NCBI GenBank assembly: GCA_036517135.1 | Contig: DATDXX010000041.1 | Coordinates: forward strand, 1-38,295 | Length of the DNA: 38,295 bases | Direction of reading: 5' to 3' | Origin: Minisyncoccota bacterium | GTDB taxonomy: Bacteria; Patescibacteriota; Minisyncoccia; Phycocordibacterales; CAIRYW01 | In this document: piece after piece, positions 1 through 38,295 of the stretch | Position numbering within the stretch: the first letter of the stretch is position 1 | How the letters are laid out: each line of letters begins with the position of its first letter | The notes under the pieces: generated by a model | Database searches by the model: none | Seen by the model: the letters and a program-made list of their open reading frames with translations, nothing else | Told to the model about the DNA's origin: nothing | Made by a program: the position numbers and the translations under genes

Positions 1-131
1 TCATGCAATTGGGGGGAACTTTGGGAATTCACCGCTTCCGCCGTAGGCGGAAAGGGTTTTGAAAAAATTGACAGCGCGATTTTGGCTCCCGCAAAATCGC
101 TCCGCTTTCTTAATTCCGAACAAGTTTCGTT

Positions 132-205
132 TGGTGGACCCACCGGGGACCGAACCCGGGCTTCGTCCATGCCATGGACGCGTAATACCACTTTACTATG
201 GGCCC
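132..205 (-). tRNA. tRNA-Ala (anticodon GGC), 3' CCA encoded
   Basis: The reverse complement GGGCCCA-TA-GTAA-AGTGGTA-TTAC-G-CGTCC-ATGGCAT-GGACG-AAGC-CCGGG-TTCGGTC-CCCGG-TGGGTCC-ACCA folds as a cloverleaf. It has the G3:U70 Ala identity pair and anticodon GGC. Confidence 0.9.
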
Positions 206-344
206 TTGAACGGCTATTTTACAATAAAAAAAATTTAATGTAAGATGCTTGCTACTTATGTGTGAGCCCTTAGCGCCGACGCAAGGTCGGCGTCCCGACA
301 GAATCGTCGGGACTTAGCATGGCTCAAGCATGAAAACAAATAAC

Positions 345-417
345 GGGCCCTTAGCTTAGCTGGTAGAGCGCCTCATTTGCAATGAGGAGGTCACCGGTTC
401 GAATCCGGTAGGGTCCA
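345..417 (+). tRNA. tRNA-Ala (anticodon UGC), CCA not encoded
   Basis: GGGCCCT-TA-GCTT-AGCTGGTA-GAGC-G-CCTCA-TTTGCAA-TGAGG-AGGTC-ACCGG-TTCGAAT-CCGGT-AGGGTCC-A folds as a cloverleaf. It has the G3:U70 pair and is followed by AAA rather than CCA. Confidence 0.92.
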
Positions 418-431
418 AAACGGAAAATTTT

Positions 432-707
432 ATGCTCACAAATGATCCAATAAAAGAATTTGACAAGCTGGTGCGGGAGGCGCAGGAGTCGGCGAGGAAA
501 TACTCCGGGCCAATCAAGAGACGATATCCCTTTCTACTCACTCTCCTTTTGACTTTCGGCTTTCTCTCAATCGCTGTCGGCTTTCATCTGTGGGCAGAGA
601 CGATTCCGCTTTTTCATGAGCGTCCGGCTGTCCTCATACTTATCGGGATGTTTGTCCTTTTTCTCACAGGCACTCTCTACAAGGTCCTAAAGAAAGACCG
701 TGAATAG
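432..707 (+). CDS. hypothetical small membrane protein (two hydrophobic helices)
   Basis: 91-aa ORF with a charged N-terminus followed by two hydrophobic stretches (FLLTLLLTFGFLSIAVGF and VLILIGMFVLFLTG). I recognised no family motif. Confidence 0.55.
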   Translation: MLTNDPIKEFDKLVREAQESARKYSGPIKRRYPFLLTLLLTFGFLSIAVGFHLWAETIPLFHERPAVLILIGMFVLFLTGTLYKVLKKDRE

Positions 708-859
708 GATTATGCCATTTCATGATAAGCGACTTGTGCTCGTGTAATGTCGCAGATAAAAAAAATAATTTAAAAAATACAACTATGCACAACTCCGAAA
801 AAACCAAAGTAGAATATTGCAAGTTTTTAGACAGCAGAGATAGGAAAGGGAGAATCCGG

Positions 860-1285
860 ATGGTGCCCATCGGGAAAGCCAAAAATACCATAAAAAAGCC
901 CACATTGACCGGCTGGAAGGATTCCGTCACCGAAATCGCGCTTGAAAAGAGATACGCCAAGGGATTGGACGGCATTATGGACTACTCGCATGTGATTATC
1001 GTTTATTGGATGAGCCAGGAGAAGGAGTGCCACCTAAGGCACCGCCCTCAAGGTAGAAAAGATGTGCCGTACGGAGGCATCTTTTCTTGCCGCTGTCCGC
1101 AACGGCCAAACAGAATCGCGATTTCTACCGTGAAGCTCATTTCATGGAAAAGAAATAGCATACAAGTGAAAGGATTGGATATTGTAAACGGCACTCCTAT
1201 TTTAGATATCAAGCCATACACCCCGCGGTATGACAGAGTGGTCAAAGCCAAAGTCCCTAAATGGGTCGGCCGACTAGTTTTTTAA
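860..1285 (+). CDS. TsaA/YaeB (TrmO) family tRNA m6t6A37 methyltransferase-like protein
   Basis: The C-terminal segment PQRPNRIAISTVKLI...VKGLDIVNGTPILDIKPYTPRYD matches the TrmO signature (RPNPIG ... LD..DGTP..DIKPY). The frame is open from 722. The ATG at 860 has GGGAG 7 nt upstream and coincides with where the domain begins (MVPIGKA). ATG 785 is an alternative start. Confidence 0.75.
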   Translation: MVPIGKAKNTIKKPTLTGWKDSVTEIALEKRYAKGLDGIMDYSHVIIVYWMSQEKECHLRHRPQGRKDVPYGGIFSCRCPQRPNRIAISTVKLISWKRNSIQVKGLDIVNGTPILDIKPYTPRYDRVVKAKVPKWVGRLVF

Positions 1286-1339
1286 TACTGCCTAAGACAA
1301 AACTAGCACAGAGATGCGCGTCGCTTTGGATTTATCGCT

Positions 1340-2878
1340 TCAAAAAGTCCGCTTTAGAACTTTGGCGGTTAAATATTCAACTGGAGCAAAATTGTCCGTA
1401 AGTATAGGGTGCGCCGACAGATCAAAGTTCCCTGTGTTGATAAGGTGGTCTCGAAGTGAGCGAATGTTGGGATTAGGATTTTGAATGATCTCCGGAGAAT
1501 TGAGGTCTATTTTTTTATCGCTGTTGTAGCCCACAAAAATAATGTTCTGCGCACCGGTCTGAAACGGAGACTGAATTGCGAATAAATAATTATTAGGGAA
1601 AACGCTTTGAAAAGTTTTCATCAGAGCCATGATGAGCGACTCTTCTTCGGTAGACAAATCTCCAATGAGATTGGCCATAAATATGCCGTCCTCTGATAGC
1701 TTTTCTTTCGCTATCGTAAAAAATTCCTTTGTCGTGAAGTGAGTTGGAATAGAGAAAAGCGAATAATACACGTCGCTGAATATGACATCGTACACTTTGT
1801 TGGAATTTTTTAGCAGGCGCCTGCCGTCCTCAATGTAATTGCTAAGTCTCGGATCGTCCTTGACCCCAAAATATTCTTTCCCCAGGTCAAATAATGATGG
1901 TTCTATTTCGGCGACATCCACCATTGCCTCCGGCAAGTCGCCTAAAAATGCCTTCGGTATGGAATACGCACCACCACCTATTACAAGGACATTGGAAGCA
2001 TCTGGCTTGAAAATTTTGTAGACCGAATAATATTTAGTGTATTCGTAAACAAGATCGGTCGGATCAATTGAATCAAGAAACATTGCGCCAGAACTGCTTA
2101 GATCCTGCTTGAAAAATCTTGTCGGCCTTCCATTGTATAGACCGTCAAAAATAGTAATTTTTTCATAGACTCCGTCTTTGGTATATATAACGTCACCATA
2201 AGATTCCTTCGCAACAAAAAAAGCCAAAAGAGCCAAAATAACTATTGCAAACAAGAATTGAACTAAATGCTTTTTTGGAAAACCTAATATCAGAAGTGAA
2301 ATAAATCCGAGTAAAAAGAGAACAGCGCCTGTGCCTATGAAAATGCGATCTATTCCAAACTGCGGTATTAGCACAAAACCCGCTAAGAGACTTCCTGCGA
2401 TACTGCCAAGCGTTGACCAAAAAAATATCCTACCAGAAACACTCCCTACTCCCTCTATGGGAGATTGCAAACTTCTGAGCTTTACGGCGTAAGGCGACAG
2501 TGTGCCTAAAAACAATGCCGGGAAAAGAAAAAGTATGATGGATGTGATGAGAGGCCCCGCGGTAAACGAAAGACTTGCGCTCAAAACCGGAAGAATAACC
2601 ACACCGAGAAAATGAAAAGCTAGGACAGCAAAACCGCTTGCAAGAATTATCCCAAAAAACCATTGAAGCGAGGGATGGCGATCCGCCAATTTTCCTCCCG
2701 AATAGTACCCGATGCTCAAAGCCGCAAGTATCACGCTTATAACGCTTGATACAGAAAAGATAGTGTTACCGTAGTGAGGTGAAAGAACACGGAGAGCAAC
2801 GACTTCAACTATCAGAACGCATGCCCCTGTGATAAATACTGAAATAAGAAGCAAGTTTTGTTTTAGAAATTTGCCCAT
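1340..2878 (-). CDS. fused polytopic membrane domain / spermidine-synthase-like aminopropyltransferase
   Basis: 512 aa. The N-terminal half holds about 7 hydrophobic helices. The C-terminal half has the class I MTase/spermidine synthase pattern VLVIGGGAYSIPK ... VDVAEIEP ... YDVIFSDVY. Confidence 0.8.
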   Translation of the reverse strand: MGKFLKQNLLLISVFITGACVLIVEVVALRVLSPHYGNTIFSVSSVISVILAALSIGYYSGGKLADRHPSLQWFFGIILASGFAVLAFHFLGVVILPVLSASLSFTAGPLITSIILFLFPALFLGTLSPYAVKLRSLQSPIEGVGSVSGRIFFWSTLGSIAGSLLAGFVLIPQFGIDRIFIGTGAVLFLLGFISLLILGFPKKHLVQFLFAIVILALLAFFVAKESYGDVIYTKDGVYEKITIFDGLYNGRPTRFFKQDLSSSGAMFLDSIDPTDLVYEYTKYYSVYKIFKPDASNVLVIGGGAYSIPKAFLGDLPEAMVDVAEIEPSLFDLGKEYFGVKDDPRLSNYIEDGRRLLKNSNKVYDVIFSDVYYSLFSIPTHFTTKEFFTIAKEKLSEDGIFMANLIGDLSTEEESLIMALMKTFQSVFPNNYLFAIQSPFQTGAQNIIFVGYNSDKKIDLNSPEIIQNPNPNIRSLRDHLINTGNFDLSAHPILTDNFAPVEYLTAKVLKRTF

Positions 2879-3009
2879 CCCGTTCGAAATAGGAAATGCA
2901 GGGCATTTCCGTTGTGATTACTTCTATTAATTTGTATGTAAATCTTTGTGTTCATAATGCTATTTTATAGAAAATCTTAACTGTGAGATTTCAAACGGGA
3001 TAAATGTGA

Positions 3010-3777
3010 TTATTGACAATACATAACTAGTTCTTCGTGAACCACACTATTTGAAACGATAACGCCTTTGAACGGTTTTGAATAATCAAGATTCTTACCT
3101 TCAAGTGAAGTAATTTTTCCACCTGCGCCTTTTAAAATAACATCTGCTGCTGCCATATCATGTGCGCCAATACCGCCCTCTACATAGCCGACAAACTTAC
3201 CTTTAGCCACCAATAGAGCTTTGTAAACAGCTCCGCTAAAACTTGCCAAAGCTATTTTGTCATCAATGAATTTTTGCAGATATTTTGTTTTAAAAAACGA
3301 CTTAACGCTGCTTGTTACCGCAATAATACCAGTTTTTAGATCTTTATTTGAAACCGAAATGACCTTATTGTTACAAAAACTTTTCTCTCCGATTATACCG
3401 GTATACATACGATCTAAAAATGGATCATAAGCTACTCCAACTACAGGTTTACCATCTACTGCAAGCGCTAGCGAAAACATGCAAGTAGGCGTGCCCCAAA
3501 TGTAGGCTCTAGTTCCATCAATTGGATCACAAAGCCATTTTCGGCCCATTCCATATTCAGTGTTACTTTCTTCCTCGCCTATCACACCATCATCAGGAAA
3601 TTCCACTGTTAGTCTCTTTATTACCAGAGAATTGATAAGCTTGTCAGCAATAGTTACCATAGAATTGTCTTCCTTTTTTTCTATTTCTTGTTCGCCATCA
3701 AAATACTTAAGCATTATTTGTCCTGCTTCTTTCGCAATGCTTACCGCAGTGTCCAACTCCTTTTTGAAATTACCCAT
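3010..3777 (-). CDS. inositol monophosphatase family protein (SuhB/CysQ-like)
   Basis: 255 aa with IMPase motifs VIGEEE and WLCDPIDGTRAY, plus a C-terminal GxxxHDMAA-type segment. Confidence 0.85.
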   Translation of the reverse strand: MGNFKKELDTAVSIAKEAGQIMLKYFDGEQEIEKKEDNSMVTIADKLINSLVIKRLTVEFPDDGVIGEEESNTEYGMGRKWLCDPIDGTRAYIWGTPTCMFSLALAVDGKPVVGVAYDPFLDRMYTGIIGEKSFCNNKVISVSNKDLKTGIIAVTSSVKSFFKTKYLQKFIDDKIALASFSGAVYKALLVAKGKFVGYVEGGIGAHDMAAADVILKGAGGKITSLEGKNLDYSKPFKGVIVSNSVVHEELVMYCQ

Positions 3778-3795
3778 TGATTTGTTTATTACTAT

Positions 3796-3829
3796 AACAT
3801 TCTGGTATTCTCAAGAATACCAGAATGTT
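3796..3829. terminator. perfect 15-bp stem hairpin between ddl and the IMPase gene
   Basis: aacattctggtattc-tcaa-gaataccagaatgtt. The T-run (gttttt) lies on the plus side although both flanking genes are on the minus strand, so the orientation and role are uncertain. Confidence 0.4.
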
Positions 3830-3851
3830 GTTTTTGGATTTTAATTACATT

Positions 3852-4745
3852 TTATCTTTTGTTTAATGCAAGCTGAAGCAGATGGTCCAAAAGCTCGCTA
3901 TATGATGAGCCGACAGCTTGAACTTCTTTTGGTAAAAGTGATGTTGGTGTAAGACCAGGGAGGGTGTTTATCTCCAAGCAGTATATCCCTCTTTTTGGAT
4001 GGATTATAAAATCCGTGCGTGAATAATGTTTGGCATTGATAGCTTTATGGGCAAGCAACGCAATCCGTTGAATCTCAGCAGTTTCAGCTTTTGTGAAATT
4101 GCCTGGACAAATTTCTTCAGCGCCACTCTCGGTGCTGTATTTTGATTCATAATCAAAGAACACCTGGTGTTTCAACGGCACTATCTCAACTGTGAGAAGC
4201 GGATAATTATCGTGGCCTCGGAAATTATCCAAAACTCCGCATGTCGCTTCCCTACCTTTGATATATTCTTCTACTATAACTTTGTCGCTGAATTCAAACG
4301 CTTTTTTAAGTGCGTCCTTCATCTCGGGCAAGGTACGAACAATAGACACGCCGACGGATGAGCCACGATTATATGGCTTCACCACAGACGGCTGGATGAA
4401 TGTGGTCCAAAGCTCGTGGGCAGTATTTTTGTCGTAATCCCTTCTATCTATCACCTTGTGCACAGGCATCTTGATACTGTGCTGACTAAAAACATTGCGT
4501 GTCAAAATTTTATTCAAGCCTAAAGCAGAAGCAAGCGAGCCTGAACCGGTAAAAGGCATGTGAAGATTTTCAAGAAGCGTTTGAATTGTGCCGTCCTCGC
4601 CGTATTCGCCGTGCATTGCGATGAATGCCACATCAGCTCTCCTCGGCAAGCTCTCCGGCTTTATAGGCAAACCCCCGATGTGCCACACGCCTTTCTTGTC
4701 TATAAACACATCTATACCAATATAATGCTCGGGCAAATTTTTCAA
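3852..4745 (-). CDS. ddl: D-alanine--D-alanine ligase
   Basis: 297 aa. HGEYGEDGTIQTLLENLHMPFTGSGSLASALGLNK and an ATP-grasp C-terminal half (EINTLPGLT) are typical Ddl blocks. Confidence 0.88.
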   Translation of the reverse strand: MKNLPEHYIGIDVFIDKKGVWHIGGLPIKPESLPRRADVAFIAMHGEYGEDGTIQTLLENLHMPFTGSGSLASALGLNKILTRNVFSQHSIKMPVHKVIDRRDYDKNTAHELWTTFIQPSVVKPYNRGSSVGVSIVRTLPEMKDALKKAFEFSDKVIVEEYIKGREATCGVLDNFRGHDNYPLLTVEIVPLKHQVFFDYESKYSTESGAEEICPGNFTKAETAEIQRIALLAHKAINAKHYSRTDFIIHPKRGIYCLEINTLPGLTPTSLLPKEVQAVGSSYSELLDHLLQLALNKR

Positions 4746-4836
4746 AACGCCGGCACCAGTATTGAGCGAGACCTCAAATTAGCTCGAAGGCCCTCCGCGC
4801 AATACCGCTACTTTTGTCTTGGATTTCATTCCGATA

Positions 4837-6111
4837 TTATATCAGAAAGTTTTTGCGGCGTAATTTTTTGTGGTATGTGGTAGCGAAACGGTGCGCCTCG
4901 GCATTTGAAAGCAGGATTTCCTTTTTGTATTTGAGGCCTAACTCTTTATTCCCCAGCGCTCCTTTTGCTTTGTGCTTTTCGTCTTTGACCACAGAGACCA
5001 CGGGAATGGTTATGCCTGCTTTCTTCAGCGCTGCACTAGCCGCATTTAATTGCGCCACTACTCCGTCTACAACAATGAGATCCGGCATCTGCCATTCAGG
5101 GTGATTGAGGCGACGCTCCAAGACCTCACGCAAAGCACCTGGGTCATTAGAAGCTTTGTATCCGCGGATTTTGAATTTACGATACGAGTTTTTGTCCGGT
5201 GCTCCATCTACAAGAGCCACCATCACCCCCACCATGTTGCTTCCTCCCATATGCGCGATATCGAAACTTTCTATCCGAAAGTTTCGAGCTTCTAGCTTAG
5301 AGCTGTTGGCTGTTAGAAAAGAATCGGATTTGATAAGAGAGATGTCTTGGATGTGGGTCAAGGCATGGATCTTGTCGCGAAGTATTTTGGCCGCTTCAAA
5401 ATTATGCTCTTTTGCCAGAGCTTTCATGTCCTTCTTCAAATCCTTCGTAAGCGCTTTGATATTTCCTGAAAGAAAAAGCTTGATGCGACGGATTCTTATT
5501 GAGTAGCAATATTTATCCATAGCGCCAATGCAAACGCCGGGGCAGAGGCCGATGGAATAGTTGAAGCACGCTCTTTTAGAATTTAATTTGCACTTCTCGT
5601 CACGATAAGGGAAAATTTTCCGGATAATTTTGAGCGCCTCTTTTAGCTGAGCACCATTCGGAAATGGGCCATACACCTCCGCTAGGCCTTGTCTAGCGGA
5701 GATTAAATCCTTTTTGCGAATGGTCAAAACCTGCGGGAAATCTTCTTTTGTAATAACGACGCAGAGGAAGCTTTTATCGTCCTTTTCTCTGGTATTGTAA
5801 ATTGGCTTAAATTTCTTTATCAAATCCGCTTCCAAGAGCAGGGCTTCAAGGACGGAATCCGTCTTTTTGAAATCAAGTGCGCGGGCCTCCTTTAGCATCT
5901 TTACCAATAGCGGCCCGCGCGTCTCTATCAAATCTTTACCAAAATAACTTTTGACGCGATCCTTGAGGGATGTCGCCTTGCCTATATAAATCGGCTTTTT
6001 CTGCTTATTCAGAAAGAAATACACTCCAGGTGTATCTGGCAAGTTGTGCACTTTTTTGTATTGCATATCGTCTAGAATAGGTGTAATCTCAATTTCGGTC
6101 AAACCCTTCAT
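4837..6111 (-). CDS. uvrC: excinuclease ABC subunit C, short form lacking the C-terminal (HhH)2 domain
   Basis: The protein has an N-terminal GIY-YIG domain (GVYFF...YIGKA), a Cys cluster CFNYSIGLCPGVC, a UVR motif (EHNFEAAKILRDKIHAL) and the RNase H-like endonuclease block FRIESFDIAHMGG...AHRFA. It ends about 30 aa after AHRFA, at 424 aa, versus about 600 aa in model bacteria. Confidence 0.88.
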   Translation of the reverse strand: MKGLTEIEITPILDDMQYKKVHNLPDTPGVYFFLNKQKKPIYIGKATSLKDRVKSYFGKDLIETRGPLLVKMLKEARALDFKKTDSVLEALLLEADLIKKFKPIYNTREKDDKSFLCVVITKEDFPQVLTIRKKDLISARQGLAEVYGPFPNGAQLKEALKIIRKIFPYRDEKCKLNSKRACFNYSIGLCPGVCIGAMDKYCYSIRIRRIKLFLSGNIKALTKDLKKDMKALAKEHNFEAAKILRDKIHALTHIQDISLIKSDSFLTANSSKLEARNFRIESFDIAHMGGSNMVGVMVALVDGAPDKNSYRKFKIRGYKASNDPGALREVLERRLNHPEWQMPDLIVVDGVVAQLNAASAALKKAGITIPVVSVVKDEKHKAKGALGNKELGLKYKKEILLSNAEAHRFATTYHKKLRRKNFLI

Positions 6112-6117
6112 AAACCC

Positions 6118-6246
6118 ATGAGTATCGTCGTTCTTTCAATTGTCGGTCTTGCTATGATTTATGGCAAGATGGTTCAAGGTCCCCACTTCTCGAAAGTCAT
6201 TGACTGGAAACAAAAGGAAAACTGGTTCAAAGCCCATCCGCAATGA
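6118..6246 (+). CDS. candidate small membrane protein (42 aa)
   Basis: Hand translation gives MSIVVLSIVGLAMIYGKMVQGPHFSKVIDWKQKENWFKAHPQ, one TM helix plus a W/K-rich tail. It is below the ORF-track cutoff. Its stop overlaps the next ATG (caATGAaa). Confidence 0.35.
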   Translation: MSIVVLSIVGLAMIYGKMVQGPHFSKVIDWKQKENWFKAHPQ

Positions 6247-6365
6247 AAGCACTGACCAAAATCATCATGTTCGTTCCCACCGTCGTTATCGGTCTCTGGG
6301 CCTTGGTCCAAATACACCGAGAGTGGAAAGATTGGTGGAGCCGTCACCAGAGCGACAATCTATGA
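6243..6365 (+). CDS. candidate small membrane protein (40 aa), similar layout to the preceding ORF
   Basis: Hand translation gives MKALTKIIMFVPTVVIGLWALVQIHREWKDWWSRHQSDNL, with the same TM plus W/K/R-tail layout. It fills an otherwise unexplained 270-bp gap between uvrC and uvrA. Confidence 0.35.
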   Translation: MKALTKIIMFVPTVVIGLWALVQIHREWKDWWSRHQSDNL

Positions 6366-6379
6366 AGATTGCCGCATTT

Positions 6380-8971
6380 TTATTTCAAAACCTTTTTCAA
6401 ATAATGCCCAGTGTAAGATTTGCTATTATTCGCTACCTCTTCGGGCGTGCCCTTTGCCACAAGGTTGCCTCCCCCGTCCCCGCCCTCGGGGCCGATGTCA
6501 ATAATATAATCCGATGATTTGATGAGGTCCATATTGTGCTCTATGACCACCACGGTATTGCCGTGCTTCACAAGACGCTCCAGAATCTCTATCAATTTTT
6601 TGACATCTTCATAATGAAGCCCCACCGTCGGCTCATCCAAGAGATATATCGTCTTTTGGGTATGCGTCCTGTAGAGCTCGGAAGAAATTTTGACCCTCTG
6701 CGCTTCGCCTCCGGAAAGTGTCGTCGCGCTCTGACCTACTTCCAAATATCCGAGCCCTACTTCATTTAATGTGCCTAACCTGTCTGAAATAGCTGGGATG
6801 TCCTCAAAGAATGAAAGCGCCTCCTCCACCGTCATTTTCAAAATATCGTGGATGCTCTTTTTCTTGTATTTTATTTCAAGCGTCTCTTTCATAAATCTCT
6901 TGCCTCCGCACACGTCACAAGTCACATACACCGTCGGCAGGAAGTGCATCTCTACTTCTATCATTCCATTGCCTTCGCATGTCTCGCATCTGCCTCCCTT
7001 TCTGTTGAAGCTAAAGCGCCCCGGCCCCCATCCGCGCACTCTCGCCTCGGGCGTAGCCGCAAACAAATCTCTGATATGCGTCCATGCTCCCGTGTATGTG
7101 GCAGGATTGGAACGAGGGGTGCGCCCGATTGGCGACTGATCTATCAAAATTGTCCTACTCAAATATTCTGTGCCGGAGAATGACGCACAATTGTGTGTCG
7201 CTGCTGTTCTATATTTCCTCTCAAGCCGCGCTTGCAGATTTTTATGCAGTATTTCGTAGACGAAAGAGCTTTTTCCAGAGCCGGACACTCCCGTCACAAC
7301 AACGAACTTGCCCAAAGGCACTTCTACATTCATATTTTTGATATTGTAAATTTTGCCTCCTGCGATTTTTATTTTACCTTTGTCCTGCGTGCGCCTCTCG
7401 TCTGGGATTTCTATCCACTTTTCCTCGCGTAGATATGAAAGTGTGAGAGAGCCGGAATCATTCTTCTTGGCAGTGATTAGGTCGTCCAAATATCCCGAAG
7501 CGACGATGTGCCCGCCATGCACCCCCGCGCCCGGCCCTATGTCTATAATAAAATCGGAGGAAAACATTGTGTCCTCATCGTGCTCTACCACTATTATGGT
7601 GTTCCCCAGGTCCCTTAGATGCAGAAGCGTTTTTATAAGCTTGTCGTTATCCCTGTGGTGTAGGCCTATTGTGGGCTCATCCAGCACATAGAGCGCCCCA
7701 ACGAGCCCGCTTCCAAGCTGTGAAGCGAGGCGAATGCGCTGTGCTTCCCCGCCAGAAAGCGTGTTGGCTCGCCTATCAAGCGAAAGGTATTCAATGCCTA
7801 CATTGACCATGAATTGCAATCTTGCCTGTATCTCCTTTACCACCACCTTTGATATCTCCTGCTCCTTTTCGCTCAAATGAAGCTCAGCGAAAAACTTTGT
7901 AGCATCTTTGATAGACATCGCAGTGAGATCCACGATATTCCTTTTACTCCCAAGATACACATGCAAAGCTTCAGGTCGCAGTCTCTTACCCTCGCAAACC
8001 TTACATGGCTCATAAACGAAAAATTCTCTTGTGCCCAAGCCATTACATTCTGGGCAAGCTCCGTATGGAGAGTTGAAGGAGAAGAGCCGCGGCTCTATCT
8101 CTGGATACGAGAATCCGTCATGCGGACACATAAATTTGGAGGAAATAAGGTGGCTGTCATCTGGCGTCTTTATGCGAAGCAATCCTTCTGATTCGTGGAG
8201 CGCGCGCTCTATAGCTTCATTCAAGCGCTCCTTGAATCCGGCACTATTCTCTTTGAGCTCGGAGAAATAAAATTCGTCCACAAGCACATCGATGCTGTGC
8301 TTTTTGTGCTTTGAAAGGTCTATACGTTCGCGCAATTTATATTCCTTGCCGTCCACCATCACATGCTCGAATCCCTTGCCCAAAAGATCATAAAGAAGCT
8401 GATAGTATTCGCCCTTTCTGCCAACAACTATCGGAGAATAAATTTGGAATCGCAAATCGCTTACTTTCACTCCCATCACCTTCTTCGCCTTAGAATCATC
8501 AATGTGCTCCACCGTGTGCAGAATCGTCTCAAATATTTCTTCTTTTGAGAGCCGTTTTATTTCCCTATCGCAGATAAGGCAGTGCGGCTTGCCGATGCGC
8601 GCAAATAGAATGCGCAGGTAGTCATAAATTTCCGTAATAGTGGCCACTGTGGAGCGAGGATTATTTGAACGGCTCTTCTGGTCAATAGATATCGCAGGCG
8701 ACAATCCTTGTATCTCATCCACATCTGGCTTTTGCATCTGGCGCAAAAATTGCCGCGCATAGCTTGAAAGCGATTCTACATATCTACGCTGACCTTCGGC
8801 GAATATTGTATCAAAAGCAAAAGAAGATTTGCCAGAGCCCGAGAGCCCCGTCACCGCTATCATCTTATTCCTAGGCATCTCCACCGTAATGTTCTTCAAA
8901 TTGTGCGTCCGTGCCCCCTTGACCACAATCTTTTCTACATCTTTATCCAGCTTTTTGACATGTTTATGCAT
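6380..8971 (-). CDS. uvrA: excinuclease ABC subunit A
   Basis: 863 aa with two ABC ATPase modules ([18 protein letters not shown]; LSGGEAQR twice) and zinc-finger Cys clusters ([16 protein letters not shown]...CDVCGGKR). Confidence 0.97.
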
Positions 8972-9035
8972 CTGTTTTTTTCTTTGGACCAGCTATTATA
9001 GCAGAAATTATAGAGATTGACAAAAGCATACAATT

Positions 9036-9290
9036 ATGCAAAATCAGAGTTCTATGACTGTCCTTTTTGTGCTATATGACGGAGTTCGGAGCCTGAAAAA
9101 ATATGCCGAAACTACCATCTTCCCTGATATTGGAGAAGAATATGAGATTGGTGGAATATACGATCTTCTTGTTGCTGATACTTCCCGAGCTGATTCAAAA
9201 ATCTTTCTGGATACCGGCAACGGTAATGGTCGCGCACTTAATGCGAACGAACTTGCCTTTTTGGAAAATGACGGCTGGTCTCCAGCCTAA
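9036..9290 (+). CDS. hypothetical protein (84 aa)
   Basis: The ORF is followed 9 nt later by a strong intrinsic terminator. I recognised no motif. Confidence 0.5.
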   Translation: MQNQSSMTVLFVLYDGVRSLKKYAETTIFPDIGEEYEIGGIYDLLVADTSRADSKIFLDTGNGNGRALNANELAFLENDGWSPA

Positions 9291-9298
9291 AATGTATG

Positions 9299-9328
9299 GC
9301 CCTGGCATATCAATCAGGGCTTTTTTTT
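9299..9328 (+). terminator. rho-independent terminator
   Basis: gccctg-gcatatcaat-cagggc followed by T8. Confidence 0.75.
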
Positions 9329-9373
9329 ATTTCTTCTTTTTCTTCGGAGCAAATTTAGTAAGTGAAGGTTTTA

Positions 9374-9387
9374 CACCATGGTGTAGA
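9374..9387 (+). repeat. left copy of a 14-bp direct repeat caccatggtgtaga (contains the palindrome CACCATGGTG)
   Basis: An identical 14-mer lies at 9922..9935. The flanks extend the similarity to about 20 of 24 positions. This copy sits 4 nt upstream of the -35 box of the 9426 gene. Confidence 0.6.
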
Positions 9388-9390
9388 ATC

Positions 9391-9419
9391 TTTACACTAA
9401 CATCAGGACATACTATAAT
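9391..9419 (+). promoter_or_regulatory. sigma70-like promoter TTTACA-N17-TATAAT, predicted leaderless transcript
   Basis: TTTACA at 9391-9396 and TATAAT at 9414-9419. The ATG of the downstream ORF is 7 nt after the -10 box, and no SD is present. Confidence 0.5.
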
Positions 9420-9425
9420 TGCCGC

Positions 9426-9914
9426 ATGTCAATCGTTGGAGATATTTTTGATGAGTTGTGGAATAAAAGGTTCTACTATAAAGGTATACCTGTGAATTTT
9501 TTTGGAATCCCACGATTCAGAAGATATAATCATAATTCCTTAAAAACTACATTGAGCCAGCTAAAGCGGCACAGATTTATTGAAAAAGATGAGCGTGGCT
9601 GGTCCTTGACTCGTAGGGGCAGAGATCGTATGAAGACCGCGTATGTCTTTTTTAAAAAATTTGTATCGCCCTTTGAGAAAAATAGTCCACGAAATTTGCT
9701 GTTTATGTTTGATGTCCCCCATGAGAAAAGGCAGCATAGAGATTGGCTTCGTCGTCAGCTACGAGAATATGATTATATCATGGTCCAAAAGAGCGTTTGG
9801 GTAGGACCGTCGCCCCTGCCAGAGGAGTTTCGAGATTACATAAAAACAATCAAGATAAAGGGCTGCATAAAAACTTTTCGACTTGCTAAAGGTTATAACG
9901 GAGATAGGAGTTAA
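9426..9914 (+). CDS. winged-helix plus Cas2-like/PaaX-like fold protein (putative regulator)
   Basis: 162 aa. The segment SLKTTLSQLKRHRFIEKDERGWSLTRRG looks like a wHTH recognition helix plus wing. LLFMFDVPHEKRQHRDWLRRQLREYDYIMVQKSVWVG resembles the beta-alpha-beta core of Cas2/PaaX-type domains. The family assignment is an inference. Confidence 0.6.
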   Translation: MSIVGDIFDELWNKRFYYKGIPVNFFGIPRFRRYNHNSLKTTLSQLKRHRFIEKDERGWSLTRRGRDRMKTAYVFFKKFVSPFEKNSPRNLLFMFDVPHEKRQHRDWLRRQLREYDYIMVQKSVWVGPSPLPEEFRDYIKTIKIKGCIKTFRLAKGYNGDRS

Positions 9915-9921
9915 GATTTGG

Positions 9922-9935
9922 CACCATGGTGTAGA
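9922..9935 (+). repeat. right copy of the 14-bp direct repeat caccatggtgtaga
   Basis: Identical to 9374..9387. It starts 8 nt after the stop codon of the 9426..9914 gene, in the gap before the convergent uvrB stop. Confidence 0.6.
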
Positions 9936-9955
9936 TTATTAATATTATTTGAAGC

Positions 9956-12103
9956 TCAACTTCCTTTCTTTGTTTTCGGAGCAAATGAACCGATTGGAAC
10001 CCCTGATTTCTCTACCAGAGCTTGGATTTCGTCGCGGAGGATTGCTGCTGTCTCAAAGTCAAGCTCTTTGACAGCAGCGTTCATTTGCTTCCCCTTTTCT
10101 TTAATGAACTTCTGGGGATTCTTTTCAAACATTGCATTGTCTATCAAAAGTAAGTTGCTGATAGTTTTCTTGTGTTCGGATTGAATTGTTTCGGTAATGT
10201 CTTTGATAGCTTTCATTATCGTCTTTGGAGTAATGCCATGCTTTTCGTTGTATTCCATTTGGATTTTCCTACGGCGGTTCGTCTCACTTAGCGCATACTT
10301 AATGGACTTTGTCATATGGTCTGCATATAGAATCACCCTGCCTTCAATATTTCTTGCGGCTCGGCCGATGATTTGGATAAGGGATGTCTCGGAGCGAAGG
10401 AATCCTTCTTTGTCTGCATCCAAAATGCCGATGAGCGCTACTTCCGGCAGATCTAATCCTTCTCGAAGAAGATTGACTCCCACCATCACATCAAATTTGC
10501 CTTTGCGAAATTCCGTTAAAATTTGAATCCTATCTAGCGTCTGAATATCGCTATGCAGATACTCGGCTTTTATTTTCTTCTCCTTCAAGAATTCTGACAG
10601 ATCTTCTGCCATCTTCTTCGTAAGCGTCGTCGCTATCACACGAAATCCTGCCTTGATTGTTTTCTCTGCTTCCTCTATGAAATCTTTTATCTGCCCGGGA
10701 TATGCACTTGGAGGTTCAACCTCCTCTAGTGACTTGGAGGTTGAACCTCCAAGTGCAGTCACTGGCCTTACCACAATTACAGGGTCTATAAGCCCGGTCG
10801 GACGGATGACTTGCTCAACGATTTGCTCGCTATTTTCTCTTTCAAGTTTGGATGGCGTAGCTGATGTGTAAATTACTTGTCCTACTCGTTCTTCAAACTC
10901 CTCAAATTTAAGAGGTCTGTTGTCCTTCGCGCTCGGAAGACGAAAGCCGTACTCCACCAGATTCTGCTTGCGCGAGGCGTCACCAGCATACATACCGCCA
11001 ATTTGAGGCACTGTCACATGGGATTCGTCTATCACGGTCAGGAAGTCAACCGTGCCGTCCTTTTTCTTCGGAAAATACGAAAGCAAAGAATCCGGCGGCT
11101 CGCCTTCTGCCTTGCCTGAAAAATGCCTAGAATAATTCTCTATGCCGTTGCAATATCCTATCTCGCGGATAAGAGCCAAATCATAATTCGTCCGCCGCTT
11201 GAGGCGCTCCGCCTCAAGCGGCTTGTTTTCTTTCTCTAATTCTTTTAGCCGATTCTTAAGCTCTTCTTTGATGCTCTGTATCGCTTTATTCTTTGCTTCC
11301 TCATCTGTAATAAAATGCTTCGCGGGGAAAAGGAAAAGGACTTTCATTTTTTCCAGAATTTCTCGCGTCACCGCATCTACTTTCTGGATTTTCTCTATCT
11401 TGTCTCCCTTGAAATCAATTTTATAAATTACTCTCTCTGAAACCGGCATTATCTCTACAGTATTACCGAGCGCGCGGAATTGCCCAGGGCTCAAATCAGT
11501 CGTTGTGCGCTCAAAATGAATACCTACAAATTTGCGCGCCAAATCATTTCTCGCGACATTTTGTCCTACTTCAATTCGCAGATTCACTTTCTCGTACTCT
11601 ACAGGAGAGCCCAAGCCATAAATACAAGACACAGATGCGACGATAATCACATCATTGCGCGTCAGAAGCGCTTGCGTAGAAGCATGGCGCAAGCGCTCGA
11701 TTTCTTCATTTATCATTGCTTCCTTTTCTATGTATGTATCGCTGTGCGCGATATATGCCTCCGGCTGGTAATAATCGTAATACGAGACGAAATAATGCAC
11801 AGCGTTCTCCGGGAAAAATTCGCGATACTCCTGCGCCAATTGCGCAGCCAAGGTCTTATTGTGCGCTATCACAAGAGTGGGCTTGCCGATATTTTTTATT
11901 ACATTGGCGATTGTAAATGTCTTGCCGCTTCCTGTCACACCAAGAAGCGTCTGCTTTCGCATCCCTTTTCTGACACCTTCCGTCAGCGCCTCTATCGCCT
12001 TCGGCTGGTCGCCCGCCGGCTTGAATTCACTTTTTAGCTTGAACTGTTTCAGTTTTTGGCCCATTGAACCACTCATTTTAACATAAAAATAGCGTCCTGC
12101 CAT
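9956..12103 (-). CDS. uvrB: excinuclease ABC subunit B (with a 20-aa in-frame insertion)
   Basis: 715 aa with helicase motifs GVTGSGKT, DESH and TSATP, the block QIIGRAARN, and a C-terminal UVR motif (ELDFETAAILRDEIQAL). Confidence 0.97.
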   Translation of the reverse strand: MAGRYFYVKMSGSMGQKLKQFKLKSEFKPAGDQPKAIEALTEGVRKGMRKQTLLGVTGSGKTFTIANVIKNIGKPTLVIAHNKTLAAQLAQEYREFFPENAVHYFVSYYDYYQPEAYIAHSDTYIEKEAMINEEIERLRHASTQALLTRNDVIIVASVSCIYGLGSPVEYEKVNLRIEVGQNVARNDLARKFVGIHFERTTTDLSPGQFRALGNTVEIMPVSERVIYKIDFKGDKIEKIQKVDAVTREILEKMKVLFLFPAKHFITDEEAKNKAIQSIKEELKNRLKELEKENKPLEAERLKRRTNYDLALIREIGYCNGIENYSRHFSGKAEGEPPDSLLSYFPKKKDGTVDFLTVIDESHVTVPQIGGMYAGDASRKQNLVEYGFRLPSAKDNRPLKFEEFEERVGQVIYTSATPSKLERENSEQIVEQVIRPTGLIDPVIVVRPVTALGGSTSKSLEEVEPPSAYPGQIKDFIEEAEKTIKAGFRVIATTLTKKMAEDLSEFLKEKKIKAEYLHSDIQTLDRIQILTEFRKGKFDVMVGVNLLREGLDLPEVALIGILDADKEGFLRSETSLIQIIGRAARNIEGRVILYADHMTKSIKYALSETNRRRKIQMEYNEKHGITPKTIMKAIKDITETIQSEHKKTISNLLLIDNAMFEKNPQKFIKEKGKQMNAAVKELDFETAAILRDEIQALVEKSGVPIGSFAPKTKKGS
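10704..10756. repeat. 53-bp nested palindrome inside uvrB (21-bp perfect inverted arms, 11-nt spacer)
   Basis: gcacttggaggttcaacctcc-tctagtgactt-ggaggttgaacctccaagtgc. Each arm is itself nearly palindromic (ggaggtt-c/g-aacctcc). The element translates in frame as ALGGSTSKSLEEVEPPSA. Confidence 0.9.
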
Positions 12104-12124
12104 AGGCGCGGACGCTTGAAAGAG

Positions 12125-12298
12125 CTATTTTTTCTTTTCCGGCATTTCTGCCTCGAGCGTGATGCTGATACCTAATGTAGGTGTAATCTTTTCAAAAGAC
12201 ACACCTGGAAATTCTTTTGATATCCATTGCAGAAGTTGCAGCAGATTCCAATCTTTTTCCTTCACATCACAGTAGTAGATGGTGATTTTCTTTTTCAT
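12125..12298 (-). CDS. hypothetical protein (57 aa), translationally coupled to the upstream ORF
   Basis: ATG at 12298-12296 overlaps the TGA of the 12295..12714 ORF (ATGA). Sequence MKKKITIYYCDVKEKDWNLLQLLQWISKEFPGVSFEKITPTLGISITLEAEMPEKKK. It ends 21 nt before the uvrB start. Confidence 0.5.
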   Translation of the reverse strand: MKKKITIYYCDVKEKDWNLLQLLQWISKEFPGVSFEKITPTLGISITLEAEMPEKKK

Positions 12299-12714
12299 AA
12301 GCACTGAACTACGAGGATTGGACCATCCCATCCAAGATAGACTTTCTCGGCGTCGTATTCCGCATGCCAAGGGAAGAAAAAGTGCTCCACTAATAAGATA
12401 AGGGTCTTGAGACAAAGCTGGGAGACAACTCGTACCTCAAAGTAATGTTTGGGATTGCCGTTGTGAAGCAATACCTCATCATCTCGTGAGATATCGGGAA
12501 AATGATATCCGTTTTGTCGCAGAGCAATGCCAAATCCAAGATCAGTCGGATAAATGGCAATGTCATTTTCATCTTTTCCGTGTGTTCCAGCATCTTGTAG
12601 CAAAGCACCAAGAGTACGCGTGTGTTTTTGCATAAAGAACAATTCTAGTGTTTGGTCGAAGCTATAACAAAACGAGCCCCAAAGTTTTGCTTGAGAGCTC
12701 GTTTTTGGTGTCAA
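12295..12714 (-). CDS. hypothetical protein (139 aa from TTG, or 112 aa from ATG at 12633)
   Basis: This is the longest ORF in the 12.1-12.7 kb gap. I recognised no family motif. The 12714 start is TTG, and the first ATG is at 12633. Confidence 0.55.
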   Translation of the reverse strand: MTPKTSSQAKLWGSFCYSFDQTLELFFMQKHTRTLGALLQDAGTHGKDENDIAIYPTDLGFGIALRQNGYHFPDISRDDEVLLHNGNPKHYFEVRVVSQLCLKTLILLVEHFFFPWHAEYDAEKVYLGWDGPILVVQCL

Positions 12715-12802
12715 TTATAAGTAGTTAACAACAAAGACCAGATCTCAAGCAATGAGAATCTTTTGAAAGGGTCTTAATTGTCGACATAAACGTCATGAGG
12801 CA

Positions 12803-12811
12803 ATTATAGCA
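12803..12811 (-). promoter_or_regulatory. extended -10 promoter element TGCTATAAT (minus strand)
   Basis: Plus-strand attatagca reads TGcTATAAT on the minus strand, about 90 nt upstream of the 12714 ORF that heads the small-gene/uvrB string. Confidence 0.45.
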
Positions 12812-12849
12812 TAGTAAATTATTTTACAATCAAAAATGTGAATATCTAC

Positions 12850-12882
12850 AAAAAGCAGTGTTTTGCATATGCAAAACACTGC
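12850..12882 (-). terminator. rho-independent terminator (28-nt perfect palindrome plus T5)
   Basis: gcagtgttttgcat|atgcaaaacactgc, followed on the minus strand by TTTTT. It lies 18 nt after the stop of the 12900..13193 ORF. Confidence 0.7.
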
Positions 12883-12899
12883 GACAAACCTTTCAGCTA

Positions 12900-13193
12900 T
12901 CAGCTTGAAGGAAGTGAATCCCGACGCACCTTCTTTGCGTCGCAAAGAGAATCTTTACGCACTTTTTCCGCGACGGGAGGAGAATACCATCTCCCTGTCT
13001 TTTCAACGAAGACAACAACTTCCCAGCTGCGATGCTCGTTGAGACGAGCAAATCCATATTCCCCGTCCTTTGGTTTTTCGGTTGACTCTTCGTCCTGTGG
13101 TTTTTCGATGGGTTTTTCGTCGCCCATCGAGCGATAGACGCTCTTGCTGTCAAATGACCGGATAGTGTTCATGGTGGTGTGAGGTTTGTTCAA
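12900..13193 (-). CDS. hypothetical acidic/lysine-rich small protein with EKP repeats and a duplicated KVR(K/R)DSL tail
   Basis: 97 aa from TTG, or 90 aa from the ATG at 13172. It has its own terminator. The plus strand carries GGTTTTTCG three times, encoding EKP. ORFs overlap on both strands here, so coding is not certain. Confidence 0.4.
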   Translation of the reverse strand: MNKPHTTMNTIRSFDSKSVYRSMGDEKPIEKPQDEESTEKPKDGEYGFARLNEHRSWEVVVFVEKTGRWYSPPVAEKVRKDSLCDAKKVRRDSLPSS

Positions 13194-13368
13194 AGAACAC
13201 TTTTGTCTTGTTAGACAAAATCGGCCCTCCGGTGTGAGGGCTCGTGTCTTCTGCTATTCACTAAAGCAAGAGATACCAACCCTAACACCCACCTCCAGAG
13301 TGTGTGATACAAAGTGCCACTGCCGTGAATTTCCAGATTTTCATTGTGTGCTTATTGTATCATACTTT

Positions 13369-14595
13369 TTACTTCATGCCATAATACTCCGTCAAAAATC
13401 GCTTCTTGTATGCCTCAAAATCGCCGGAAAGTATTGATTTCCTTATGTTTTTGAGCATTTGGACAATAAAATACACATTGTGAATAGACGCCAATGTGTT
13501 TGCCAAAATCTCTTTGGAATAAAAAAGGTGCGATAAATACGCTTTTGTGAAATTCTTACAAGTGTAGCATTCGCACCCGGCATCAACCGGCGAAAAATCC
13601 TCTCTGTATTTTGCATTGTAAATATTTATCCTGCCATCCTTGGTACAAAGCGCGCCGTTTCTGGCATTCCTTGTCGGCGCCACGCAATCAAAAAGATCAC
13701 AGCCGTTCTCCACCCCTGCAAAAATATCCGACGGCTCCCCGATGCCGAAAAGATGCCTCGGCTTATCTTCCGGCAGAATTTCATTGACCCATCGTACAGC
13801 TGTGCCAATATCCTCTTTTGAGAATGAACCGCCAATGCCGAATCCGTCAAACGGAAGCGATGCAATTTCCTTTGCCGCAATTTTCCTCAAATCCTCATAC
13901 TTGCCTCCCTGCACCACTCCGAATAAAGCTTGATTTTCTGCATTCGGTTTTGATTTATGGTAATCAATACAGCGTTTCGCCCATTTGTGCGTTCTTTCTA
14001 GCGCTTCCTTTTGGTACTCATAGCTCGCATGGGGCGATGTGCACTCGTCGAAAGCGAAAATAATGTCCGCGCCGAGATTGTGCTGTATCTCTATTGATTT
14101 CTCCGGCGTCAAATATTCATTATGCCCATCTATGTATGATTTGAAATATACTCCGTCATCCGTGATTTTCGCCACCGGCTCCGGCCTTTCTTTGTCAGCA
14201 ATATTTTCTTTTTGCTCTTCTAAAATTTCCTTGTGCGAAGTAATTTTGGTAATGCCTTTACCGAACGCTTCCCCAAGAGAGAACACCTGGAATCCTCCGG
14301 AATCCGTCATCATAGGCCCCTGCCAGCCGGCAAATTTGTGAAGCCCTCCTGCTTTCCTTATGACCTCGCTTCCGGGACGCAAGTGGAGGTGATAAGTATT
14401 TGCAAGCATCACTTCGACGCTTATCGCCTTTAGCTCTTCGGGGGTAATGGCTTTGACCGTCGCCTTGGTGCCCACTACTGCAAAAGCGGGCGTCTCTATG
14501 TTGCCGTGCGGGGTGTGGACGATGCCGGCGCGCAGCAATTTATTTTCCTTGGCGCCAGCTTTTTTCTCAATCGTAAATTTTATCGGAGAATCCAT
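13369..14595 (-). CDS. tgt: queuine/preQ1 tRNA-ribosyltransferase (tRNA-guanine transglycosylase)
   Basis: 408 aa with MLANTYHL, DSGGFQV, LFGVVQGG and the zinc site CxCxxC...H (CECYTCKNFTKAYLSHL). Confidence 0.95.
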   Translation of the reverse strand: MDSPIKFTIEKKAGAKENKLLRAGIVHTPHGNIETPAFAVVGTKATVKAITPEELKAISVEVMLANTYHLHLRPGSEVIRKAGGLHKFAGWQGPMMTDSGGFQVFSLGEAFGKGITKITSHKEILEEQKENIADKERPEPVAKITDDGVYFKSYIDGHNEYLTPEKSIEIQHNLGADIIFAFDECTSPHASYEYQKEALERTHKWAKRCIDYHKSKPNAENQALFGVVQGGKYEDLRKIAAKEIASLPFDGFGIGGSFSKEDIGTAVRWVNEILPEDKPRHLFGIGEPSDIFAGVENGCDLFDCVAPTRNARNGALCTKDGRINIYNAKYREDFSPVDAGCECYTCKNFTKAYLSHLFYSKEILANTLASIHNVYFIVQMLKNIRKSILSGDFEAYKKRFLTEYYGMK

Positions 14596-15081
14596 TTACG
14601 CCCGCGAGTAAATCTCTAACGCTTCAATTTCAAAAATTAAAGTGCTATTCGGAGGGATCGCGAATCCGCCTCGCCCATCAGGCACCGCTCTATCGCCATA
14701 ACCCATAGCGGGCGGGATCGTAAGTTTTCTTTTTTCGCCAATTTTTATACCGAGAAGTCCTTCTTCCCATCCCTGTATAACTTGCCCCTCGCCGATAGTC
14801 ACTGGAAACGGCTTGCCTCTTTTGTATGAATTATCAAACTCACTTCCATCAGAAAGAGTTCCTATATAATTCACCAGGACCTCGTCGCCTAACTTGGCTC
14901 CGATTCCTGTCCCTTGCTTTTTTATTTCTATTTTTATGTCGTTTGCCACAATATCTTTTTTAGCGCTACTAAAATATGCATATCCGTAAATAAGTAAAAC
15001 CACAATTCCTGCGGTCGCGAGAATTGTCATAATAACACTGAGGTAATTGCCTAATGTTGGTTCGGATGTCATAAAAAACAT
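14596..15081 (-). CDS. membrane-anchored FKBP-type peptidyl-prolyl cis-trans isomerase
   Basis: 161 aa with an N-terminal TM helix, then the FKBP core VNYIGTLSDGSEFDNSY...VIQGWEEGLLGIKIGEKRKLTIPP..GYG. Its stop abuts the tgt start. Confidence 0.9.
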   Translation of the reverse strand: MFFMTSEPTLGNYLSVIMTILATAGIVVLLIYGYAYFSSAKKDIVANDIKIEIKKQGTGIGAKLGDEVLVNYIGTLSDGSEFDNSYKRGKPFPVTIGEGQVIQGWEEGLLGIKIGEKRKLTIPPAMGYGDRAVPDGRGGFAIPPNSTLIFEIEALEIYSRA

Positions 15082-15097
15082 TGTAGCACGAAATAAA

Positions 15098-15207
15098 TTT
15101 ATCCAGCACCAATTTTGTAGAACAAGATAAAGTTGATATCTGTAAGTATGAAATAAATATCACAAAAATCTCAGCGTATCTATTCGGTGAAATTGGTGCT
15201 GGATAAA
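15098..15207 (+). repeat. 110-bp element with perfect 18-bp terminal inverted repeats (copy A), MITE-like
   Basis: The arms are tttatccagcaccaattt (15098-15115) and aaattggtgctggataaa (15190-15207). The interior aligns with copy B at 35677..35787 (for example aaagttgatatctgtaagtatgaaataaatat against aaagtggatacctagaaatgtgaaataaacat). Confidence 0.8.
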
Positions 15208-15236
15208 AAAAGTCCGTCACTTCATAGTGGCGGACT
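15204..15236 (-). terminator. rho-independent terminator of trpE
   Basis: The minus-strand RNA reads agtccgccac-tatgaa-gtgacggact followed by T7. The stem overlaps the TAG stop of trpE. Confidence 0.8.
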
Positions 15237-16731
15237 ATACTTCCATCAACTGGGTCCTAGCTATTGCCAAGATCATTGCGCGTGCTTTTTTGATACATTC
15301 TTCGTATTCGTTTTCTGGCACAGAATCAGCGACGATTCCGGCTCCTGCCTGCACATACGCAGTCCCGTTCTTAAGAACAACAGTGCGAAGCGCAATGCAA
15401 GAATCCATATTACCGTCGAATCCGAAATAGCCGACAGCACCAGAGTAAGCACCTCGCTTGTTGCCCTCAAAATCTCGGATAATCTGCATTGCCCGAATTT
15501 TTGGAGCGCCGGATACAGTGCCTGCCGGAAATGACAGACGCATGACATCGTAGGCATCGAACTCCGGTCGGAGCTTTGCCACTACATTTGAGACGATGTG
15601 CATAACCCGGCTGAAACGCTCAATCTCAAACATTTGGGTAACTTTGACAGAACCGAATTCAGCTATCCTGCCAATGTCATTGCGAGCCAAGTCAACAAGC
15701 ATGACGTGTTCAGCGCGTTCTTTCGGATCGGCTAGAAGTTCCCGCTCGAGATTCAGATCTTCTTCCGGGGTTCTTCCTCTCCCTCGCGTTCCCGCGATGG
15801 GACGAATGTTTACCCGTCCATTGATAGCTTTCACGTTTACTTCCGGAGAGCTACCGACAAGCGACAACTCATTCCCAAATTCAATACAAAACATGTAGGG
15901 AGATGGATTCTCCATCCACAAGGAACGGTAAAGTTCCAACGGGTCTCTTGTATACGGAGTTGAGAGCCTTTGAGAGAGAACTACCTGGAAAATGTCACCG
16001 GCATTTATGAACTCTTTTACACGAGCGACCATTTCACAGAAGCGCTCTTTGGTTGTGTTGCTATTGATCTGAATTTCCGGAGCATTGGAAGCCAAATCGA
16101 TCATCGGCAAGTAAGTCGGTGCGCCTAGGAAAAAGCGTGTCTGATCGATCTTTTCGTAAGCATTAGCATATGCCTCTTCTGCATTTCCGTTCCTGATACA
16201 GGAATTGTAAATGATATGAAGGCGTCTGGTCAGATGATCAAACACAATCACCTCCTTTGCGATCATGTAGATCATCTCGGGAATATTGAGTTCGTCTTTT
16301 TCCGCGGCCTCAAGCATTGTTGGCTCGAAAAACCTCACCACATCGTAGCCCATGTAGCCGACTGCTCCGCCAGAAAATTCCGGTAGTCCCGGAACTGACA
16401 CATAATTGAATTGTGCCATAAATGCCTTAAGCTCGTCGAGCGGCGTTCTTTCTGTTTGAAACGTTCGGGTGCGGCCGTTTTCTGTGATAGTTATCGTTCG
16501 ACCATTGCTGCGGAAAATCGCATACGGCGATCTTCCGACAAAGGAGTATCGTCCGATCTGCCCAGTCCTTTCGGCTGATTCAAGAAGAAATGAATATCCT
16601 CCCTTTAGGCGCAGATTGCTGTATGCTGTAATAGGGGTCACGGCATCCATGCTGACGATGGTAGAGACTGATATCAGATTGCCTTGTTTTGCTAGTTCGA
16701 AGAATTGCTCACGTGTCGGGATAGTGTTCAT
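15235..16731 (-). CDS. trpE: anthranilate synthase component I (chorismate-utilising MST family)
   Basis: 498 aa. It has the N-terminal Trp-feedback-type motif SFLLESAE...GRYSF and C-terminal chorismate-binding blocks (GTRGRG, FPAGTVSGAPK, RGAYSGAVGY, IALRT). PabB or another MST enzyme cannot be excluded by eye. Confidence 0.8.
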   Translation of the reverse strand: MNTIPTREQFFELAKQGNLISVSTIVSMDAVTPITAYSNLRLKGGYSFLLESAERTGQIGRYSFVGRSPYAIFRSNGRTITITENGRTRTFQTERTPLDELKAFMAQFNYVSVPGLPEFSGGAVGYMGYDVVRFFEPTMLEAAEKDELNIPEMIYMIAKEVIVFDHLTRRLHIIYNSCIRNGNAEEAYANAYEKIDQTRFFLGAPTYLPMIDLASNAPEIQINSNTTKERFCEMVARVKEFINAGDIFQVVLSQRLSTPYTRDPLELYRSLWMENPSPYMFCIEFGNELSLVGSSPEVNVKAINGRVNIRPIAGTRGRGRTPEEDLNLERELLADPKERAEHVMLVDLARNDIGRIAEFGSVKVTQMFEIERFSRVMHIVSNVVAKLRPEFDAYDVMRLSFPAGTVSGAPKIRAMQIIRDFEGNKRGAYSGAVGYFGFDGNMDSCIALRTVVLKNGTAYVQAGAGIVADSVPENEYEECIKKARAMILAIARTQLMEV

Positions 16732-16774
16732 GTTGTATAGGCTGGTTTGTTGATGTTAAAGATCATTGCGGTTT

Positions 16775-17049
16775 AAAAAAGAAAAAAACTTCTCGTCTCT
16801 TCTTGCGATAAATCACAAAAAGGGACGAAAAGTTTCGTGGTGCCACCCTAATTCAGCAAAACCCAAGTTTTGCCCTTACCAGCTTTATGCACTTTCGTGC
16901 CAACACTAGCTTACTCTGTTACGGGAACTCCCGGATTTCCACGCTGAATTGCTTCATTACAGAAATCATCCTGCCTATTTGCATAGGCGATTCAAGGCCC
17001 AATCCCACAGAGCTTGCGCTCGCGAGACCTTGAGGATATTTGTTTACCT
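16775..17049 (-). promoter_or_regulatory. T-box riboswitch leader (terminator/antiterminator type), probably tRNA-Trp responsive
   Basis: The minus-strand RNA has AAUUAGGGUGGCACCACG (plus 16836-16853). It forms an antiterminator: AGGG/CCCU helix, 7-nt bulge UGGCACC, CGAA-ACUU-UUCG helix. The competing terminator pairs ACUUUUCGUCCC with GAGACGAGAAGU (plus 16788-16799) and is followed by UUUUUUUCUUUUUU. Upstream hairpins carry GNRA loops. Confidence 0.85.
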
Positions 17050-17055
17050 TCTATT

Positions 17056-17083
17056 ATTATACACCCAATTCAAACTAACTCAA
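17056..17083 (-). promoter_or_regulatory. promoter of the T-box/trpE transcript: TTGAGT-N16-TATAAT
   Basis: The -35 box is at plus 17078-17083 (actcaa) and the -10 box at plus 17056-17061 (attata). It sits back-to-back with the -35 box of the divergent TrpR-like gene. Confidence 0.55.
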
Positions 17084-17084
17084 C

Positions 17085-17118
17085 TTGACTTATCCACAGC
17101 ATACTAGTATACTAGAAC
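17085..17118 (+). promoter_or_regulatory. promoter TTGACT-N17-TATACT overlapped by a TrpR-operator-like palindrome ATACTAGTATACTAGAAC
   Basis: TTGACT at 17085-17090 and TATACT at 17108-17113. A perfect 12-bp palindrome CTAGTATACTAG lies at 17104-17115. It has the CTAG-N4-CTAG spacing of the E. coli trp operator GTACTAGTTAACTAGTAC. Confidence 0.6.
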
Positions 17119-17125
17119 GGTGAGA

Positions 17126-17422
17126 ATGAGAAATAATAGATTCGAAAAACTTATCGAAAAATGGGAAAACAGGAAAATATCTGATGCTGATTTTTTGGCA
17201 GAATTTATTTTAAAATTTGAAAGTAAAAAAGAGATGCTTGATATGCTCTATAGCCTCTTCACTCGAACAGAAAGAAGAATGTTGGCGACAAGGCTCTTAA
17301 TAGTAAAAAAATTAAAAGAGGGTCGCTCGCAGCATGAAGTTTCAAGCTCTCTTCATGTGGGTGTTGCAACTGTAAATCGCGGTGCTTTGGAAATAGAAAA
17401 AGAAAGATTTAAATTTATCTAG
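17126..17422 (+). CDS. Trp repressor family (TrpR / YerC-YecD-like) DNA-binding protein
   Basis: LFTRTERRMLATRLLIVKKLKEGRSQHEVSSSLHVGVATVNRG aligns position-for-position with E. coli TrpR [43 protein letters not shown]. A GTG at 17120 is an alternative start. Confidence 0.85.
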   Translation: MRNNRFEKLIEKWENRKISDADFLAEFILKFESKKEMLDMLYSLFTRTERRMLATRLLIVKKLKEGRSQHEVSSSLHVGVATVNRGALEIEKERFKFI

Positions 17423-18167
17423 ATCGCCCTGCCAAAAATTGCATGCACTTTTTGTAGAATCTTTTTTCGAGAATTGCCATACCAAGATGCCCGCCTATCT
17501 TGGCCAGCATGAGTTTTGCGCCAGTTTTACCAATGAACGGCTTTAAGGGTTTCCATAACACAATATCATCGTCCTTTGCGTGAAATATGAGGCATTTGCT
17601 TCCGTCGACCTTTTCTGTTTCAGTTGAGGGATTATAAAGTTTGCCTTGCTTGATCTTCTTCCAACCGTCTTTAGCAATAACATACGCGCGCCCAAATGCC
17701 TTTTTAAGAAATGGGGCTAGCCGTTCAATTGATTCAGTAGTATTTTTCTGGTCCTGCCAATCAATGACAGGTGAAAAGCAAATAACCTTTTTAACTTCTT
17801 TTAATTTGGAATTGAGAAGCGCCGCCGGCCCGCCAAAGCTGGAGCCGATTAGATATACTTTCGGATTCCCTATCTTGAAGTTTTTGTTACCCCAAAATTC
17901 CTTAAATCCTTTCGGCAATTCGGAAATTATATCTCTGATATCCTTCGTGGGAGAATATTTAAACATAACGCCCTCACTCTCCCAGCTTCCACGGTATCGC
18001 GGGAGAAACACCCAATATCCCCTTTTTGCAAAGAATTCCATCACATCCTGTTTTTTAGGGACAGAAGGCATTCCAGAACAAAGGATCATTACTTTGTTTG
18101 ACTTCTTTGCCGGCACCGAAAATTCGCTTATAATCTCTCCTTTGAATTTTGTTCTGTATATTTCCAT
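17415..18167 (-). CDS. alpha/beta hydrolase (dienelactone hydrolase / S9-like fold)
   Basis: 250 aa with the nucleophile elbow GSSFGG, an acid near HAKDDDIV and a His in GGHLG. It is the last gene of the zwf operon. Confidence 0.8.
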   Translation of the reverse strand: MEIYRTKFKGEIISEFSVPAKKSNKVMILCSGMPSVPKKQDVMEFFAKRGYWVFLPRYRGSWESEGVMFKYSPTKDIRDIISELPKGFKEFWGNKNFKIGNPKVYLIGSSFGGPAALLNSKLKEVKKVICFSPVIDWQDQKNTTESIERLAPFLKKAFGRAYVIAKDGWKKIKQGKLYNPSTETEKVDGSKCLIFHAKDDDIVLWKPLKPFIGKTGAKLMLAKIGGHLGMAILEKRFYKKCMQFLAGRSR

Positions 18168-18169
18168 AA

Positions 18170-18793
18170 TTACTTCAAAAGAATAGCACGAGCAGGAGCT
18201 CCTTCAAGACCGATGAATTTCAAAGGAAGGCAAATAAGTTTGTAGATGCCGACTGGTACATCTTTTAGGTTAATACCTTCAATTATCGGAATATTTTTTG
18301 ACAGTAGCGATGTGTGTGAGCGGTTATCTTTGCTTCCACGCTTTTTGACTGAAATATAGTCAATGCCAAAAAGTGTTATACCGAGTTCGCCGAGATAGTC
18401 AGCTGCATCCCCGTCAAGATAAATATAATCGCCATAAAATTTTTCAAATCCTCTTTCTGAATTTGAAGTTTTCGCTAGAATTCTCTCTCCTTTTTTGATA
18501 TTTTCTCTTTTTATATCATCTAGAGTTATTGCTTCTTTTGAAGAAGTAAAGTTAATTACTCTGCAAGGACCAAAAAAAGTTTCAAGAGGAATGGTGTCAA
18601 CTGTCGCTCCTCCAATGATCGTATGAAGCGGAGCATCAACATGTGTGCCGGAATGGCTTCCCATTATAATTTTTGAGAGGTGGCTTGAACTCTCTGGCAT
18701 CTGTGCATGCGTTTCAAGCGTTACAGAAGCGTTTCCTGGATAAATTATAGTGTGGTTATTAAGTGGTAAAGAAATGTCAATTATTTTTTGCAT
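18170..18793 (-). CDS. cyclase-family metal-dependent hydrolase (kynurenine formamidase-like)
   Basis: It carries the HSGTHVDAPLH motif (HxGTHxDxPxH) of the putative cyclase / arylformamidase family. The ATG at 18793 lies 4 nt after the gnd stop, whereas the ORF-track start at 18832 is a TTG that overlaps gnd. Confidence 0.8.
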   Translation of the reverse strand: MQKIIDISLPLNNHTIIYPGNASVTLETHAQMPESSSHLSKIIMGSHSGTHVDAPLHTIIGGATVDTIPLETFFGPCRVINFTSSKEAITLDDIKRENIKKGERILAKTSNSERGFEKFYGDYIYLDGDAADYLGELGITLFGIDYISVKKRGSKDNRSHTSLLSKNIPIIEGINLKDVPVGIYKLICLPLKFIGLEGAPARAILLK

Positions 18794-18797
18794 CGCA

Positions 18798-19712
18798 TTA
18801 TTTTTTAGTTTCGTCTGTTGAATGACCGCCAAACTGATTGCGAAGCGCGGTCAAGACTTGTCCAGTATAACTAGGATTATCTTGCGAATCTATCCTGAAT
18901 TGAAGCGATTTTTCAATTATCGGGACAGGAACGCCGAATTTCTTGGCGGTTTCTATGGTCCACTGGCCTTCGCCGCTGTGCGTTACTTTGCCTGAAATAC
19001 CATCTAAGTTTGCGCCGAATTTTTGATAAGCTTCCTTCAGCCATTCAATAAGCCGAGACTCAACAACTGTGCGGTTGTTATAAACTTTAGATACTTCTTT
19101 CAAATCCAAATTAAACGGAGAATTCCTTAATACTGCAAATCCTTCCGCTATCGCCTGCATCATTCCGTACTCAATGCCGTTATGGACCATTTTAACGAAA
19201 TGTCCTGCACCCGCATTACCCATATAATGAGTGGCATTCGGAGCAGATAAATCTTCAAACAGAGTTTTACATTTTTCAAATAATTCCTTTTTACCGCCAA
19301 CCATTATTGAGGCACCATTTCTTGCTCCACTTGGTCCGCCCGAAACTCCCACGTCAAGAAAATTAATTTTTTTATTTTCTAATTCTTTTGCCCGGCGAAC
19401 CGTTTCTTCCCAAAAACAATTACCTCCATCAATTACTGTATCTCCTGCACTAAGATAAGGCACAAGCTCAGAAAGTACTGCATCAACTGCGTTATGAGAA
19501 ACCATGAGCCAGACTGTCCGCGAGATTTCAAGCGAAGCAACCAACTCTTTTATTGAATACGCTCCCTTTGCTCCCTTTTTTTCAATTTCTTTTACAGGTT
19601 CAGGGCTTCTGTTGTACGCAATTACTTCGTATCCCTTTTCTAAAAGCCGTTCCACCATACCACGCCCCATTTTGCCGAGACCGATGTAGCCAAGCTGTAT
19701 ATTTTTTTGCAT
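18798..19712 (-). CDS. gnd: 6-phosphogluconate dehydrogenase, decarboxylating, short (about 300 aa) form
   Basis: GYIGLGKMGRGM Rossmann motif, GVSGG, and the 6PGDH signature GHFVKMVHNGIEYGMMQAIAEG. Confidence 0.9.
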   Translation of the reverse strand: MQKNIQLGYIGLGKMGRGMVERLLEKGYEVIAYNRSPEPVKEIEKKGAKGAYSIKELVASLEISRTVWLMVSHNAVDAVLSELVPYLSAGDTVIDGGNCFWEETVRRAKELENKKINFLDVGVSGGPSGARNGASIMVGGKKELFEKCKTLFEDLSAPNATHYMGNAGAGHFVKMVHNGIEYGMMQAIAEGFAVLRNSPFNLDLKEVSKVYNNRTVVESRLIEWLKEAYQKFGANLDGISGKVTHSGEGQWTIETAKKFGVPVPIIEKSLQFRIDSQDNPSYTGQVLTALRNQFGGHSTDETKK

Positions 19713-19713
19713 G

Positions 19714-20076
19714 TTATTCTTTTACAATGGCACTGGCTTTTTTAGTTTCCCATAATTGAACTTTTGTCACAGGAAGTCCTGCTAATTTTATTCTCCTAAA
19801 TATCTCCGCTGCTAAAAGTTCTGCAGTAGTCGAAAAAGAAACCATATCATTTAAAAATTGATGATCCCATTTTTCTATTATTTCTTTTTCCACAATATCT
19901 GCTAGATGGGCAAAATCCATAACCATACCTTCCGAGCTTCCGCTTGTGACTATCGAACCGCTAATTGTCACTTCAAAAAGATATGAGTGGCCGTGGAGCC
20001 GTGCGCATTTTCCTTTATGATTTGGTAATTGGTGTGCAGCTTCAAAATTAAAACGTTTTGTAATGCTTGTGGTCAT
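19714..20076 (-). CDS. queD: 6-carboxy-5,6,7,8-tetrahydropterin synthase (PTPS family)
   Basis: 120 aa. FNFEAAHQLPNHKGKCARLHGHSYLFEV is the QueD/PTPS zinc and catalytic motif. Confidence 0.9.
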   Translation of the reverse strand: MTTSITKRFNFEAAHQLPNHKGKCARLHGHSYLFEVTISGSIVTSGSSEGMVMDFAHLADIVEKEIIEKWDHQFLNDMVSFSTTAELLAAEIFRRIKLAGLPVTKVQLWETKKASAIVKE

Positions 20077-20081
20077 GATAT

Positions 20082-21269
20082 TTATAGATATTTATGTGAT
20101 TGTTTGCCCTTAGCATACAACTTTAAGGGTGCCCTGCGAAGTGTCTGGATGACCTCCTCGGCAATACGCCATTCTTCTCTCGCTTCTTCATAAGAAACAA
20201 AAAGCGAACTATCGCCTGATACAGCACTAAGTAATAATTTGGCATGAGAAGTTAAGGATCCCTCCTTTCTTTGATTGAAATCAAAACGAATTGGCGGTAA
20301 ATTTTGATAGTTTATGACAACCTCTGCATCTGACTTCCTAAATCCTTTACCTGCCTCAAGAAAAAGTGGCACATTGGCAAATGTCTTGCCTTTGCTTACA
20401 AACCTAGCCTTAAAATAAGTTTCTGTCTGACTTTGCGGATTAACGCCTGCTTCTTTTAAATAGCTGTCATATTGGGCTATTACAACCTCCTTTGCGGAAT
20501 AAAGTTTTCTAAAAATCTGAAGTTTTGTTTCTCCTGTAATTTTTCCCATTACGGTTGCAAGCATTTGGAGAGTGTGATTTTGCCCTACATCCAAGAATGC
20601 CCCAAGCGAGTCGTAAAAAGCACCTCTTTTGCCGACAGTCTGACTTTCAATAATTCTCGCATCAATACCTAGAAGTTTTTTATTCTGAGGAAGCACTGCA
20701 GATGCTATATTTTGCATCGCGTCTTTCGCAGTATAATGATCTATTCTTAGAACTTGATTTTCAGTTACAAAACCCGAAAGCAGAACATTTAATTCTTGCG
20801 CCTCTTTTAGGCTTCGTCCAAAAGGCTTTTCGATCAAAATCCTGTCTTCGCCACTCATAAAATGGCAGTCTCTAATGTAGGCAATGGTAGTCTTGTAAAA
20901 GCTGGGCGGAACTGAAAGAAAAAACATTTTCCTAGCTTTGCTTCCCGATTCCGAATCTCGTTTTTGTAATAATCGACTCAGTCCCTCATGGGAGGCAGTA
21001 TCATTTATATCTCCTACAAAAAAATCAAAGTGTTGTAAAAATTCCTGTGTTGTTTTCTTGCTTTCCGTTTTTGCAAACGCATCAATAGTTTCTGTTATAA
21101 ATTTGTCAAAGTCACTACGTTTCCAGTTTTTTCGAAGGAATCCAATTACCTCCCATTTGCAGGGAAAGAGCTTTTTGGCATGAAGTTCAAAAAAGGCGGG
21201 AATGATCTTCTGGCGAGCCAAATCTCCCGTTATCCCGAAAATTATGAAGGTAACACTTTTCTTTTCCAT
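20082..21269 (-). CDS. zwf: glucose-6-phosphate 1-dehydrogenase (short form, 395 aa)
   Basis: IFGITGDLARQKIIP (GxxGDLA), EKPFG and RIDHYTAKD (the RIDHYLGKE signature). Confidence 0.9.
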   Translation of the reverse strand: MEKKSVTFIIFGITGDLARQKIIPAFFELHAKKLFPCKWEVIGFLRKNWKRSDFDKFITETIDAFAKTESKKTTQEFLQHFDFFVGDINDTASHEGLSRLLQKRDSESGSKARKMFFLSVPPSFYKTTIAYIRDCHFMSGEDRILIEKPFGRSLKEAQELNVLLSGFVTENQVLRIDHYTAKDAMQNIASAVLPQNKKLLGIDARIIESQTVGKRGAFYDSLGAFLDVGQNHTLQMLATVMGKITGETKLQIFRKLYSAKEVVIAQYDSYLKEAGVNPQSQTETYFKARFVSKGKTFANVPLFLEAGKGFRKSDAEVVINYQNLPPIRFDFNQRKEGSLTSHAKLLLSAVSGDSSLFVSYEEAREEWRIAEEVIQTLRRAPLKLYAKGKQSHKYL

Positions 21270-21412
21270 TCTAATACTATAAACTAAAAGCCATGAATGG
21301 GGTAGTAGAAAATAATTTGCAGTTTTGGCAAAATGATCAAATCACGGAAACTTAGGTCAACTTTGCTGATAATATATTAGAATTTTTATTTAACATTATT
21401 TTTCACTACTCC

Positions 21413-21916
21413 ATGAATATTCATCCTTTAATAGTTCATTTCCCTGTTGCGCTACTTTTTATCTATAGCATATTGGAAATTGCGCGTTTTAAGCTGATAA
21501 AAAACATTGCTCAGATTTTCTATATTAAGGCATCTTTTGTTATCATCGGTGCGGTTATGTCATACGCCGCCTTTATTACTGGAAATATAGCAAAGGGTTT
21601 AGTACCCTCGTCAGGCATAAACAATATTCTCCTATCGCACGAACGATTTGCAAAACTGACTATTTTCATATTTTCAGTCGCCGCAATTGGATATCTTATC
21701 AGATGGACCTTGGAGATTTCCTTTGAAAAGATTCCGCAAAATTTCAGAAATTTCCTGACTTCTATAAGCAATGTGATTCTTTCTCCTTTTGTTTCAGTCG
21801 CTTTGGCTCTTATGGGACTTATTACCCTAAGTATCACCGGAATTCTTGGTGGAACGATGGTTTATGGACCGACGACAGATCCTTTTGCAGGATTTCTCTA
21901 CCCATTTTTTAAATAA
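21413..21916 (+). CDS. DUF2231-like integral membrane protein
   Basis: 167 aa with four hydrophobic helices. The N-terminal HPLIVHFPVALL resembles the DUF2231 start motif. The family call is from memory. Confidence 0.65.
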   Translation: MNIHPLIVHFPVALLFIYSILEIARFKLIKNIAQIFYIKASFVIIGAVMSYAAFITGNIAKGLVPSSGINNILLSHERFAKLTIFIFSVAAIGYLIRWTLEISFEKIPQNFRNFLTSISNVILSPFVSVALALMGLITLSITGILGGTMVYGPTTDPFAGFLYPFFK

Positions 21917-22015
21917 CTATATTTTTTTGACAAAACTATCCTTTAGTGTAAATTGATTGTGGCTTTTAGCCCTTTGATGAAAACTGAAACCAAGTCCTCT
22001 TTTGAGGCCAATTAA

Positions 22016-22471
22016 ATGCAACCATCTAAAACACCGCTAAAGGATCCCGGTAAAGTCGCTGACTTCATCCTTTTCAGCCAGCGCGAGTTTTTGCTGAATC
22101 TAAGCAAGGAATTGTCGAGTGGGAATGTTTCCTTCAGGCAATTCTATATGCTCGGATACCTGAGCGTCCATCCGGAACTCACAATGGGCGAGATTGCGAA
22201 AGCAGCCGAAATGGAGGATGACAGCGCAACGATACTTGTTGACCATTTGGAAGGGGAAGGGTTCAAGTATTTGGAACGCTTCCGAAAGGAAGAAGACAAG
22301 CGCAAGATCTATGTGCGTATCACTACTGCGGGACGCGAATTTCTCACAAGACTACGCCAAGCGATCGTGGCTCGGATCGCAGAAACTATGGAGGGCGAGC
22401 AGCTGCCCAACATAGACGCATTATTTCATTGGTCAGAGAAAAATCCCAGTGGGAATAACCGAAAGGGTTGA
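22016..22471 (+). CDS. MarR-family transcriptional regulator
   Basis: 151 aa with a wHTH core: FRQFYMLGYL...LTMGEIAKAAEM..ATILVDHLEGEGF..R...EDKRKIYVRITTAGREF. Confidence 0.8.
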   Translation: MQPSKTPLKDPGKVADFILFSQREFLLNLSKELSSGNVSFRQFYMLGYLSVHPELTMGEIAKAAEMEDDSATILVDHLEGEGFKYLERFRKEEDKRKIYVRITTAGREFLTRLRQAIVARIAETMEGEQLPNIDALFHWSEKNPSGNNRKG

Positions 22472-22521
22472 ATCTCACCTGAAATACATTTAGCTCAAGC
22501 ATTTGCTTCGGGCTGTTTTTT

Positions 22522-22568
22522 ACCCAGCACTAAATTCAATTAGGAATTCAGTGCTGGGTTTATTTTTC
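22522..22568 (+). terminator. rho-independent terminator after the MarR gene
   Basis: acccagcact-(18-nt loop)-agtgctgggt followed by ttatttttc. Confidence 0.65.
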
Positions 22569-22573
22569 TAAAA

Positions 22574-22582
22574 TGCTATAAT
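22574..22582 (+). promoter_or_regulatory. extended -10 promoter element TGCTATAAT upstream of the MIP channel gene
   Basis: aaaTGcTATAATatcc, 35 nt upstream of the ATG at 22617. Confidence 0.5.
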
Positions 22583-22616
22583 ATCCTCAATTACAAATTA
22601 TTAAATTTCAAAAAGA

Positions 22617-23204
22617 ATGAAAAAATACCTAGCTGAATTTATCGGCACATTCGCACTCACTCTCGCTGTCATCCTTTCAGTGAAAGGTGGTTTAATAGCG
22701 ACACCTATTATCGCCGGACTTGTTTTGGCGCTTTTTGTTTATTCTATTGGCAATATTTCTGGTGCTCATTTGAATCCCGCCGTGACCATTGGCGCATTTT
22801 CAATAGGAAAAATATCACTTGTGAAAACTAATTTTTATCTTATATCGCAATTTTTAGGTGCAGGAGGCGCAATGTTTGTCGCTTATCTTTTCAGCATTCC
22901 TCTGCCTGTGACTGTCACAAATTTATCCTGGCTCGCGTTTTCGGCAGAAATTGTCGGAGCATTTTTCTTTACATTCGGCATAGCGTCTGTTGTCTATAGC
23001 AAAACTCCTCACGATGCAAGCGGCGCTGTTATCGGCGGGTCACTTCTTTTAGGGATTACTGTTGCGTCGCTTTTAGGATCATCAGGAATAGTAAATCCGG
23101 CAGTTGCACTGGGATTAAATGCATTTAATTTCGCTTATCTTTTCGGACCCATAGTTGGCTCGATCATAGGGATGAACACCTATAAATATTTAGCAGAAAA
23201 TTAG
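22617..23204 (+). CDS. MIP-family channel (aquaporin/glycerol facilitator-like), unusually short
   Basis: Two NPA boxes (HLNPAVTIG and IVNPAVALG) and six hydrophobic segments in only 195 aa. Confidence 0.85.
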   Translation: MKKYLAEFIGTFALTLAVILSVKGGLIATPIIAGLVLALFVYSIGNISGAHLNPAVTIGAFSIGKISLVKTNFYLISQFLGAGGAMFVAYLFSIPLPVTVTNLSWLAFSAEIVGAFFFTFGIASVVYSKTPHDASGAVIGGSLLLGITVASLLGSSGIVNPAVALGLNAFNFAYLFGPIVGSIIGMNTYKYLAEN

Positions 23205-23206
23205 TT

Positions 23207-24307
23207 TCAGTAGATCTTTAGAACAAGTGCCGGTAAAGTTACGGAATTTACTACTTTAAACCTGATTCTGCCGATGGTCTTGCCTTCATAAGTTTCCACA
23301 TCCACCCGCCACTTCCCAGCAAATAAATTGTATTTTACGGAATACATCCTATAGCCGCCTTCGCGGCCTCCGATAATCGGCACTTTTATTTTGGTGGCGC
23401 TCTGCCATCTGTGCTTCTCTTCGTCATAATACTGCCAATTGTGGATAATCTCCGTCTCAAGCTTGGCGGGCGCATACACAGCTGTAACGGCATAGACCGG
23501 CTCGCTAAAAATCCTATGATATTCTGGAAAAGAACGCATAAAACCCAACCATGGTTTTTTCTCTTCCAAAACAATATACTCTCCGCCCGTACTGCGATAA
23601 AAAGAATGATAGACACCGCCATCCTTCATCACTAACGGCACTGGCGGAATGGTATTTGTAAAATAGAGCAAATTCATTAAAACATATACAATAAGTATCC
23701 CGAGAGCGATATTATCTCGCCCCTCCTCTATTCTCTTTGACGAGATTCTGACAAGAAGCCTGAGAAAAAGAAGTATGAGGGCGACCGCCATTACCCCTCC
23801 TAAAAAAAAGGTAGAAATATTCATTCTATGCACGACCGTCGGTACAAAATAAATACAGAAAGAAAATACAGCGACAAATAGCATTGCCACCTGCAAGCTT
23901 AATCGCGAATAATGTTTTTTCATCACTTCCGTTCCTATCATATTTGCGAGTAATAATAGAAGAAACGGCCATGAGGTTGCGATAGAGATTCCACGCGAGT
24001 AAAAAACAAAAAACATTGAAAATAACGAGCCTATTGCAAATTGCATCAAAAGAAACAGCCAGAAGTGAAATTTGGCATAACTATCTTTTCCGCTCTCGCT
24101 TGCTTCAATCAAATAAAGTAAAGCAATAGATATTCCTGCAAGAATGAGATATGTAGTAAAAATTACTGTCTGAATGCCGATAGAAGCATCACGCAGAGTA
24201 AGATTATCAAAAATAAAGCCGAGAAGTATCGCGGCGGCCCCGATATGGCTTTCATATTTGGTATAGAATGATTTTATATTTGCCGAATGGAAAATTTGCT
24301 TGAGCAT
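23207..24307 (-). CDS. polytopic membrane protein with a C-terminal soluble beta-rich domain (DUF2914-like)
   Basis: 366 aa with about 7 TM helices, then YAVTAVYAP...HNWQYYDEEKHRWQ...GGYRMYS...GKWRVDVET..GKTIGRIRFKV. The DUF assignment is from memory. Confidence 0.7.
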   Translation of the reverse strand: MLKQIFHSANIKSFYTKYESHIGAAAILLGFIFDNLTLRDASIGIQTVIFTTYLILAGISIALLYLIEASESGKDSYAKFHFWLFLLMQFAIGSLFSMFFVFYSRGISIATSWPFLLLLLANMIGTEVMKKHYSRLSLQVAMLFVAVFSFCIYFVPTVVHRMNISTFFLGGVMAVALILLFLRLLVRISSKRIEEGRDNIALGILIVYVLMNLLYFTNTIPPVPLVMKDGGVYHSFYRSTGGEYIVLEEKKPWLGFMRSFPEYHRIFSEPVYAVTAVYAPAKLETEIIHNWQYYDEEKHRWQSATKIKVPIIGGREGGYRMYSVKYNLFAGKWRVDVETYEGKTIGRIRFKVVNSVTLPALVLKIY

Positions 24308-24479
24308 ATCGTTTAGGAAATTTTAGCATAAATCCCGTAGTAGAAAATGGCACTGTTATCTATTTGCGAGATCGTCTTGGGATAATTGTTTTCTAGGATA
24401 AGGCTTCTTGAATGTTAAGACGAATGTCAAATTACAGACATAATCAAAAAATAGGAAAGCCTGCCGGCAAGGCGGGTAA

Positions 24480-25085
24480 ATGATGTCATTTGAAACTCAG
24501 AGATTGACAATAAGAGAGTTGAAAGTAATATGGGCTACAGACAAGGGGCTCTTCCCTTTCAACAACCCAAACCCAGTTCATCAAATGAGAAAAATTGGTT
24601 TTTTGCTACTCGGGGCGATTGCGCTTCTGTGCTTCGTTTTCTACAGTTTTTTTGAGGAAATCGGCAGGTTCAGGGCCGAAAATGCCGACCTACAGCAGGG
24701 ACTCGCGGAAATCAGAAGCCGAAAAGACGAACTCGAAAAAAGATTCGCCGAGAGTGAGAAGAAGTATCTCATGCTCTCCGGCATCAACCAGCAGGGCGGC
24801 TTCTTCGGCTGGCCGAATCCAAAGCCCGGCCAAAAGTATCACTTCCTGGTTATGGCAAAAGTCAGAGGGCAGACCAGCAATCCTTTGGACATGGGCGCGA
24901 CATACCTAATCGTCTATGACCTTGAAAGGAAGATGACTGCCGCCATTTTTGACACGGACGGCGTGGACTATGAGGTCAATATGATCGTCACAGTGGAGGC
25001 CGAGGGCAATAAACGTGTGAGAAATCTCATTCGCTGGCCGGAGACGATACCTCTGGCAGAAAAGTTTGGGATTCATCTCAAATGA
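24480..25085 (+). CDS. hypothetical membrane-anchored coiled-coil protein
   Basis: 201 aa with a TM helix (IGFLLLGAIALLCFVFYSFF), a coiled-coil-like segment (ENADLQQGLAEIRSRKDELEKRFAESEKKY) and a strong terminator downstream. The ATG at about 24585 is an alternative start. Confidence 0.6.
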   Translation: MMSFETQRLTIRELKVIWATDKGLFPFNNPNPVHQMRKIGFLLLGAIALLCFVFYSFFEEIGRFRAENADLQQGLAEIRSRKDELEKRFAESEKKYLMLSGINQQGGFFGWPNPKPGQKYHFLVMAKVRGQTSNPLDMGATYLIVYDLERKMTAAIFDTDGVDYEVNMIVTVEAEGNKRVRNLIRWPETIPLAEKFGIHLK

Positions 25086-25115
25086 TGATCTCTTTATCTT
25101 TTTATGCTTTTCCCC

Positions 25116-25144
25116 AATGCCGCGCTCCGCGCGGCATTTTTTTG
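25116..25144 (+). terminator. rho-independent terminator
   Basis: aatgccgcgc-tcc-gcgcggcatt followed by T5. Confidence 0.8.
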
Positions 25145-25208
25145 ATAAGCCACACCTTTGAGTATTTTTGTCAACGTCTTTTTATGTTAAAATAGAGCAG
25201 CGAAACAA

Positions 25209-26873
25209 ATGAAAAACATTTTCACTCATTTGCATCCCAGTAAAATTAAAAAGCACTTCTTGGACCACAAGATAAAAAGCGTTTTGACGGTAATTGTTGT
25301 TGGTGCTCTTCTTTATTACGGCTATGACAAGATTTTTGGGACGGATTCAGCTACTGTTCGCTATGTTTTGGGAAATGTCGAGAAAGGAGTCCTGGAAACA
25401 TCTGTTTCGGGCACAGGACAGGTTTCCGCATCTAATCAACTGGATATCAAAAGCAAAGTCTCAGGCGACATTGTTTCTGTGAATGTAAAAACAGGACAAC
25501 AGGTAAGTACAGGCACACTTATTGCTCAAGTAGATTCACGTGACGCAAGTATAACTTTTAAAAGCGCTGAGGTGTCCTATGAAAAGCTTACAAGGCCGGC
25601 AGATGCGCAGGATATTGAAGCTGCCGAGGATGCCATAACGAAAGCGTATACCGAGAGCTGGAATTCCGTCGCCACAGTCTTTACTAACTATGCGTCAGTT
25701 GTAGCGGGTATGAAAGACATGTTTTACACGGCAGCGGGTTATTTGAATAATCCAAATCGTAATTCTCGTGGTTCGGTATCAAGAGCTCTTATAGACAATG
25801 CGTCAATAAGCTTTGATCGAGCAAAAAACCAATACGAAGATGTATTAAAAGAATATAATTCGCTCTCTCGATTAAGCCCGAGAGCAAACATAAACGACCT
25901 AATTGATCATACTCACGGCATACTTACTCTGATGTCTGATGCGCTAAAAGGCGCGCAAAGCGTCATTACTCATATGTACACTAATGAATTGGGAGAAAAC
26001 ACGAGTGAAAACATAACTGCTGGCAGTAAAGTGAATTCTCTTCTTGATCTCGTAAACAGCTATGTGGCAAGTATAGTTTCGGCCAAAAATTCAATTAGGA
26101 CGAGCGAAAATACTCTCTCTGACCTAAAAAAAGGCGCAGATTTCGATGACATCAGGTTGCAGGAACTTTCGTTACAGCAGAAAAGAAATGATTACAATGA
26201 TTATTTTATCCGTGCGCCATTTAATGGAATTATTGCAAGCGTTCCTGTCAAAGTAGGCAGTCCGGCATCAGGCGCAACCATAGCCACCATAATCACATCG
26301 GAAAAGTACGCTGAAATATCTTTAAACGAAGTGGACATAGCAAGAGTGAAAAATGGCCAAAAAGCGACCCTTACTTTTGATGCAATTGAAGGGCTTACGA
26401 TTTCCGGTAATGTTGCTGAAGTAAATCTTGTCGGTACAGTTGATCAAGGAGTCGTCAATTATGCCCTGAAAGTCGCATTTAAAAGTGATGATAATCGCAT
26501 CAGACCGGGTATGAGTATTTCTGCCTCAATTGTTACCGATATAAAAGAAAATGTTCTGATAGTGCCGGCAAGCGCGGTAAAAACAAAAAACGGAGAAAAA
26601 TATGTTGAGGTATTTGAAAATACGATGCCTAAAAACATAGCAGAGCGAGGAATAACATCAGTCGTCTCTCCTATTCAAAAGAAGGTAACTGTAGGACTTT
26701 CAAATGACATGTCGATTGAAATTCTTTCGGGACTTGATGAAGGTGACCAGATCGTTGTTAGGTCCATCAACCCTACCGCCTCAACACGAACAACCACTCA
26801 GGCCCCAAGCTTATTTGGAGGAGGCAGTAGAAATAGTGGAACAGTGCGAGTAGGAGGATCGGGCGAGCGGTAA
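25209..26873 (+). CDS. HlyD/MacA-type periplasmic adaptor (membrane fusion protein)
   Basis: 554 aa with an N-terminal TM anchor, the biotinyl-lipoyl-like half-motifs SGDIVSVNVKTGQQV ... APFNGIIASV, a long helical insert, and beta-barrel/MP domains. Confidence 0.85.
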   Translation: MKNIFTHLHPSKIKKHFLDHKIKSVLTVIVVGALLYYGYDKIFGTDSATVRYVLGNVEKGVLETSVSGTGQVSASNQLDIKSKVSGDIVSVNVKTGQQVSTGTLIAQVDSRDASITFKSAEVSYEKLTRPADAQDIEAAEDAITKAYTESWNSVATVFTNYASVVAGMKDMFYTAAGYLNNPNRNSRGSVSRALIDNASISFDRAKNQYEDVLKEYNSLSRLSPRANINDLIDHTHGILTLMSDALKGAQSVITHMYTNELGENTSENITAGSKVNSLLDLVNSYVASIVSAKNSIRTSENTLSDLKKGADFDDIRLQELSLQQKRNDYNDYFIRAPFNGIIASVPVKVGSPASGATIATIITSEKYAEISLNEVDIARVKNGQKATLTFDAIEGLTISGNVAEVNLVGTVDQGVVNYALKVAFKSDDNRIRPGMSISASIVTDIKENVLIVPASAVKTKNGEKYVEVFENTMPKNIAERGITSVVSPIQKKVTVGLSNDMSIEILSGLDEGDQIVVRSINPTASTRTTTQAPSLFGGGSRNSGTVRVGGSGER

Positions 26874-26900
26874 AATTATTACAAAATTTCAGGTAGATAA

Positions 26901-27611
26901 ATGATAAGCGTAAAAGATGTCACAAAAACATATCTCTCTGGAGATGTTGGTTTCCAAGCCCTCCGAAGCGTTTCTTTTGACATAAAAGATGGAGAGTTTG
27001 TCGCTATTATGGGCCCATCCGGATCGGGCAAATCAACTCTGATGCATATTTTAGGAGCACTGGACACTCCGACTTCTGGCAGTTATTTTTTAGACAACAA
27101 TGACATGCTGGCTTTAAGCCAGAATGAGCTTGCTGAGATAAGGTGTAGCAAGATTGGATTCGTATTCCAATCATTCAATCTTTTGGCGCGCACTACTGTT
27201 TTGAGAAATGTAATACTCCCTCTTGTTTATGCAAATATACCAGCGAATGAACGTACCAACCGTGCGCGAGCTGCATTGAACTCTGCAGGTCTTGGTGAAG
27301 AATTTTTCGGACGTTTTACAAATCAGCTTTCTGGAGGACAGATCCAGCGTGTCGCGATTGCGCGGGCACTAGTAAATAACCCTACAATGATACTTGCCGA
27401 TGAACCAACCGGTAATCTTGATACTAAGACAGGAGAAATAGTGTTAGCAACGCTTCAAGAACTGAATGAAAAGCATGGCCGAACAATCATCCTGATAACT
27501 CACGAAAGCGAAGTGGCGGAACATGCAGACAGAATTATTTTTGTAAGAGATGGAATGATCACTGATGATACAAAAAAACATAAAAAGAAAGTTACAAGAA
27601 AAACGATATGA
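26901..27611 (+). CDS. ABC transporter ATP-binding protein (MacB/LolD-type)
   Basis: Walker [10 protein letters not shown], signature LSGGQIQR, Walker [12 protein letters not shown]. Confidence 0.95.
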
Positions 27612-28819
27612 TTTCATCTGATATTTTTCACGAAACATACCTTGCATTATCTGCAAATAAAGTGCGTTCCGGACTTACGATGCTCGGCATTGTTATCGGT
27701 ATAGCGTCAGTGATTGCAATGGTCGCTATCGGTACAGGCGCAAAAAACGCAATTCAATCCAGTATTGAAGGGTTAGGCTCAAATCTTTTGACAATACTTC
27801 CGGGAGTGGTCCAACCGGGGCGCGGTATTGTTTCTTCGGGAAGAGGTTCAGCCCAGACATTAAAAAATGAAGACCTGGACGTCATAAAGAATATTGACGG
27901 TATTGCACAGATCTCACCTGAACTTTCCCGCAGATTCCAGGTAAGCGCTCCGACAGGCAATAATACGAATACCACCATAAACGGCGTTCTGTCCGTATTT
28001 CTTGACGTAAGGAATCTATCATTGGAGAATGGAAATTTTTTGAGTGAGAGTAGCGAGAGAAGCATAAGCAAGGAAGCCGTGCTCGGAGCTACTGTAGCAG
28101 GCGATCTCTTCGGAGAAGAATATCCTATCGGAAAAACCGTGAGAATAAATAAGGCTAACTTCAGGGTGGTCGGAGTTCTGACTGCAAAAGGTGGAGCGGG
28201 ATTTTCGGGCCCGGATGATATGGTTTTAGTGCCTCTTTCAACTATGCAGAAAGTCCTTTCCGGCGTTGATTATCTGTCAACAATTTCTATAAGCGTTGAA
28301 AACAAAGACGAGATAAATAATGTAAAAGACCAGGTAACAGAAGCGCTTATTGCCAAGCATAGAGTGACTGAGGCGGATTTTTCGATTATTTCTCAGGCAG
28401 ACATTCTGGGAACACTCACGCAAATTGTTGACACATTCACTATATTTCTTGCTTCCATCGCCGGAATTTCACTTGTGGTCGGGGGCATAGGTATAATGAA
28501 TATGATGCTCACAACGGTAACGGAACGAACCAGAGAGATCGGTTTGCGTAAGGCAATAGGCGCCAAGGAAAAAGATATAAATGCGCAGTTTTTGGCGGAA
28601 GCGGTATCGCTTACTTTTATCGGTGGATTGATTGGAATAATTTTGGGCTGGACAATTGCATTTACTGTCACTAAACTTGGTATCGTGGAAACACAAGTTT
28701 CGCTCTCTTCGGTTCTGCTCGCGTTCGGAGTTTCTGCAGCCATAGGCATTATTTTTGGCTATTATCCCGCAAAGCGCGCAGCAAAGCTCAACCCAATTGA
28801 AGCGCTGCGTTATGAATGA
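27608..28819 (+). CDS. ABC transporter permease, MacB/FtsX family
   Basis: 403 aa with TM1, a large periplasmic MacB_PCD-like domain and a C-terminal FtsX 3-TM bundle (REIGLRKAIGA). Its start overlaps the ATPase stop (ATGA). Confidence 0.9.
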   Translation: MISSDIFHETYLALSANKVRSGLTMLGIVIGIASVIAMVAIGTGAKNAIQSSIEGLGSNLLTILPGVVQPGRGIVSSGRGSAQTLKNEDLDVIKNIDGIAQISPELSRRFQVSAPTGNNTNTTINGVLSVFLDVRNLSLENGNFLSESSERSISKEAVLGATVAGDLFGEEYPIGKTVRINKANFRVVGVLTAKGGAGFSGPDDMVLVPLSTMQKVLSGVDYLSTISISVENKDEINNVKDQVTEALIAKHRVTEADFSIISQADILGTLTQIVDTFTIFLASIAGISLVVGGIGIMNMMLTTVTERTREIGLRKAIGAKEKDINAQFLAEAVSLTFIGGLIGIILGWTIAFTVTKLGIVETQVSLSSVLLAFGVSAAIGIIFGYYPAKRAAKLNPIEALRYE

Positions 28820-28853
28820 TAATTATTAATTAAGATTATTAGTAAAAAATATT

Positions 28854-29336
28854 ATGAAAAAAACAATTATCGCGATTTTAGTCATTGTTGCTTTGGCTAT
28901 TATTTTTAATTTTACAGCAAAAAAAGATAGTGAGGAAAAAGAGAATGACAATTATGTTCCGGTGTTCAAAAGTGGCACAATGGAAACTCCATCAGCAGAC
29001 AATACAGCGCCAAAAATGGAGACAGGTGATTCAGGAGATGTTAGTGCAGAAACTGCTCCAAATGAAAAAACGTTTACAGTTTCCGGAAGTAATTTCTCGT
29101 TCTCACTTGGCACTATCACGGTAGACAAAGGTGACAGGGTAACAATTGTATTTAAAAATGCCGGTGGCACGCATGATCTAAGAATCGACGAGTTCGATGT
29201 AACAACTCCAAAAATAGGGGACGGTGAGGAAGCATCTGTCACTTTTGTTGCAGATAAGACTGGATCCTTTGAGTACTATTGTTCAGTAGGCACTCATCGA
29301 CAAATGGGTATGAAGGGAACATTAACCGTAAAGTAA
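28854..29336 (+). CDS. membrane-anchored cupredoxin (blue-copper) domain protein
   Basis: N-terminal TM helix and linker, then GGTHDLRIDEF ... YYCSVGTHRQMGMKGTL. This gives the His...Cys-x4-His-x3-Met type 1 copper ligand pattern. Confidence 0.8.
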   Translation: MKKTIIAILVIVALAIIFNFTAKKDSEEKENDNYVPVFKSGTMETPSADNTAPKMETGDSGDVSAETAPNEKTFTVSGSNFSFSLGTITVDKGDRVTIVFKNAGGTHDLRIDEFDVTTPKIGDGEEASVTFVADKTGSFEYYCSVGTHRQMGMKGTLTVK

Positions 29337-29400
29337 ACCCCGTTAGAAGCCCACACTAGGCATTAAACCCCGTGTCGGCTAAAACTTTACTGCATTCATC

Positions 29401-29436
29401 ACCGCTTCCAGCTTCATGTAATAAGCTGGAAGCGGT
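29401..29436. terminator. 14-bp stem hairpin between convergent genes
   Basis: accgcttccagctt-catgtaat-aagctggaagcggt. The T-tracts are weak on both sides, so it is possibly bidirectional. Confidence 0.5.
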
Positions 29437-29441
29437 ATTTC

Positions 29442-30062
29442 CTATTCCGCAATAATTTTTTTCATGTAGCTAGAAAACCCATAAATAGCAAGACTGGAAA
29501 AAACAATAGCTCCAATCGTAAATACAAGTTTGAAACCCTCCTCAATGTAATTGTAAAGTTCGCCGAAAAGATACCCGGTAGAAATCAGTATTGCAACCAA
29601 AAGCACTTCACCTATTGTATTGATAATCATATATCTTCGGAATGGCACTCGGGTCGCTCCAGCAACCATGAGCGTTGCCAAGGCCATACCGAAGCCAATA
29701 GTGATTTTAGAGATAATCAATATCCAATCATGATAGCGTGAAAAAAGACTTTTTACCTTCAAAAAACGCACCATTGTAATACCGAGAAATTTTCCTTTTT
29801 TTTGTAAAAATGGCTCTGCGTATCGAGAACCGATATAGTACCAAAAAACATCGCCAGCAAGATCGCCCGCCACAAACACTAAAAACATCGGTACGAGGTC
29901 AAAAACTCCAAAGTGAAGAAAAAAACCGGCAGCAACCATAAGCACTGGTCCTTCTACAATCGCTCCGACAAAAAGCAGAAAATATTTGATGCTCGCGCTG
30001 ACTGACAGAGCGTATTCCAGAAAATGTGGAAAATCCATGGCAAAAAGATATAATGAACTCAT
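29442..30062 (-). CDS. DedA-family membrane protein
   Basis: 206 aa with the pattern FLLFVGAIVEGPVLMVAAGF and GDVFWYYIGSRYAEP, typical of DedA/SNARE-associated proteins. Confidence 0.85.
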   Translation of the reverse strand: MSSLYLFAMDFPHFLEYALSVSASIKYFLLFVGAIVEGPVLMVAAGFFLHFGVFDLVPMFLVFVAGDLAGDVFWYYIGSRYAEPFLQKKGKFLGITMVRFLKVKSLFSRYHDWILIISKITIGFGMALATLMVAGATRVPFRRYMIINTIGEVLLVAILISTGYLFGELYNYIEEGFKLVFTIGAIVFSSLAIYGFSSYMKKIIAE

Positions 30063-30070
30063 TCTATCAT

Positions 30071-30793
30071 ATGAAGGAATTCACCATAAGTCTTATTATA
30101 CCAGCCTACAACGAGGAAAAACGCATCGGTGCATGTATTGAGTCCGCAATAAAGAATTCTGGCAACAGATTCCACGAAATTATTGTTGTTGATAGTTGTA
30201 GCACCGACAGAACAAAAGAGATTGCATCATCATTTGCTCATGTCAAAGTTTTTGAGGAAAAAGTGAAAGGGGTTATGTATGCCCGTCAACGCGGCTTTTT
30301 TATAAGCTCCGGCGATATCATCGCATTTGTAGATGCAGATAATCTCATTCCTCCAGGTTGGTATGATATTGCACAGAAAGAATTTGCGTCTAATCCTGAT
30401 CTTGCACTTTTGAGTGGTCCGTATTCTTACTATGACGTAGCAGTGTGGAGACAGAAGCTTGCCTCGTTATGGTGGAAATACATCGCCTGCCCTACCTCGC
30501 AACTTGTTGGGTATATGGCAATTTTTGGGAATCTTTTAATACGCCGGGGTGTTTTGGAAAAGATGAAGGGTTTGGATACTTCTATTGAATTTTATGGAGA
30601 TGACAGCGACACTTCACGGAGAGCAAGTAAATTTGGAAAAGTGAAGTTCAGTTCAAAATTCGTAATGCCAAGCTCAGCTCGAAGATTTATAAATCAAGGA
30701 TGGATCAATACCTCCTTTGTTTACTTTTTAAACTTCGCCTCAGAAGTGATTTTACGTAGACCTTTTCCAAGAAAGTACAAGGATTTTAGATAA
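30071..30793 (+). CDS. family 2 glycosyltransferase (paralogue 1)
   Basis: ISLIIPAYNEEKRI...IIVVDSCSTDRT...AFVDADN. The ATG at 30071 gives 240 aa and aligns with residue 1 of the downstream paralogue. The ORF-track start at 30026 is a GTG overlapping dedA. Confidence 0.85.
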   Translation: MKEFTISLIIPAYNEEKRIGACIESAIKNSGNRFHEIIVVDSCSTDRTKEIASSFAHVKVFEEKVKGVMYARQRGFFISSGDIIAFVDADNLIPPGWYDIAQKEFASNPDLALLSGPYSYYDVAVWRQKLASLWWKYIACPTSQLVGYMAIFGNLLIRRGVLEKMKGLDTSIEFYGDDSDTSRRASKFGKVKFSSKFVMPSSARRFINQGWINTSFVYFLNFASEVILRRPFPRKYKDFR

Positions 30794-30802
30794 TATACGT
30801 AC

Positions 30803-31525
30803 ATGAAACAAATTACAATAAGCATGGTTATACCGGCATACAATGAAGAAAAGCACATTGGCAAATGCCTTGATTCAGCCATAAATAATTCAGGTAACAG
30901 ATTTCACGAAATCATAGTGGTAGATAACGCTAGTACTGATCGTACGAGCGAGATCGCAATGTCATTTTCCGGCGTTAAAATTATAAGAGAAAAAACAAAG
31001 GGAGTAATGGGAGCGCGTCAGCGGGGGGTTTTGGAAAGCTCGGGCGATATTGTCGCATTCGTGGATGCCGACAATATAATTCCCTTAGGCTGGTTTGATA
31101 CGGCGCAAAAAGAATTCCGAGACAATCCATCGCTTGTATGTCTTTCCGGCCCATATGATTATTACGATATGTCAAAATTACAAAGGGCACTCGCCTTCTT
31201 TTACTGGCATGTGATTGTAAAACTGATTTCTCTTATGCTGGGTTATGTAGGTAATTTTGGAAATATGCTTTTACGACGAGAGACACTTGAAAAAATGAAA
31301 GGACTTGATACTTCTATCGCTTTTTATGGAGATGATACTGACACCGCAAGACGTGCGAGCAAGTTCGGTAAAGTGAAATTCCAATCTAACTTTGTACTGT
31401 TAAGCTCAGGGAGGCGATTTTTTAATCAAGGCTGGATCTCTACTATCACTGCTTATATTCTTAATTTTTTCTCGGAAGTTTTTTTTCACCGCCCATTGCA
31501 AAAAAACTACAAAAATTTCCGCTGA
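30803..31525 (+). CDS. family 2 glycosyltransferase (paralogue 2)
   Basis: 240 aa and colinear with the preceding gene over its full length, roughly two thirds identical by eye. It shows the same motifs PAYNEEK, VVDN.STDRT, FVDADN and GLDTSI.FYGDD.DT.RRASKFGKVKF. Confidence 0.88.
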   Translation: MKQITISMVIPAYNEEKHIGKCLDSAINNSGNRFHEIIVVDNASTDRTSEIAMSFSGVKIIREKTKGVMGARQRGVLESSGDIVAFVDADNIIPLGWFDTAQKEFRDNPSLVCLSGPYDYYDMSKLQRALAFFYWHVIVKLISLMLGYVGNFGNMLLRRETLEKMKGLDTSIAFYGDDTDTARRASKFGKVKFQSNFVLLSSGRRFFNQGWISTITAYILNFFSEVFFHRPLQKNYKNFR

Positions 31526-31527
31526 CC

Positions 31528-32556
31528 TCAAACCGAGTCAAATACGCTCGGCACCTCCAAACCCAGCGCCCAAGCTGAAAAGCCGTGAAATCCATGCGCC
31601 TTAATAATTGATATCTTTTCCTTTACGCTCCTGCCGTTCTCATACCACATAGTATGACGGACTTTATTTTTAACGTACGTAAGATAGGGCGCGTGCTGTA
31701 TAGTACTGTAAACATAAGTAGGATCGTATTTTTTGAGTACGTTTTGCATTCCTTCATAGCCACCGATACTTATTAGTTTTTGCGTGCTGTTTCTCCAAGA
31801 CCAATAATACAGGGCAAGTCCTAATGATATTTTTTCTTTTGGAATGTGAAGGGAAGAATAAGCGACTACCTTCTGCAGCCATTCATACCGAGCAATCGCT
31901 CCTTTTGAGTCTGGATCATCGTACGACATAACACTGATAAAATCAGTGCTTCCTGCCAAAGCGGAATAGTCGTAAGCGCCGATAAGCTTGTCATAAAGCC
32001 CTTCTTTATAATCAGCTGGGTTGTCTGAGATCTTCGATATGACCGCAACACTTGTTATAAGATTTTCCTTTTTCATGGCATCCGCCAGCTTTTTTATAAA
32101 CGCAGAAAATTTGTCTTTATACGAAACTGCCATCTGCTCAAAATCCACCTGAAAGCCGTAAAAGTTGTGCTTTTTTGACTCATTTATAAGCGCAGATACA
32201 AGAGCATCCTGTTTAGAAGAATCATTAAGCACCGTCGCGAGGCTTCCCTGCCCGAAGCCTTTGTTGGTTACAAGCGGCATAATTTTTATGTCATGCGTCC
32301 GGGCAAAATCCAAAACATCCGTCTCGATTGCACCTGCGAGATTACCGTCACTGTCTACTGAATATGACTGCGGAGCAAGTATGTCTATTTTTGTAGGATT
32401 ATTAAAAAGTGAATTTCTGGCGTTTGTCCCCTCGCGATAATAAAAGATGCGTACGATGTCTTGCGGGAAAGTAGAAATACTGCTTGCGGCAAAAGCGGCT
32501 TCGCTTGAAAAAAAAGCGGATGCAATTAAAAAAAATAGTCCGAAATGTTTTTTCAT
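31528..32556 (-). CDS. secreted glycoside hydrolase family 18-like protein
   Basis: Signal peptide MKKHFGLFFLIASAFFSSEAAFA, GH18-type catalytic strand YGFQVDFEQM (DxE), and a late SAWALG block. Confidence 0.75.
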   Translation of the reverse strand: MKKHFGLFFLIASAFFSSEAAFAASSISTFPQDIVRIFYYREGTNARNSLFNNPTKIDILAPQSYSVDSDGNLAGAIETDVLDFARTHDIKIMPLVTNKGFGQGSLATVLNDSSKQDALVSALINESKKHNFYGFQVDFEQMAVSYKDKFSAFIKKLADAMKKENLITSVAVISKISDNPADYKEGLYDKLIGAYDYSALAGSTDFISVMSYDDPDSKGAIARYEWLQKVVAYSSLHIPKEKISLGLALYYWSWRNSTQKLISIGGYEGMQNVLKKYDPTYVYSTIQHAPYLTYVKNKVRHTMWYENGRSVKEKISIIKAHGFHGFSAWALGLEVPSVFDSV

Positions 32557-32580
32557 AATGACTCGCTAAAAGTTCCGCTG

Positions 32581-34113
32581 TTACTCATACTCAATTGTTG
32601 CCGGCGGTTTCTGGGTGATGTCATAGAGCACTCTGTTTATCCCTCTTACGCGTCCCACGATAGTACTAGAAATTCTTTCCAGTAGCTTTGAAGGCATTTT
32701 GTGCCAGTCGGCGCTCATGCCGTCTACCGAATTAACAGCCCTTAGGGCAAGGATGTATTCATAAGTGCGAGCATCACCCATCACTCCCACTGTTTTTAGT
32801 GGCAACAGCACAGCAAACGCCTGCCAAATTTTTCCATACTCGCCTGTGCGCTTTAATTCTTCAATAAAGATATCATCGGCTTCCCTCAAAATAGATAGTC
32901 GTTCATCCGTGATTTCTCCCACAATTCGTATGGCAAGGCCAGGACCGGGGAAAGGATGCCTCCAGAGCATATCATAAGGGAGTTTGAGTAATGCGCCGAG
33001 TTTTCTCACTTCGTCCTTATAAAAATCCTTTAGTGGTTCAACTATTTTAAAGCTGAATTTTTTCGGAAGTGTCAGGTTATGGTGGCTTTTGATTTTTGAA
33101 GCATGTTTTGAAGTGTGCGCAGACTCGATACGGTCGGGATATATAGTGCCTTGAGCGAAATATTTTACAGGATATTTTTTCAGTTTGGTTTTTATCACAT
33201 TTTCAAAAACTTCAATAAAAGTGTGCCCGATAATCTTGCGCTTCTTTTCCGGATCAACAACTCCGCTTAACTTATTCAAAAAAAGCTCTTGTGCGTCAAT
33301 GACGTAAAGATGCTTGAAATTTCTTTTGCGCAAAACCGCCGCAACGCTTTTTACTTCGTCTTTCCGCAAAAGTCCCGTGTCCACAAAAACCGCGTGAAGC
33401 TTATTGCCTATTGCCTTATGAAGAAGTGTTGCCGCGACCAGCGAATCCACTCCACCTGAAATGCCAACAATAGAATGGGCGCTGCCTATAGTATTTTTTA
33501 GCTCGGCGATGATGGTTTTTGAAACAGAGCCTATCTTCCAGTTTTTTGGCGCATTGCAGATGGAAAAAATAAAATTTGAGATTATTTCCCTGCCTCGCGC
33601 CGTATGCGTCACTTCCGGATGAAACTGGATACCAAAAATTTTCTGCGTGCTACTCTGGTATGCAGCAGAAGCGCAACCTGAAGTGCCTGCTGTGGCAGTA
33701 AAGTTTTTAGGCAGTTTTGAAACCTGATCTCCGTGTGAAAACCAGACTTCCTGTTTTTTTAAAAGGCCTGCGAAAATTTGTGACTTCTTTTTTAAATTAA
33801 GCGTCTCTTTACCAAACTCACGATGTTTGCCTTTTACCACCTTACCTCCGAGCATATGAGCGATAACCTGATGACCGTAACAGATGCCAAGTATCGGTAA
33901 ACCTAGCTCAAAGATTTTCTTATCCGGCCTCGGGCTTCCCTTTTCCAAGACAGACGCCGGACCTCCAGAAAATATTATTCCGTGCGGATTTAGTTTTCCT
34001 AATTTTTCTGCCGAAATATCAAACGGCACGATTTCCGCTTTAACTCCCAGGTCTCTAACTCTGCGAGCAATTAAGTGAGCAAACTGGCTTCCAAAATTAA
34101 AGACTGCGATCAT
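32581..34113 (-). CDS. guaA: GMP synthase (glutamine-hydrolysing)
   Basis: An N-terminal class I GATase domain (GICYGHQ, HPE), the PP-loop SGGVDS, and the conserved C-terminal ...KPPATIEYE. Confidence 0.96.
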   Translation of the reverse strand: MIAVFNFGSQFAHLIARRVRDLGVKAEIVPFDISAEKLGKLNPHGIIFSGGPASVLEKGSPRPDKKIFELGLPILGICYGHQVIAHMLGGKVVKGKHREFGKETLNLKKKSQIFAGLLKKQEVWFSHGDQVSKLPKNFTATAGTSGCASAAYQSSTQKIFGIQFHPEVTHTARGREIISNFIFSICNAPKNWKIGSVSKTIIAELKNTIGSAHSIVGISGGVDSLVAATLLHKAIGNKLHAVFVDTGLLRKDEVKSVAAVLRKRNFKHLYVIDAQELFLNKLSGVVDPEKKRKIIGHTFIEVFENVIKTKLKKYPVKYFAQGTIYPDRIESAHTSKHASKIKSHHNLTLPKKFSFKIVEPLKDFYKDEVRKLGALLKLPYDMLWRHPFPGPGLAIRIVGEITDERLSILREADDIFIEELKRTGEYGKIWQAFAVLLPLKTVGVMGDARTYEYILALRAVNSVDGMSADWHKMPSKLLERISSTIVGRVRGINRVLYDITQKPPATIEYE

Positions 34114-34143
34114 GTAGGAATCTTATCGTAATTTGAAAATACA

Positions 34144-35151
34144 TCAAATCCTGTCTTTCTGCGCGGAAAAAAATATATTCCCTGCTTTGATACCGATTTT
34201 ACCTAGAGCTTTTGAGATATAATTTTTCATTTCCTTTTCACTTTTGAAGGATATGTCCTTCCCGCCGTCAATAACTTTCCATACCTTAAGCTTTTCCAAG
34301 ACATCGAGCTTACTGAAAACCGCATGGGTAACACCGTTTATTTTTATCGCCTTTTCAAGCATTTGCATATTCATCCAGTTGCATTGCCGGGGCCTCCCTG
34401 TTGTTGCTCCATATTCTTCGCCAATATCCCTCATTTTTTGAAAGATCGGTTCGTTCGGCTCGAACTTTTTAAGCCCTACATAAGTTTCGTAGATTTTAGC
34501 GACACCCCAAACGTTTTTTACGGCAGAATACGGAATGCCGTTTAAAAGCGCGCCAGCTGTCGTGCAGTGGCTTGAAGTAACATATGGATAATCGCCCCAG
34601 TCGATATCAAGTCCGAAGCCTTGCGCGCCTTCGCATAAAATATTTAAATTTTTATTTTTTCCGTCCGAAAATTCGTCGTAAAGATCAATTAGATAGGGCT
34701 TGAGTTCAGAAAGGGATTCGGCGCGTATTCCTGTCCGCGCATATTTGTCTCTGTAGGCAGGACCGTTGCCGCGCTTTGTTGTGCCAATTTTTCCTCCTGA
34801 ACCGTCTTCTTCTTTATGCTTTGGCGTAATTATGTGAGTATTACGCGCAACAAAAATCTTTTCCTTTACATCAATTCCACCGTCTTCAAGCTCTTTAATT
34901 TCTTTCAAAAATTGCTCCGGATCAAGAACACAGCCGGAGCCGATAATGGACTTCACTCCAAAAAATACTCCTGCTGGAATATGGTGTGTTACGAATTTCT
35001 TGCCATCATGATAGATGGTGTGTCCCGCATTGCATCCGCCATTATAGCGAAGAACGTGAGTGTATTTTTTCTTCTTGCATAAATGATGCGCCACTTTTCC
35101 TTTGGCGCAATCCCCGTACTGCAAGTCAACGATGATATCTGTTTTAATCAA
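34144..35151 (-). CDS. purA: adenylosuccinate synthetase, short (335 aa) form
   Basis: P-loop-like DLQYGDCAKGKV, NAGHT, GTTKRGNGPAY, GAQGFGLDIDWGDYPYVTSS and GATTGRPR. The initiation codon is TTG. Confidence 0.88.
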   Translation of the reverse strand: MIKTDIIVDLQYGDCAKGKVAHHLCKKKKYTHVLRYNGGCNAGHTIYHDGKKFVTHHIPAGVFFGVKSIIGSGCVLDPEQFLKEIKELEDGGIDVKEKIFVARNTHIITPKHKEEDGSGGKIGTTKRGNGPAYRDKYARTGIRAESLSELKPYLIDLYDEFSDGKNKNLNILCEGAQGFGLDIDWGDYPYVTSSHCTTAGALLNGIPYSAVKNVWGVAKIYETYVGLKKFEPNEPIFQKMRDIGEEYGATTGRPRQCNWMNMQMLEKAIKINGVTHAVFSKLDVLEKLKVWKVIDGGKDISFKSEKEMKNYISKALGKIGIKAGNIFFSAQKDRI

Positions 35152-35201
35152 AACGCAATTATTCTACCATATACTTCCTTACCGTAGCACGAAAATCTGT
35201 G

Positions 35202-35229
35202 TTGACATCAAAAATTATTGTTGTAATCT
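35202..35229 (+). promoter_or_regulatory. promoter TTGACA-N16-TAATCT
   Basis: A consensus -35 box at 35202-35207 and TAATCT at 35224-35229, facing the non-coding unit. Confidence 0.5.
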
Positions 35230-35235
35230 AGAAAT

Positions 35236-35679
35236 AACTAACCTGCTCTTTGCAAATCGGCATCGAGCGCATCCAAAACTATACTTATGAACACCAAAGC
35301 GCAGGAGCCAGCATGGTGGCTCTTTTTGAAAATTATTTTCGTCCGCCAATTCCTTCTCGTCCCCTGGAAACGGGAGTCAGCGAGAATAACGAAGGTTTGG
35401 GAGGAAAAAAGACCGAAGATGCTGTGGGGTATCTTCGCAAACCAAGGTGTGCAAACTGTCGATGCAGCAAGACACTTCGTTATCGTCAAGACATCGTTTG
35501 GTCATGCGAGAATGAAGATAAATGCGGGATTTTTTGTAAGAGCGCACGTGGGTGCTTACTGTTACATCAAAGTCCGCAGAAGCCGCCTCAACCCAGACAA
35601 ACTCCAAGTCCGGCTTGCATGATTTCTTCGATGTCGTCCGTAACCGTTCTCACTAAATGAAAGTGTGAACGGTTTTTTT
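35236..35679 (+). ncRNA. candidate structured RNA (about 440 nt) with RNase P RNA-like patches; class unassigned
   Basis: The unit is bounded by a promoter and by the terminator accgttctcac-N9-gtgtgaacggt plus T7 (35643-35679). Four overlapping ORFs of 76-136 aa, two on each strand, all have implausible sequences. The region is locally GC-enriched and has many GNRA or short hairpins. Patches GCAAACUGUCGAUG, GUAAGAGCGCAC, AAAGUCCG, ACAAACUCCA and CCGGCUU occur in the same order as similar strings in E. coli M1 RNA (from memory). Confidence 0.45.
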
Positions 35680-35787
35680 ATCCAGCACCAATTTCACAGA
35701 ATTAACACAAAGTGGATACCTAGAAATGTGAAATAAACATAGCGCAAACTTATTTACTTTTCTTCACTAAAATTGGTGCTGGATTTA
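35677..35787 (+). repeat. roughly 110-bp TIR element, copy B
   Basis: The left arm tttatccagcaccaattt (35677-35694) is identical to copy A. The right arm aaattggtgctggat (35770-35784) matches at 15 of 18 positions. The interior is homologous to copy A in the same orientation. Confidence 0.8.
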
Positions 35788-35887
35788 TTTTGTAACAGAA
35801 ATTGTTTTTGAAGATTTTGTGCTATCATCTCAATATTGAATGCACCCGAACTAGGCGGTAACCTAGAACCGACAACATACCCTGACC

Positions 35888-36100
35888 ATGCTCGCCCCTC
35901 GTTACATACCTGAAGTAATTTTTCACGCTGGCTTGCCACCGCAACCGATACGGCAAATCAGAGTCCTCGTCGACGATGAGAAAATCTTAGGCAAGCTTCT
36001 TACTGAGGTGCTCCCAGAAGCAGACGCTAAAGGAATTCTCTTCCGGCGCAAAATAAAAAAAGTCGAGGAGCGCTACTGCCTCTACTGCGCGCGTAGATAA
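35888..36100 (+). CDS. hypothetical small basic protein (70 aa)
   Basis: The ORF is followed 4 nt later by a strong plus-strand terminator. I recognised no motif. Confidence 0.45.
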   Translation: MLAPRYIPEVIFHAGLPPQPIRQIRVLVDDEKILGKLLTEVLPEADAKGILFRRKIKKVEERYCLYCARR

Positions 36101-36104
36101 TCCA

Positions 36105-36140
36105 CCACCCAGATTCTTCTAGGAATCTGGGTGGTTTTTT
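36105..36140 (+). terminator. rho-independent terminator
   Basis: ccacccagattc-ttctag-gaatctgggtgg followed by T6. Confidence 0.85.
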
Positions 36141-36178
36141 ATATCTGTATAGCTACCGATTAGAGAAGATCCCGAATC

Positions 36179-38179
36179 CTAAGGATTCTGCTCGTCGCAA
36201 TGGCCTGGGCCGATTGTGCCCTCGTTGAAAGAGCCCAGAGTGCCCGCCCAACCCACTACTTGAGTGCGTAGAGCATGCTTCTTGCCGAGAGCCGAGAAGC
36301 TTGCCGGCGTGTAGGAGTCAAAGAAATCTTCTGCGCTAGTAATGGCACTTGCCACGCCAGCAGGCGCTGCAGCACCGTTCAGCACATTTAGCTTCGCCGC
36401 CATGTATTGATGAGCAAGATTGTAGTAGGCATTGCCGGAGGGTGACGTCCAGAACACCGAGAACCATGTGAATGGAGGAACATTCGGTCCGACGACAGGA
36501 TATGAATTTACTGTGGTGAAGAATCCTGAAAGCTCTGCAAGGGTCGTTATGTTGTCCCAGTTGTCATCAGTCGGAGCGCCGCCCTTGAATGAATCGTTGT
36601 GCGTCTTCCAATAGCCCTGGGTCAGAGTACAGCCTTGGAAGCAATCGGTGACGGTAATGTGCACATTCCAATTGTCCGCTCCGGGCGTCTGCGTGTCGTT
36701 TGTGACGAATCGCGCTTCGTTCGGCCAATCATTCTCACCACATTCTAAAATGACATCAGCGGGGGCATCTGTGCCGAAAGTGATGGTGTATTGGAATAGC
36801 TCGCTGTCGCTACCATCTCCGGCGCATACGACTTGTCCTTGAGGACCCTCGGCATTTGTGTCGTTTACTGTGATGCATTCGTCTATCTCATTATCTGGAG
36901 CGCCCCACACTACCGGAGCATTGGCTGTGCCGCCAGAAATACCATCCACTCCCACTTCTACCGTATTTTGCGTATCAACGGGGCCTGCCACATTCTTGCT
37001 GTAAGTGCAATTGATGGACTCTCCCGGTCCGAGAACGACAGGTATTGAAGGGGCGCAGACGACAGGCGTCACGAGCCCGGTGATATCAAGCAAATCAGTG
37101 ACGGATGTGATATTCATCGCCGGATTGCCTTGGGGGTTCGTGATAGTAATCGTCCCGCTTACTGTGTGATTTGTATCTGTCGATGTGGCGCTGACGAGCA
37201 CATCGTAATTCACATCAAAGAGCTGTCCGTCGGTAATATCTAGGTCCGTCTGGTCGGCGCGCTTGTCAATTGTCCAATGCCACTCACGGTCATACGAGGT
37301 CTCTGCCGTCTTTTCTATCACAAGCGGCTGTACAGGGTCGATAGTGAACGGCTCGCAGACTCCCACAACGGGTTCATAGTTGGCATCTCCTCCGTATCTA
37401 GCGAGGAAAGAATAGCTCCCTGCGGCTAGCGCGGGGTAATCAACAGACTCTGCCATTCCCCCGCTTGATGTGTATATGGCTCCGTCAATAGGAGGATTCA
37501 AATCGCATGTCCCGTTGCCGTAGAGCACAATCGTCACATCGCCCGTTGGCGCTGGGCCGGACACGACGATTGTCGCCTTGTCGTGCACTGTCGTGCCTTC
37601 AAACACAGAGCCATTTGTGATATCTATGTGAGCCGGGTCATGGACTTCCGTGTGCACTTCTGAAGGAAGCTTCTCAAAGGTAGTGGCGGCTGGGGTGTTG
37701 GCGCCGACTGGCGTCACATTGCCGCCTAGATGTGATGTGCCCCCAGAATATACTGCAGAGGCATTGAGGAATCCTCCCGAGACATCAGCCGAGCTGACCA
37801 CATATGTGGCAAGCGAGCCGACGAAGGGAGTGCTGGTGCTCACAAGAGGAATTACCCCGCCATCGACATCGTTGTTTGTGCCATCTGGCGCAATGATGTC
37901 TAAATCGCCGCCTTCGTAATTGCAATTTGTGCCGCCGGCGTGGCTAAGAGTGGCGCGATACTTGATGGTCTCGCCCGGCGTCACAGTACCGGCGCCGACT
38001 GGCGTCGTGCCATCAGCGCGCAATACCGTAAGCGAAAGAGAGACGCCTGTGGAATCGCATCCGCCCGGGCTTGTGTGTGCATTCGCGGGAGTTATAGAAA
38101 ATAAAAACCCAAACGCCGCGAGAGCCATAATGGCTGTCATGGCTAGAGCGCGCCCGAACGACTTATTTAATATATGCAT
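36179..38179 (-). CDS. large secreted/cell-surface protein with Ig-like repeats and a Cys-containing C-terminal GYWKTH domain
   Basis: 666 aa with signal/anchor MTAIMALAAFGFLFSITPANA. It has bacterial Ig-like patterns (TVHDKATIVVSGPAPTGDVTIVLYGNGTC...GSYSFLARYGGDANYEP), is rich in T/G/V/D/N, and has a C-terminal CTLTQGYWKTH...AHQYMAAKLN block. Confidence 0.85.
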   Translation of the reverse strand: MHILNKSFGRALAMTAIMALAAFGFLFSITPANAHTSPGGCDSTGVSLSLTVLRADGTTPVGAGTVTPGETIKYRATLSHAGGTNCNYEGGDLDIIAPDGTNNDVDGGVIPLVSTSTPFVGSLATYVVSSADVSGGFLNASAVYSGGTSHLGGNVTPVGANTPAATTFEKLPSEVHTEVHDPAHIDITNGSVFEGTTVHDKATIVVSGPAPTGDVTIVLYGNGTCDLNPPIDGAIYTSSGGMAESVDYPALAAGSYSFLARYGGDANYEPVVGVCEPFTIDPVQPLVIEKTAETSYDREWHWTIDKRADQTDLDITDGQLFDVNYDVLVSATSTDTNHTVSGTITITNPQGNPAMNITSVTDLLDITGLVTPVVCAPSIPVVLGPGESINCTYSKNVAGPVDTQNTVEVGVDGISGGTANAPVVWGAPDNEIDECITVNDTNAEGPQGQVVCAGDGSDSELFQYTITFGTDAPADVILECGENDWPNEARFVTNDTQTPGADNWNVHITVTDCFQGCTLTQGYWKTHNDSFKGGAPTDDNWDNITTLAELSGFFTTVNSYPVVGPNVPPFTWFSVFWTSPSGNAYYNLAHQYMAAKLNVLNGAAAPAGVASAITSAEDFFDSYTPASFSALGKKHALRTQVVGWAGTLGSFNEGTIGPGHCDEQNP

Positions 38180-38295
38180 AATAAAATTAATTAGCTACTA
38201 ATTTCTAATAAACTATAGAGCAAAGAGCTCCGCTAATGGTAGAGCTACGCGGAAAAGGTGTCAATGTTGACCTTTTGCAATATCTTCATCCAAAA

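Follow-up and report, generated by a model that had tools for sequence, protein, structure and literature searches.

A REPIN-like doublet in frame within uvrB that probably belongs to a REP/RAYT system widespread in Patescibacteria

REP sequences, their REPIN doublets and the associated RAYT (TnpA-REP) transposases have their reference systems in Escherichia and Pseudomonas (Nunvar 2010; Bertels & Rainey 2011, PMC3116915, PMC3337134; Messing 2012, PMC3479197, PDB 4ER8). Most described REPs carry a GTAG or CGTC tetranucleotide 5' to the foot of the hairpin (PMC3733652, PMC6006769), and the RAYT is present as a single copy per genome (PMC5581495). The IS608 and ISDra2 enzymes of the IS200/IS605 group recognise hairpins on single-stranded DNA and give rise to no target-site duplication (PMC6006769). 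Palindromic repeats of another kind, the Rickettsia palindromic elements (RPEs), are ∼100–150 bp long and lie in frame within genes, where they encode a conserved peptide and form segments compatible with the protein fold (PMC10969869). Several RPE families are distinguished, all confined to Rickettsia. We know of no transposase associated with them. Coverage of Patescibacteria was not found in two surveys of RAYTs (PMC6006769, PMC5581495), and we found no published account of the palindrome described below as DNA, of its peptides, or of RAYT/REP in Patescibacteria or the Candidate Phyla Radiation (CPR), although the system may still have been published.

The window considered here, i.e. the whole 38,295-nt stretch of DNA that was analysed, contains uvrB on the minus strand (9956–12103), an ORF of 715 aa when counted from the first ATG; the database protein (P0001) has 698 aa, which implies a uvrB start at 12052. 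Inside this gene lies a complete hairpin-forming insert (10703–10757, minus strand), which is probably an inverted doublet of REP units (REPIN-like) belonging to a REP/RAYT system widespread in Patescibacteria. Its arms, 10703–10724 (TGCACTTGGAGGTTCAACCTCC) and 10736–10757 (GGAGGTTGAACCTCCAAGTGCA), are 100% complementary and are separated by an 11-nt loop (10725–10735, minus strand; coding strand AAGTCACTAGA). The original prediction described a 53-bp unit with perfect 21-bp arms and an 11-nt spacer; the perfect inversion and the spacer hold, but the arms are 22 nt long, one base more on each side. Each arm contains the near-palindrome GGAGGTT(S)AACCTCC that had been noticed before, and positions 10732–10754 alone form a perfect 23-nt palindrome. 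This full palindrome, unit A (minus strand; coding strand ACTTGGAGGTTCAACCTCCAAGT), reads (A)LGGSTSK and is completed by the first four bases of the loop, whereas unit B (10706–10724, minus strand; coding strand GGAGGTTGAACCTCCAAGT), an inverted copy without its own outer ACTT on the loop side, reads (E)EVEPPS. Three bases foreign to the element (TGC/GCA) form part of the perfect 22-nt arms.

Such a palindrome is far beyond chance: perfect 22-nt inverted repeats are expected ∼3e-7 times in a window of this length, and the 15-mer core, with up to 2 mismatches allowed, was found twice against 0.03 expected. The insert folds at −29.2 kcal/mol as DNA (z −9.4) and at −48.4 kcal/mol as RNA (z −8.1), and in neither case did any of 200 shuffled sequences fold as well. 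As previously noted, the window holds a single copy, no second one being found even with 3 mismatches allowed; nor does the window encode a RAYT homologue.

As had been claimed, the palindrome is read in frame within uvrB and without a stop codon, the translation being VRPVT-ALGGSTSKSLEEVEPPSAYP-GQI, and the segment added to the loop between the helicase domains is VT-ALGGSTSKSLEEVEPPSA-YPG. Twenty codons (ALGGSTSKSLEEVEPPSAYP; 10697–10756, minus strand) have no counterpart in solved UvrB structures, the alignment with which shows a 20-residue gap exactly at the insert. In the nearest Patescibacteria UvrBs the site is occupied by a 9-residue loop (e.g. VTGNGAYKG) and the palindrome is absent, the net gain relative to the closest of them being 14 codons (42 nt). 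The 20-aa extra loop of the original prediction is thus correct as to its site and in relation to the solved structures, but its net size against the nearest relatives is 14 residues. The predicted structure places the insert between the two helicase domains as a coil with pLDDT below 50, i.e. as an unstructured loop modelled with low confidence. The host UvrB is alone in its 90% cluster, and its nearest relative is only 85% identical, so that the insertion event is reconstructed by comparison and not observed directly. When a 70-aa loop segment served as protein query, the only matches were short fragments of UvrB in which the loop had its baseline form, and these gave no information on other REP insertions at the site.

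Pattern searches of related genomes, as the original prediction had proposed, revealed the palindrome to be a dispersed repeat in many of them. GTDB species genomes were scanned with the 19-mer arm, and 100 stretches were returned, ∼95 of them from ∼48 Patescibacteria or unclassified assemblies; in the five matches outside the CPR the 19-mer alone matched. Carriers include Saccharibacteria as well as Niyogi-, Yonath-, Morani-, Sungii-, Nomura-, Lloyd- and Vogelbacteria. The family core, ACTTGGAGGTT(C/G)AACCTCCAAGT, occurs at ∼100 or more sites with unrelated flanks in ∼48 Patescibacteria assemblies, and the 100 fetched loci contain 83 full 23-mers identical to unit A, again in unrelated flanks, and 130 copies of the 15-nt core. 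A scan of viral contigs with the 23-mer gave no matches and hence no evidence for a phage vector.

In its short unit of ∼23 nt, its many dispersed copies and their unrelated surroundings, the family resembles REPs and REPINs, as it does in the formation of hairpins by inverted doublets, the stem of the uvrB doublet being perfect over 22 bp. Outside the window, 12 of the 14 doublets are in inverted orientation (p=0.006), with spacings of 17–28 nt. Long palindromic singlets form another point of likeness: in 15.7% of the copies the palindrome continues into the flanks for 5 or more additional pairs, compared with 0.4% in the null, and these flank-extended copies match the 'long palindromic REP singlets' which in the reference systems have been ascribed to REPIN excision (PMC3337134). 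Unlike most described REPs, the Patescibacteria unit is a perfect palindrome and lacks the 5' GTAG/CGTC tag. The flanking positions −4 to −1 are variable, with C at −1 and −2 as the only enrichment, and no conserved unpaired tetranucleotide was found beside the hairpin foot; the conserved ACTT pairs with AAGT, and it is the paired outer stem, ACTTGG/CCAAGT, that is conserved.

The last step in the history of the uvrB doublet could have been different. A single 23-nt REP unit may have been inserted and the second arm generated in place by hairpin-templated (template-switch) inverted duplication, in which case the doublet would not be a transposing unit; we regard this as possible but on balance doubtful. 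The missing outer ACTT of unit B and the inclusion of three flanking bases in the perfect arms would fit such a local formation of the doublet. Singlets, moreover, are far commoner than doublets in other genomes, and the variable doublet spacing suggests independent formation. However, REPIN dynamics regularly give rise to both flank-extended palindromes and inverted doublets (PMC3337134), and the doublet at another locus (L059) shares both the spacing of 26 and the C/G order with that of uvrB. A local origin would alter the last step only, leaving the element a member of the REP family.

Copies of the family are situated in stop-to-stop ORFs of at least 150 aa less often than random positions are (52% versus 78%), which amounts to an intergenic enrichment; nevertheless, many copies truly lie within genes. 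Unlike classical REPs, which are mainly extragenic, the family is often found in frame within housekeeping genes, about half of the copies being in ORFs and predicted to be read through. The hosts are at least 15 unrelated housekeeping genes, with the copies at loops and linkers, and include the genes for AspRS, ArgRS, PolA, RecJ, TsaD, UvrC (twice), GatB (twice), MnmA, YchF, Fmt, TGT and Ile/Val-type tRNA synthetases. Five of the six frames of the unit are open, two of them encoding flexible hydrophilic loops, and 54 of 57 in-gene copies read as LGGSTSK, the commonest reading, or LEV(E/Q)PPS, the second commonest (LEVEPPS or LEVQPPS). The TWRFNLQ frame is open yet avoided (p=2e-9). In these respects the family is comparable to the RPEs, which are likewise selfish palindromic repeats with conserved peptides in frame in unrelated housekeeping genes of reduced genomes. 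RPE membership of the uvrB insert was nonetheless rejected on grounds of size and host, since the unit measures 23 nt (55 nt as a doublet) and resides in Patescibacteria; where RPEs comprise several Rickettsia families, here there is one Y1-linked unit. The earlier comparison with Rickettsia therefore stands as far as an in-frame, tolerated repeat is concerned, the identity of the repeat being that of a doublet of REP-type units of a RAYT system.

The palindrome flanks, and also sits within, a gene for a ∼220-aa (∼226-aa) HUH/Y1 transposase-like protein. At all eight fetched loci that encode the ∼226-aa protein, copies are present within ∼40 nt of the gene ends, and in an independent sample of 80 loci, picked by similarity to the transposase protein alone, family palindromes (ACTTGG-nnnn-loop-nnnn-CCAAGT) were found in 65. 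REPs and REPINs flank their Y1/HUH transposase genes in the same manner. Unlike described RAYT genes, the Patescibacteria gene in addition holds one or two in-frame copies of the palindrome at fixed positions. The protein matches Pfam Y1_Tnp (PF01797) with 34.6 and 33.3 bits (cut-off 23), and its sole NCBIfam match is to the REP_Tyr_transpos equivalog NF047646 with 19.8 and 24.5 bits, which is far under the cut-off of 80 and sets it apart from RAYT equivalogs. Residues N80, H81, H83 and Y140 are invariant across 40 transposase sequences, and we infer that they represent the HUH histidines and the catalytic tyrosine. Neither a single sequence nor a 40-sequence profile retrieved anything significant from the PDB. 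The predicted model (pLDDT 76), by contrast, has its best fold match in 4ER8_A (E 5.5e-5, TM 0.62, rmsd 3.7 over 177 columns), the E. coli TnpA-REP (REP-associated tyrosine transposase) bound to a REP hairpin. IS608 TnpA (E 7e-4) and ISDra2 TnpA follow, so that the fold is closest to that of the RAYT, by a modest margin, while being homologous to the Y1 HUH fold of the IS200/IS605 enzymes.

The eight transposase genes come from eight different assemblies and never occur two together, the genomes having been sampled only around pattern matches. Many of the contigs that bear the transposase are only ∼1 kb long. At no fewer than 92 of the 100 loci the palindromes are found without a transposase gene. 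An IS200/IS605 element was rejected on this ground, since in that group the gene and two different ends move as one multi-copy unit, whereas here the palindromes are dispersed without the gene.

As in REP/REPIN systems, the unit variant is specific to its own transposase locus. In the protein-picked loci 33 arm variants were distinguished, and 175 of the 182 sites share the arm of their own locus, each transposase locus having its own, fully compensated inner-stem variant. For a non-circular test of covariation, the internal site, whose position is fixed by a protein motif, was used. There, 98% of the cells are paired and each of the four inner pairs has undergone 11–16 double-sided changes; the covariation score is 0.41 compared with 0.16 in shuffles, none of 500 of which reached 0.41. 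RAYTs associated with an identical REP variant are only 50–75% identical to one another, and the stem specificity may therefore reflect copying history rather than recognition.

Taken with the RAYT-like fold of the linked protein, these observations suggest how the element could spread. The RAYT encoded by a genome would recognise the hairpin on single-stranded DNA and would cut and rejoin beside it, as the E. coli enzyme does in vitro, placing copies at new sites; we infer that the palindrome is mobilised by the transposase in this way. Copies arriving in genes would survive only where they are in frame and free of stop codons, where the encoded peptide is flexible and hydrophilic (LGGSTSK or LEVEPPS), and where they fall into a permissive loop, and the inter-domain linker of UvrB may be one such site. 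The analysis thus supports the earlier suggestion of a selfish palindromic repeat that was inserted in frame and is tolerated in a surface loop, with the insert most likely being carried along as a passenger rather than contributing to the function of UvrB.

It is unlikely that the hairpin has instead been exapted, that is, retained in uvrB for regulation, as an mRNA structure, a pause site or attenuator, or a protein-binding site, or as a loop that alters UvrB function. In favour of exaptation are the high stability of the hairpin in RNA (−48 kcal/mol), the resemblance of some intergenic copies to bidirectional terminators, TTTT lying within 10 nt in 11 of 83 copies, and the compensated conservation of hairpins within the gene for the transposase. 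Yet of the 120 closest UvrBs no other has the insert, its site accepts many unrelated insertions of 11–42 residues in these proteins, and no T-run follows the uvrB copy. The occurrence of the REP unit in so many unrelated genes also leaves without support the earlier idea that a hairpin peculiar to a DNA-repair gene serves regulation or recombination.

An artefact of assembly or amplification, such as an inverted chimera from library preparation, is very improbable: palindromes and inverted duplications are known artefact types, but the insert preserves the reading frame, its sequence exists independently in ∼48 assemblies from many studies, and the 14 doublets found elsewhere lie in frame within real genes. 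An ancestral UvrB loop, or a slippage expansion unrelated to mobile elements, is effectively refuted. Judged from the alignments, the inter-domain linker is an indel hotspot, longer loops being present in ∼30% of close homologues and several of these being A-rich tandem repeats consistent with slippage; the insert peptide, however, occurs in none of the other UvrBs among the 120 closest, and its DNA reproduces exactly a dispersed 23-mer that is associated with a transposase. Uptake sequences often form inverted pairs in terminators. That the insert is a DNA uptake sequence in inverted pairs, as in Neisseria and Haemophilus, is equally hard to credit, although Patescibacteria are naturally competent (PMC10633639): the window has one site in 38 kb, the half-site 11-mers (115 and 104) hardly occur outside the full palindromes (83, in addition to partial ones), and compensated differences in the inner stem from one genome to another are as expected of a structure rather than of an invariant uptake word. 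A CRISPR array was rejected for the irregular copy spacing (180–500 nt), and an intrinsic terminator for the position of the uvrB copy within coding sequence and the scarcity of nearby TTTT elsewhere.

Returning to the REP doublet of a RAYT system, it is conceivable, though we put this forward tentatively, that the family represents an ancient, phylum-wide REP/RAYT superfamily that has become 'translation-compatible' in gene-dense reduced genomes and whose transposase gene keeps its own hairpins, either by compensatory change or by concerted copying. Such a superfamily would repeatedly supply essential CPR proteins with lineage-specific insertions, and the hairpins within the transposase gene could serve self-regulation or act as a built-in master copy propagating the REP variant of the genome. 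To our knowledge, target hairpins kept within the transposase gene are not part of any described REP/RAYT system.

With this family, the range of REP/RAYT systems, whose study has centred on Proteobacteria until now, would reach into the CPR, and the family departs from the 'extragenic' rule in that the repeats are predicted to be read through inside essential proteins. Some, at least, of the lineage-specific insertions in CPR proteins that had lacked an explanation could be due to it, and it may account for some of the fragmentation of CPR assemblies, such as the short contigs on which many of the transposase genes lie. With a 23-nt hairpin, a ∼220-aa enzyme and natural compensatory variants, it constitutes a compact, testable system for the study of hairpin recognition by HUH enzymes and of selfish DNA in minimal genomes. 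LGGSTSK and LEV(E/Q)PPS can serve as annotation flags for insertions of this kind; in UvrB, the predicted tryptic peptides of the insert are ...VTALGGSTSK and SLEEVEPPSAYPGQIK.

The uvrB gene of the window (9956-12103, minus strand, 715 codons; E 1e-239 against solved UvrB structures), directly downstream of which lies uvrA (6380-8971), carries a hairpin insert at 10703-10757, whose arms, TGCACTTGGAGGTTCAACCTCC and GGAGGTTGAACCTCCAAGTGCA, are fully complementary and 11 nt apart. The original prediction of a 53-bp unit with perfect arms and an 11-nt spacer was right in all but extent, the arms being 22 rather than 21 nt long. The near-palindrome GGAGGTT(S)AACCTCC is present in both arms, and one unit (10732-10754) is by itself a perfect 23-nt palindrome. 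The inverted unit (10706-10724) lacks the outer ACTT and three flank bases are included in the arms; therefore, the doublet may have been formed locally out of one unit. By chance, about 3e-7 inverted repeats of this kind would arise, the palindrome core is absent from shuffled sequence, and the folding energy of the hairpin is -29 kcal/mol for DNA (z -9.4) and -48 kcal/mol for RNA (z -8.1). The palindrome cannot be a chance product. As had been predicted, the uvrB copy is the sole one found by a pattern scan of the window, and it is translated in frame, reading VRPVT-ALGGSTSKSLEEVEPPSAYP-GQI.

Aligned solved UvrBs have a 20-residue gap at exactly this position, in agreement with the predicted 20-aa extra loop, but the net gain relative to the nearest relatives is only 14 codons. 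The AlphaFold model of the database protein (P0001) shows the insert as coil, its pLDDT being below 50. It follows the final strand of the first helicase domain (residues 425-429) and precedes the initial helix of the second (454-467), the location given in the original prediction. The site was identifiable in 95 of the 120 UvrBs nearest to that of the window. The loop is 9 residues long (VTxxGxY[KP]G) in 66 of these, 29 (~30% of the closest homologues) have 11-42 extra residues of unrelated sequence precisely at the insert point, and none contains the insert peptide of the window. The segment is an insertion relative to orthologues, sited in a loop, and the inter-domain loop of Patescibacteria UvrBs is a permissive indel hotspot. 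Carriers of insertions at the loop equivalent to window 10697-10756 include the homologues P0007, P0009, P0018, P0022, P0023, P0028, P0041, P0051, P0053, P0055, P0056, P0087 and P0090, among others. At the DNA level, the loops of eight relatives (L001-L008) showed three states: baseline loops without a palindrome (L001, L002), A-rich tandem repeats (L003-L005) and different hairpin-forming inserts (L007, L008), which may come from further repeat families. The L008 insert (TCCCCTAGGGGTACCCTAGGGGA, 2806-2828) is a 23-nt palindrome with the same 10+3+10 architecture as the window unit, and the long L007 hairpin encodes a GQTRL.. peptide common to P0090. The source organism is a bacterium of the Patescibacteria (Paceibacterota/Parcubacteria type). 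No empty-site allele was found in the databases, in which the nearest UvrBs are 85% identical to that of the window. The insert in uvrB is most probably a passenger that the gene tolerates, and the interest lies in the repeat family that it reveals.

Scanning one genome per GTDB species with the 19-mer arm retrieved at least 100 stretches. Of the 100 listed, ~95 come from ~48 assemblies of Patescibacteria or unclassified bacteria, including Saccharibacteria, Niyogi-, Yonath-, Morani-, Sungii-, Nomura-, Lloyd- and Vogelbacteria and Paceibacterota; the five in other phyla match the 19-mer only and lack the full palindrome. The pattern search suggested with the original prediction thus yielded a dispersed unit, ACTTGGAGGTT(C/G)AACCTCCAAGT, with at least 83 full copies among the listed matches, set in unrelated flanks, and the uvrB insert is a member of this family. 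The central base of the listed copies is always C or G and simply marks orientation. Isolated half-sites are rare among the listed stretches, which argues against uptake-sequence logic. At least five extra pairs extend the palindrome into the variable flanks in 15.7% of listed copies, compared to 0.4% in a flank-swap null; such 'long palindromic REP singlets' (REP, short repetitive palindromic unit) are excision products of inverted REP doublets (REPINs) according to Bertels & Rainey (PMC3337134). Doublets with 17-28 nt spacing number at least 14, 12 of the 14 being inverted as in the window (p=0.006). No copy was present in 2.9 million viral contigs.

The palindrome is associated with a transposase gene. 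Loci with clustered palindromes encode a ~226-aa protein (YHIFNRG...NPNH(Y/F)HFIL...LFQG...YVNLN) scoring above the Pfam Y1_Tnp threshold, and in all eight loci with this gene palindromes lie at most ~40 nt from the gene ends, usually with one inside the gene. The sole NCBIfam match is to the REP-associated tyrosine transposase (RAYT) model, far under its cut-off. A structural model built from 40 sequences (pLDDT 76) best matches 4ER8, the E. coli REP-associated tyrosine transposase with its REP hairpin, followed by the IS608 and ISDra2 TnpA. In the protein database the family numbers over 4,000 members, some of them bearing the automatic JGI label 'RayT'; no RAYT gene was found within the 38-kb window. 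Many members are encoded on ~1-kb contigs ending near the flanking palindromes (P0122-P0240; L110, L137, L176, L182), which suggests that short-read assemblies of CPR genomes are commonly interrupted at these repeats.

In an independent sample of 80 metagenome loci (L109-L188), picked through protein similarity only, 65 have perfect ACTTGG-nnnn-loop-nnnn-CCAAGT palindromes, located ~40 nt upstream of the gene, at two fixed in-frame internal sites and ~40 nt downstream. Each locus uses one variant (175 of 182 sites), whereas between loci there are 33 variants, the inner stems of which differ and are fully compensated. Circularity was avoided by fixing one internal site through the protein motif alone; 33 of 72 loci showed 10/10 pairing there. 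For covariation, 41 sequences were selected by the outer protein pattern alone. Of their cells, 98% are paired, compared to 20-47% with slid partners, double-sided changes number 11-16 at each of the four inner pairs, and covariation scores 0.41, compared to 0.16 in shuffles, none of 500 reaching 0.41. The transposase genes (L009 3439-4119 and L053 141-827, both minus strand; L109-L188) contain one or two palindromes of their own at fixed positions, read in frame as L-G-x-x-x-S-K, and in alignments of these sites (A1, A4) the flanking codons change together as reverse complements of one another (G/T, N/V, S/A, H/V, D/V, N/I, H/M). Therefore, the conserved hairpin is maintained within the coding sequence, matching the gene-flanking copies. 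Units flanking the gene and a locus-specific variant constitute the REP-RAYT signature (PMC3337134, PMC5581495), which these loci display.

Only 52% of listed copies, compared to 78% of random positions, fall in stop-to-stop ORFs of at least 150 aa; therefore, there is an intergenic bias, yet many copies are intragenic. The host ORFs are genuine housekeeping genes and include AspRS, ArgRS, Ile/Val-type tRNA synthetases, DNA polymerase I, RecJ, TsaD, MnmA, YchF, Fmt, TGT and others; UvrC hosts copies in two genomes, as does GatB, in both cases at the inter-domain linker. Among 57 listed copies in ORFs of at least 250 aa, 26 read LGGSTSK, 28 read LEV(E/Q)PPS and three, every one at an ORF edge, lie in the third open frame and read TWRFNLQ (p=2e-9 for neutral use). 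This bias suggests that selection acts on the encoded peptide, so that the elements would be translated and not removed. In the window UvrB the LGGSTSK- and LEV(E/Q)PPS-type peptides stand in tandem.

By analogy with the biochemistry of IS200/IS605 and E. coli TnpA-REP (PMC3479197, PMC6006769), the Y1 enzyme would recognise the hairpin on single-stranded DNA and cut and rejoin beside it, and selection would then keep only copies that are in frame, stop-free and compatible with a loop. The Patescibacteria system appears to work like REP/REPIN-RAYT and shares most of its defining features; however, REPs are 'extragenic', which these palindromes are not, the GTAG/CGTC tag is absent and the transposase is under the NCBIfam RAYT cut-off. 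The originally proposed likeness to Rickettsia palindromic elements holds for in-frame colonisation of genes (PMC10969869), but the Patescibacteria element differs in its far smaller size and in its association with a transposase. Our literature search found no paper tying REP/RAYT to Patescibacteria or containing the palindrome or its peptides, and the published HUH/RAYT surveys examined do not mention Patescibacteria phyla.

The window contains further repeats. Inside uvrB, a perfect palindrome with 13-nt arms (GCCGCTTGAGGCG-CTC-CGCCTCAAGCGGC, 11194-11222) encodes the universally conserved motif KPLEAERLKRR, pairing the residues P/R, L/K, E/L and A/R via reverse-complement codons; among relatives, L001 (2334-2356) has 10-nt arms and the others are below 9 nt. 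This could be a codon-choice coincidence or a selected structure. A second, unrelated intergenic repeat, ~110 nt long and with the inverted repeats TTTATCCAGCACCAATTT...AAATTGGTGCTGGATAAA at its ends, occurs at 15098-15207 and, diverged, at 35680-35784, and might be a MITE-like element, a small RNA or a terminator; a shorter hairpin (22522-22559) has a related arm, ACCCAGCACTAAATTC. G+C content is 0.535 at 36001-38000, where no Rfam family was detected, compared to 0.37-0.47 across the remaining window. A divergent tRNA-Ala pair is located at the contig start (132-205, minus strand, and 345-417, plus strand; anticodons GGC and TGC). Other perfect short palindromes lie at 3796-3829 (16-nt arms), 12855-12882 (a 28-nt palindrome), 5261-5287 and 25116-25138; the last is intergenic and followed by a T run, and so looks like an ordinary intrinsic terminator.

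Follow-up and report, generated by a model that had tools for sequence, protein, structure and literature searches.

A reduced T-box leader in front of a lone trpE gene in a Patescibacterium

How would a bacterium with a reduced genome sense tryptophan in front of a single biosynthetic gene, and what would it want the gene for? T-boxes are regarded as mainly a Gram-positive device. Patescibacteria generally lack amino-acid biosynthesis and their gene regulation is almost unknown (PMC11665869); we found no paper in the literature linking T-boxes with Patescibacteria or the CPR. We analysed a 38,295-nt stretch of DNA, here called the window, in which a preliminary description had recognised, in a reduced genome, an uncharged tRNA-Trp-sensing leader whose only regulated gene is trpE. 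That core reading is supported by an Rfam match, a telling C in the antiterminator bulge, a conserved Specifier candidate and a Patescibacterium host.

The minus strand of 16775-17049 is a T-box leader, real but reduced, in front of trpE (Table 1). All the sequence features listed for it beforehand were found on that strand, and the covariance-model comparison proposed for it gave a highly significant match. RF00230 aligned over its full length (model positions 1-219) to 16818-17062 with 58.3 bits; E is 4e-12 over 601 nt and 1.8e-10 when 26.9 kb of identical DNA are searched. The leader lies below the Rfam gathering score of 93 bits, so a whole-window scan at gathering thresholds was silent on the T-box and returned only a tRNA; the T-box emerged with E-value thresholds. 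This cut-off excludes true members too, since three authentic trpE T-boxes of Firmicutes, put through an identical scan, scored 91.6, 73.7 and 43.5 bits, all below 93. The fold of the whole leader has z = -5.6.

Table 1. Features of the trpE leader and its surroundings (positions in the window).
Feature	Position	Strand	Details
Leader promoter, predicted, sigma-70 type	17083-17056	-	-35 TTGAGT 17083-17078, 16-nt spacer, -10 TATAAT 17061-17056; 10/12 matches
Stem I, short	17033-16992	-	lower helix UCAAGG (17033-17028) : CCUUGA (16997-16992); from MFE folds
Stem I distal hairpin	17024-17006	-	CGCGAGC-GCAA-GCUCuGUG; simple GNRA hairpin
Stem I internal loop, 3' side	17005-16998	-	GGAUUGGG
Proposed Specifier UGG	17001-16999	-	followed by purine G at 16998; plus strand reads CCA at 16999-17001
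Extra hairpin PX	16988-16973	-	GCCUAU-GCAA-AUAGGC; between Stem I and Stem II
Stem II	16967-16934	-	GAUUUC...GAAAUC, internal loop, GCAA-capped tip; RF00230 model positions 105-137, high posterior probabilities
Stem IIA/B region	16933-16918	-	F-box-like CCCGUAAC (CGGG-AGUU-CCCG-UAAC); from RF00230 alignment
Linker hairpin	16911-16881	-	AGCU...GCAC-GAAA-GUGC...AGCU; insertion relative to the Rfam model
Stem III	16873-16856	-	GCAAAAC-UUGG-GUUUUGC; AAGGG purines before, ..AA after
T-box sequence	16853-16836	-	AAUUAGGGUGGCACCACG; from sequence and RF00230 alignment
Antiterminator	16849-16821	-	A1 AGGG/CCCU, 7-nt bulge UGGCACC (16845-16839), A2 ACGAA/UUCGU
Intrinsic terminator	16836-16775	-	hairpin 16836-16785 (24 pairs, one mismatch) and U-tract UUUUUUUCUUUUUU at 16788-16775
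trpE, anthranilate synthase component I	16731-15235	-	498 aa
Terminator after trpE	15235-15204	-	GUCCGcCACU-AUGA-AGUGaCGGAC then U7; -13.2 kcal/mol, z = -4.5
trpR promoter	17085-17113	+	TTGACT-17-TATACT
TrpR-operator-like element	17099-17116		overlaps trpR promoter; minus strand TCTAGTATACTAGTATGC; two CTAG cores 8 bp apart
trpR-like repressor gene	17126-17422	+	98 aa from ATG; open frame starts at GTG 17120; divergent from trpE

The 3' end of the leader is a switch between two mutually exclusive structures. As previously described, the T-box sequence AAUUAGGGUGGCACCACG departs from the consensus AANNNGGGUGGNACCGCG only in an A for G, matching it at 17/18 positions when Ns are counted, and GGTGGNACCNCG has a single match in the whole window, at the T-box sequence. 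The antiterminator has the A1 helix and 7-nt bulge drawn before; its A2 helix comprises five base pairs, one more than had been written. It is weak (-6.4 kcal/mol), and the terminator that had been proposed to compete with it, complete with U-run, reaches -30.0 kcal/mol (z = -6.2 against shuffles). The two have the strand ACUUUUCGUCCC in common, the antiterminator's 3' half, and they exclude each other. The alternative helix runs into U7CU6 and ends 44 nt upstream of the trpE ATG, and no Shine-Dalgarno-like sequence was seen in it, an arrangement that differs from the translational (class II) design.

Between Stem I and the T-box sequence the leader keeps the standard series of elements. Model positions 105-185, covering Stem II, Stem IIA/B and Stem III, aligned with high posterior probability. 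By the published definitions of the F-box and of the RRRxG-Stem III-AA motif (PMC7583486), the AAGGG-Stem III-..AA of the leader fits the latter. No Stem II S-turn (GAA/AGUA) was clearly recognised. Stem I and the extra hairpin PX may, tentatively, be enclosed together by a modelled helix of AUCC (17037-17034) and GGAU (16971-16968), which was not predicted in the second leader described below. Judged by the spacing from the predicted promoter, transcription probably starts near 17049. We rejected a leader peptide, as the only short open reading frame in the leader, read by eye, is MISVMKQFSVEIREFP to its stop codon and has no Trp codon.

Stem I is where the leader has been cut down. Folding agreed with the earlier observation that it is much shorter than the Firmicute type. 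There is no AGAGA-type (AG) bulge on its 5' strand, either here or in the second leader, and neither a distal-loop platform nor room for a K-turn was found in it; the predicted start leaves some 12-16 nt before Stem I. The AG bulge and distal-loop platform are generally considered necessary in transcriptional T-boxes (PMC7583486), and a Stem I with neither platform nor K-turn is unusual for a terminator-type T-box. An Rfam-style register, with a GCGCAA/UUGGGC helix, an 11-nt 'distal loop' and the Specifier in PX, was rejected because its distal fold reaches only -5.4 kcal/mol, much weaker than the values of -11.8 to -19.0 kcal/mol it was compared with, and because the register is not conserved in the second leader.

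The likeliest Specifier, as far as sequence allows it to be assigned, would be UGG with its following G on the 3' side of the Stem I internal loop. Both UGG triplets named in the preliminary description are at the sites given; this one is the credible Specifier candidate, and the other, at 16941-16939 within the Stem II internal loop, is not retained as a loop in the second leader. The proposed Specifier adjoins the helix at CC and shares its register with Firmicute trpE T-boxes (AAA-UGG-A-CC there, GAU-UGG-G-CC in the window), although the Rfam alignment uses another register. Its exposure is not obvious, because in the minimum free energy (MFE) fold both Gs of UGG pair with UC, leaving the triplet partly paired and extending the lower helix to 8-9 bp. 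The antiterminator bulge also bears on specificity. It reads UGGC, as in six of seven aligned Firmicute trpE T-boxes, and predicts G73, which gives empirical backing to the earlier argument from the bulge C to tRNA-Trp. No tRNA-Trp gene on which to check G73 was found in the window or the related loci.

A second CPR lineage conserves this design. The only other example of the leader that we found, on contig L049, precedes an orthologous trpE-trpS pair in a Falkowbacteria-like CPR bacterium whose TrpE is 62% identical to that of the window. Compensatory changes (4/6) mark the lower helix of Stem I, the loop GGAUUGGGCC is identical, and the Specifier UGG and following G are invariant. Also identical are CCGUAAC, AAUUAGGGUGGCACCACGA and AAGAGACGnGnAGnU7. 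In the distal hairpin, PX, Stem II and Stem III the sequence differs and the pairing is maintained: a different, longer hairpin occupies the PX site, and the linker region also contains inserted hairpins. The IIA/B region of L049 reads CGG-CAUCCU-CCG-UAAC, and a downstream AGGAU could pair with its loop. RF00230 gave no match to the L049 leader in a 471-nt search, even with E allowed up to 10, so its membership among T-boxes rests on these shared motifs. Large insertions caused MAFFT to misalign the two leaders, whole or over Stem I only; we therefore built no covariance model and compared helix pairs by hand and by script. Four other contigs with an identical trpE (L025-L028) are 100% identical to the window and thus offer no usable population variation. 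With two independent sequences in all, covariation support is thin.

The host is an ultrasmall groundwater Patescibacterium (CPR); contigs identical to the window are present in the Rifle groundwater assemblies ERZ28563803, ERZ27254752, JGI 3300002502 and SRR3989344. Its UvrB shares 79-85% identity with named proteins of Patescibacteria, Paceibacterota and Taylorbacteria. In two close relatives (L053 and L056) the gene order ...MarR...FKBP-tgt...uvrB is preserved, but trpR, the T-box and trpE are missing. Base composition, used as a test of horizontal transfer, did not set trpE apart (GC 0.478, GC3 0.493, indistinguishable from uvrA, uvrB and tgt). Searches of GTDB representative genomes and JGI metagenomes yielded TrpE relatives of at most 50% when full-length and 59% for fragments, and no T-box core was found near trpE genes of Verrucomicrobia, Kiritimatiellae or Victivallales. 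Among the closest TrpE proteins in a set of 5.8 billion proteins, and their contigs, a T-box occurs in L049 only; one protein (P0004) came without a contig. The relatives of the L049 TrpS come from loci with trpS, no trpE and no T-box core. The TrpS of another contig, L048, shares only some 40% identity with its counterparts in the CPR. Orthologous trpE genes on L048, L050 and L051 have leader peptides with Trp codons and a TrpR operator, documenting that such genes switch between leader-peptide attenuation and T-box control.

By model scores and motifs, the regulated gene is a genuine feedback-type TrpE. The protein scores 544.6 bits with TIGR00564, above the cut-off of 517.7, and stays below the cut-offs of the PabB, isochorismate synthase and salicylate synthase models; it carries Pfam Anth_synt_I_N and Chorismate_bind. 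It contains LLES and NPSPYM, which we take to be the Trp feedback-site motifs, and PIAGT rather than the PIKGT of PabB, presumably the mark of an anthranilate synthase. Because trpE has its own terminator it is monocistronic, and FKBP and tgt follow, just as had been described. Its description as an orphan holds within the 38-kb window, where there is no trpG, other trp gene or aro gene, and extends no further. A tRNA-Trp riboswitch on one orphan enzyme in a reduced genome had also been called unusual. T-boxes upstream of trpE are in themselves frequent among Bacillota (PMC12452182); the unusual points here are the phylum of the host, a Stem I pared down this far and a trpE that stands alone.

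The preliminary description had overlooked a divergent trpR and its putative operator, and with them a probable second tryptophan input to the locus beside tRNA charging. The trpR product scores 48.8 bits with PF01371 (cut-off 27) but only 39.9 bits with TIGR01321 TrpR, below the cut-off of 67, and trpR is called as a gene on contigs identical to the window. We take the operator-like element to resemble the E. coli trp operator. A near-identical element, ACTAGTATGCTG, precedes the orthologous trpE in L050 and L048. In the window the element lies upstream of the trpE -35 box and not over the trpE promoter, and repression of trpE by TrpR is accordingly uncertain.

Very probably, the leader is a functional terminator-type T-box, specific for tRNA-Trp, that gates the monocistronic trpE of this Patescibacterium. 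A transcript starting near 17049 with no uncharged tRNA bound would form the terminator hairpin and its U-tract, and polymerase would stop some 45 nt short of the start of trpE. The CCA anticodon of an uncharged tRNA-Trp would pair with the UGG Specifier in the short Stem I internal loop, and its free 3' end, G73-C-C-A, would pair with UGGC in the bulge, stabilising the weak antiterminator so that trpE is transcribed. Charged tRNA could not make this 3'-end contact. The divergent TrpR, with an operator over its own promoter and beside the trpE -35 box, may supply a second input from free tryptophan. The CPR genome is Paceibacteria-like, and the trpR/T-box/trpE block would have been inserted into it in this lineage only, most likely by horizontal transfer.

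Two other readings of the RNA fare poorly against this evidence. Within the conserved loop GGAUUGGG, GAU (Asp), AUU (Ile) and UUG (Leu) are alternative codons, and the Rfam register offers AAU (Asn) in PX, yet a T-box with a non-Trp Specifier seems improbable to us. Were the lower helix to extend to 8 bp as in the MFE fold, the loop would be GGAUUG and AUU followed by G would become the purine-followed triplet adjoining the helix; the RF00230 alignment, for its part, puts the Specifier region over GCAAAUAGG. The bulge C argues for G73, however, and tRNA-Ile and tRNA-Leu have A73. tRNA-Asp also has G73, but the base after GAU is U and not the conserved purine. AAU lies inside a perfect hairpin in the window, and L049 has a different hairpin there, with GGG or another triplet, so this register is unconserved. 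Both leaders precede trpE, the L049 operon also includes trpS, and the NNN-UGG-R-CC register matches Firmicute Trp T-boxes, all of which favours tRNA-Trp. The leader might instead be a decaying relic, imported with trpE and binding no tRNA, with TrpR setting expression or the gene silent behind a constitutive terminator. Such decay would suit a Stem I without elbow-binding platform, K-turn or clear S-turn, the low RF00230 score and the recent insertion of the module relative to its relatives. It is hard to square with a nearly perfect discriminator domain and an intact overlap of terminator and antiterminator, or with the reduced architecture, invariant loop and compensatory changes retained in a lineage whose TrpE is so divergent. 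An intact TrpE with conserved motifs would also be unexpected behind a never-opened -30 kcal/mol terminator, and we consider decay very unlikely.

What trpE serves is a more evenly balanced question. The gene may not be an orphan at all: trpG/D/C/F/B/A and the chorismate pathway may lie elsewhere in the genome, making trpE the ordinary regulated first step of a split regulon, to which we give slightly less than an even chance. Sinorhizobium meliloti (PMC6614838) is one of the familiar cases of a split arrangement with a regulated monocistronic trpE(G), and only 38 kb of this genome are in view. The L048 trpE heads a shikimate-pathway operon, so this TrpE clade occurs in biosynthetically competent genomes, and the window protein retains its Trp feedback motifs. 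Weighing on the other side are the general lack of amino-acid biosynthesis in Patescibacteria (PMC11665869), the missing trpG and other trp and aro genes in the window, the two close relatives without even trpE at the syntenic site, and the trpE genes of L049, L050 and L048, which are likewise followed by neither trpG nor trpD.

A bolder proposal, which we think unlikely as a whole, is that an amino-acid-auxotrophic Patescibacterium gained the first committed step of tryptophan synthesis and no other, under the double watch of TrpR, for free Trp, and a minimal T-box, for uncharged tRNA-Trp, and uses it in a pathway shared with its host, for instance by passing anthranilate to a partner that makes tryptophan, as in Buchnera and Serratia. 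Its leader would then be a transcriptional T-box working without Stem I elbow platform, K-turn or S-turn. In aphid symbionts, Buchnera BCc retains only trpEG and Serratia symbiotica trpDCBA (PMC5054487, PMC4898801). The likeness lies in a reduced-genome symbiont with the anthranilate synthase step only, and in membrane-permeant anthranilate as the hand-over point. The Buchnera split is documented by complete genomes, includes trpG and has largely lost its regulation, whereas the split suggested here is hypothetical, no trpG was seen in the window and regulation is elaborate.

Among known regulators, the closest counterparts are shared out between several systems. With Bacillota trp class I T-boxes the leader has in common the T-box sequence, UGGC bulge, terminator/antiterminator switch, Stem II, IIA/B with F-box, Stem III, the NNN-UGG-R-CC register and trpE as the regulated gene (PMC12452182). 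Bacillota leaders differ in their long Stem I with K-turn, S-turn Specifier Loop (AGUA/GAA), AGAGA bulge and distal loop, and they usually control a whole trpEGDCFBA operon, often in tandem; the window has a Stem I of a 6-8 bp helix and small hairpin, the extra PX and linker hairpins, a lone trpE, a Patescibacterium host and an adjacent TrpR gene. Actinobacterial ileS T-boxes reportedly have an intermediate or ultrashort Stem I (Sherwood et al. 2015). These class II leaders share with the window a truncated Stem I without tRNA-elbow platform, as well as Stem II and the IIA/B pseudoknot region (PMC7583486). They are Ile-specific and sequester the Shine-Dalgarno sequence, whereas the window has an intrinsic terminator with U-tract, a probable Trp specificity and no clear Stem II S-turn.

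The regulatory logic recalls two model systems that combine a free-tryptophan input with a tRNA-Trp-charging input. E. coli trp does so through TrpR and trpL attenuation, exactly the design of the orthologous trpE genes on L048, L050 and L051, and its operator likewise has CTAG cores 8 bp apart; in the window a T-box RNA replaces the translated leader peptide as the sensor of charging, and the operator lies over the trpR rather than the trpE promoter. Bacillus subtilis uses TRAP, which senses free Trp, together with a T-box-controlled anti-TRAP (rtpA) operon, so that its T-box acts indirectly via anti-TRAP. A protein sensor of free tryptophan is combined with a tRNA-Trp-specific T-box there and, on our reading, in the window, where the T-box precedes trpE itself and TrpR takes the role of TRAP.

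The locus would show a tRNA-sensing riboswitch in at least two CPR lineages. As a practical matter, the 93-bit Rfam cut-off conceals reduced T-box variants of this kind. A compact natural terminator-type T-box without an elbow platform tests the view that transcriptional T-boxes need this contact for fast tRNA capture. For the organism itself, an episymbiont, the locus suggests a tryptophan step that is under regulation and perhaps complemented by the host.

The minus-strand RNA upstream of trpE is a T-box leader of about 320 nt, running from a sigma-70-like promoter to the start codon at 16731 and folding to -100.9 kcal/mol (z = -5.6 against shuffles). We ran the Rfam check proposed with the preliminary description, scanning 16650-17250 against all 4227 families. 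RF00230 matched full length (model 1-219, window 16818-17062; 58.3 bits, E=4e-12; next-best family, E=0.07), and identical DNA in a 26.9-kb search gave E=1.8e-10. The score falls short of the 93-bit gathering score (Rfam 15), so a default scan of the window reports only a tRNA. That cut-off is strict: seven Firmicute trpE leaders from the TrpE search scored 100, 97, 93.9, 93.4, 91.6, 73.7 and 43.5 bits, and default annotation misses the last three, obvious trp-operon T-boxes (L037 2595-2843, L010 5653-5906 and L007 5664-5854, respectively). Posterior probabilities are high from Stem II onward; in Stem I the alignment is poor and has non-canonical pairs.

The switch proposed from the sequence alone is present in all its parts. 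The T-box string AAUUAGGGUGGCACCACG lies at 16853-16836 on the minus strand, within an antiterminator composed of helix A1 (AGGG/CCCU), the 7-nt bulge UGGCACC (16845-16839) and helix A2 (ACGAA/UUCGU). Its 3' strand, ACUUUUCGUCCC, also serves in a mutually exclusive hairpin of 24 pairs (16836-16785), with U7CU6 behind it. This terminator reaches -30.0 kcal/mol (z = -6.2) versus only -6.4 kcal/mol for the antiterminator, the asymmetry that a ligand-stabilised antiterminator requires.

Features of the trpR-trpE region
Feature	Coordinates	Strand	Sequence	Basis
trpR-family gene, 98 aa, divergent from trpE	17126-17422	plus		
Predicted trpR promoter	17085-17113	plus	TTGACT-17-TATACT	
Predicted leader promoter, sigma-70-like	17083-17056	minus	TTGAGT-16-TATAAT	
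Stem II	16967-16934	minus		RF00230 alignment, high posterior probability
Stem IIA/B	16933-16918	minus	F-box-like CCCGUAAC	RF00230 alignment, high posterior probability
Stem III	16873-16856	minus	AAGGG and AA on its flanks	RF00230 alignment, high posterior probability
Discriminator domain		minus		RF00230 alignment, high posterior probability
Terminator after trpE	15235-15204	minus		

Stem I is stripped down. The favoured fold, computed for 17037-16962, has a lower helix UCAAGG/CCUUGA that U-G and C-G pairs can lengthen, a small hairpin at the distal end (CGCGAGC-GCAA-GCUCuGUG), the loop GGAUUG(GG) on the 3' side and a separate hairpin, PX (GCCUAU-GCAA-AUAGGC), ahead of Stem II. An Rfam-style Stem I (GCGCAA/UUGGGC with an 11-nt 'distal loop') reaches only -5.4 kcal/mol, versus -11.8 to -19.0 for short-stem folds. 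Firmicute trpE T-boxes read AAA-UGG-A-CC (codon, purine, lower helix), and the window's GAU-UGG-G-CC keeps exactly the same register; UGG at 17001-16999, with G16998 next, is therefore the probable Specifier. Of two UGG triplets previously put forward, this one is the likelier, and the other (16941-16939) falls in the Stem II internal loop. Stem I shows no AGAGA-type bulge, recognisable distal T-loop or AGUA/GAA S-turn, and a putative transcription start near 17049 leaves no room for a K-turn helix. Transcriptional T-boxes generally depend on the platform of a long Stem I, and a short one is typical of translational actinobacterial T-boxes (PMC7583486); the combination of a stripped Stem I and a terminator is thus unusual.

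The regulated gene encodes anthranilate synthase (AS). The NCBIfam equivalog model for anthranilate synthase I gives its 498-codon ORF 544.6 bits, above the cut-off of 517.7, and the models for PabB, isochorismate synthase and salicylate synthase all fail their cut-offs. TrpE carries LLES and NPSPYM, motifs of the Trp feedback site, and PIAGT, the motif of the AS type. As the preliminary description stated, a terminator follows trpE, then FKBP and tgt, with no trpG; nor does any other trp or aro gene occur in the 38-kb window. Patescibacteria usually lack amino-acid synthesis (PMC11665869). A pathway split at anthranilate has precedent in aphid symbionts (PMC5054487), and it is also ordinary for a split trp regulon to contain a monocistronic, regulated trpE (PMC6614838).

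The leader is conserved in a second CPR lineage. GTDB representative genomes and JGI metagenomes hold no close TrpE relative. In a large protein set the nearest are six proteins at 60-62% identity (mutually 70-84%), followed by verrucomicrobial proteins at 57-60%. One of the six is encoded on Falkowbacteria-like contig L049, where a leader of this kind precedes trpE-trpS, a classic tRNA-Trp regulon; the 69-74% identity of its TrpS to proteins from Falkowbacteria and other Patescibacteria places L049 in that second lineage. The comparison covers two leader sequences; every other contig with the window's trpE is 100% identical. Identical elements are GGAUUGGGCC after a hairpin, CCGUAAC, AAUUAGGGUGGCACCACGA and the terminator strand AAGAGACGnGnAGnU7. 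The Stem I lower helix shows compensatory changes in four of six pairs, and the distal hairpin, PX, Stem II and Stem III persist as helices with unrelated sequences. The A2 loop of L049 holds about 45 extra nt (2353-2400) that form separate hairpins, in the manner of 'stem Sa', a lineage-specific insertion in the glyS T-boxes of staphylococci. This and other insertions make the leader invisible to RF00230, which did not detect it.

Other orthologues carry a different charging sensor. In L048 (3750-4000), L050 (160-455) and L051 (1-281), the trpE genes (60-62% identical to the window's) lack a T-box and carry a TrpR operator CATACTAGTATG, conserved hairpins and Trp codons in a short leader ORF (MESWWGAEASGFSAFAPVC*, ...GESWWCAKGSSFLAFALFC*, MKFWRGAEASAFALFC*), the design of classical leader-peptide attenuation. 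The L048 operon runs trpS-trpR-leader-trpE-aroA/aroK-aroQ/aroE-DAHP synthase. With a T-box in some of these orthologues and a leader peptide in others, one type of charging sensor has cleanly taken the place of the other.

A divergent trpR-family gene, absent from the preliminary description, may supply a second regulator. Operator-like TCTAGTATACTAGTATGC (17099-17116) overlaps the trpR promoter, with two CTAG cores 8 bp apart, as in the E. coli trp operator. Because it lies immediately upstream of the trpE -35 box, autoregulation by TrpR is probable, and TrpR may act on trpE as well.

The host is a patescibacterium, and the locus was inserted in its lineage. Proteins named Patescibacteria group, Candidatus Paceibacterota and Candidatus Taylorbacteria share 79-85% identity with the window's UvrB, and contigs identical to the window come from aquifer metagenomes. 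Relatives' contigs L053 and L056 (UvrB 81% and 84% identical) retain the order DUF2914...MarR...FKBP-tgt...uvrB and lack the block of kynurenine-formamidase-like cyclase, alpha/beta hydrolase, trpR, T-box and trpE, which is therefore a lineage-specific insertion. In its place stand glutamate dehydrogenase in both relatives, 6-phosphogluconolactonase as well in L053, and in L056 a serine hydrolase together with ABC transporters. The block's base composition is not distinctive. The cyclase-family protein (18170-18832, minus) resembles solved kynurenine formamidases full length (4COG, 4CO9, 4CZ1, 4COB; E 1e-27 to 1e-32); the hydrolase gene after it (region 17415-18832, minus) has no solved relative. 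A tryptophan-catabolic type of enzyme would thus adjoin an anthranilate synthase that, in the proposed mechanism, is induced by tryptophan starvation.

Several further features were recorded. Between uvrA and uvrB stands a Cas2-like/PaaX central-domain ORF (PF20803, PF09827; 9426-9914, plus), which has no other cas gene as a neighbour and is kept in place in L056. At the edge of the window are two divergent tRNA-Ala genes, 132-205 (minus, GGC) and 345-417 (plus, UGC), separated by about 140 nt. GC is 0.535 at 36001-38179, versus 0.43 overall, within a 666-aa ORF whose sole family match is a bacterial Ig-like domain (Big_3_5). UvrC (424 aa, 4837-6111), UvrA (863 aa, 6380-8971) and adenylosuccinate synthetase (335 aa, 34144-35151; two-piece Pfam match) look short for their families; similar UvrA and UvrC lengths in L056 and another relative, L052, make theirs seem characteristic of the lineage, not a product of faulty assembly. 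Clostridium contig L024 carries, downstream of its trp region, a glycine-GGAnGA riboswitch aptamer (7444-7615; RF03166, 91 bits, below the gathering score of 110).

Antitermination by uncharged tRNA-Trp is very probably how trpE is controlled, and TrpR may add a free-tryptophan input. The tRNA would pair at two sites, its anticodon with the UGG of the short Stem I and its GCCA end with the bulge's UGGC, stabilising the antiterminator so that RNA polymerase reads into trpE; without uncharged tRNA-Trp the terminator would win. A T-box with a UGG Specifier on trpE is standard in Bacillota (PMC12452182), and the Firmicute trpE T-boxes compared here also carry one. A literature search returned no paper connecting T-boxes with Patescibacteria. 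New here are a T-box in this phylum, the joining of a terminator to so reduced a Stem I, the association with TrpR, and an inserted trpE that stands alone within the window.

Follow-up and report, generated by a model that had tools for sequence, protein, structure and literature searches.

At this locus, the gene of a putative repressor that would sense free tryptophan adjoins an RNA leader predicted to sense tRNA charging. The locus lies in a 38,295-nt stretch of DNA, here termed the window, from an uncultured groundwater bacterium of the Patescibacteria. Gene regulation is almost unexplored in the Patescibacteria (candidate phyla radiation), which cannot be cultured by themselves. To our knowledge, a TrpR-like sensor of free tryptophan combined with a T-box that senses tRNA charging is not known from model systems, and in a literature search we found neither a report of TrpR paired with a T-box nor one of a T-box in Microgenomates Patescibacteria. 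The results presented here support the main interpretation of the original prediction. It is likely, judging from sequence, that the window encodes a TrpR-type repressor of the Patescibacteria (Microgenomates) with a self-directed operator, placed back-to-back with a T-box-controlled trpE. The regulator and its control region occupy the following positions.

17126..17422, plus strand: TrpR-like repressor gene, 98 aa from the ATG at 17126, PF01371
17085..17113, plus strand: promoter of the TrpR-like gene, -35 TTGACT at 17085-17090, 17-nt spacer, -10 TATACT at 17108-17113
17097..17118: operator of three boxes about 8 bp apart, CAG at 17097-17099, CTAG at 17104-17107 and CTAG at 17112-17115

The product was originally assigned to the TrpR family, and a Pfam profile search agrees, with 48.9 bits for PF01371 (Trp_repressor) against a gathering score of 27. 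The best NCBIfam model is TIGR01321 (40.1 bits), although its equivalog cut-off of 67.25 is not reached; TIGR02531 (yecD_yerC) scores 23.9 bits, below its cut-off of 42.2. Among PDB chains, E. coli TrpR scores approximately 26 bits, compared to 18.8 for 3KOR and 15.8 for 3FRW. The AF2 monomer model has six helices (pLDDT 95.3), and its top Foldseek matches in the PDB are structures of E. coli TrpR, 1TRO, 1TRR and 1ZT9 (probability 1.00, TM ~0.58-0.60). By these comparisons the gene product is a TrpR-fold protein outside the HisR/YerC group. The grouping with YerC/YecD proteins that would have spoken against the prediction was not seen, given the higher TIGR01321 score and the retention of the tryptophan-sandwiching residues. 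The window protein falls within a Patescibacteria/Microgenomates clade of TrpR-like proteins, 84-105 aa in length. TIGR01321 matches all 50 clade members (best E-value 1e-16), and the YerC/YecD model also matches 45 of the 50. These relatives were obtained by exhaustive HMMER search; a single-protein search of GTDB genomes with the window protein returned zero relatives, and a word-index protein search returned only the self-match. A metagenome scan with the sub-lineage alignment contained at least one distant locus among the matches listed.

The core of the operator, CTAGTATACTAG at 17104-17115, is a perfect palindrome with two CTAG tetramers 4 nt apart, as originally described. It lies over the -10 box, and the operator ends at the predicted start site. 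It is the sole CTAG-N4-CTAG of the window, for which shuffled sequences give an expectation of 0.22 per window and approximately 3e-4 per 60-nt promoter. The proposed likeness in geometry to the E. coli trp operator also holds: positions 17100-17119 match 12 of the 16 specified positions of TGTAcTnGTnnACnAgTACA, the TrpR motif of gamma-proteobacteria (PMC9413887). Conservation was assessed in 79 related loci from GTDB genomes, each comprising the gene and 3 kb on either side. The motif TACTAGTA is found at -70 to +3 of the TrpR-like gene in 71 of the 79 loci, and nowhere else in 447,857 nt. CTAG-N4-CTAG is present at the promoter in 51/79, with one occurrence elsewhere. The 16-mer TACTAGTATAMTAGTA, searched with up to two mismatches, gave 114 matches at the TrpR-like promoter and one other place in the family loci; the window operator has one mismatch to it on both strands. 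The family consensus, TACTAGTATA(A/C)TAGTA, likewise agrees with TGTAcTnGTnnACnAgTACA (PMC9413887). Because the operator is conserved across relatives, a chance match is excluded, and the failure of conservation that could have undone the prediction did not occur; the motif is both conserved and specific to the TrpR-like promoter. The idea that CTAG-N4-CTAG is kept as a unit in the nearest relatives was rejected. The tandem form belongs to the broader family, and in the sub-lineage of the window the usual form is one palindrome centred on CTAG (cAGTATACTAGTATACTG).

The promoter that the palindrome was proposed to overlap, TTGACT-N17-TATACT, was verified in position and scores 10 of 12 matches in a consensus scan, with a predicted start site at approximately 17120 on the plus strand. 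The -35/17/-10 layout is common to 75 of the 79 family loci and is also seen in the sub-lineage loci L009, L010, L115, L116, L131 and L134. In 52 of the 75, TTGAC and the ATG are 35-38 nt apart, placing the ATG 6-9 nt past the -10 box. In the window, the ATG at 17126 lies 12 nt after the -10 box, as originally noted, and 41 nt from the start of TTGAC. An alternative in-frame start, GTG at 17120, would give a 100-aa product and lies 6 nt after the -10 box, with a spacing of 35 nt that is inside the commonest family range. Since the start codon typically follows the -10 box by 6-9 nt, the mRNA is probably leaderless or nearly so, and the family spacing fits the earlier description of the transcript as nearly leaderless. 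The fold, the operator with its conservation, and the promoter geometry are thus described at the level of sequence. We infer that the TrpR-like protein actually represses transcription, and it may also have an effect on the trpE promoter. Dimers of the TrpR-like protein would bind the CTAG-box operator at 17097-17118 with L-tryptophan most likely as corepressor. Transcription of the sigma-70-type promoter of the gene itself would then be shut off, since the operator extends over both its -10 box and its transcription start.

The family is also linked to tryptophan genes. In 56 of 80 loci, trpS, a trpB-like gene or trpE-trpG lies downstream of the TrpR-like gene on the same strand within 3 kb, the neighbours being identified as a TrpB-like enzyme (NF009057, 684 bits), TrpS (TIGR00233, 296 bits), TrpE and TrpG. 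With trpE adjoining the TrpR-like gene in the window, this linkage is documented for the family as a matter of gene order. A search of the literature on TrpR or the Trp repressor in Patescibacteria or the candidate phyla radiation, and on T-boxes in the latter, yielded only one report, in which a trp repressor gene is the first gene of a Microgenomates tRNATrp-TrpRS-A operon (Mukai et al. 2017, PMC5370408).

It is very improbable that the CTAG repeats are not a repressor site but part of an unusually conserved context of promoter and leaderless start, or a site bound by some other factor such as DnaA. The motif does contain the -10 hexamer (TATAAT or TATACT), and a perfect DnaA box, TTATCCACA at 17090-17098, is kept in several sub-lineage promoters. 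However, the dyad symmetry extends well past the -10 box, with perfect CTAG-centred palindromes reaching 24 bp and 30 bp in the sub-lineage loci L116 and L132, and copies of the motif occur at the divergent promoter and apart from any -35/-10 pair. Moreover, TACTAGTA does not occur in the 448 kb of flanking DNA, where many other promoters must lie, and the motif beside this TrpR-fold gene agrees with the known TrpR motif. Reading TTATCCACA as a replication origin or DnaA site was rejected, as such boxes form no cluster in the window. If the site is that of a repressor, the identity of the effector must be considered. Residues T46, R56, T82, R85 and G86 are invariant among the 50 clade members and align to T44, R54, T81, R84 and G85 of E. 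coli TrpR; five of the six pocket residues are therefore retained, the sixth, S88, being replaced by Glu. In established structures of E. coli TrpR, the indole ring is sandwiched by R54 and R84. This conservation is compatible with tryptophan binding, without being proof of it; the most likely corepressor is L-tryptophan. The base-contacting R69 of E. coli TrpR is replaced by His; therefore, given the S88 and R69 substitutions, the ligand and fine specificity could differ from those of E. coli TrpR. A TrpR-fold regulator that responds to another effector (histidine as in HisR/YerC, indole, anthranilate or another metabolite) and does not sense tryptophan is unlikely, despite several points in its favor. 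In addition to the two substitutions, the TIGR01321 score is under the equivalog cut-off, and the YerC/YecD model also picks up most clade members. Full tryptophan synthesis is missing in many Patescibacteria, and biosynthetic neighbours limited to the TrpB-like enzyme and TrpE-TrpG make indole or anthranilate conceivable ligands. A histidine repressor does exist within the TrpR family, but in HisR the tryptophan contacts of helices 3 and 4 are substituted (PMC9413887). Here the equivalents of T44, R54, T81, R84 and G85 are invariant. The operator is of the TrpR type and not of the HisR type; TTTA-N6-TAAA does not occur in the intergenic region 16732-17125 (the whole window has four matches), and a HisR-type operator for the gene was rejected. 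Among the commonest conserved neighbour clusters, those of a metabolic kind are trp genes (trpS, trpB-like, trpE and trpG), histidine gene clusters being absent, and the TrpR HMM and PDB scores exceed those of YerC.

The opposite strand carries the second module.

17056..17083, minus strand: T-box/trpE promoter, -35 TTGAGT at 17083-17078, 16-nt spacer, -10 TATAAT at 17061-17056
16772..17049, minus strand: T-box leader, RF00230, with homologous leaders in relatives
17001-16999, minus strand: candidate specifier UGG, within GGGAUUGGGCC (17006-16996)
Minus strand, within the leader: Stem IIA/B, CCGGGAGUUCCCGUAA
16847-16836, minus strand: T-box core GGUGGCACCACG, bulge UGGCACC
16836-16785, minus strand: terminator stem, followed by the U-run at 16784-16772 (U7CU6)
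15235..16731, minus strand: trpE, anthranilate synthase component I, TIGR00564 (trpE_most)

The leader scores 58.3 bits with RF00230, under the gathering score of 93 (E 3.7e-12 locally and 2.5e-10 for the whole window), and Rfam at its gathering threshold reports no T-box in the window. The 3' elements of a T-box are recognizable as present. The antiterminator, AGGGUGGCACCACG...CCCU, folds with the canonical 7-nt bulge UGGCACC and competes with a strong intrinsic terminator of -30 kcal/mol (z -5.9). Homologous leaders diverge from the TrpR-like gene in L116, L131 and L134. All four leaders keep UGG followed by G in GGGAUUGGGCC, and the helix closing the specifier covaries among them (CAAGG/CCUUG, CAGG/CCUG, UUAGA/UCUAA). 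In three of the four, the bulge is UGGC, which pairs with G73, the discriminator of bacterial tRNA-Trp (PMC5370408). We infer that UGG is the specifier; the bases before it (UUG or CUG) are also readable as Leu codons. A Ser (UCG) or Asn/Met specifier, taken from the Rfam alignment of Stem I, was rejected as unconserved in the homologous leaders. Stem I itself is atypical. Over its distal platform (the AG bulge plus distal loop, which contacts the tRNA elbow in T-boxes) the Rfam alignment is weak and has non-standard pairs, and the upper hairpin consists only of GAGC-GCAA-GCUC, followed by an extra hairpin. The T-box core was found in none of the 80 family loci, and the Stem IIA/B pattern AATCCGGGAGNTCCCGTAA has only 10 matches in GTDB, in unrelated taxa and presumably by chance. 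The T-box leader would be transcribed from the back-to-back promoter (10/12 consensus matches, predicted start site approximately 17049 on the minus strand) and would terminate unless uncharged tRNA-Trp stabilises the antiterminator, with read-through leading to expression of trpE. The trpE product scores 544.6 bits with TIGR00564, above the cut-off of 517.7, and trpE is the only trp biosynthesis gene among the window ORFs.

The original prediction also held that the two sensors are combined at this locus and that the opposite-strand -35 boxes are adjacent. The latter was verified, with 17085-17090 and 17083-17078 separated by one base. As for the former, both modules are present at the locus, but action of both on one gene was not borne out in the window. 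Counted from the predicted start site of the T-box transcript, the window operator lies approximately 52-69 bp upstream and not over the trpE promoter, in which no family operator was found with up to four mismatches; the candidate second operator, GTATAATAATAGAAG, is degenerate and was rejected. The two sensors in the window most likely act on separate transcripts. There is close to an even chance, falling slightly short of it, that the modules are independent. The TrpR-like protein would then act on its own gene and perhaps on distant ones, trpE would be under T-box control alone, and the pairing with trpE would be a lineage-specific accident in which trpE came to lie behind a T-box leader that was already there. 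Besides the operator-free trpE promoter, such independence is consistent with the nearest syntenic relatives, which retain tgt-FKBP-...-TrpR-like-hydrolase but lack trpE (L009, L116, L129 and L131), and in which a search for trpE pseudogene remnants found none. Downstream of the terminator, the UTR shares homology with the UTRs of relatives in which small uncharacterised ORFs follow the T-box, and the window TrpE is only 41% identical to a Microgenomates TrpE versus 50% to a Verrucomicrobial TrpE. A functional connection is favored, however, by the recurrence of the divergent T-box/TrpR-like pairing in L116, L131 and L134, and by the otherwise tight association of the TrpR-like family with trp genes. 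Since the -35 boxes are 1 bp apart, occupancy by RNA polymerase or repressor on one side should affect the other. A CTAG palindrome is found at the place equivalent to the T-box/trpE promoter in L116, L009, L129, L134 and L136, and in L116 and L134, two of the three relatives with homologous leaders, this second operator lies across the -10 box from which the T-box would be transcribed. Two controls on one transcript are visible, at the level of sequence, in L116 and L134, where they would operate in series.

The predicted system can be compared to several known ones. E. coli TrpR has operators at its own, autoregulated gene, trpR, and also at trpEDCBA, aroH, mtr and aroL. The Patescibacterial protein shares with it the fold, the HTH recognition segment (I/V)AT(I/V)TRG, the pocket residues T44, R54, T81, R84 and G85, ACTAGT/CTAG boxes 8 bp apart, and an operator that overlaps the promoter of the regulator itself. 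It differs in its overall identity of approximately 29%, its TIGR01321 score under the cut-off, its His and Glu in place of R69 and S88, and the outer operator bases, which are A/T (ATACTAG) instead of GTACTAG. Unlike E. coli trpR, the mRNA is predicted to be leaderless, and the regulator gene stands, in most relatives, at the head of the trp operon that it is taken to control. The partner RNA control is a T-box, rather than a leader-peptide attenuator.

T-boxes with a UGG specifier are known in Firmicutes, in the trp operon of Lactococcus lactis and the rtpA-ycbK (anti-TRAP) operon of B. subtilis. The leader described here shares with them an antiterminator with a UGGNACC bulge, a competing intrinsic terminator, Stem II and Stem IIA/B, and the predicted control of a tryptophan gene by uncharged tRNA-Trp. 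It differs in scoring under the Rfam gathering threshold, in its short Stem I, which has an extra hairpin and in which no distal platform is recognisable, and in being paired, in Patescibacteria, with a TrpR-type repressor gene instead of TRAP.

HisR (YerC/YecD) proteins are likewise small TrpR-fold proteins with 20-bp palindromic operators and frequent autoregulation, and in evolution they are found together with T-box regulation of the same pathway (PMC9413887). They differ in their motif, cacTTTA-N6-TAAAgtg, their substituted tryptophan contacts in helices 3/4 and their his neighbours (Ashniev et al. 2022, PMC9413887); the window system has a TrpR-type operator, retained pocket residues and trp neighbours. 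The closest described arrangement is trpR - tRNATrp(A73) - ORF1 - TrpRS-A of Microgenomates, in which a TrpR-like gene also heads a tryptophan operon in the same bacterial group; the operator, leaderless promoter and T-box were not described there, and the window regulator is instead monocistronic and divergent from the T-box and trpE (Mukai et al. 2017, PMC5370408).

Finally, these results may point to an undescribed tryptophan regulon throughout the Microgenomates, an extension that we regard as tentative, with odds a little below even. A TrpR-type repressor gene with a leaderless promoter and a CTAG-box operator resembling that of E. coli would head trpS, trpB-like or trpE-trpG operons. The sub-lineage of the window would add a non-canonical T-box with a short Stem I, and an operator over the T-box promoter would provide serial two-input control by free tryptophan and uncharged tRNA-Trp. 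The regulator, its predicted binding site, promoter, start-site type and likely regulon can be read across dozens of genomes, and the operator is close enough to that of E. coli for the circuit to be tested in that host. DNA recognition by TrpR appears to be conserved between very distant bacterial phyla. The T-box would represent a divergent type that is missed by current covariance models, and its pairing with the repressor a new combination of a protein sensor of a free amino acid and an RNA sensor of tRNA charging. The findings point to controlled tryptophan metabolism, involving trpS, an indole-salvaging trpB-like gene and trpE-trpG, in presumed auxotrophic symbionts.

The TrpR-like gene belongs to a Patescibacterial clade of TrpR-type regulators tied to tryptophan genes. 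Its 98-aa product scores 48.9 bits against Pfam Trp_repressor (gathering score 27), in agreement with the family membership originally predicted. A grouping with YerC/YecD-type members, which would have spoken against that prediction, was not seen. The best NCBI model is TIGR01321 (TrpR) at 40.1 bits, below its equivalog cut-off of 67.25, followed by the YerC/YecD model at 23.9 bits, under its cut-off of 42.2; among PDB sequences, E. coli TrpR chains reach ~26 bits versus 18.8 and 15.8 for the YerC-like 3KOR and 3FRW. The AlphaFold2 model, built from a 50-sequence alignment (pLDDT 95.3, six helices), is matched best by E. coli TrpR in Foldseek (1TRO, 1TRR, 1ZT9), with HisR-like structures coming after. 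Residues T44, R54, V58, T81, R84 and G85 are identical to E. coli TrpR in the PDB alignment, and S88 and R69 are changed to Glu and His. Invariant across the 50-member alignment are T46, E49, R56, K64, G79, T82, R85, G86 and F95, among them the two arginines between which the indole is held in established TrpR structures. The HisR/YerC branch of the TrpR family consists of histidine repressors, and there other residues stand in place of every Trp contact of helices 3 and 4 (PMC9413887). The regulator quite likely has L-tryptophan as ligand.

The exact protein is confined to a single population, on contigs assembled from groundwater metagenomes of the Rifle type, and a word-index protein search found no relative beyond it. 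An exhaustive HMMER search returned 170 relatives, the closest at ~49% identity, and a profile search returned 676 proteins at E <= 1e-8, the named ones being from Roizmanbacteria, Microgenomates and Patescibacteria group. At least 538 GTDB genomes contain a relative, and 80 of the loci were analysed. The sub-lineage of the window has an N-terminal extension and about 22 members. Three family loci (L037, L039, L041) and about 30 others have record titles naming "uncultured Gammaproteobacteria" or "Pseudomonadales"; these titles look wrong, since both TrpR-like gene and promoter share 60-80% identity with their counterparts in Roizmanbacteria and Levybacteria MAGs.

The region upstream of the gene reads, on the plus strand, ...aactcaac TTGACT tatccacagcatactag TATACT agaacg GTG aga ATG..., and contains the following features.

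Promoters and start codons in the window
17085-17090 and 17108-17113, plus strand: TrpR-like promoter, -35 TTGACT, 17-nt spacer, -10 TATACT, consensus scan 10/12
17083-17078 and 17061-17056, minus strand: T-box/trpE promoter, TTGAGT, 16-nt spacer, TATAAT, consensus scan 10/12
17120, plus strand: in-frame GTG start codon of the TrpR-like gene
17126, plus strand: ATG start codon of the TrpR-like gene

The sequence is as first described, the two -35 boxes are separated by 1 base, and the palindrome CTAGTATACTAG (17104-17115) is perfect. It is the sole CTAG-N4-CTAG in the 38,295 nt, for which shuffled windows give a mean of 0.22. The boxes CAG, CTAG and CTAG begin at 17097, 17104 and 17112. Nearly all 80 loci share the upstream consensus cTTGACA-(aa)TACTA(gc)a-TACTAGTATA(A/C)TAGTA-N2-6-ATG, and conservation of the palindrome in relatives is borne out by motif counts.

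Motif counts in region -70..+3 of the gene at 79 loci, and in the remaining 447,857 nt
TACTAGTA: 71/79 loci; elsewhere 0
CTAG-N4-CTAG: 51/79 loci; elsewhere 1
CTAG-N4-(A/C)TAG: 68/79 loci; elsewhere 7

With up to 2 mismatches, the 16-mer has 114 matches at TrpR-like promoters and 1 in another place. The arrangement, ACTAGT-N2-ACTAGT with CTAG centres 8 bp apart, is the E. coli-type geometry that had been proposed. It equals the TrpR motif of gamma-proteobacteria, TGTAcTnGTnnACnAgTACA, and does not resemble cacTTTA-N6-TAAAgtg, the motif of HisR (PMC9413887). Sub-lineage sites usually consist of a single CTAG-centred palindrome with weaker flanking boxes, and the window and L009 are nearly identical over TTGACTTATCCACAG(C/T)ATACTAGTATAC despite proteins only 49% identical.

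Sites at sub-lineage loci
L116: GAACAGTATACTAGTATACTGTTC, perfect 24-bp palindrome
L131: GCGTACTAGTACGC
L117: ACAGTGTACTAGTACACTGT
L009 and L115: CCACAGTATACTAGTA...
L132, 4817-4846: AACAGCATACTAGTATACTAGTATGCTGTT, perfect 30-bp palindrome

The L132 palindrome lies ~170 nt upstream of a more distant TrpR-like gene, toward the divergent gene. A perfect DnaA-box consensus, TTATCCACA, occupies the promoter spacer of the window right behind the -35 (17090-17098), and its CACAG is part of the left arm of the operator. L009, L115 and L129 retain this consensus, and L131 has a near match (TTATCCACT); the window has no DnaA-box cluster.

The nearly leaderless transcript of the original prediction also finds support. 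In 52 of 75 loci the ATG lies 35-38 nt from the first base of TTGAC, which puts it 6-9 nt past the -10 (exactly 6 nt in L116, L131 and L117), at the expected transcription start. In the window, GTG 17120 lies at 35 nt and ATG 17126 at 41 nt, so the predicted mRNA either starts leaderless at the GUG or carries 6 nt ahead of the AUG; no usable Shine-Dalgarno sequence precedes the gene. Judged from sequence, the gene has a leaderless promoter of its own with a conserved operator of E. coli-like type on it.

Neighbour clustering of the 80 loci revealed tryptophan genes following on the same strand: a TrpB-like PLP enzyme (NF009057, 684 bits), tryptophan-tRNA ligase (TIGR00233, 296 bits), anthranilate synthase I (TIGR00564, 487 bits, slightly below cut-off) and anthranilate synthase component II (TIGR00566). 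In 56 of 80 loci, the 3 kb downstream include at least one of them. Since a mismatch search with the 16-mer found no further operator inside the loci, these genes probably share the transcript that starts at the promoter under the operator. Mukai et al. 2017 (PMC5370408) mentioned in passing, for Microgenomates, a tRNATrp(A73)-TrpRS-A operon that begins with a trp repressor gene; no description of the operator or promoter of this clade was found in the literature. In other Microgenomates the regulator is followed only by trpE-trpG or trpB-like-trpS, and the window trpE is an orphan, with trpG, D, C, F, B and A all absent from the 38 kb. One family locus, L043, has between the TrpR-like gene and trpE a small ORF (3295-3372), MERIDTHTNEGPPGSSSEGQGLVWL, which adjoins a hairpin and might encode a leader peptide containing a Trp codon.

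The trpE gene (15235-16731, minus strand) passes the trpE_most cut-off and is the sole trp gene in the window. With RF00230 its leader scores 58.3 bits, under the gathering score of 93 (E 2.5e-10), a low score attributable to a Stem I without a recognisable distal platform. The leader is canonical in its 3' half, where AGGGUGGCACCACGAAACUUUUCGUCCCU folds into the antiterminator with its 7-nt UGGCACC bulge, and the competing terminator (-30 kcal/mol, z -5.9) is followed by U7CU6. Homologous leaders occupy the same divergent position in L116 (29 bits), L131 and L134, sharing CCGGGAGYUCCCGUAA, the T-box core and a UTR past the terminator. All four leaders have a short hairpin with GGG(A/G)(U/C)UGGG(C/U)C in its 3' internal loop, where only UGG then G are invariant; the helix closing after this loop sequence covaries (CAAGG/CCUUG, CAGG/CCUG, UUAGA/UCUAA). 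tRNA-Leu has A73. The bulge is UGGC in 3 of 4 leaders, and UGGC pairs with G73, the bacterial tRNA-Trp discriminator (PMC5370408). Given the invariant UGG and G, the covarying helix and this bulge pairing, UGG at 17001-16999 is probably the specifier. L009 (4058-4250) and L129 (4731-4905) lack a full T-box and retain AAGGUGGUUUUU, then a hairpin hiding GGAGG (CCUCCCUG...CAGGGAGG), which may be a remnant or a translational switch.

The order UvrB ... tgt - FKBP - [small ORFs] - TrpR-like - alpha/beta hydrolase is shared by the window, L009, L116, L129 and L131. Among these, trpE is present in the window only, and the other four have no trpE remnant; there, a T-box or leader stands before small unknown ORFs (L009 3797-4057, L129 4527-4730, L116 3957-4467, L131 4314-4553). 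These have no Pfam match, and several have Trp-containing ends (..DSDWWGNGWGS.., ..QYWWARGWGS.., ..GKGWS*, ..NKNGW*).

Sub-lineage loci have back-to-back -35 boxes, GTCAA-N2-TTGAC, and six (L009, L116, L129, L132, L134, L136) have a second CTAG palindrome on the divergent side. The copies in L116 and L134 overlap the -10 (TAGTAT) of the T-box promoter, and in those genomes a single transcript would be controlled in series by repressor and T-box. A third palindrome, GCGTGCTAGTACAC, lies within the T-box leader DNA of L134 (283-296), 3' of its promoter. In the window, as in L131, the second site is degenerate. The operator that remains is placed ~52-69 bp upstream of the T-box start predicted here, so the window sequence does not support a direct repression of trpE by the regulator. 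Interference between the two closely opposed promoters is possible, and cross-control of trpE in this window appears rather doubtful.

Several other genes of the window were noted. The alpha/beta hydrolase gene (17415-18167, minus strand), whose synteny extends to every locus of the sub-lineage, converges on the TrpR-like gene and overlaps it by 8 nt. It adjoins a cyclase/arylformamidase-like gene at 18170-18832, which scores 155 bits with TIGR03035 (cut-off 223) and whose product is possibly a kynurenine formamidase relative. A 162-aa protein with a PaaX central/Cas2-like domain is encoded at 9426-9914 between uvrA and uvrB. Two tRNA-Ala genes, at 132-205 (minus strand) and 345-417 (plus strand), have anticodons GGC and UGC; Rfam at gathering lists only the latter gene, the former appearing in the E-value run at 54.9 bits.

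The TrpR-type repressor with its operator is a further member of an already known kind of system. A new arrangement, on the predicted elements, is its pairing with a divergent, non-canonical T-box; the two would operate in series in L116 and L134, and next to each other in the window.
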